A stretch of 41,272 bases of DNA from Craspedostauros australis (taxonomy: Eukaryota): positions 1 to 41,272 of the forward strand of contig JALAGF010003411.1 of NCBI GenBank assembly GCA_030167865.1, read 5' to 3'. The notes beneath the pieces were generated by a model. That model ran no database searches. It had not been told where the DNA came from and saw nothing but the letters and a program-made list of their open reading frames with translations. Positions within the stretch are counted from its first letter, which is position 1, and each line of letters opens with the position of its first letter. Shown here piece after piece: positions 1-41,272 of the stretch. Made by a program: the position numbers and the translations under genes.

Positions 1-1680
1 AGCAAGCAAACCAGTGGCAACAAGGGGCCAAAACTCCACAACTAGTGATATCGCGACACCGTTTTACATTGAGTGCAGCTAGTATGTTACCTCCAGAGAG
101 TGCTCTATTTGCTTGTTCACCTCATTTCTTGGCATATCATTGATTACACTTCCGTCTTGTGACCCAAACACATTCTTTTGCCATCCATTTCTGGCGATAT
201 CCTGGGAGAAAGGATTGAATGGGACGTGGCGAGTTCGGCAATCGGCACATGTGGGAGGTCCCAAGTCTCTGGAGTGGCGAATCACATCGGGTGGTAGATC
301 TTGGGATGAATATTCTCGAATTGGAACAGGCTCTTCGAATGCTCGTGACATCCCACCCACAACTTCTCGAGATGTTGATGATGCCAACAGTCATTACGTA
401 CGAGCAACGAGATGATTGCATTGTCTCTCCATGGGGAGGATTGACCGTGAGCATCGAATCACACATGACGACTTTGTTTTGCTAGGCAACGGGAGAAAAC
501 ATCCAACAGCACATCGTTGCTCATGGTTGTCGAACGAGACAATCACAATGCAATACATCTCACCACATGGACATGCACGGTCTCTCTCTCTGTGTGTGTC
601 TGTGTGTTTGTGTGTTTGTGTGGAACAGTTTGGTGCTGTGGAGATCACCGCCGCCACAGGCGTAATTGCACCATCAGTTCTCAGTGTGTATTAGCACATT
701 TGTTACAGGTAAATGCACCGCAAACTCAGCTTTGTGTTCCCGGTAGAACCATCACAAGACAGCGCTGCGGTATGGCTGTAGGAAAGCAGAAAAAGGAGAG
801 AAACGCGGAGACGGAGGAAGTAGTCACCCAAAGGAATGGAAAAAGTGGCTATCAGGCGGCACCGTCATCGAGCCTGATCGTGGACACTAGCTGCTACTTC
901 TCGCTATTTAGTGGCAATGGTGTTGATCACGGTCGGGACTCGACGGTATGAACCAGCGAATGCAGACATGCCGCTCGAATTGTCATTTGGACGATAGAGT
1001 ACCAAACATTAGCGCATCCCAGTCCAGCGTTCTTGTCACAAACGCGCTGAATGGTTGTTTTTGTAGCACATTCGTGTACTCGACTGTACTAATACCAGTA
1101 TTGTTTTGGTAGAGAAAAGATGGTAATTACAATTACCTCAAGGCCATCTTCTTCATCCCTTTCGGGTCAGCAGAACGAACGCGATTCAAAAAACTACAGG
1201 AAAATATGTCCGTATGTGTGTCTGTGTTTTGTCGGAACGTCCATGTGTGTTAATTAAGCTGTTGTTGCGACTGTTCGGAGTATTCCCGTAGTAGCGATAA
1301 TTGTCATCTGTTGGTGTGGGTCGGCAGCAACGTGACAAATGCAACCACTGTGGCAGCCGACTCGCTTTTTGGCATCGTGTGACGATGCTTCGACTGTACC
1401 GCCGTGGCGCAACGCAACGCGACTCGAAACGACACAACACGAAGAACCGTGCAAAAAGGAGAAACGCCCTCCACCATCACGACCAAACCCATCCCAACAA
1501 CAAGACAGAGAGAAATAGAGAGCGAGGGGGGAGGCATCGCCGATTGATCATAAAATCAGGCAAGCCACCAATCCTCGACTCTGCTCTCTTCACCACAACC
1601 ATTGCCTCAGCAACAACCACAATCACAACAAACAAATAAACACACAAACGAACGCACACACATTGACATCCAGAAGAAGC

Positions 1681-3372
1681 ATGACCAGAGGCAACAACAT
1701 GGAGCGAAGCGGCCCAACGAACTCGCTGGCCCAACCGACGCTGCCCACAATCGGAGAAGACGCGTTCCTCAGCACCAGGAGACGCAGCTTCTCTGCCGAC
1801 TCCAACGTCCCCGCTGCCTCCACCCTCGACAAGCGCAGCCACCACAGCAGCGGCAGCCACAAGAGGAGGAAGGCCAAGAAGAGCGGCAGCAGCAGCAAGA
1901 AGAACAAGGAGACTGCCGTCCCCAAGTCCTTCGCCTTCCGCCACAGCAAGAAGAGCAAGGATACCTCCTCCATCAAATCCCCCGTCTCTCCACGTTGCAA
2001 GAAGCGTAGCACGCGTTGCATCAAGCTGCTGTCCAAGCGGGCGCAGCATGACCAGATCTCGCAGCATGAAACCTTCTTCACGCCGTTGCCACCGGCACCG
2101 CCCCTGCACAGCATGACGGAGCCGCATCAGAGTCAACCAGAACGTCAGCAATCATATCAGCAACAGTATCAGCAACAGTATCAGCAGCAACAGACAGAGT
2201 CCGTCCACAAAAACGCGCTGCATGATTCCGCGGAGACCGTCATGGATGAAGACGATGAGTACCTCGAGATCGTCGGCGCCAAGTCCATGGCAGAAGCGGC
2301 CCTTCCCATCAAGTCCTTCCAATTCCAAACATTCCAGCTGTCATCGCAGGGCAACGGCGACGAGACGGTGCAGATACGCAGGCAGCGAGACCAGCAGCCC
2401 CTCGCCCAAATCCAGAACATCTACAGGCACATGAAGGTGCTCACTGCGATTGATGATGACAGCGTTGTCAACACGGACAGTGTCGTCGGCAACAGCAATG
2501 GTGGTAACGATACCAGCAATGTCAACGCAGATGCCAACACAAGTATCAACGGCAACAACAACAGCAACAACACTGACGCATCCAACGTCGACAGCACTGC
2601 CAGCGGCGCTCCCAATCTCGCAGCCAAACCAAAGGTCAAGGCTGAGAAGATCCAGGCCATCCTGCACCGCCACCGCAATCAGGACGGCAGGCACCACTAC
2701 CGCATCTTCGGTCTGCAGCCCATCTACGAGGGCCAGAAGCCCTGCAAGGACATCATGGAAAGCATGGATCGCTATTACAACAGGAGCGATGAGAATGACA
2801 CCACCGGCGACACCAACACCAAGAACAAGCTTGGGAAGAGAATTGGCAAGAAACCAGACAAGAAGTCTGACAAGGCTGCTACCTCGAAGACTGGTAGCGG
2901 CCAAGGTCGAGCCAAAACCGGCAGCAGCAAAAGAAGAAACAACAGCGAGAACAGCATCGGCAAGTCGCCTGAAGCCAGCGGCAGGAACACCACCACCAGC
3001 AACAACAGCAGCAACAACAGCGGTGCCAATATCACCCACGACAGCAGCCGCACCGCCGCAACCGTCCACATCCCAGCATTCTACCAGTGGGCCGAAATCA
3101 AAAACTCAAACACTGGCCTCCACATGAAGTTCTCAATGAAGCTCAAAGGCGAGCCAGCCCTCAAGTTCGTCACGGAGCATTTCGGTCCCTCGATCTTTCG
3201 ATGGAACCGCAAGCGCGGATTCCTCGTCAAGGCCACTGGCAACGTCTGCGCGGGCGTCACATACACGAGCACCGGCAACAGCTCCCTCGTGCTGCGTCCC
3301 GGCGTCGATCCCTGCCTCATGTCTTGTCTCGCGGTCGTCATCGAGGAAATGACAGATAACATGCTCAAATAG
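1681..3372 (+). CDS. Hypothetical protein with long low-complexity/basic N-terminus and C-terminal tubby-C/LURP-one-like domain
   Basis: Long ORF (first ATG 1681) with strong C/G third-position bias. The C-terminus LVLRPGVDPCLMSCLAVVIEEM resembles the terminal 'V.PGVD..L' strand-helix of LURP/Tub_2 folds. Also has a basic stretch HKRRKAKK and QQQY repeats. Confidence 0.65.
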   Translation: MTRGNNMERSGPTNSLAQPTLPTIGEDAFLSTRRRSFSADSNVPAASTLDKRSHHSSGSHKRRKAKKSGSSSKKNKETAVPKSFAFRHSKKSKDTSSIKSPVSPRCKKRSTRCIKLLSKRAQHDQISQHETFFTPLPPAPPLHSMTEPHQSQPERQQSYQQQYQQQYQQQQTESVHKNALHDSAETVMDEDDEYLEIVGAKSMAEAALPIKSFQFQTFQLSSQGNGDETVQIRRQRDQQPLAQIQNIYRHMKVLTAIDDDSVVNTDSVVGNSNGGNDTSNVNADANTSINGNNNSNNTDASNVDSTASGAPNLAAKPKVKAEKIQAILHRHRNQDGRHHYRIFGLQPIYEGQKPCKDIMESMDRYYNRSDENDTTGDTNTKNKLGKRIGKKPDKKSDKAATSKTGSGQGRAKTGSSKRRNNSENSIGKSPEASGRNTTTSNNSSNNSGANITHDSSRTAATVHIPAFYQWAEIKNSNTGLHMKFSMKLKGEPALKFVTEHFGPSIFRWNRKRGFLVKATGNVCAGVTYTSTGNSSLVLRPGVDPCLMSCLAVVIEEMTDNMLK

Positions 3373-4142
3373 AAAACCTTGTGAATGCATACTCATACGT
3401 GCAGACAATCGCTCAATGCGCCATACAATTATTAAAGAGGACTCGCGCTCTGCTGCTCTCTGGTCGTACTCGTATTCATGCGCACGGAGATACATACCCG
3501 TAGAGGAACACACTTGCTCGGCGTGGTGCTCGGCACCCAAGCTTTCCATTTCTCCGATATGTGGCGGTATCACTGCCACAGAACTGCCATCGGAGGTTAA
3601 TCCATCGCGCTCACTCGGCGACGTTTGCATCCTTGCCACAACATCAGGATTGCGGAGGGTGGGTACGACCTCCGATTGCGCTCGTCTCACCCCATCTACT
3701 CGTACTCGCGCTCGCACTCGTGGTCGCCACAGTCTACCCTGACTCGAGAGAGGCAATGCCGTGACGACAAGCATCTCGAAATTCGAGCCATCACTTTCCG
3801 ACTACCAAAGAAGCAAATCAAATTTTAAAATGTGGGGAGATGGAAATCGCAAGAATTCTCTTTTTGTCACACCTTCGAAGAACATCGCGATGACGAAACA
3901 CCAGACAGGAGAAGGAAGATGATGGTGCGTGTTTCGATCTTCGAAACCCCAACAATCCAGGGTGGCGTCATCGCCAGCAGCGGGAGCAACATCGATGAGA
4001 GTGTGAAGTGCTGGCAGCTGTCTTTGCCGATCAAGAGGTCTTGAGTTGGTGGATGCACATCCGGCGAGGCCAAGTGCATTGGTCACAAATCAAGCTCCCC
4101 TAAACCAACGAGCACGACTCTCGCCTCAACGCAGGCGCAACA

Positions 4143-7100
4143 ATGACATTCGTTTCCGCAGAAGTGGCCGCGGGCTCGAATCCAACAACATCACAACAGA
4201 AACGGGCGAGGTTTCAATCCACCAATCGGCAGGAGGTCTTCGAAACCTCTGACTTGCAACATAATGACCCTCGAACTGGCGATGAGTCTTCATCTCAACA
4301 ACCGACGACTCAAAACGGTGCCGATGATGCGGCCGATGTTGATGATCACGACCATCACGACCATCACGATCAGCTGCTTTTTCAAAGGCACAGACGCAAA
4401 AGCGTCTCAACACGCTTCACCTTCAGCGAGTCCACTCGATCAACCATCCTGACTATAGCTGGGTCATCCCATGGAGGATTGGCAGAGAAGAATGCAAGTG
4501 GCGAACTGCCCAGTCATCACCGGCACCATCAACGACAGAAACGGCATCGGCAGAAAATGCGACGGCACGAGCAGCAGAAACGACGACGAAGTCTATCGAT
4601 CATCTCCAGGTTCACGAGGAACGGCGGCGACATCGCCACACGTCTCGACATGGCGCTGCGCACAACGATCGGGACTGTCATCAACTTCGCATGCTTCCGG
4701 CATGAATTCTTCCACGGCGTTTGGATTGCCAACATGTTCTTCCATGTTTGCCTCGCCGATCCAACCATCGGCGCGTCGTCTCTGGCATTCCAGAAATTCG
4801 CCTTCAGCGTCATCATCACGACGCTCTTGAGTTGGCCCATCGCCATTTGGTTCGAAAGCGGAGCTTTATCCATGATGACGAGGCAGATCCTGCTGCCAAT
4901 CTTCATCTTCTTTCTGTCCTTGCTTTTCATGCTGTGTCCATGGCTGTCCTACCGCAACCTCATGGTGCTCATCTCCTACATCGTCATCGCGCTGCCCGTT
5001 CGCAACACGAATTTGGATTGGTACGGACCGTGGGGATACTGCGCATCCTACGTCGCCTGCACATGCGTCGCGGTCCTCATGACGATCCCCAACCGTGCCT
5101 GCAACCGGATCTCCGTCCTACTGCATCACTACGAATCCGATGCCTGCCAGTGCTTGACGGAAATCCGCGCCTACACCATGTCGGCGGGGCACGCATCGAA
5201 GGTGGCACGTGCCGCGATATCGGGCATCCAGCTTTTGGTCGGACGCATGGATACCACCGTGCGCGAATTGAAACGGTTGACACCTGCGGCAAGCGAGGAA
5301 CTGAGGTTGCAGCAATGGATGGGAGGCGGCACGAGGATAAGGTGGCGGCGTCAAGGGCAGAAGCGCTGCCAACCTCAGTCGGTCGTCGCCCGACTGGAGC
5401 ATTGGATTCAGCACTTGGAAAGGCAGATTATGGATTATCATTTGCTGACAACCGCGCTGGGGCAGCACTATCTGGGTGAAGCGTCGCCCCTCCAATCACA
5501 AGATGCCGTGCGGATGCGGATTCTGATCGCCAAGCACATTTCCCCGATGTACCAGCATCTGATAGATCACATGGCGCATGCGATACAGCTGGGGACGCTG
5601 ATGGCGGACCCCATTGCTTGTCACGCCGACGATCCTGACGATGTCACCGTCATGACGGAACTGTGCAAAGAGATCGAAGTGGCATTCTCTAACGCCATCC
5701 AGGAGGCGGCGATGACTGTGGGTAGCAACGTCAACGCGCAGCCGGGACAACAGAAAGTCAAACCACAGTTGGCTCATTTGGCACGCCGCATGGCGACCTT
5801 CCGCAGCTTCATGTCGATCGCGGACAATCTCATCACGTACTTGAAGGATGAAAACGATGCCAAAGATCAAAACATGAACCACGAACGAGCGACGGTGGTG
5901 CCCGCAGGTCATACCGCGGCCACAACGGCAGCTACAACGGCAGGTACGAACAGCCGAGTACGCGACGGAAGAATGACTCGGATCTGTTGCCTCCCATTCA
6001 GGATCATTGCCAACATGCTCCAGTATCTCATTCGTGAGTTTTGGACTCCGTCCTGGCTTTGGCGCAACGAGGCCGATCGGAACTTGGCATTCAAGATGGC
6101 CGCGGGCATGTGCATCAGCTCTCTCTTCGTCTCCGTCGATGCCTTGTGGAAGGTCGCCGCACCGTTCGGCCTGTGGCCCGCAATCACGGTGGCGATCGTC
6201 AACTTGGGGCAACGGGGAAGCAGCTTCCAAAAGGCTTCCGACCGATTGTTCGGAACCGCCTTCGCTGTCGCATTCGGCATGCTCGTGGTCGATGTCTTTC
6301 CGAATCAGGACGAGGACACCGTGCACATTTGCGCGATCGGGGTCTTCACATTCGTCATGATTTACCTTCGCAACCCCGAGCATGCCTACATGTACACCTA
6401 CGCTGCCATGAGCATCGGGGCGATACTGATCGGCGCAACAGAGAATGGGTACGACGTCGAGGAGTACATCCCAAAGCGAATTCAGCTTATCTTCGTGGGC
6501 GTGTTTATCTTTGCGAGCGTCGAGCTGTTCCTATTCCCACGCAGCAGCCGGAACGTGGTTGAGACGATGAGCTTGAGTGTGTTGTTCCAATGCGAGTCGT
6601 TCCTGGGCGAAGGCAAGTCCTTCTTGGAGCAGCTGGAACACGATGTCGCAGCTCATCACGTGGACGTCGAAACAGGTGAGCACATCAGCACACAGAGAGA
6701 CGGTGCTGCGACGAGCGATCGCGACGATCCACGAACCATCGAGATGGAAAAGGAGGCACAGCAACGTCACCAAATCAACGCGGCCGACTCGCCATCCAAG
6801 ACGAAGCTTGAGGAACTGCAGCAGAGCATCCATTCGTGTGCTTCGAGTTTGGCCCAAGAGGTACCGTCAGCGTTGAAAGAACCATACTTTGGCTTCTCTC
6901 AAAGATTGATTCCAGCTCCGATTATCAACATCAGCAGGGAGGCGACACTGTTGGATCGCCAAACCACACTACTGATGAAGGCCTTCACGCGAATTCCAGC
7001 GCTTTATTCCAATCAGGTATGGAACTCTCCTTCACATACCCATGCATATTCGTTTAGTCAGAAACACAACAGCAGCAGAAACGGCGTCGCAGCAGGAACA

Positions 7101-7544
7101 GGAGCAGAATCAGGAGTAGCAGGAACAACGGCAGCGATCCTTGCAGAGGAACGACGCGACTGGCCAAAGGTGTACCACCAAATGATCTCGATGGCATCGC
7201 AGCAGATTCAGAAATGCTGTGACAATCTCCGAGTCGCGTTTCCGGATGGGCGATTGCGACCACAGCATGGCAATTCGCTGGACGCGGTCGCTGCCGCCGC
7301 ATCTTTCAAGGAAATGAATTCGATCCGATTGCAGCTGGTCGACATGTGGTCGCGGAGCTTCTACGAGATGCAAGGCTACCATCTGGAACGTGCAGGGGGC
7401 GACCGTGCAAAAGCGATAGAGTCGATGAACCCGACACAGGTAGTGACCCTGGGTGTCACCATCTCTTATCTGCTGGAGATCTGCCGCCACTGCCATCAGA
7501 TCGGCGAGAATTTGGAAGCGTACGCCCGAAGCTTCCCACGATAG
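4143..7544 (+). CDS. FUSC/ALMT (aromatic acid exporter superfamily)-like integral membrane protein
   Basis: 1133-aa ORF with two hydrophobic TM blocks, each followed by a helical region. The second block has AFKMAAG...GLWPAITVAIV...GSSFQKASDRLFGT and RIQLIFVGV...LFLFP, typical of FUSC_2/ALMT domains. Confidence 0.8.
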   Translation: MTFVSAEVAAGSNPTTSQQKRARFQSTNRQEVFETSDLQHNDPRTGDESSSQQPTTQNGADDAADVDDHDHHDHHDQLLFQRHRRKSVSTRFTFSESTRSTILTIAGSSHGGLAEKNASGELPSHHRHHQRQKRHRQKMRRHEQQKRRRSLSIISRFTRNGGDIATRLDMALRTTIGTVINFACFRHEFFHGVWIANMFFHVCLADPTIGASSLAFQKFAFSVIITTLLSWPIAIWFESGALSMMTRQILLPIFIFFLSLLFMLCPWLSYRNLMVLISYIVIALPVRNTNLDWYGPWGYCASYVACTCVAVLMTIPNRACNRISVLLHHYESDACQCLTEIRAYTMSAGHASKVARAAISGIQLLVGRMDTTVRELKRLTPAASEELRLQQWMGGGTRIRWRRQGQKRCQPQSVVARLEHWIQHLERQIMDYHLLTTALGQHYLGEASPLQSQDAVRMRILIAKHISPMYQHLIDHMAHAIQLGTLMADPIACHADDPDDVTVMTELCKEIEVAFSNAIQEAAMTVGSNVNAQPGQQKVKPQLAHLARRMATFRSFMSIADNLITYLKDENDAKDQNMNHERATVVPAGHTAATTAATTAGTNSRVRDGRMTRICCLPFRIIANMLQYLIREFWTPSWLWRNEADRNLAFKMAAGMCISSLFVSVDALWKVAAPFGLWPAITVAIVNLGQRGSSFQKASDRLFGTAFAVAFGMLVVDVFPNQDEDTVHICAIGVFTFVMIYLRNPEHAYMYTYAAMSIGAILIGATENGYDVEEYIPKRIQLIFVGVFIFASVELFLFPRSSRNVVETMSLSVLFQCESFLGEGKSFLEQLEHDVAAHHVDVETGEHISTQRDGAATSDRDDPRTIEMEKEAQQRHQINAADSPSKTKLEELQQSIHSCASSLAQEVPSALKEPYFGFSQRLIPAPIINISREATLLDRQTTLLMKAFTRIPALYSNQVWNSPSHTHAYSFSQKHNSSRNGVAAGTGAESGVAGTTAAILAEERRDWPKVYHQMISMASQQIQKCCDNLRVAFPDGRLRPQHGNSLDAVAAAASFKEMNSIRLQLVDMWSRSFYEMQGYHLERAGGDRAKAIESMNPTQVVTLGVTISYLLEICRHCHQIGENLEAYARSFPR

Positions 7545-8280
7545 TCGACAATGACAAGTCGGTTGAGGCTTCCAAACTCTTATCACGCGGAAAGATCCTG
7601 CGATTTGGATCCGAGCTGGCCTCGCAACTCGAGGTAGAGCCTGTTACTAGTACGAGTAGATCGTTTGCACACTTTGGCATTATCGTTACGACGAGATCTT
7701 GGTTCCTCAAACGAGGTACGAAGATTGAACGGGCGATGGACAGTATTTCAAATTTCATTGTGTGAGTCGGAGACAACCAAGACTGTGTTCGTTCACGCGA
7801 TTGCACGATTCGATGTGAGTCGTGTGGACTTCGGGTTTTGTTCTCTTTTGATTTGTTCGAAACGCCGCGTTGATGTTCTTTGCAACTGTTCTTTTGTGCC
7901 AAAGAGGGCGGCTCGTGCCGAACGCGATGGAACAACGGCTCGTTGCTTCGCAAGGTCGCGTGCTTTTGTGTGCGCGATTCTGCCCAAGTTGAGTAAGACG
8001 AATGGAAATCCGCACATCAAACATCGAAAAGATCGACTTCTTCTGGTCGGTTTCCTCCATTTCTTTGCCCAAGAGAGGAACTCCGCAACACAGACAACAC
8101 AACACAGCAATACCAATGCCATATCGATACTGTCGTCCATAGCACTACTGCGCTCTGCTCGTACACTACATATTATCCTTTATTATTCGTTTTTCTGATC
8201 ATATTACATAGTATTCTATATTATTATACTCGTGCACTTTTTGTACTCCCTGCACTCTCTGCACTCGGAGAGCCTCCGAG

Positions 8281-9729
8281 ATGGCGTACCGACTGAAGCA
8301 GGTGACGTACAACAAGCGCAAGCACAAGATCCTGGTGCAGAACGAGAATGGCCCCTGCCCTCTGATCGCCGCCGCCAATGCGCTGCTGCTGCGCGACGCC
8401 ATCAAGCTGCCCAGCAACTGCGTGGGAGCCGGCGTCATCAAGATCGACGAGCTCATCAACGTGCTGGCGGAGAAGGTGCTGAACAACTCCTCGCAGCAGT
8501 CGCAGTCGATGAACCACCAGTTCGCCGTGCAGGAGGTCATGCAGGTGTTTCCGTCGCTGCAGTACGGCATGGACGTCAACCCCAAGTTCACGAAGGGGCC
8601 GTCGGGTGTGGAGTACACGAAGCAGCTCAACGCCTTCGATCTGCTCCACGTGGACCTCGTGCACGGGTGGCTGGTGGACCCTAACGACCCGGAAGAAGCC
8701 GGGCTCATCGGCGACCAAACCTACAATCAGCTTATCAACCAGGTCATCAAGGGCAACGAGGCGAAGTCCGAGCTCGAGGCGCTGCACAAAAAGAGCGACG
8801 CGGTTGCCAGCATCCTTCTGATGGACCCGGCGCAGCAGATGACGCCGCAGGAGAAAAGGCAGAAGGAGCACCAGCTATCTGCCACCGCCACCAACGGGTC
8901 GCTGATCCACAACTTCCTGGAACGATCCGCCCATCAGCTGACGCAGTACGGCCTGCAGGTGCTGCACGAGCGCGTCAAGGAGAACGATCTGTGCGTGTTC
9001 TTCCGCAACAACCACTTCAACACGCTCACGAAGCACAAGGGCATGCTGTACCTGCTCGTCACGGACTTGGGATTCGCCACGATGCCGGATGTGATTTGGG
9101 AGAGGTTGGATGTCATCGATGGTGACACGGAGTACGTCAACGCGGCCTTCGTTCGGCCTGCGCTGCCGCAATCGGTGGGCATGCCACAGGCGGCGGCGAC
9201 GGGGCAGCAAGTGCTCGCCAACAACGCGCAATCGAACGTCGATTTCCAACTGGCGTTGCAGCTCAGTCGCGAATCCAGTACGGGCGATGTCGCGAAGGCG
9301 CCGAGAAAGCAAGCTGGCGCACAAGCAAATTTACCACCATCCACGACGGCTGCGAACGCAAGACCTATCCCGCAGCCAACACCCAACAATCAGCTGGAAG
9401 CAGATGCCAACGCAGACATCCAAGCGGCGATGCAGGCCAGCATGATGGAGTTCCAGCGAGAGCAATCGCAACGCGCGGGTCAACCGTTCCACGCACAGCC
9501 AGTCACCGTCGCGATTGGAGTTCCATCCATGGCGGATGAGCTCATGGCGCGACAGCTGTACGAAAATGAAGATGCCAGCCGTCGGCTGGCAATGCAGTTG
9601 CAACAGGAAGAACGGGAGCAGCAGCGGCAGCAAACCCGACCGACTCGGAATGTGCAGAGGTCACGGCAGAATGCTGCCACGACGAGCAGAACAAAGACGC
9701 AGGATGGCAGCAACTGCTGCATATCTTGA
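8281..9729 (+). CDS. MINDY-1/2 family deubiquitinase (FAM63-like)
   Basis: Catalytic Cys motif QNENGPCPLIA, LVHGWLVDP, QLTQYGL, catalytic His motif FFRNNHF and LYLLVTD.GF. The C-terminal part has MIU/UIM-like helices (DFQLALQL, DELMARQL, RRLAMQLQQEE) and ends in a CaaX-like CCIS. Confidence 0.93.
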   Translation: MAYRLKQVTYNKRKHKILVQNENGPCPLIAAANALLLRDAIKLPSNCVGAGVIKIDELINVLAEKVLNNSSQQSQSMNHQFAVQEVMQVFPSLQYGMDVNPKFTKGPSGVEYTKQLNAFDLLHVDLVHGWLVDPNDPEEAGLIGDQTYNQLINQVIKGNEAKSELEALHKKSDAVASILLMDPAQQMTPQEKRQKEHQLSATATNGSLIHNFLERSAHQLTQYGLQVLHERVKENDLCVFFRNNHFNTLTKHKGMLYLLVTDLGFATMPDVIWERLDVIDGDTEYVNAAFVRPALPQSVGMPQAAATGQQVLANNAQSNVDFQLALQLSRESSTGDVAKAPRKQAGAQANLPPSTTAANARPIPQPTPNNQLEADANADIQAAMQASMMEFQREQSQRAGQPFHAQPVTVAIGVPSMADELMARQLYENEDASRRLAMQLQQEEREQQRQQTRPTRNVQRSRQNAATTSRTKTQDGSNCCIS

Positions 9730-10450
9730 GCACGGTTGCCTGTCGCAGAGCGTCATCAGTCTTTTCCATCACGATGTTGTCGCCAACTTCTGATTGCGAG
9801 AGAGTAACATACATATGACAATACCCTGTTAATTGGCAATGATGCTCCTGGCGGCCAGACTAACAATCACGGTAGCGATTGAAAGATTCTGATCTCCTCT
9901 CGAAGTCTTGTGATAGTGCCGCATGGGTGCCAGGACCGCATCTGGTTCCCATACAGAATACTGACGATGGATGGTACGTAAGCTATAGAGAGGAATGTAG
10001 AGCTTGTGATTTTGTGTCTGCCCTTCGGTTGTTTCACGTGCTTCGCGGACACGAGTTCTCCTTCCGCTGTATTGCACGGCCTTGCTGAGAACAATGGCCG
10101 CACCCAACATCGAATTCGGTTCTCCCATGCGTCCCCTGTTGTGACTGTACCACAAAGAGAGCAACAACAAACGCCTCAAGAGTAACATCGACAACACCCG
10201 TTATGCTGCTACTAATATCACTTACTCTGTTATAATATATAATATAATATAAGCATCATACGCAATTCAATTGCGTATCTGTGGCGTTACATGTGCTTGT
10301 GGAAGACGCCAGTTACAGATAATGCCAGTGTCTGTGGTACAGTCAACAATCCAACACCAGCAGCAACATCAACGACAACGACAACAAAGCCACCATCAAC
10401 GCCATTGACAAGACGACCTGCAGCTGAATCAGCACCATCATCTTCACATC

Positions 10451-11899
10451 ATGGCGCCGTCAAATACAACCGCACCCCCCAACACGAAGAGCTTGTCCAT
10501 TTCCGGCATGAAGGCCAAGCGTGTTGTCGTCTTCATCGTCGTCATCACCATTGCAGTGGCGAATTGTGGGCTCTCTGCGTTTTCATTGGGGTCGTCCCAG
10601 TTCTTCAATGATGCAGTGAGAGATGCCGCCAACGCTCCAGCCAACACAGCCAGCGGCGATTTACATCCACACCGATGGACTCATAACATCACAGACTTTC
10701 CTGCCTTCATGTTGCAATGGCCAACTGATATTTTCGAACCGCATCAGTGCAACTTCATGAACTCCTCGATGGCACATACCTTCAGTGTCACTGACTATCC
10801 AAGATCGTACAGTTTAGACGACACCCTCCACGTGGACTATGGCAACCTCACTGAAGCGTTGGATCAAGCTGGCGCAATGACAGATGGAGGCGACCCCACG
10901 AACCCATGGATGAATGGGCGAACTCCCTCCAACCATATCACCACGGTTATCTGCGCGAAAGCAATGAAGCCATGGATCTTTCATTTCCCACATCTGCTCC
11001 AGAATCTGCTACCGTGCTGGTCGTTGTGGCGGCTCTTCCCAGACGTCGAGCATGTTTTTCTTCTTGGCCCGGAATTCAAACCGGAACATGTTCACATAAC
11101 CCAGTTCAACGAGGGGATTTTCGCCCTGTTCCAAGCAAACAATATCACAGTCTCATACGAGCGATCGAAGCCATACATCAACCACCTCAAAACCTTGGGG
11201 AAGAATATCCTCGTTGCAAAGGGAAATCTGAATTATCGCTCTGGTTACCGAGCGATCCACGAAGACGATCTGCAGCATTTTCGACGAAGCACCATGTCCA
11301 TGCTCGGCATGGAACACTATATCACACAATCCTGTGGAGTGTCATCCCTCACAGAATTGACGGCCAAAACGAATGCAGAAACAAGCGATCGATCAACTGG
11401 CAATCAGCATCTCCTGCGCCCACCACGCATCGGAATTGCCACTCGCACGGCCAGCAGACGAGTTCATGGCGCGCACAACATCTCCTCACTTCTGCAGGAT
11501 GAACTTGACCTGAAATACAGACCACCTGTTTTTCTCATGGAAAGTCTGTCATTTGAAGAGCAAGTGGAGCTGTTTGCCAATGTCGATATTCTATTGACAC
11601 CACATGGTGCGCACTTGACTGGAGTTCCGTTCATGCCTCGTTGTGGCTCGGTCATAGAGCTGCTGCCGTATGGCTACGACTGGAATGAGTTCTTTGGAAC
11701 GCTGACAGCAATGTCAGGTCTGAATCATTCCTACATTTACCTTGGGGAAGACCCAGTCGCAGAAACTCGGTTCTTCCACAAACGGAATAGGGATCAAGAG
11801 GTGCGTTCCGCAGACATTTGTGTGCCAGCACATCGGGTGATCGAGGCCGTGAAGATCCAGGTCGACCATTGGCATCAATGTTGTGGATCTGCTCCCTAG
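10451..11899 (+). CDS. Glycosyltransferase family 61 (DUF563) type II membrane protein
   Basis: N-terminal signal anchor (VVVFIVVITIAVA). Contains FHFPH and the GT61 signature SFEEQVELFANVDILLTPHGAHLTGVPFMPRCGSVIEL. Confidence 0.85.
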   Translation: MAPSNTTAPPNTKSLSISGMKAKRVVVFIVVITIAVANCGLSAFSLGSSQFFNDAVRDAANAPANTASGDLHPHRWTHNITDFPAFMLQWPTDIFEPHQCNFMNSSMAHTFSVTDYPRSYSLDDTLHVDYGNLTEALDQAGAMTDGGDPTNPWMNGRTPSNHITTVICAKAMKPWIFHFPHLLQNLLPCWSLWRLFPDVEHVFLLGPEFKPEHVHITQFNEGIFALFQANNITVSYERSKPYINHLKTLGKNILVAKGNLNYRSGYRAIHEDDLQHFRRSTMSMLGMEHYITQSCGVSSLTELTAKTNAETSDRSTGNQHLLRPPRIGIATRTASRRVHGAHNISSLLQDELDLKYRPPVFLMESLSFEEQVELFANVDILLTPHGAHLTGVPFMPRCGSVIELLPYGYDWNEFFGTLTAMSGLNHSYIYLGEDPVAETRFFHKRNRDQEVRSADICVPAHRVIEAVKIQVDHWHQCCGSAP

Positions 11900-12490
11900 A
11901 GATCGCGGAAGCTGGTAGCGCACTCCTGCCATGCACTCTTGCATTGATGGGCCCCAATGCTCATCATGGAGGTGTCCGCATAATGTGGTTTTGTTGTTGC
12001 TATCGCTGTCGGTAATGCTGCTACCATCCCAGCACTTCCACTGTCGATGCCTGGATTGGCGTTGCCAATGCCGATGCTGTTCATGTAGGATAGATACGTC
12101 GTGAAGATACAACTCGCGATAGTCAGAGACATGATACATTTGTAGCACAAATACAGAGAGCATCAAACAAGAATGTGGCATTTGAATAGCTGTGGTTGTC
12201 TATGCTCGAACCGTGGCACGAACCAATGACAAGTGCCGCACGGTCTGTGCTTTGTCCGTGTGCAAGAACAATTTTGAATTTCGAAATTGCGTTGGAGAAA
12301 CATGCAAATGCGGCGTCAAGAGCCGCATCTCGCCAAAGAAAGAGGGAGGAACTTCGACACAAGAACAGACAGTCAATGCCATTGTCAGAGACCGCTGGCA
12401 TCTGCACAAATCCATCCACTTGCACTGGTATCGTCCCAGGCAAGGAGCATCACCTCCCAGCCGTCTGTCTTGTTGGACATCACGCCTGCT

Positions 12491-12530
12491 GCATCCACTG
12501 TTGTGGCATCCACTGTTGTGGCCTCCACAT
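12491..12530. repeat. 15-bp tandem repeat (gcatccactgttgtg) x2 plus a partial copy
   Basis: Directly visible tandem duplication; reads ASTVV ASTVV AST in one + frame. Confidence 0.7.
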
Positions 12531-12793
12531 CCGTCGCACCGACCTCTCCATCCAACAAGAAGAGGTCATTGGGTCAGACAGCCATCAACCCGTCTCTCTA
12601 TCGAATGGAATCGCGGTGAATCCCAACGCAGACAGAAGACGCAGATCGCACTGCAAAGCTCGTCATAGTATCAGTGCCAGGACGAGAACTAGTACTCGCA
12701 CGCACATTTGCAAAGAGATCCCTGTGTCCCACATCTCCCAAAGATACATTATTATATGATATTGCATTGTATAATATCATAGCACACGAGACC

Positions 12794-13018
12794 ATGTCGA
12801 AGAAAGAAGAATACCGCCGATACTTGGAACAGACGGGCGTCCTGGACGCGCTCACGAAGGTGCTGGTGGGTCTCTACGAAGAACCGGACCGTCCGACGGA
12901 TCCCATCGAGTACATCAAGAAGTACATCGGTGCGCCGACCAACGTGGACGTCGAAGGATTGAAGCGTGAAAATGAAAAGCTCAAGCAGGAACTGGAATCG
13001 TACCGCGGCAAGAAGTGA
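12794..13018 (+). CDS. MYCBP: c-Myc-binding protein homolog (MYCBP/AMY-1)
   Basis: MSKKEEYRRYLEQTGVLDALTKVLVGLYEEPDRPTDPIEYIKKYIG matches the MYCBP family signature and is followed by a coiled coil. ATG at 12794; a small upstream exon cannot be excluded. Confidence 0.88.
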   Translation: MSKKEEYRRYLEQTGVLDALTKVLVGLYEEPDRPTDPIEYIKKYIGAPTNVDVEGLKRENEKLKQELESYRGKK

Positions 13019-13153
13019 GACGAATGCGTTGCAGCATCAGGGTGGAGGCACTACATGCTCGAGACTACGATCACGATGCTCTACATACGTGTCTGCGACG
13101 TGCATAGTCTGCGGTGCGCATAGCCTGCAGGGTAGATGTCGATTGCATGGAAA

Positions 13154-15478
13154 TCAGGCATCGATGGCATGCCGTTCCCAATGCAATGCCGATAACTTTT
13201 CAGGGATTTTTTGTTGATGCTGCCTGCGTTCCTCACTACCTGCTGTTCCCGATGCTGTCGTCGTCGTCGTCGTTGTCGTCAGTTGGTAGCAACCAATGGA
13301 CAATTTATTCTTGATGCGATTGCGGATGGAACGCTTCAGTTTCAGGTATTCGTTACGAGATAAATGATCTCCGACGATGGGATGGCCGTGCTGTCGCAGA
13401 TACGTCCCGATGCTGCTCGTGGATGGATGGTGATGCACCTCCACTTGGATTGTGGACAGTTGCTGCGGGTTGGATGCATCCTGCATGCGTTCGAGGCATG
13501 TGAAGGTGACGGGTTCCGTGATTGCTTGTTGGGCATCATTGATTGCCTGCGAACCAGTATCGAGTTTGCTGGCGTTCGAGCGCTTCCATTGCCGTTGGAT
13601 GGTCAGCTCGACGGTGGTTGGCTGTGTCCACGGCGCTCTGCCATGCACCAACATGGTTAGGATGTGACAAACGCGCATGCCGTTGACCGATACATCTTTC
13701 AGCAATGCGCACAGACCCGGGCAGCAGGTGTCGAGTTTGGAGATGCTTTCGTATCGTTGCTTCTCGTGTTGCGACACCATAGCTTCCAGCGTCGCAGCAG
13801 CACCGTCCTTGTTGAAGAATCCTTTCGTGCGCACCCCTCGATCCTTCCAAACGATCAGCGTGTCGTGTTGGGACAGCCGTTCGATGATTTTAAATTGCTG
13901 CACTTTAGCGGGTGGCTGCGCAGCATGTGGGAGAGCGTATGCGATACAATCGTTCGCTGCCAAAAATCTGCCAGAATCCACAACAACGGCATCGTTAAGC
14001 ATGACATTGCCGCCCTTGATGAGGGATTCCATCTTGCTCTTGGGATGTCCGGAGGCGAAGTTCTTGAGGTACCATTTCAGCCGTTTTCCTGCATGTTCCT
14101 GAGCCACCACTAGTCGTTGCGTCGGAGGTTGGGTTTCGTTAACATTCATGTTGTAGTCATCGTTGGAATTTGTCGTGGCGGTGGTGACATGGGTGGCAGT
14201 AGTCGTGGCAGTAGTGGTGGTGATGGCGATGGGCTGCCGTGTGGATTGAATTGCAGAGGAGGAGATTGGAGTCTCATGTTTGGTACTCCTCGTTTGTGCG
14301 TGGAGCGGAAGCGCTTGCTCTGATGACGAGGAAGATCCCACAGCTGCAGCAGACTCCATGGATTCAGCATTTGCAGATTGTGATGCGTTGTAGATTGGCA
14401 ACGCTGGTGCTGCCTGGTGTCGCTGTAACGCAGACGCCGAGTCGAAGGCTTCATTGCAGATCTCGCATCTGAAGACGCCGTTTGCTTCGGCTGATTGCGT
14501 GTCGCCATTGCTGTTTCCATCTGGATTGCGTCTCTCATTTTTGGCTGCCATGACCTCAAATACAAAATGGGCGGACCCCGCGACGTTCATATCGGCAGAA
14601 CTTCCGCTATGCTGCGCACCTTCCGTCCGCCGGTGCTTGTATCCGTACTTGCCCAGGAAATGGCGACTGCCCAACTTGCCATTGCGATACCGACGCGGTG
14701 CAGCATCGCCAGGTCGCGGCGGCTGCACCCAATCCTGTGTGTCGGTCCATATCGCATGAAAGGGAACGCGCGTGGAGATCTGGCGGATGAGACGCAGCCG
14801 TTGCCGCTGCGCTGCCTGCAGGAGCTGCCACGTCTCGGGCTGCGCGCCGCACAAGCATACGTGGATCAATGCAATTGCGTCGTTGTCGTCGTCGGTGGTG
14901 GTGTCGTCCTTATTCGTATCATTTGCAGGCACAACCACTTGACGAGCTGACGCCAAATAATGGCACAGCAGCACATGATGGCGTCTGACATGCTCTACTT
15001 CGCTTTCTTGCAGCGTCTGCAATCCCAAATGAGGATGGTGGAAGGTGATGAGATTCCACTTGCTTCCGTTCGCATTGGTATCTACGATTGCGTTTGTGGG
15101 GTTTGGATTTGCGCCCATCGCGAGCTTGTGCAGTTGCGTGGCATCCCATCCGTACCGAATGTCGATGCGCTTGTGCTCCAGCTCTTGCAGAACCGCGGCG
15201 TCATCCTTGGAGGAGTAGGTGCGTATTAGATCCTCCTTGGATTGCAACGTGGATGCCGTCAAGTGGATCCTGTCACCGTAGGCTCGAGCCATGGCCAACG
15301 AAAGCGAAAGGTCGCCATCACCAACAGTCAACACACGCATGGGTGTCTGAGACTGAGAAAAAGGTGCAGGAGGACTTTGGGCGACAGCAGGGCTCGGTTC
15401 ATCCGCGCTCTCCATCATCTCGGACGAAGTTCGTTTCACGGTTGCTGGTGTTTCCACATTGATTGTCACTTCTAACAT
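13154..15478 (-). CDS. Multidomain RNA-modification protein: BMT5/DUF2431-like rRNA methyltransferase + C2H2 zinc finger + S4 + degenerate RluA-like pseudouridine synthase
   Basis: One open frame (first ATG 15478). It contains RVLTVGDGDLSLSLA...TAST...GWDATQL...FHHPHLG (DUF2431), CEICNEAFDSASALQRH (C2H2-like) and AGKRLKWYL...LIKGGNVMLND (S4). The C-terminal IVWKDRG...SKLDTCCPGL...GHPIVGD is RluA-like. Confidence 0.78.
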   Translation of the reverse strand: MLEVTINVETPATVKRTSSEMMESADEPSPAVAQSPPAPFSQSQTPMRVLTVGDGDLSLSLAMARAYGDRIHLTASTLQSKEDLIRTYSSKDDAAVLQELEHKRIDIRYGWDATQLHKLAMGANPNPTNAIVDTNANGSKWNLITFHHPHLGLQTLQESEVEHVRRHHVLLCHYLASARQVVVPANDTNKDDTTTDDDNDAIALIHVCLCGAQPETWQLLQAAQRQRLRLIRQISTRVPFHAIWTDTQDWVQPPRPGDAAPRRYRNGKLGSRHFLGKYGYKHRRTEGAQHSGSSADMNVAGSAHFVFEVMAAKNERRNPDGNSNGDTQSAEANGVFRCEICNEAFDSASALQRHQAAPALPIYNASQSANAESMESAAAVGSSSSSEQALPLHAQTRSTKHETPISSSAIQSTRQPIAITTTTATTTATHVTTATTNSNDDYNMNVNETQPPTQRLVVAQEHAGKRLKWYLKNFASGHPKSKMESLIKGGNVMLNDAVVVDSGRFLAANDCIAYALPHAAQPPAKVQQFKIIERLSQHDTLIVWKDRGVRTKGFFNKDGAAATLEAMVSQHEKQRYESISKLDTCCPGLCALLKDVSVNGMRVCHILTMLVHGRAPWTQPTTVELTIQRQWKRSNASKLDTGSQAINDAQQAITEPVTFTCLERMQDASNPQQLSTIQVEVHHHPSTSSIGTYLRQHGHPIVGDHLSRNEYLKLKRSIRNRIKNKLSIGCYQLTTTTTTTTASGTAGSEERRQHQQKIPEKLSALHWERHAIDA

Positions 15479-15497
15479 GTGGATTCTCCCCAAGAGA

Positions 15498-15558
15498 GTG
15501 ATGGCAGCGATGACAGTGATGACAGTGATGACAGCGATGACAGCGATGACAGCGATGG
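15498..15558. repeat. 9-bp minisatellite (gatgacagy)n
   Basis: About 6 tandem copies of gatgacag[c/t] just upstream of the 15478 start. Confidence 0.85.
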
Positions 15559-15930
15559 TGGTGTCTGTGTCGATGCCTCATGATGGGCAACGATCATGAT
15601 GAACATCACGGTTCTGGTGTCAAACACGAATGGTTGGCGCCAAAATCGTTGGAGGCGGTTTCGATTTTACGGTACTTCTTGAAACGTACTGAGTACCATC
15701 CCGCAACGACTACGTATCGGCATGGCAACTACCCGAAAATACGACACCGTCACTGGTTTGAAAACTAAACAGAATGAAAGCCACGGCGTTCGTCTGGTTA
15801 CTCGGAGCATCGTTCGTAGCACATATGCGAGTATGTAGCTACCAAAGCCATCGCATACGCACATCTGAGAAGCGTTGAGTAGGGCAGCACATACCACCAT
15901 TCACTGGTGACGACCTGCTGCTCCACCACA

Positions 15931-16812
15931 TCATATTCTCTTTTGTTTGCTACTGTCGGCAGGCGGCGCCTGTTTTCCATCGCAACCATTATCGTCTCCA
16001 TGCCGATCTCCGAACCACCAATCGTCCAAATATCCAAAGAACTGCTGCATCCGATGCGGCTTCATCCCAAAATGATGCAGCCGATGCTCCCGCACACCCA
16101 CGCACCATCGCCTCCACACATAGAAATCGGGCGTGCTCGTGTGCGACTCCGTCAACATCCACGTCACGATGCAATTGTGCAGCATGCGTGCCAATTTCGT
16201 CTTGCGGGTGCCCCACGGATTGTATTGCTGGATGCCGATATTACACAGCACCTGCAGGGATCCATCCAGCAGCGAATGGCGCAGCACGTCGCGCGCTTCG
16301 AGCGATCTGCCATGCGTCGTCTGGAGGCTGTGATGTCGCCGATGGTCCATGATGTTGGCGATCGTCCGATTTTGATGCATCAGCAGATGAATGACGAAGA
16401 ATAGAGCGTCGTACGCAAAGATTCCGGCGGCGACTTCCAATACCAGCAGCACGACGGATTGCGCATCCGTCGGTGTGAGCAACGATCGCGAGGCATGCAT
16501 TGCGGAGGCATTCGTCGTCTGTGATTGCTGCCTCCAGTACTGCAGCATGGAGATGCCGATCCAATACGCCATGAAGCTCATGTTCAAATCGCCCAGGCTG
16601 AAATCGAAATTCTGGCTGCAAAATAGCTTGGGACTTCGTGAGCGTCCTTGCCGGCGTTCCAAGTACCAGTAGATGTGAACCCAGACGGCGAAGGACATGG
16701 TGGCGACGAATGGTTCAAACCACCAGGCATCGTAGAAGGGGGTGGCTTGCCGTTCCCGCATCGCATGCCCATCATGACTTGACCATGCGTCTTCGAGTGC
16801 GTGAAACGACAT
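15931..16812 (-). CDS. Fatty acid hydroxylase/sterol desaturase superfamily protein (cholesterol 25-hydroxylase-like)
   Basis: Di-iron His boxes YDALFFVIHLLMH, HRRHH and ESH...EHRLHH, the C-terminal FFGYLD, and hydrophobic TM segments. Confidence 0.88.
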   Translation of the reverse strand: MSFHALEDAWSSHDGHAMRERQATPFYDAWWFEPFVATMSFAVWVHIYWYLERRQGRSRSPKLFCSQNFDFSLGDLNMSFMAYWIGISMLQYWRQQSQTTNASAMHASRSLLTPTDAQSVVLLVLEVAAGIFAYDALFFVIHLLMHQNRTIANIMDHRRHHSLQTTHGRSLEARDVLRHSLLDGSLQVLCNIGIQQYNPWGTRKTKLARMLHNCIVTWMLTESHTSTPDFYVWRRWCVGVREHRLHHFGMKPHRMQQFFGYLDDWWFGDRHGDDNGCDGKQAPPADSSKQKRI

Positions 16813-18288
16813 GGTCTGTGCGATGGGTGCTGGTCCTTTTGTCTTGCGTTGTCACCGATGTTGGGTGGTGCTCGTCGGACGTACCCTCCCAATCCGATGA
16901 CCGTTTGCTTCCTTCTCTCTTCGCTATCTCGATGATCCGTTCGATTGGTATTCCTTCAACCCTGCCTCGTCTTGTCCTCTTTGGAGCCCGTCTCGACATA
17001 CACGCCTCCGATGGCAGCAATGCTCTCCGTTGCATTCGTTTTGTGGACACCGCCAGATGGACATTGATCTGCCAACCACCCACTGCTTCGTTTCGTCAGC
17101 TGCGATGTGCCGCAGTGATGTGATGTGGGATGCTGGGCTTCGCGCTGTCGCTGAAGGTGTTGTGACAGGAGGGGAAGATTGGCTGTCGTGATGTGCCAAT
17201 CACACACTTGTTTTGACATGATTGAGAATGCTTGAGAAAGATACCAAGATTTCATTCGGGTGAGTCGGAGACGAAAATGTCCGGCGAACATGCTTGCGAC
17301 GTGGTTGGGCTCACGTCAGCACCACCGAAGGTGCGCTCATCGCTGCAATTTCGCGCAAGCGCCTCGCTGCGGAGAAAAGGAAGGTTCTGTTGTTCGTGAA
17401 AAAAGATGGCGAAGAACACACCGTGTCTGGCAGGCATCGATGCGAACCAAACAGGGCACGTAACATCAAGGCGGGCTGCGAGATGGACCAGGAAACTTGT
17501 TGATGGCTGAGTTTCTGCAGAATAGGTCGTAATCAAATCAACCTTGAGAAGCCCTCCGAAGATTGGTGGTTAGAAGTGCCTGAAATCATCCAATGCAAGT
17601 AGGAGAGACATCGTGATGTACCTTTGGAAGAGTGGGAAACGTACGTACCATACGACTACGGGCCAGGCAGAGTATGGCGCGTTTTGATTTCCTGTGTTGC
17701 GATCTCTTCTGAACAGAGAGTAACAAAGATCACGTTTCGAGATCATGCTGTGCCCAGATGATCGCGAGTCTGCGGTGTTGGTTGAAGAAGGATGGTTTGC
17801 TGGATGTGGAATCGGGAACGGATGGAAGAGATCTCAAGGATGGAAGGGTTGCTGTAGGTGCTGCTTCTTGCCTTGAGCGAAATGGAGAAACATGTTCCCG
17901 TGGCTACGAGTGATCGTAAAATGATTGGAGAGTAGAATGGCTAAGTAGGGGATAGTGGAATAGACTCATGAGGTGGTGTGTTTGTAGTAATGTATTATAC
18001 GTGCTAGAGTTTATGTGCGTGTTATGTTCAGTGTTATGTTCAGTGTGTTGTTGTTGTTGCTGCTGCCTCAGATGATGTCCTTGCGATTCAAAATTGGACA
18101 CCCACCTGATCTGTGCTTGGCTTGATGAAGGAGTCGGATGATCTCATCTCGTGGAGGTTGTCACGAGATGCCATTGTGCCTTGATGGTTCTTACGTTGTG
18201 TCATGTTGCGTTGATCTTGGTACTGCACAGAATGGCAGAGTCAAGTCGAGTAGAGTAGCGTGCATCTAGATCGTTGGTTGCTCCGATT

Positions 18289-18765
18289 CTAGTTTGCCAG
18301 GGAGTCGAGGGAGACCCTTCTGCCGAGGTTCCGGGAGAGGTTAGATACAATTCGCTTGGATCGGGTCAAGCCAGAGCATCGGCGCTTCGATGGTCTGATG
18401 AGGATGGCATCGATGTCTCTCTCGTTTTCCTCTTCGTCGTCGTCCTTCTGTGAGACGATGCTGCCGTCCCACTCAATCTTTGGGAACTCGATGTCCTCGG
18501 CGATTGGGATGGACTCGGCCATGAGAGACGCCATGTTGAACGAAGTCCTGAGGTTGATGCCGTCGCGTCCTCTCTTCAGTGTACTGCAGCGGTCGTTGTC
18601 GGTTGTGTCGAAGCAGCTGCCCTTGTCGAACCAGATCATGGGTTTGCTCATCATGAAGTCCAGTGCGTCGGTAGGTGTTGGTGGTATGCATCGTGATTCG
18701 GAGATGGCGAGGGCTGCGTGCAAGGCAGCTGTGGCTGGGGAGGTTGAGGTGGTCAAAGTGTCCAT
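18289..18765 (-). CDS. Hypothetical protein (158 aa)
   Basis: ATG-initiated ORF with coding-like codon bias, preceded by a (caa)n-rich 5' leader like other genes here. Short motifs FPKIEWD and GLTRSKRI; no function recognised. Confidence 0.65.
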   Translation of the reverse strand: MDTLTTSTSPATAALHAALAISESRCIPPTPTDALDFMMSKPMIWFDKGSCFDTTDNDRCSTLKRGRDGINLRTSFNMASLMAESIPIAEDIEFPKIEWDGSIVSQKDDDEEENERDIDAILIRPSKRRCSGLTRSKRIVSNLSRNLGRRVSLDSLAN

Positions 18766-19677
18766 CGTGATTTTGTTGCTGTTGTTGTTGCTTTCGGCTG
18801 TGATTGTTATTTGTGAGTGCGGTCAGTGGAGATCTCTTCCGTCATCAAGTTCGAGCTGATGCGCTCGTGTCACAGCGTAGGCAAAACACTCCACGAGACT
18901 GACTCTACGACCACCCAGTGCGGTAATCAACGGCGCGGACAAGGGCGAAACTTTTGTGACGAGGTGAGGTCGATCGGATGTTGGGAACTTCGCATCTCTT
19001 CTGGAAGACATCTTGACGTCACGTGATGACTCCCAACATCTCCGAGGCGGTTTCTCTGTGGTGGCATCCCAACGTTCCGAAGAAGGCTTCCTTGTTGCCA
19101 CTCTCATTTAAGCATCAGCCACGGCCTTCGCTGAGGTGGCCACATGCGACGAACACAACGGAGAACAAAGAATCATTCTTTGACACACAAGTGTTGGACG
19201 TGGCGGTTCTTCGAGGTTGCACGCAGGAAACAGAAGACCTGACGTGGTTCGTCGTACTCGCTCAGAGTCACCAGGATGTTCTCCGTCGCCTTCTGATTCG
19301 AGCGAGTCAATCCGATGGTATCCTCTCGAGACGAATTTGAGACCAATCGTCATCATTTTGATGCATTCGTGGATAGCTTCAATTCAGTCATTCACGCTTC
19401 ATCCTTGTGTGCTGTCGTGAGTTGTTGTCGATCGAATGAGAGAGGGGAGAGACGCTTGCCAATGCCATCCAAGCGTATGTACATACCATACCGCACCGTA
19501 CTAATACTTGCGACCCGCTATCCATCACATCATCACACACGATGCCGCATTCAATTGAGGGGGGGATGGAAGCTCCAACCTTCATGCCATGAGTGTGGTT
19601 CTGCCAACTCTCCTCTTCTCTCCTCCGCTGCTCAACGCAACACACGAATACTTCATCAGTAGTCTCAGACAGCCAAG

Positions 19678-20601
19678 ATGACGACGAGAATCTCTCCTAT
19701 CCAAGACATCGCATCCATTCGAATGGAAGAAAAGGAGCAGCCTCTTTTCCCGTTCCTCCAGGACAACATCAACCACCACTACCAACAGCAGCAACATCAT
19801 CAACAACAACAACAACAATCATCATCGTTGTCGTCGTCATCATCATCAGACAGCTTCGCAACGCTCTTCCATCGTCTTGAGCAGCTGGAGAAATGGCACG
19901 AACTGGCGATCCGTCCGAGCACCGAAGCATTGTGCCATCAAGAAGACCTGGATCTGTTCCGTTCCGAGCAGGACGACCTTGCCGTGTTGACGCAACGATG
20001 CCAAACCGTTCGGGAGACTATGAATCATCACCTCCCTCCTCACAAGCAGCTGCTGGATGATCACCTCGTGTCCAAAACGAGCCAAGTCCCAAATGCAGGA
20101 TTGGGCTTGTTTTATGAACCGGAACTGATGAGAAGGGATACCCCAACATGCACCGCCGCCACCACCAATGACAACAACAATGACAACAACGACGACAACA
20201 AAGACGACAACAAAGACGACGACAATGATGACCAGATCATTCCGAAAGGAACCCCGATCTGCATCTACACTGGCCATGTCCACACCTACGCATCCGTCAA
20301 ACGGTTGAAGGATAGGGGATACTTGATGGCCATCCTGGAGGGAATATTCGTTGATCCTGGACCGGTGCATCGCATCAAGGCCCGGTACATCAACGATCCG
20401 TTGAACGAAGATGTGGTGAATTGCATGTACGAACCGCATCGACTGTGCGCCATCGTTGTTGCGAAGCGGGGCATCCGACCTGGCGAGGAACTGTTCGCCT
20501 CCTACGGAGATGGATACTGGGCGCAACAACCGGAGGATGGGACAATCCTCCAACCGAAAGGGCCATTATCCGGACTGAAGCATCCAACACCTGCAGGTTG
20601 A
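19678..20601 (+). CDS. SET-domain protein (lysine methyltransferase-like)
   Basis: SQVPNAGLGLF, IPKGTPICIYTG, ARYIND...NC and VAKRGIRPGEELFASYGDGYW are SET motifs I-IV. A D/N-rich insertion lies after motif I. Confidence 0.88.
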   Translation: MTTRISPIQDIASIRMEEKEQPLFPFLQDNINHHYQQQQHHQQQQQQSSSLSSSSSSDSFATLFHRLEQLEKWHELAIRPSTEALCHQEDLDLFRSEQDDLAVLTQRCQTVRETMNHHLPPHKQLLDDHLVSKTSQVPNAGLGLFYEPELMRRDTPTCTAATTNDNNNDNNDDNKDDNKDDDNDDQIIPKGTPICIYTGHVHTYASVKRLKDRGYLMAILEGIFVDPGPVHRIKARYINDPLNEDVVNCMYEPHRLCAIVVAKRGIRPGEELFASYGDGYWAQQPEDGTILQPKGPLSGLKHPTPAG

Positions 20602-20791
20602 GTTGGATGGTCAAAGCCTGCATCAAAAAGCAAAACAGAAATGCTACAAAACATACTAGTGTTCTACATTCACACATCACTATACAATAATAGTAACAAT
20701 CACATGGCAACCAACGACTCCAAACAAGCCATTGGCCAGGCTGAAAGTATCATTGCATAATACTCCTGCTGCACATCGCTTGCGTTTGAAT

Positions 20792-23725
20792 TTACTCGAC
20801 GTGAGGCATAAAAATCCGTTCCATCGAACTCACGACGATGTCTTCATGATCATCGAAGCCAGCTGTCTTGGTGTTATCCTCCATGTACTTGTCCCTGTCT
20901 GTCATGTACGGCTTCGTGTTTGTCAAAGATCTGCCTGCGACGAAGCCTTGCAAAGCACCCATGCCCGCCCCCGTCCACAGCCCGTTGCGCGCGCAAAAGA
21001 ACAGCCACTGTCTCCAGACAACATCAGCCAGCATGGTGCTGGGATTGCCGACGACGACGAACGCCTCCTCGGCGCGCGTCATGGCGACGTTGGCCCGTTT
21101 GGGTTGCCGGAAGACGCCGATGCGCTTCCAGACATCGTTGGAAATGAAATCCGTGCTGCAACGCGTCAAGCTGAGGACGATGACAGAGTACTCCACCGCT
21201 TGGTAATCCTCGATGGTGCCGACGTTGAGGGCGTTGTACCCCAGCTTTCGCAGCATGCGGCGGATGAGCACGACCTGACCACGGAACGGCGCCATGACAC
21301 CGATCTTGGCCGTGGAGATGCCGGATTGCACGAAGCTCGTGACGATCTTGCAGACACTGTCGGCCTCATCTTCGTTGCACCACGAGTCTTCGCCGCAGAA
21401 GGTCTCGACGGTGATGGACACGTCCTTGCCTACCGTGCCGTGAAAGTGGATGGGCCAAGAACGAGGTTCATGACATCGCAGCATAGGGATGTTGAGCGCG
21501 CTGGCATCCAGAATGGGAACATTCCCGAGTCCGAATGTCCTGTGCCGGAACAGCGTCTTGATTGATGCCCGCAGCTTGAGAGTCTCCGGCGTTGCGTTAG
21601 ACGCCTGCTCGAACTCATCGAATCCCTTTGCGCTCTGCAGCCGGTCGAAATAGAACAACGCCGATATCATCATGAGGAAGGCGGGATGGCCTCTGTAATT
21701 CATCGACATGAAGGTCGCCAAGGGATACTGGTGCAAGGCCTGGGACACGAAGTCCTCGACGCTGTTGAGTTGCGGACCCAGCATGTCGGTGCCTTCCGTG
21801 AGATCCCCGCTGTAGATGGGCAGCTGCAGGAGACGCTCCATCCAGGGCGTTTGCAGCCCTGCCACGGCCGCGGAATGAGAATACACCTTGGGACTGAGCT
21901 GTCGCGGATCGCCGATGAGAACGATCTCGGCAGCGCGCACGGCCTTGGGATCGACGACGACGCTGAGCGGGATGCTGGATTCGGCCTCCGTGGCCTGCGA
22001 GGCCTCGTCGAAGTAGAGATGTGTGAAGTGCGGTTGATCCACGCCACGCAGGCGTCCATTCGATGGCAGGGCGAGGTTGGATCGATCCATTTGGTCGTCG
22101 AACCAGGTATGGAAGCACTGGCGGCGTTCGCGGAGCTCGTAGTTGGTGACGCCCGCGTCGTAGAGCATGTGGGCATCGTGGCAGGTGCACACGACGATGG
22201 AGAATCGCAACAGATCCCGTGACGATGGCATGGAGAAGGCGCCGATGGTATCATCCTGACAGCAGTACTGGATGATGGCGGACGGAATCGTGGAGATGGG
22301 ACGCGAGCAGTCCAACAGGCGGAAGAGCTGCGACTGGTCCAGCCCCAGCTGCTCGCCGAGCCTCTGCGTGATGACGTTGCATGCAGTGTGGCTAGGGGTG
22401 CAGACCAAGATGCGAACTCCAGGAAGCTTGATGCATTCCGCGATACTGGCCAGCAGGGCCTTGGTCTTGCCCGTTCCGGCCGGTCCGGTGAGGATGACGG
22501 GAGGGCGCATCGTGGCAGAGGGGTTTCTCGTTCTTGCCACCGTGGTATCGACGAGCTGCTGCTGGAACCTGTTGAGTCTGGGCGCTGCATCCACCGTGGT
22601 GGCTGTCCCTTTGGATGCTGTCATGTGCACTGCGGTGAAGGCTGGCTGAAGCGTGTTGCTGGGAAGTAGCGGTTCTTGGCTTGGCAGCAGCAGCGCCTCG
22701 CAGCACGAGGGCGGCAGCGAGCTCAACCACTGCAGCGCGGTGATGCAGCTGGAGTGCCTCTGCGTGCTGGGAACGAAGCGCACGTTGTACCTGGCACTGG
22801 GATAGGAGATCTGCATGCCCCCGGCGAACGGCGGCAGGAACCACGTGATGGCCACCTTGTCGTCTTGGCCGTTGCGGCTGCGAACCACGGCGACGATCTG
22901 CGACCGGATCTCCACCGTGGTGCCGAAGTTCTGAAATAGCTCGTTGCTGACCATGAAGCTGGGCAGCGAGATGGGTGTCATGGGCCGCAGCAGGCAGATG
23001 TCGCCGATGCGCAGCTCGGGACGCGCGTCGGCAATGCCTGGGATGGAGATGGTGGCAAGGCAGCTGCTGGGACCGATGGCGCCATCGGTGGGAGAGCGGG
23101 GGTACGTGTTCCAGCTGACATGCACGAGATGGTTGTACACGGAATAGCGCTCGAAGAGGATCATGTTCTCCGACCGCTCGTTGTCCAGCCACATCCTCAT
23201 GGCGCGGAAGTAGGTGGCCACGAACTCGTCCGTGCAAGCCTGAAAGCCATCCTCCACGGCCGGAAGCGGATTCATGACCTGGTTGCGACACAGCGTCTTG
23301 CTGTACGTCTGCACGGCGAAGTACATGTCGGGCGGACATCGGTACAGCGGCCGCAGCAGGGGATGCTGCGCCGCTGCGTTGAGCTGACCGGGCTCCGAAC
23401 CAGGCGACTTGCAGATGCACGGGTGATACGGGATCACCGTCTCCCGCGTGCGCTGCAACATGGGATCCATGTTGGGCATGCCGCGCGTCGGCAGCACTCG
23501 CGCCACCTTGTGCAGGTTGATCGCGCGGTACGACATGGGGACGTAGGAATCGGCCAGGATGCTCTTGGATTCCATGGCGGGGCGCTCATGGCTGTTCATG
23601 GCAGCAGGCTGCTGACGATGGGCGCCGCGCGATCCGTTCTTGCTGGATCGGGGGTTGGATTGCGGTTGTTGCGGCGCAGCGTGGGGATGTGCGTGCTGCA
23701 TCATTGCTCTACTGCGGTATGACAT
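20792..23725 (-). CDS. UPF1-like SF1 RNA helicase, MOV10/SDE3/Armitage-like
   Basis: Walker A GPAGTGKT, Ia ILVCTPSHTA, Walker B DEASQ, III IGDPRQL, NYRGHP, IGVMAPFRGQV, GTIEDYQ and VI RANVAMTRA. The N-terminal IPGIADARPELRIGD resembles the MOV10/SDE3 'VPG.AE.RPS...GD' motif. First ATG 23725. Confidence 0.87.
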   Translation of the reverse strand: MSYRSRAMMQHAHPHAAPQQPQSNPRSSKNGSRGAHRQQPAAMNSHERPAMESKSILADSYVPMSYRAINLHKVARVLPTRGMPNMDPMLQRTRETVIPYHPCICKSPGSEPGQLNAAAQHPLLRPLYRCPPDMYFAVQTYSKTLCRNQVMNPLPAVEDGFQACTDEFVATYFRAMRMWLDNERSENMILFERYSVYNHLVHVSWNTYPRSPTDGAIGPSSCLATISIPGIADARPELRIGDICLLRPMTPISLPSFMVSNELFQNFGTTVEIRSQIVAVVRSRNGQDDKVAITWFLPPFAGGMQISYPSARYNVRFVPSTQRHSSCITALQWLSSLPPSCCEALLLPSQEPLLPSNTLQPAFTAVHMTASKGTATTVDAAPRLNRFQQQLVDTTVARTRNPSATMRPPVILTGPAGTGKTKALLASIAECIKLPGVRILVCTPSHTACNVITQRLGEQLGLDQSQLFRLLDCSRPISTIPSAIIQYCCQDDTIGAFSMPSSRDLLRFSIVVCTCHDAHMLYDAGVTNYELRERRQCFHTWFDDQMDRSNLALPSNGRLRGVDQPHFTHLYFDEASQATEAESSIPLSVVVDPKAVRAAEIVLIGDPRQLSPKVYSHSAAVAGLQTPWMERLLQLPIYSGDLTEGTDMLGPQLNSVEDFVSQALHQYPLATFMSMNYRGHPAFLMMISALFYFDRLQSAKGFDEFEQASNATPETLKLRASIKTLFRHRTFGLGNVPILDASALNIPMLRCHEPRSWPIHFHGTVGKDVSITVETFCGEDSWCNEDEADSVCKIVTSFVQSGISTAKIGVMAPFRGQVVLIRRMLRKLGYNALNVGTIEDYQAVEYSVIVLSLTRCSTDFISNDVWKRIGVFRQPKRANVAMTRAEEAFVVVGNPSTMLADVVWRQWLFFCARNGLWTGAGMGALQGFVAGRSLTNTKPYMTDRDKYMEDNTKTAGFDDHEDIVVSSMERIFMPHVE

Positions 23726-23777
23726 CAACGGCAACCTCACGCTGGGCTAAACTGAGGCAGAGTATTGAAATAGCGTG

Positions 23778-23826
23778 GAGCATAGAGCATAGAGTATGCA
23801 GTATGCAGTATGGAGTATGCAGTATG
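23778..23826. repeat. 7-bp tandem repeat (agcatag/agtatgc)n
   Basis: About 7 imperfect copies upstream of the helicase start. Confidence 0.7.
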
Positions 23827-24529
23827 GCGGTGCACCACGATTATGATCGCATGGTTGCGTGGACAGTGGTGCTTTTCTTTGCTTTCTTGGTGGGAAACTG
23901 CTTTGGTTGGGTTTCGTGGTGATCTTGCCCGCTTCTCTCCCTCGCTGCACTCTTGCACCAATTGATCGCACTCACACGATGGAACTGGGAGAGCACGGCA
24001 ACACGCAGAGACAAGGGGAAATCGAACTGTCGTTGGGCTGGCGGCAAATTCCAATCGTGTATCTTGGGTTCTCATGTACCACACGCAACAAGAGAAACGT
24101 GGAACGCAAAATGGGGCATTTGTCTGTTTTCCTCACTGACGATGGTACTGGATGAATGCGAGTAGTAGTCGAAGGCTGTACTGACCATTTCACATTGCAT
24201 GAACTCGCGCCATGTTGCACTGCGTGTGAGTGCTGGTGTGATGCTACTACTATATAATATAATAGAATATTATATACGCAAATTTAACAGTTACTATCGT
24301 ATGGGGTCGAGCAGTTGATTGCGAGAACCAAAGAGCCATCCTGCCGCGAACACATTCATTCCTGGACGGTTTGTCCATTTCGTTTTCATCCATCGTCTGC
24401 TTGGTATCGTATGTGTCTGCGTCTGTGGAAAACATCACTGTGGCGGCCTTGATTGACTGATTGATTGGTTGGACACTAATGTTGAGGGGGAGTCCTACAC
24501 GTATCATCAAAGCCAAAGAGGATACGGAT

Positions 24530-27500
24530 TTAGGCGTCGGCGTCGGTGTTTCCGCCAGCTGTGGCGTTAGGATCGAAGCATGCCTGGCAGCAGCTGCATC
24601 CCATCAGACAGTCAGCGCGGATGAACGGGTTGTTGGCGCACATCTCGGTTGGGACGCCGCCGGTGAGCTGGGTGCCAAAGAGGTTCACGGTAGTCAGTGT
24701 TGGGATGCTGGCGAGCTCGACTGGGATGGCGCCCCGGGTCTCGGTGAACTGCACGCTGAACGTCTGCAGCTTCGTCAGCATTCCGAGTTCCGCGGGGAGC
24801 TCACCGGACAGGGGCGTCGAGTGGATCTCGAGGTCGGTGAGGCCCGTCATCAGACCGATGGACGGTGGGATTGGTCCGGAGAAGCCCACGTTGTTGTCGC
24901 TGGCGTAGTTGGTGTGAAGGCGGAGGACGACCAAGTTGGCGAGGTTGCCGATGTCTTCTGGGATGGTGTCGGTGAAGAAGTTGTTGGACAGATCAAGAAG
25001 AACGAGGCCGATGAGGTCGGTGAAGTTCTCTGGGAGACCACCGACGAACTGGTTGTTGGACAGATCGAGCATCTGGAGGTTCACCATGTTGCTCAAGGAA
25101 TCAGGGATGGCACCAGTGATGCCGTTGGTTCTGAGGGAGAACTCGCCTGTGGCCATTGGATGCAACACGATGCATGGGATTCATTCGAGGGAGAGCGAAT
25201 AGTGTCAAGAAAGACAAAATAGGGAGCACAAAGTTAGTGCATGCGATAGTCATCGACAATGGAACAGAGTGCAAGTCATCTTTCAATCGTTCGTAAACCA
25301 AAGAGGAGACAGGTCCCGAGATTACGCCATTGCACTCTGCCATGCATTCCATCATGCATTCTATCATGATGCTGCGCTGCATCATACGCTACAGGTATCA
25401 CTTACGGACGTTGACCAAATTTCCAATGCTCTCTGGGATGTTGCCGGTCAAGTCGTTTTCGCTCATATCGATCACTTCCAGCAGTGTCATGGCGGTGATG
25501 GACTCTGGAATCGCCCCTTCGAGATTGTTGTTCTGGAGGGAGAGAACGACGAGGTTGGTGAGGTCACCCAAGGACAGCGGCAGAACGCCTTCAAGGTTGT
25601 TGTCGTGCAGCACCAGACGCTCGAGGGTATCGACGAGGGTGATCTCGAATGGGATCGGTCCATTGAAGTTGTTGTCGTGGAGGATGAGGTCCTCGAGAGG
25701 GCCGTTGGCGATGCCGGCTGGGATCGCGCCCTCGAGGAAGTTGGCAGACAGATCGAGGATTCTCATCGAGTCGAGGTTGCCCATGCCATCTGGGAGCTCG
25801 CCAGCGAGGCTGCACTGCTGCAACTCGAGGTGGGTGAGTCCCGTCATGAGGGTGACGTAGGCTGGGAAATCCTGGGGGTCGAAGTTGTTGAATCCGAGTC
25901 TGAATCTCTGCATGTTGGTGGCCGCGCTGAAGTCTGGGATGGTGCCGGTGAAGCCATTGCCGTCCAGGTCAAGGCGGAAGAGCTGGTCGAGATCGGACAT
26001 GCTGGCTGGCAAAGGTCCGTCCATTTGGTTTCTGGCCAATTGAAGGACTTGAAGGATGGCAAGGGTGGAGATGGTGCTTGGCATCTGTGAGTCGGAGAAG
26101 GTAACGGGGCATTGTGTGGATGGGTGCGTGGACATTGAGTAGAGAAGCGAGTGAGTGAGTGAGTGACCAGAAGCAATAGCTCAAGCGCAAACTATGACAT
26201 GAATATTGAATATTGAATACACGAGACTCTGAAGACGTACCTCGCCGACGATGGCGTTGTCGTTGAGGTCGAGGACGGCCAATCTCTCCATGTCGCCGAT
26301 TTCATCAGGGAGGTTGCCTGTGATCTCGTTGTTGTCCAACCAAAGCACGAGCAAGTTGGTGAGCAATCCGAGCTCGGCTGGGAGGCTGCCTCCGATCTTG
26401 TTGTGGCCCATGGTCATGCGCTCTGCGGTATGAAAGTCGGTGCGTGAGATGGGGTGGTGAAAAAGAAAAAGAAAGAGATAACGGTGAGGTGGATGCTTCA
26501 CATATTGACCGTGATGAGAGGCATGAACGCAAGATCGTGTGGATTGAGCATCCGACGCGTTGAACGTCACCACCTACGAGCAAGAGCAGCAGTTCACGTA
26601 CCCAAAGCAACGAGGTCACCAACGGCAGCCGGGATTGGACCCACAAGGTCGTTGAAGTCCAAGACCAGGCTCTCCAGAGTGACGAGTGTGAAGAGCGAGT
26701 CTGGGAAGGCGCCTTCCAGGCTGTTGTCGGTGAGATCGAGGACGCGGATGGCCTTGAGTCCGGAGAAGTCTAGGGTGCTGAAGTCGCCAGTGATGAGATT
26801 CTCGTTGAGGTAGAGCTGCTCGAGGAATTCGAGCTGCAGGAGACCGGCGGGGATGGATCCGCTGATCTGGTTGTCGCCGAGGCTGACGCGCGTGAGGAAA
26901 GGGATCATGCCGAGGGCGTCTGGCAGAATGCCGTTGACGTTGTTGTCGTCCATGTCGATCTCGACGACGACGTTGAGGGTGGAGTTGGCGTCCGCCTGCA
27001 GTCGGCGGCGCATGCGGGCATCGGTGGCGCTGACGCAGCCGACGCCGACCCAGGCGCACTCATCCTCCTCGACGAGCCATCCAGTCTGATCGGCCCATTG
27101 GAACTGCGAGTGGAACCAGAAGGCGAGGAGCCCGAAGCGCTGTTGCAGGCGGATTCTGCTGTCGGCGGTGTCCGGCTCGAGCTGCAGCGGATCCTCCTGG
27201 GCCACCCACTTGAGGGCCAGGGTTTCCGGAGACTGCGGATCGGCGAAGGTGGCCTCTCCCGTCGGTGCCATCTCCTCCATGAAGGTCTGGAGCCTGGCGA
27301 GGCGCTCGGCGGCCTCGTCGGTGTCGGGGTCCCCGATGTCCGGGATGTCCTTGGGTGGATTGGTGGGCTCGTCCTCGGGTTCCTCGTCGACTGGGTCCGG
27401 TCGCACATCCGGATCTTCGATGGCGGAACCCGGGACATCCGCGGCGGCTCGCGAGGTGCTGGTGTTGTCTCCGAAGGCGTTGGTGCCGAAGCCCACGCCC

Positions 27501-27862
27501 AGGATGATGGCCACGACGCAGAGAAGGAGGACGCCCATGATCAGAGCGCGGCCGTTGCCTCTGCGCGGCTCGTCGTCGCTAATGTCGTCCTCGTTCTCGT
27601 CATCGCCATCGCCGTCTTCGTTCTCCTGGCTGAAGTCGTCTCCCATTCCGCGGTTGTTGACGGCCATGCTGGGCATCACCTCCACGCTGCCGCTGTCGTC
27701 GACGTCCATCTCGACGCTGAGATCATCCTTGTTGCCTTTGGCGTTGTCGAACTCGGCCATTCCCTGGAACACCTTCAGCTGCTCCTCGTACGGAGGGATG
27801 CTGGGTGGTGGTGGTGGGAGTTCCACCGACGAATCGTCGCTCCCGTACTCGTAGTTGGCCAT
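24530..27862 (-). CDS. Type II membrane-anchored leucine-rich repeat protein (diatom type), 4 exons, about 912 aa
   Basis: Exons 27862-26602, 26422-26241, 26084-25406 and 25146-24530, with GTACGT/GTAAGT donors and CAG acceptors. They join in frame (2739 nt). The protein has an acidic N-terminus, one TM helix, a cap (SPETLALKW, QQRFGL..F, ECAWVGVGC), many plant-type LxLxxNxLxGxIP repeats and a C-terminal ADC..CSCCQAC. Confidence 0.88.
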
Positions 27863-27897
27863 GGTCGTCTTCTGTTGGTGCGAGCCTGTTCTGTTGC

Positions 27898-27943
27898 TCT
27901 CTCTCTCTCTCTCTATTGGTATTGGTATTGGTATTGGTATTGG
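27898..27943. repeat. Compound microsatellite (ct)n + (attggt)n
   Basis: Directly visible in the 5' leader of the LRR gene. Confidence 0.85.
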
Positions 27944-29491
27944 TAGAGGCGTGGGATGTGCTGTCGTTGTTCTGGATTGTGCACAAACACTGTTGTCCCT
28001 CTCTGCCCGCTTTCTTGCTTGCTTGACTTTCTTGCTTGACTTTCTTGCTTGCCTGTTTGTGTTCTTGCTTGCTCCAGCGCTTCGATCTGGTCAGCAACCT
28101 GCAACCTGCCTCACGCTTGTTTGTGTGAACGCCCGCAAGGAAATTGGTGATCCCCAAAGAGAAGCACCAACCATGTTGATTCCACTCACATCACTGTGCG
28201 CGTCGTTCCCGTTCCCTCCAACAGCAATACCAACAGCAAACCACCTACGTTGAGTTCACTGCCAAAATTTTGTGATGATGAATAAGAATGAATAATTCGA
28301 AATGCTCTGTGACACGGTGTGCGTGTCGTTAATGGTTATCCAGACGTTATTGTTGCCGAATTTCGTCATGTGTGTTCAGCAATGTTTCTCAACATAACGC
28401 ATCCCTCCAATGCTCGCGCACTCCACCTGGCGAAACCGATCTTCCGAACGCAGCAATCGTGCAACGTCGGAGTACCATTGGAATGCGAATGAGAAGATTC
28501 GCAACACCAATCTTGCATGGGTGCCTGACGCAAAGGCGGAAGCGCGGGACGGTGCACTTCGAGGAATGGGGTTCGCGTGTGTCGGCAACGCTCTCCTCTG
28601 CCCTGTCGATAGCAACTCAGATGACGATAGTTGCAGGTGCAAATAGTGTTCGCAAGAGTATTACCCACCAATGGAGCAGCAAACGAGCTGCTCCACAATC
28701 TACACAAGACACAGATGACGGAGGGTTGACACCATTGGAGGCCGCATCGGAGGAAGCAATCATGTGCGGAAACCATTGCGCCAAAGCTGTGAATAACATT
28801 GTGAATCATCATCATGCGGTCATGCTCCATGCCGACAAACGTCGGAGTAGAAACATGAAGGAACAGCAACCCGGCATCTTCCCGTCCAGGCCCCTGTGCG
28901 ATGTGGGAGGGGTGTTGATGACGAGGTGATGGATGGTTCTGTCTTCCCAGCATTGCATGTGAGAGTACCGTACAACCTCGGCCAACCGAATCAGGATATC
29001 TTTGAGAGCCATCTGTTGTACAATACATACAACTGTACTATACATACTGCTGTGATTCTCTCTCTATTGGCAGAGAGGCGCATTAGGTAGACTGAAGCAG
29101 TACTGTGGCTCTTGTGGAAGTGCCAACCCTCCAGTAGAGATCTTTGGAAATCACAAGAACATTCGATTCTCCAGAATTGTTGACATGTTGATCATTGAAG
29201 CGAGACGTCCTGTGATCACGTCCAGCGCTCATGGTACTACTATACAAGTTCAAGCACATATTCGTAGAAGTGCTCCGACGCTCCGGTCAAGGTGTTTTGA
29301 TCACTTCCAACGGTGACGACACTCTCTGGAAACCACAATCGCGTTCCACCAATATCCAGGGATGTGATTCTACCATACTGAATTTGTTTGTGTTGGATTT
29401 TATTCTAGAGAGTGGAGTGTTTGTATTTGTCGTATCGTTTGCTCTTTCTTTGTGCGTCTCTCTGTCTCTCTCTCTCTGCCTAACGCAGGAC

Positions 29492-31720
29492 TTAGTCGAC
29501 CTTGAGGGCGTTGTAGATGGCCTTTGTGAACCACAAGCTGGACAGGAATCCCACGGCTCCGCAGAAGAGACCGAAGAAGATGGAGATCATTCCCATGTAC
29601 GTGAGGTAGATGACGACTGGAAGCGTGCCGACCAAGTCCAGACGGCTGGACAGGAACCAGAGGCTGTAGACGTACAGGTAGAAACCGGCGGATGCGCAGT
29701 TCCAGAATGAACGCCACCACCAGCGGTGGTCCTCGGCGCAGAGCTGAAGGTAGCACAGCACGATGCTGACCTGGGCACAGGTGGCTGCGAGGATGGCGAT
29801 GACGGCAAGGAGGAATCCCATGACGTAGTAGATCTGGTGCAACCAAAGGGCGCTCATGATGAAGGCCAGCTCGATGCACACGCTGCCGAATGGAAGGATG
29901 CCTCCCATCAGGGCAGTGAGAGCTGGGTTCATGTGCCATGGAGCCTCCGGGACGATGCGAGCGATCTGGGTGGTCTTGGTTGGGACCTCGATGGTCTTGG
30001 CCTTGAGGCCGATGTACGATCCCAGGAAGACGAGCGGCGACGACACGCACACCCAGAGCAAGAAAAGCACGATGATGGTGAGGAAGGAGACCGCGGTGGC
30101 GGCACCGGCGACGCTGAGGAACATGTTGAGGACGGTGAAGATGGCCACGATGGCTCCCGGCAGCGCAGTGGCTGTCAGGATGGCATTCGTCTTCCACGCG
30201 GTGGCCTCGGTGAACTTGTAGATTCTGGCAGACACGTATCCTGCAACAGATCCACAGAGCACGTAGAGGAGGATCATGGATGTCAGCACCTGTCCCTTCT
30301 TGAGGGAGTTGGTGAGCTTGAAGATGGCACAGAGCATGGCAAGGATGAAGGCTGCGCCGATCTGGGCACCGGTTCCGACCGCGATGGAGAGGATCATAGG
30401 AGATGTCTCTGGCTTGCGGAACACGTCGCCGTGCACCAGCTTCCAGCCGGTCTCCTCCTGCGCATCCTCGATGGACTGGATCTCGTTGTATCCGGCGATA
30501 TCCTTGCGCAGGGTGCGGACCATGATGGTGGAGATGGCACCGGTCATGAAGAGGATGATCATGAGGGAGTTGACGATGGAGTAGTAGTGGATGCCGTCAT
30601 CGGGAGAGCCGACGAGGTAGACATCCCAACGGTCTGACCAGGTGAGCTTGTCGTTCCTGACCCATGTGATGTCGTACGAGTACACGATTGGCACAGGGCT
30701 GCCGTTGTCCTCGAGGGCGAGGTACTTGGAGGAGTCGTTCTCCACAGACATGCCGCTGCAGCTGGTGATCTTGTCGCGCTTGTCAACCTGCGTCTTTCCC
30801 GCCGGCATGTCGTGCTTGATGCTGACGGGGTGGACGTCGAATCCTGTGATGTGGTACCCGCCGCCCTCGACGTCGTCATTGTAGGTGACGGAGAACTTCA
30901 AGTGGTTGTACAGGTAGATATCCTTGGACGGGCCTCCTCCCACGGGCGGAGACTTGAAACCCAGGGGGTAACCGCGGATGGCGTAGTTGTAGTTCTTGCT
31001 GCGCATGAGCACCGGGAGGGTGTCGAGCTGCAGCTGAACGCGGTACTTGCGCTCGATGAGCTTGCGCATGAACTTGAGCTGCTTTCCCTGCACGTTGACA
31101 GTGCACATGACGGAGCACTCGGTGTTGACGGCCACCTTGACGTCGAAGGGGGCTGGCTTGAGGTCGTATCCCTGCAGGCGGCTTCCGAGGTTTCTGCGTT
31201 GACGCTGCTTCTTCCTGATGGTGCCCTCCTCTGGTTGGGAGCAGTGAGGAAGGTGGTAGTACTCGTACGGGACTTGAGTGTTGCGGGACTCAACTAGACC
31301 CGCATTGATCCAAACGAGCTCTCCGAAGTTGTAGATCTCCGGAGAGACGCCGGGGAAGAGGACGTTGGCCAGCGACACCTCGCGCTTGCGGATGAGGCCG
31401 CGCTTCTTCTTGTTGCGGAGGCGGTACTCGCGCAGCATCATGGCGCTCTCGGTGTTGGAGATCTCGTCGGCTCCCTTCATGCGCATCTGCTTGTACTGCT
31501 CGAGCTCGGCCTTCGACACCTCCTTGCGTTCCTTGCGGTTGAGGCGCTTTCCGTCGTCCAGCTTCTGGGCCGTCGTCTCCATCAGCTTGTTGGAGTTCAC
31601 GGCCAGCGGGCGCTTGTCCACCTTCTGCGTTGCTGCGGCCTTGGTGGCGGCGGCGGCGGTGCCTGCCGGTGATGACAATGCCAGCACCGCGGCGAGAAAC
31701 AGCGATGAGAATCCACGCAT
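29492..31720 (-). CDS. Transmembrane 9 superfamily protein (nonaspanin/EMP70, TM9SF2/4-like)
   Basis: Signal peptide, PYEYYHLPHC, NLGSRLQG, YLYNHLKF, W..RWDVYL, IHYYSIVNS, EETGWKLVHGDVFR, GGILPFG, EDHRWWWRSF and the C-terminal IYNALKVD. Confidence 0.95.
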   Translation of the reverse strand: MRGFSSLFLAAVLALSSPAGTAAAATKAAATQKVDKRPLAVNSNKLMETTAQKLDDGKRLNRKERKEVSKAELEQYKQMRMKGADEISNTESAMMLREYRLRNKKKRGLIRKREVSLANVLFPGVSPEIYNFGELVWINAGLVESRNTQVPYEYYHLPHCSQPEEGTIRKKQRQRRNLGSRLQGYDLKPAPFDVKVAVNTECSVMCTVNVQGKQLKFMRKLIERKYRVQLQLDTLPVLMRSKNYNYAIRGYPLGFKSPPVGGGPSKDIYLYNHLKFSVTYNDDVEGGGYHITGFDVHPVSIKHDMPAGKTQVDKRDKITSCSGMSVENDSSKYLALEDNGSPVPIVYSYDITWVRNDKLTWSDRWDVYLVGSPDDGIHYYSIVNSLMIILFMTGAISTIMVRTLRKDIAGYNEIQSIEDAQEETGWKLVHGDVFRKPETSPMILSIAVGTGAQIGAAFILAMLCAIFKLTNSLKKGQVLTSMILLYVLCGSVAGYVSARIYKFTEATAWKTNAILTATALPGAIVAIFTVLNMFLSVAGAATAVSFLTIIVLFLLWVCVSSPLVFLGSYIGLKAKTIEVPTKTTQIARIVPEAPWHMNPALTALMGGILPFGSVCIELAFIMSALWLHQIYYVMGFLLAVIAILAATCAQVSIVLCYLQLCAEDHRWWWRSFWNCASAGFYLYVYSLWFLSSRLDLVGTLPVVIYLTYMGMISIFFGLFCGAVGFLSSLWFTKAIYNALKVD

Positions 31721-32582
31721 CTTCTTGCTTGACTGTTCGTTTGGCTGCTCTTGCCTTGCTCTTTGCCTTCTTCTGAACTATTACAATACTATATGCTGCG
31801 ATCAGACAATGCACTCTGCGGTGTACGTTGCTGTGATCAATGACCGGTTCAATCGATCGATGGGCTGCGTTGGTGCTTTCACTCCAGAGAGAGATCCTTC
31901 AATCTCGATCTGCGCTTGGGTGGATGTGGCTTCGATCGATCTTTCGCGGTCTTCGCTGTTGTTGTTGCCGTTGCCGTTGCTGTTGCTGGTCTTTTTCTTG
32001 CCTTGTTCGTGGGAATTTCGGTCACAACGCAACGCGGTGCAGCCGAACACGACACGGCAAAGTGCCGTGTCTCGCAACCTCCTCCGCGAAGCCACAGGGT
32101 CACCCCTCACCAATGCTGTTCGCGCACAGAACGATGCACATCATAAATACGATGTATCGCAGACATGTCTCCATTAACCGGGTGTTAACGTCCATGATGT
32201 TGAAACCGCTTCTTATTGGATCAATTAAATCTCACGACTCACTCATGATTCGAACAAAACGGTCGCAAGAACGTCACACGCGAAGACAAAACTGCCAACA
32301 AATCGCGTGTCGTGTCAGTAGATCAGGCTACGGTTCCAAATCTCTCTACTCTAGATAAAATGCAGATTAGTCGTTCTGCGACAACTTCTGGCGTCACGCA
32401 ACCCCCGAGATCGTTGCAGAGTCCCAAACGGGCACGACCTACTCTATCCGAGCATCATGACAGGGAAAGGCAACGAGGATACTCCACTCCGGAGTGTCCT
32501 CTAGAGTGTGTACGACTACGTGCACAACAACATACTATACGCCACTTTCGTAAAGTACTACATAGAGTATTCCTATTCTCGT

Positions 32583-35363
32583 TTATGATCCCATCACATC
32601 TTCGATGGCGGCGGCGATAGCATCCATCTCACCCTCCGGCATGGTGGCTGGCGGCTCGGTCTTCTCCTCGGCCTTCGGGGTGATCTTGCGACCTTCCATC
32701 ACGGCCTTGCGACTCAACGAAATCTTGCCCTTGTTGTTCAGACCGATGTACATCACATCCAGCTCTTCGACGCCCAGGCTCTTCACGAAGCCGCCGCAGT
32801 TGCGAATGCGTTGCTTGTCCAGCTCGGAGATGTGGCACAGTCCCTCGAGTCCTGGCGTGGAGCCGTCCTCGGCACCGGGCAGGATCTCCAGGAAGACGCC
32901 AAAATCGTGGATGCCCGTGATCTTGCCCTTGTAGATCTTGCCTTCCTCGGCCGGTGGACCGACGTACTTGGGGCGTTCCTCTCTTCGTCCGCCACGCCCT
33001 CCACCGCCGCCACCACCACCGCTGGTGAGGGCCTTGACGAAGTCCTTGGCCTCGTTGGCCCTGGTGGTGTTGAAGGAGCAGATCTGGACCATTCCGTCAT
33101 CCGTCACGTCGCATGCCTCGAGTTCGAAGTCCTCAATGATCTGACGGATTTGCTTGCCGCCAGGTCCAATGATCTTACCGATTGTTTCGAATGGCACATT
33201 GAACGAGACCATCTTGGGGACGGTGTCGGGCAGCTCGTCGCGCGCAGATGGGAGGACCTTCTCCATGGCATCCAGGATGTGGATGCGTCCAACGCGGGCC
33301 TGCTCCAAGGCACGTTCCATGGTGGCCAACGTCAGACCTTCGCACTTGATGTCGAGCTGGAAGGTGGTGATACCCTCGCGGTCACCGGCAACCTTGAAGT
33401 CCATGGTTCCGAGAGCGTCTTCGGTTCCCAGAATGTCGGAAAGGATGATGGCATCATCATCGGACACGCCACTCTTGTCATCCAGGAGCATACCCATGGC
33501 GATGCCGGCGATTGGACTCTTGATGGGCACGCCGGCATCCATGAGGGCGAGGCAGCCGCCACAGACGCTCGCCATGGAGCTGGAGCCGTGAGATTCGGTG
33601 ACCAGCGATTCCACACGAATTGAGTATGGGAAGTCTTTTTCGCTTGGGAGTCCCGGGATGAGCGCGCTGTGTTTCAAGCCGTGAGAGAGTTGTACAGTGC
33701 AGAATAGAGTAAAGTAGAGCCATGAGGATCACCATCGTGGTTAGTTCCGGGAATGCGAACAAGCAACTGACTGTGCGCACCTGCAAGGCATATAACTCAG
33801 GGCATGGCTCGCGAAAGGGCGTACTGTTGAAACACGCCAAGTGAACTCAACGTCCACATCGTCTCTAACTTACCGTTCCGCCAAGTTGCCGTGGCCAACC
33901 TCACGACGTCCCGGCATTCCCACGCGGCCCGTTTCTCCGACACAACTGGGCGGGAAGGTGTACTGCAAGTAAAATCGCTTCTGCTCCATTCCATCCAGCT
34001 TGTCAATCTTCTGCTTCATGCTGGAACCACCCAAGGTCGCGGTGGCCAAGGCCTGAGTTTCACCGCGCGTGAACAAGGCAGAACCATGCACTCGCGGCAA
34101 CATGCCGGCCTCCATGTCGAGATGTCGAATCTCGTCGAACTTGCGCCCGTCGCATCGCACGCCCACCGTTTTGGCACGCACGAACATGCGGCGGCACAGC
34201 AGATCCTTGAAGGCGCCCATGAGGGCTTTCTCTTGATCGGGGAATTCCTCCTCGAGCTCTTCGACCATGGCCCTTTGCAGCTTCCTCATGATGGGACCCT
34301 GGGTCGTTTTGGTGCCGCCACCGGCGTACATTTCATCGATGTGGTCTGTCATGATCTCATTGACGCGTTCCTGAAGTCCCTCGATGGGTGCTTCGATCGT
34401 GTCCATCTTCTTTTTGATGCCGACCGTGTTGCCGAATTCCTGGACGGCTTCGCAGATGGCCTGGATGGCGTTGTGGCCGAAGGTGACGGCCTTGATCATG
34501 GTGTCCTCGGGCAGGAAGTTGGAGGCACCCTCGATCATCAGCACGGCGTCCTTCGTTCCGGCGACGACGAGCTGCAGGTCGCTGGTCTCCATCTGCTGGT
34601 TGGTGGGATTGAGAACGTATTCGTCGGTGGCCTTGTAGTATCCCACCATGACGGCGCCCACGGGCTTCGTGAGCGGCACGTCGGAGAGGTAGAGCGCGGT
34701 GGCGCTGGCCGTGATGGCCAACGGATCGCACGATCGGATTCCGTCGTACGACAGCACCCAGCTCAGTAACTGCGTCTCATGCCTCCACCCTCCCGCGATC
34801 AAGGGTCGCAGCGGGCGATCGATCAGTCGGCACGTGAGGATTTCGTGTTCGGCGGGGCGTCCGTCGCGTTTGTTGTAGGATCCGGACGTCGTTCCGGCCG
34901 ACGAGAAGCGTTCCTGATGCTCGACGCTAAGGGGTAGGAAGTCGATGCCCTCCTTGGGTTCGGAATCGCGGGCGGCCGTGGCGTACAGGACGGTCTCGCC
35001 GCGCGTCAAGGTGATGGCGCCGGCCGCCTGTCGTCCGAGCTTTCCCGTTTCAATGACGATGGTCTCTTCTGGCACGAATTCAGATGGTTTGGCATCTTCG
35101 GCAGTCGCGGCTGGCGAATCGTCGGTCTGCTTCTGTCCTGGCAGACTGCGAATGGTGAGGGTGTGGACAGCACCGCCGGATGGGCCAGTGTTCGTGGTCT
35201 CGATGGAGAAGAAGTCAGTCTCTGCCGCAAGCACGGTTGGTGGCGTGGTCTGTGCCGATCTGCCGACCACCAGCGCTGGCTTTCGTAATCTGCGGAAGGA
35301 GTTGCCGTTCGGAGAGAATGCCGCTGTCAAGACGACCGTCGTTGTGAGCACCAGCAGTCTCAT
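32583..35363 (-). CDS. pnp: Polyribonucleotide nucleotidyltransferase (PNPase), probably plastid-targeted, 2 exons, about 857 aa
   Basis: Exons 35363-33874 and 33666-32583 (GTAAGT...CAG) restore [26 protein letters not shown]. Motifs include ETGKLGRQA, RLIDRPLRP, RCDGRKFDEIR, HGSALFTRGETQ, GSSSMASVCGG, GTMDFKVAG, KH (IIGPGGK) and S1. The N-terminus MRLLVLTTTVVLTAA-FSP is a signal peptide plus ASAFAP-like motif. Confidence 0.95.
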
Positions 35364-35560
35364 GGTGCCAGAGGAATATGAGTATGATCCCTTGTGGTTG
35401 CTCGTGGTTGCTCGTGGCTGCTTCAGGGTTGGGCGCTCTCTGTATTCTGTGTATTCCAATGTTCTTTGAATACGTACGAGTGAGTATGGACGAGTGAGTA
35501 TGGACGAGAGAAGAATGGAGTACACTACTCTAGTCTACGTTACTATTTGTTGGATTGCAA

Positions 35561-35592
35561 TAGCAGTAGCAGTAGCAGTAGCAGTAGCAATA
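35561..35592. repeat. Hexanucleotide microsatellite (tagcag)n
   Basis: About 5 copies upstream of PNPase. Confidence 0.8.
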
Positions 35593-36257
35593 GAAGAACG
35601 AGCCGTTGCAAGCACAAATGAGATGGGCTGATGTGAATCTTCCCACAGGAGGGATGGTGGTGGGTCACGCAACTGATGACGCAGAACGGATCTGCTTGGG
35701 GTTGGATCTCTGTTGGTGGCGTTGCAGCATTGTCCACAAGAGAGGAGATGGATGGGTGGCCCCACGTTGCCTGCCGACTTGGCTGATGGCTACCTTCCGT
35801 TCTTGATGTGTTGGTTTTGATGGCTTCACGTCATTCCTTGTTGCCGCGGTTTTGAACTCTGCGGTCATCCGTCCCACATGACAAAGCTCGTGCGTTGGTG
35901 GGCAGACCGCAATCACATGCACGACTGCGATGGTCTGGTACAGATATTGATTCATCCGAATGAGACTGAAGGTGGATCCAAGACTCGTGTTCGTGTTTCA
36001 AACGCGCACCATTTTGCGCACGCGGCGGCGCGAAAAGAACGGTGATGGGCGCAGGCACAAGCGGAGACGCCCGCGGTGATGTGCTCTTTCCTCTGTAGAC
36101 TCCGTACCTGTCCAGTTACAGTAGATGGAAGAAACCTCCACTCATGCAATACCTCGCACCACACATCAAACCATCCATAGTGGCAAAGAGGAAGTAGAAT
36201 AGAACAGAAGAACAGAGGTGGTCGTACTTGTAGAATTACAAAAACGTACAGCCCAAA

Positions 36258-37535
36258 ATGAGCGTGATCCTGGCAACGGGCGGCTACGACCACAAGATCC
36301 GATTCTGGGATGCCCCTTCCGGTGCCTGCGTCCGCGTCATCCCCTTCCCCGATTCTCCCATCAACAAGTTGGAGATCACGTCGGGCAAGCAGTGCATCGC
36401 CGCTGCGGGCAATCCCAACATCGAGATCTTCGACGTCGACAGCCAGAACCCGCAGCCCGTTCTGACATTGAAGGGGCACAAGGACGCCGTCACGTCGATC
36501 GGGTTTCAGATGGATGCGCGTTACCTGTACAGCGGATCGGAGGACGGCACGATCAAGCTGTGGGATCTGCGCGGATCCTCCTACTCGCGCAGCATGGATT
36601 GCAAGGGACCCGTGCGGTCCGTCACGTTGCGCGAAGATCGCGATGAGATCATCTCGGGCGATTCCAACGGGATGGTCAAGATTTGGGATTTGGGGCGAGA
36701 TGCGGCCGAGAATGGCAGCATCGTCGCTATGCAGCCCGGCGATTCGGGGACCTTGACGTCCGCGATTCAGGCCGTGGATATATCGGCGGATTCCAAGACG
36801 TTGGTGGCAGCCAACAATCATGGCATGGTCTTTGCTTGGGATCCCAACACGCCGGTGACGGTGATGGACGAGTCTCCGATTGTGTCTCCAGATGCGCCTG
36901 TCGACGGCGATGCCTCCAAAAGAAGGCAGGATCAGTTGGATGTGGATCTAGACAACAAGAGTGCTGCTGCCAATGTTGACGGCAATGATGATAATGGCTA
37001 TGGTGATGATGGTGATGTTGGCGACAACAACACTGGCAACCGCAGCACAAAGGATGTTAATGATGACGCTGACGACGAAGGAGAGAGTGACGACGTCCAC
37101 CACGACAGCGCTGACCACGAACAGGAAGATCGAGATCAAAAACTGCCACAGCACGATGCAGCTACACCATCATCAACAGCGACTTCCAATTCACCCCAAC
37201 TCAAGCTGCTCACCCAATTCCGCGCTCACCCCATCGGCACTTACTGCCTGCACGCTCGCCTTGCACCAAGCCGCGACATCCTCTGCACCACCAGCAGCGA
37301 TGGCTCCGCCAAGCTATGGAACACGTCCACGTGGATGCTGGAGCACGATCTCAAGCGGCATTCCAAATGGGTCTGGGATGCCGCATTCTGTGAGGACTCC
37401 AGCTACCTCGTCACCGCCAGCAGCGACAAGACTGCCAAGCTGTGGAATCTTGGCACCGCCGGCGACGTCGTCCGACAATACCATGGGCACGAATCCACGG
37501 TTACGTGCGTGGCATTGAACGATAACAGTAATTAG
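36258..37535 (+). CDS. LST8: Target of rapamycin complex subunit LST8 (WD40)
   Basis: N-terminus MSVILATGGYDHKIRFW, AAAGNPNI, YSGSEDGTIKLWDLR, H.KWVWDAAF..DSSYLVTASSD.TAKLW and the C-terminus GH...VTCVALND are LST8 hallmarks. Confidence 0.92.
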   Translation: MSVILATGGYDHKIRFWDAPSGACVRVIPFPDSPINKLEITSGKQCIAAAGNPNIEIFDVDSQNPQPVLTLKGHKDAVTSIGFQMDARYLYSGSEDGTIKLWDLRGSSYSRSMDCKGPVRSVTLREDRDEIISGDSNGMVKIWDLGRDAAENGSIVAMQPGDSGTLTSAIQAVDISADSKTLVAANNHGMVFAWDPNTPVTVMDESPIVSPDAPVDGDASKRRQDQLDVDLDNKSAAANVDGNDDNGYGDDGDVGDNNTGNRSTKDVNDDADDEGESDDVHHDSADHEQEDRDQKLPQHDAATPSSTATSNSPQLKLLTQFRAHPIGTYCLHARLAPSRDILCTTSSDGSAKLWNTSTWMLEHDLKRHSKWVWDAAFCEDSSYLVTASSDKTAKLWNLGTAGDVVRQYHGHESTVTCVALNDNSN

Positions 37536-37638
37536 CATGGAATAGATTGTAGTGCTCTCTAGAGCGTGCTCTGGAACACTTCAATACCATGCGCGCGCTA
37601 CATGCGGTTGAAGTAGAGATACCGTACCAAAACACTTT

Positions 37639-38181
37639 CTATTTGTAGGACGAGTTCATGAATTCCAGCAACTCTTGCCTCGCCTTTTCATGCGCCAGAT
37701 CTTCCGCCGTCTTGTTGATCTTCAATTTGAGCTTCTTGCCTGTGATCACGCTGCGGCGAACATCGTCGTCGCCGTCGCTCTTTCGTTTCTTGGTCTTTTT
37801 GCTGCTCTTCTTTTTCGGTTTCTTTGACTTCTTCTTCTTCTTGCGACGTTTCTTGCGTGCTTCCTCTTCGCTGCTGTCGCTGTCGCTATCGCTGTCGCTA
37901 TCATCGCGCGATGGCCGTCGTCGCTTGGAAGATGATCGTTTTCGTCGTTTCGATTTGCGGCTTGACTTCTTTTTGGCGACCTCATCGTCGTCGCTGTCAT
38001 CGCTATCGCTGTCGTCATTGTCCCGCCTTCGTTTCTTGTGCGATGGCTTTTTCTTTTTGCGCGATTTCTTCTCGCGGCTTTCCTCTTCGGACGAGGAGGA
38101 GCTGCTGTCGCTGCTGTCATCGTCATCTGACGAGGAAGAAGAGGAACTCTCTTCTTCCTCTTTTCGTTTGGATCGTCCCAT
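37639..38181 (-). CDS. Lys/Arg/Ser/Asp-rich low-complexity protein with structured-looking C-terminus (probably nuclear)
   Basis: ATG at 38181. Alternating S/D and K/R blocks are followed by RRSVITGKKLKLKINKTAEDLAHEKARQELLEFMNS. Function not recognised. Confidence 0.75.
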   Translation of the reverse strand: MGRSKRKEEEESSSSSSSDDDDSSDSSSSSSEEESREKKSRKKKKPSHKKRRRDNDDSDSDDSDDDEVAKKKSSRKSKRRKRSSSKRRRPSRDDSDSDSDSDSSEEEARKKRRKKKKKSKKPKKKSSKKTKKRKSDGDDDVRRSVITGKKLKLKINKTAEDLAHEKARQELLEFMNSSYK

Positions 38182-38756
38182 GGTGAAGTGTTGCGGTAAT
38201 CTGTCCAATTATATTAAAGTGGTGGACTGGGAGCGAATCTCAATGCTGTATAATATTATATCTGCGTTCGAAATTGTTCACGAAAGGCAAAGAAAACGAT
38301 GATGAAGTTGATGATGAAGTTGATGATGTGATGGCGATGGCTGACGATGGGATCATGTGATGTTCCAGCACTTGCGGTGTGCCAAGGAAGACAAAAGCAA
38401 ACACCATTCGAAAACACGCGCACTTGCCGACTGCGAGGCACCCATGATGAGTTTGGTTGGTGGGAGATGGCGGGAAAACACTGACGACGGACGCACAAGA
38501 ATGAACGTAACCACGACTGACTGATTCCAAAGTGATTCTGTGTTGGTGGTCGCTGCCGACCCATCACCAACAGTTTGCGACAAACAAAGTGCACTTCCGT
38601 GGGTTCATCCACTCACCCACTCATCCATCGCGTCCATCGCGTCCATTGCATCTAGCAATCCAACATCCTCGAAGTCTCTATCGACCACTCTGACACGCTG
38701 TCAGAAGGAAACTCGAAGGACGGAAACGCGAGGGAAGGAAGGAAGAATGACAAGAG

Positions 38757-40136
38757 ATGAGAGCGTTTTACTTTCGAAGAAAGATGAAACGACCTTCTAT
38801 GCCAACTCTGTCGGCATTGGTGCTCCTGTCGTCGACATTGCATCTACTGTCGCTATTAACACTGCCATCATTTCGTGATGGAAGCACCGCACTCTTTTGT
38901 GAGGCACTCAGCACCACAGGAGCAGTGACACCAACGCCGTCCATCATTGAACAGCAGCGGCAAAACCAAATGCATCATCAGCACCAGCGTGACTACCCAG
39001 ACTCATCTGCGGACACCAGCGCTGAATGCGATCTGCGTGCTCCCACCTCGTCTCGCATTGACGACAAACACGAAATTCTCGCGAGCAAATGCCAGGACTA
39101 CACCATTCCGAATCGACGCATCCAATACAAGCACGTTGAATGGAGCGGTTCTGCTCTGCCGATGCAAATCTTCTCTGCTCCGAACAGCGAGAAGCAGGCG
39201 CCGAACTACAAAACCAACCTTCCTGCGGGTCGCAAACCCACCTCCCCAAACGACAATGATGTCGACCTCAGTTCCATCAGCATAGAAGAGCTCCAATCCA
39301 TGAATCTCTCCAAATCGTCGCATGAACTCCTCAAACGATATTCCGAACTCTCCGAACGACAGCAGAGGCAGCTCATCCAGAAGATACGTGCCGAGCATCG
39401 CGCGAGCCAACCACTGGATCCAAATCTGATGGAGATTCTGTACTGCGACGAGCACATCTGCGTCGCCAACAAACCTAGCGGCATCCTCAGCGTCCCTGGC
39501 CCACGGCGCAATCCTTCCTTGGCGAACCTGCTGTACGACGCTCTGCAACCCACCGATCTGGATTCCGTTGATCAGATGATCGTGCATCGGTTGGATATGG
39601 CGACGAGCGGCATCATCGTCTACGCGCTGACACGCCAGGCCTTGTGCCAACTGCACTTGGATTTCAAACAGCGGAACGTCATTAAGATCTATCACGCGCT
39701 CCTTCCAGGACACTTGGACGATCGATACGCGGAAGGCGAGATCGATGTCACGATGGAACGAGATCCCAACAATCCACCCTACATGCGCGTCTACAACGTC
39801 GCGACGGCCGACTTGGACAAGGAAACGCCAGCATTCTCGCCGGATCACAAGTTCTTTCGAGAATCCAAAAAGACCAGCCAGACCACGTACCGCGTATTGC
39901 GACGGCACACCAGCGGCAACGATCCCATGACGCGCATCGAACTGAAACCATGGACGGGACGGACGCACCAACTGCGAGTGCATTGCGCGCAAGTGTTGGG
40001 ATATCCAATCTTGGGTGATGAGATCTACAGGTCGGAGGATTTGGACATTCCCTTGTGTTTGCATGCGCACAGGCTGTGCATCAATCATCCCATCTCAGGC
40101 GCACCCATGATCTTTCAAGTCGATCCACCTTTTTGA
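38757..40136 (+). CDS. RluA-family pseudouridine synthase, probably organelle-targeted
   Basis: NKPSGILSVPG, catalytic VHRLDMATSG, TGRTHQLRVH, GYPILGDEIY and LCLHAHRL. A hydrophobic signal-peptide-like segment precedes CEA-LS. The true start may be a downstream ATG (38784 or 38799). Confidence 0.92.
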   Translation: MRAFYFRRKMKRPSMPTLSALVLLSSTLHLLSLLTLPSFRDGSTALFCEALSTTGAVTPTPSIIEQQRQNQMHHQHQRDYPDSSADTSAECDLRAPTSSRIDDKHEILASKCQDYTIPNRRIQYKHVEWSGSALPMQIFSAPNSEKQAPNYKTNLPAGRKPTSPNDNDVDLSSISIEELQSMNLSKSSHELLKRYSELSERQQRQLIQKIRAEHRASQPLDPNLMEILYCDEHICVANKPSGILSVPGPRRNPSLANLLYDALQPTDLDSVDQMIVHRLDMATSGIIVYALTRQALCQLHLDFKQRNVIKIYHALLPGHLDDRYAEGEIDVTMERDPNNPPYMRVYNVATADLDKETPAFSPDHKFFRESKKTSQTTYRVLRRHTSGNDPMTRIELKPWTGRTHQLRVHCAQVLGYPILGDEIYRSEDLDIPLCLHAHRLCINHPISGAPMIFQVDPPF

Positions 40137-40537
40137 AACTACACCGTTCTTTTCGGTTGGAAATAGGACGCAATGGAGTGCTTGTATTAACATGCTCTTG
40201 AATCATAATACATTAAGGTATAGTAGTAACGACAGCACTCTAACGAGAGATGTGACGAAACCGCATGGCGTAATTGATTCTTTCGTGAATCTGACATCCT
40301 CGATTCAGTCATTCCATCAGTTCATACCATTGCGTTTTCTGCATTTCTTTGTCTTGCTGCGTTCTTTGGGATTGCTTGTGATGTTCTGTGCCTCGCTACA
40401 ACTGCGGCATCAGACAGATAATCGTTCCGTGGAGGCGTCGCTTGAGAGGAGTTCACTTGGTTGCTCGTCTTGACAATCGCTCTGCAATATCATACGCAGT
40501 CGTGCGAATGCTCAGCCTTTCTCTTTCCCTCTTCTTT

Positions 40538-41272
40538 CTATTTATCAGCGTCCACCCCAATTTTCAGCACTTCCAATGCAGCCACGATATCTGCCACCGG
40601 CAAGTCTTCACCAGTCTCTTCTTGGTAGGAGTACCTGGGCTTGCCTTTCGTATCGAACAGTATCAAACCGCCTTTCAGTAGACCTTCTCCTTTCGTATTC
40701 CCGCTGATATTCTTCTCCTGAATCCGACTTATCCAACTGAAGACGCCCATCATCATGCTCCACAGTGCCGGCAAGTCTGTGGCACGTCGATCACCCAGCG
40801 CCTGATAGAATGCGAACGATTTATCGCAAAAGAGCGGCGCGTCAAGAAAATACTTCTGGGAGAACTCCATGAGACCTTCATCGTCGATGCCCGTCTCCTT
40901 GACAACACCGAACAGTCCGAAACCCTCCAATGAATTTGTGTCGGCAGCAAGCGCGCTCAAGGTAAGTGCGTGCTCCCGACACAAGAATCATCCTGGTCGG
41001 CGAACGACGAAGCAAATGCCTAGAGAGAGAGATTGTGCGTTGCGCAGCGCAGCGCAGAAAATGCAGAGCCGAGTTACGCAGCGTTAGTTGTGCTTTCGTT
41101 GAGACGCAACACAGCGCAGCATAACGCAACACAGCATACTGTGGCAAACTGCGGGTCGACGTCCACTTACTCCCGTATTTCCCAGTCTGTTCTCGGATCA
41201 TCTCGCGACTTCGCAACACATCAATTTCAGAAACGGAGTCCTTCGTGATTCTCAATTGGACCATCTGTTTGG
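40538..41272 (-). CDS. AhpC/TSA peroxiredoxin-like 2 (PRXL2A/SelU-like) protein with in-frame TGA; probable selenoprotein; 5' end may lie outside the window
   Basis: Upstream exon ending at 41171 (GTAAGT donor), intron 41170-41020 (polypyrimidine + TAG), exon 41019-40538. The splice gives KYGSICFVVRRPG-TGA-FLCREHA...LFGVVKE...FYQALG...ISGNTKGEGLLKGG, a PRXL2-type thioredoxin fold. TGA at 40990-40988. Confidence 0.85.

Follow-up and report, generated by a model that had tools for sequence, protein, structure and literature searches.

A probable SelU-type selenoprotein gene with an in-frame UGA at its redox centre in the nuclear DNA of a diatom-like alga

Introduction

The SelU (SELENOU) selenoproteins were reportedly first described by Castellano et al. 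in 2004. SelU proteins of algae, fish, and birds share a thioredoxin fold of the AhpC-TSA_2 type, in which selenocysteine (Sec) replaces the first cysteine of a CxxC motif, and they also share the recoding of a UGA codon by means of a SECIS element in the 3'UTR; Sec- and Cys-containing forms alternate among relatives. The canonical eukaryotic SECIS element follows the consensus AUGA-AA-GA. PRXL2B, of which the solved structures 9us9 and 9usa are available, and the mammalian proteins PRXL2A and PRXL2C belong to the same Pfam family. Mammalian PRXL2 proteins carry a cysteine where the gene described here would carry Sec, and nothing in the present analysis supports a prostaglandin-type substrate in a diatom.

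According to Lobanov et al. (PMC2375036), the diatom Thalassiosira pseudonana has two SelU selenoprotein genes and a sequenced tRNA-Sec, and the Sec machinery of diatoms is known from the same text. In Jiang et al. 2020 (PMC7539508), Sec-containing GPX, SELENOU, SELENOT, and TXNRD are reported from more than half of 36 algal genomes, and diatoms are credited with 20-44 selenoprotein genes; SelU thus ranks with the most widespread selenoproteins of algae. The statement of an earlier note on this DNA that SelU occurs in algae, including diatoms, agrees with the T. pseudonana genes, as far as these are set out in PMC2375036. The present gene is likened to those genes by their published description, and no orthology to either of them is implied.

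Here we describe a gene at one end of a window, that is, the whole stretch of 41,272 nucleotides that was analysed. The gene very probably encodes a SelU/SELENOU (PRXL2, Pfam AhpC-TSA_2) selenoprotein, its UGA being recoded as Sec and its SECIS lying in the 3'UTR. Because SelU selenoproteins of diatoms have been in print since 2007 (PMC2375036), the novelty of the find is low: the gene is a further member of a known selenoprotein family and adds no new biology on diatom SELENOU.

Gene Structure and Transcript Evidence

Both coding exons of the gene in the window sit within its last 735 bases, on the minus strand (Table 1). When the sequence is read directly (exon/intron boundaries marked by a slash), the first of them ends in the donor ..GGG A/GTAAGT, and the second, preceded by ..CTCTCTAG, follows the acceptor ..CTCTAG/GC, which confirms the splice of 41171 to 41019. 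The joined exons read ..GKYGSICFVVRRPG-TGA-FLCREHA.., in the context GSICFVVRRPG-TGA-FLCREHA, and the spliced piece comprises 192 codons (576 nt), among which the TGA at 40990-40988 is the sole internal stop.

Table 1. Features of the SelU-type gene in the window.
Feature	Position	Strand	Evidence
3' end of upstream intron, acceptor AG 41266-41265	41265..41272	-	transcript contig diverges from window at 41265; 5' exon(s) outside window
Internal coding exon, 94 nt, MVQLRITKDS..GKYG plus first base of a Ser codon	41171..41264	-	sequence; transcript contig at 41170-41265
Intron, 151 nt, GT..AG	41020..41170	-	contig joint skips 151 nt, ends CT..AC on + strand
Last coding exon including stop TAG (40540-40538), AhpC-TSA_2 domain	40538..41019	-	sequence; Pfam; PRXL2B match; transcript contig
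In-frame TGA, very probably read as selenocysteine (U of UxxC)	40988..40990	-	contig identical there; same column in 28 homologue loci
TGT, putative resolving Cys of the U-F-L-C motif	40979..40981	-	sequence; PRXL2B alignment
3'UTR up to end of transcript contig (contig end, no mapped poly(A) site)	40221..40537	-	transcript contig
SECIS-like stem-loop, AUGA 40312-40309, GA 40284-40283	40270..40326	-	best covariance-model match in window; MFE fold of same shape

Transcript evidence comes from the public run X1, which contains 59% of the sampled words of positions 39900-41272, two further runs (X2 and X3) containing next to none. X1 had been labelled 'RNA?' by guess, and its RNA origin is deduced from the removed intron: a single contig of 1115 nt covers 40221-41018 and 41170-41265, exactly skipping the 151-nt intron, and is therefore derived from spliced RNA. 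The contig differs from the window by two mismatches only, at 40681 and 40749, and is identical to it at 40988-40990; as the TGA is present in an RNA-derived contig, it is no local assembly error. The coordinates of the splice and of the TGA given in the earlier note thus proved correct throughout, in the direct reading as well as in the transcript contig, in which the TGA is kept, being neither replaced by TGC or TGT nor spliced out. The alternative acceptor CCAG (ending at 40993) also leaves the TGA in frame, as had been claimed, and is unused in the sole transcript contig covering the gene. The mature mRNA retains an in-frame UGA, and the coding frame is conserved to either side of it, as seen in the transcript contig and in the homologous loci described below.

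The end of the window cuts the gene. The transcript contig leaves the window at 41265, next to an acceptor at 41265/41264, and extends 221 nt upstream, and the gene has one or more further 5' exons past 41272. Rather than the start codon, the ATG at 41264 probably encodes an internal methionine, because the contig continues upstream of it and because the database protein P0037 has 50 extra N-terminal residues. At least the 3' two-thirds of the gene, which is nuclear, has introns, and belongs to a diatom-like alga, are present in the region. Within the intron, positions 41036-41133 hold many short repeats of the GCGCTGCG and GTGTTGCG types, which produce a chance-level Rfam miRNA match (17.2 bits, E 6.7).

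Protein Family and Redox Site

Translation of the last coding exon through the TGA as a residue gives a protein of 159 aa (P0001), which matches the Pfam family PF13911 (AhpC-TSA_2) with 53 bits (cut-off 27) and an E value of 5.4e-14, over profile positions 2-113 of 114. Among solved structures, P0001 matches only 9us9 (E 2.5e-8) and 9usa, both of them entries of prostamide/prostaglandin F synthase (PRXL2B), the alignment spanning query residues 5-147 with a best-stretch E of about 1e-7. By this match, the encoded protein is predicted to adopt a thioredoxin-like fold.

The first Cys of the CxxC motif of 9us9 is aligned with the TGA (RRPG-U-FLC-R against RRFG-C-VVC-R, written RRFGCVVCR in 9us9), the pattern RRxG-C/U-xxCR being in register between PRXL2B and the window gene. 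The same residues are in register with RRPG-C-xxC-R of the Cys-containing database homologues P0007, P0016, P0020, P0021, P0034, and P0035. The assignment of the TGA to the first Cys of the AhpC/TSA_2 motif, proposed in the earlier note, is borne out by the structural alignment and the Pfam match, and the roughly 150 aa of family-like sequence said to follow it are found as 149 open codons, up to the TAG at 40540-40538, with a near-full match to PF13911.

TGA and Cysteine Codons in Homologous Loci

A scan of metagenome contigs yielded 36 related loci, mostly metatranscriptome contigs of about 1 kb. The codon at the U position is TGA in 31 loci and a Cys codon in 5, a count that overstates the number of independent lineages because many of the loci are near-duplicates (for example L004/L005, L020/L022, L009/L025, L031/L032, and L033/L034). 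A motif regular expression recognised TGA in 28 loci and Cys (TGC) in two, L031 and L032; the six loci that it failed to match were read by eye and have TGA in L035, L025, and L030, and Cys in L013, L033, and L034. The TGA of L035 is located after an intron. No TGG was seen at the Sec codon among the homologous loci.

In the codon alignment, the 28 loci matched by the expression and the window gene share the TGA in one column, flanked by the conserved residues GS-I/L-CFVVRRPG on its upstream side and xxCRE on its downstream side. Around the TGA, the homologues have open reading frames of up to 199 codons on the upstream side and of 144-189 codons on the downstream side. The alternation of TGA and Cys that the earlier note proposed to look for among orthologues thus occurs at exactly this codon.

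Two loci show peculiarities at the redox site. In the genomic contig L025 (positions 1850-2130), an intron appears to interrupt the Sec codon, with a deduced reading of ..RRPG TG/gtaggt ... cag/A VLCREE; the SECIS of L025 is identical to that of the transcript contig L009. In L030 (positions 250-520), P-L-V-R follows the TGA and the resolving Cys at the third residue is missing, which could represent a variant active site or a contig error.

SECIS Elements in the 3'UTR

The 3'UTRs of the homologues carry stem-loops of the form gaAUGAc..helix..GA. The Rfam search at E values up to 10 returned no SECIS in positions 39900-41272 or in the 3'UTR alone, the only matches being chance-level ones to snoRNA, miRNA, and CRISPR families. 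Rfam release 15 returned no SECIS in 20 homologous loci either, several of which have clear AUGA/GA stem-loops showing covariation, and, because such clear elements are missed, the Rfam negative carries little weight. A strict ungapped pattern scan (AUGA/helix/AA-or-CC/GA) gave no candidate in the window and convincing elements in about 10 homologues, for example ..cgaAUGAcgggaucuc..gagaucc.cGA.. with a flanking helix I, and relaxed constrained folding proposed 12 candidates in the window, as well as candidates in most of the homologues.

For covariance modelling, 20 homologue elements were aligned with MAFFT, and eight of them with a misplaced 3' GA were dropped (L001, L003, L010, L011, L016, L018, L019, and L027). 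The remaining 12 elements form the model R1, with helix I and helix II specified; a second model, R2, comprises 18 sequences. An alignment, A4, containing three doubtful low-score matches was set aside. R1 recovered held-out elements in the 3'UTR, on the gene strand, of L025 and L012 (39.7 bits each), L029 (27.8 bits), L003 (24.9 bits), L036 (18.1 bits), and L017 (17.1 bits). Among the dropped candidates, those of L003, L010, L018 (12.4 bits), L016 (10.6 bits), and L019 (8.9 bits) were found again. R1 missed the candidates in L001, L002, and L027. In the 18-sequence alignment, 15 of 16 pairs vary on both sides and 82% of the cells are paired, as against 36-50% with slid partners, counts that lean toward structure because the elements had been pre-picked by the AUGA..GA pattern and the alignment had been fitted to the model.

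The models were run against all 41,272 bases of the window on both strands, with filters off and E values up to 10. Both place the same minus-strand stretch, 40326-40270, at the top: R1 with 16.3 bits and E 0.059 (next best 10.3 bits, 7 matches), and R2 with 19.1 bits and E about 0.016 (next best 10.5 bits, 6 matches). The stretch is part of the 317-nt 3'UTR, in the orientation of the gene and about 225 nt past the stop, and the chance of a top match landing in the 3'UTR is about 317/82,544, or 0.4%.

The candidate is 57 nt long, with a helix II (40308-40285) of 6-8 bp, a loop of 5-10 nt, a flanking helix I, and 24 nt between UGA and GA. The unconstrained minimum-free-energy (MFE) fold of 40330-40266 has the shape of a SECIS: a helix I broken into three short segments, AUGA and GA in an internal loop, a helix II of 8 bp with one bulge, and a 5-nt loop about 9 nt from the UGA. 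The candidate shares with the canonical element (Rfam RF00031) the 5' AUGA and the 3' GA of the internal loop that separates helix I from helix II, as well as the location in the 3'UTR. In contrast to the canonical element, it has no Rfam match at E up to 10, a distance of about 9 nt from the UGA to the loop, and a loop (GAGGAUGUCA, or GGAUG in the MFE fold) with neither AA nor CC, and it is also unusually compact when set against the elements of known SelU genes. Several of the homologue elements have CC, or nothing obvious, in place of the AA of the loop. Taken alone, the candidate is weak, and its fold is no more stable than those of shuffled sequences (z -0.45; 63 of 200 shuffles fold as well). 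On balance, 40326-40270 is more likely than not the functional SECIS.

The main alternative leaves the selenoprotein in place and moves its SECIS: the functional element would occupy another part of the 3'UTR or be located downstream of position 40221, where the transcript contig stops, a point that is no mapped poly(A) site. The missing apical AA/CC and the short helix II of the candidate speak for such a displacement, as do further AUGA..GA folds at 40493-40426, 40206-40111, and 40088-40004. However, none of these folds is among the seven matches of R1 or the six of R2, and two fall beyond the limit of the transcript contig, within or adjacent to the convergent pseudouridine-synthase ORF (38751-40136). 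Compactness itself is not peculiar to the candidate, as the element of L021, equally compact (24 nt from UGA to GA) and with an AA loop motif, reaches 55.8 bits with R1, L021 being among the 12 sequences of that model. A SECIS elsewhere is considered the less likely case. Another AUGA..GA fold of the window, at 40456, was also set aside, being reported by neither model.

In the Cys-form loci L031 (981-1048) and L032 (884-951), which have TGC at the redox site, an AUGA..hairpin..GA stretch is kept at the 3'UTR position that it occupies in the TGA-form locus L027 (774-841), 54 of 68 bases being identical to the latter; the covariance models give no score to this subfamily. The stretch may be a fossil SECIS left after a recent change from Sec to Cys. 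A tentative combined reading, for which we would claim somewhat less than even chances, is that 40326-40270 is a working, minimal diatom SECIS and that the Cys-form L031/L032 separately keep a fossil element. If true, the apical AA/CC motif and the usual length of helix II would be dispensable for Sec insertion in this lineage, and a functional compact element of this kind, with neither AA nor CC, would widen the rules of SECIS finders for stramenopiles.

Reading of the In-Frame UGA

The reading of the UGA as Sec, already put forward in the earlier note, is supported by the TGA retained in RNA, the alternation of TGA and Cys, purifying selection, and the SECIS-like element in the 3'UTR. Selection was gauged by dN/dS (Nei-Gojobori) in the sequence downstream of the TGA, in the closer pairs of homologues, in which it ranges from 0.06 to 0.23 (L017/L015, 0.06; L020/L024, 0.08; L011/L016, 0.13; L020/L021, 0.21; L012/L015, 0.21; L028/L029, 0.23). 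Between the window gene and L001, L002, L003, L004, and L007, dS is saturated or undefined, the nearest loci having 62-65% amino-acid identity, and the purifying selection consequently holds for the family and not for the window copy alone. Relaxed selection downstream of the TGA, which the earlier note had named as an argument against its own reading, is thus replaced by purifying selection at the family level.

These data bear directly on the view that the TGA is a true stop, the locus being a pseudogene or encoding a short N-terminal peptide, with the downstream frame as a relic or a separately translated product. TGA does end other ORFs of the window, and gene callers treat the locus in just this way. 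Against this, the TGA is kept in 31 of the 36 loci with conserved residues on both sides and the low downstream dN/dS given above, the downstream frame is open for 149 codons with a full-length Pfam match, and a spliced transcript and a SECIS-like element are present, so that a true stop appears very unlikely.

Slightly less likely still is that near-cognate decoding or a reassigned code inserts Cys or Trp at the UGA, with no Sec involved. A tryptophan does stand at the site in two database proteins, P0004 and P0024. However, 5 of the 12 domain-bearing ORFs of the window, the convergent neighbour included, end at TGA, which is therefore no general sense codon in the window. TGA and Cys moreover alternate as in known Sec/Cys families, with no TGG seen in the loci, and SECIS-like elements accompany the TGA forms. 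The least probable explanation, for which only a generic possibility and nothing specific was found, is that the TGA arose by an error in sequencing or assembly, represents a strain variant of TGC/TGT, or is removed or edited in the mRNA, as the separately assembled X1 contig has the same TGA (though X1 may share the strain), homologues from many samples have it as well, and the splice in use keeps the codon.

Proposed Mechanism

Under the favoured reading of the locus as a SelU selenoprotein gene, the mRNA spliced from 41171 to 41019 would have its UGA at 40990-40988 recoded to Sec with the help of the 3'UTR SECIS, for which 40326-40270 is the best candidate. As in established eukaryotic Sec decoding, SBP2 and eEFSec would deliver the Sec-tRNA to the UGA, and the resulting protein would have a thioredoxin fold and, as its redox centre, U-x-x-C. 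If it works like the Cys-containing PRXL2 proteins and like established thioredoxin-fold CxxC/UxxC oxidoreductases, its selenolate would attack an oxidised substrate, for example a peroxide, an endoperoxide, or a disulfide. The Cys located three residues on would then resolve the intermediate as a selenenylsulfide, and a thiol reductant would regenerate the centre. The actual insertion of Sec, the catalytic cycle, and the substrate of the gene product are all deduced in this manner.

Database Proteins and Annotation Errors

The protein search gave 35 matches, of which 21 were aligned; the 14 shorter matches (125-156 aa; P0012, P0014, P0015, P0018, P0022, and P0025-P0033) were left unaligned. 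Among the 21 aligned homologues, 13 begin just past the TGA, two have W there, and six have Cys, the latter being those listed above for the RRPG-C-xxC-R register. The W of P0004 and P0024 is most simply explained by gene calls made under a table in which TGA is Trp.

A further protein, P0037 (source label MMETSP1442), which comes from a cluster listing outside the 21, is at least 90% identical and has its 50 additional N-terminal residues before MVQLRITK, an extension that resembles the N-terminus of the Cys homologue P0021 from the diatom Grammatophora oceanica. The middle of P0037, ..REMIREQ-LGNTGAFASSFADQDDSCVGST-ALTLS.., corresponds to the +1 frame of the spliced mRNA over the junction and the TGA, after which the protein is back in frame. 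The frame jump is the work of a frameshift-tolerant ORF caller avoiding the stop, presumably ESTScan. Since P0037 follows the +1 frame across both the junction and the TGA, it confirms both independently, in a second transcript assembly.

The earlier note expected gene callers to truncate or mis-splice the gene, and truncated and misread forms are indeed found in the database, with starts after the TGA (13 of 21), W at the site (2 of 21), and the frame-jumped P0037. Standard callers will truncate or frameshift the SelU gene, or insert Trp in it, and, as the gene is mis-called in these ways, selenoproteome counts and redox-enzyme inventories of the alga and of marine metatranscriptomes would miss it. 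The value of the find lies mainly in the correction of annotation.

Genomic Surroundings

Outside this gene, the window consists of unremarkable eukaryotic nuclear DNA with a GC content of 54%, and ARAGORN found no tRNA in it. The nearest neighbour of the SelU gene is the convergent plus-strand ORF at 38751-40136, which has 461 codons, matches PseudoU_synth_2 (E 1.3e-24), and ends at TGA; only about 85 nt lie between its stop and position 40221, at which the SelU transcript contig ends. Other genes of the window encode a WD40 protein, an EMP70 protein, an LRR protein, a helicase, a BMT5-like methyltransferase, a GT61 glycosyltransferase, a MINDY deubiquitinase, and an FUSC/ALMT-like membrane protein, and two ORFs are of the RNase_PH type. 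The latter are adjacent to each other on the minus strand at 32583-35534, carry RNase_PH, RNase_PH_C, and KH_1 domains, and are probably exons of one polynucleotide-phosphorylase-like gene.
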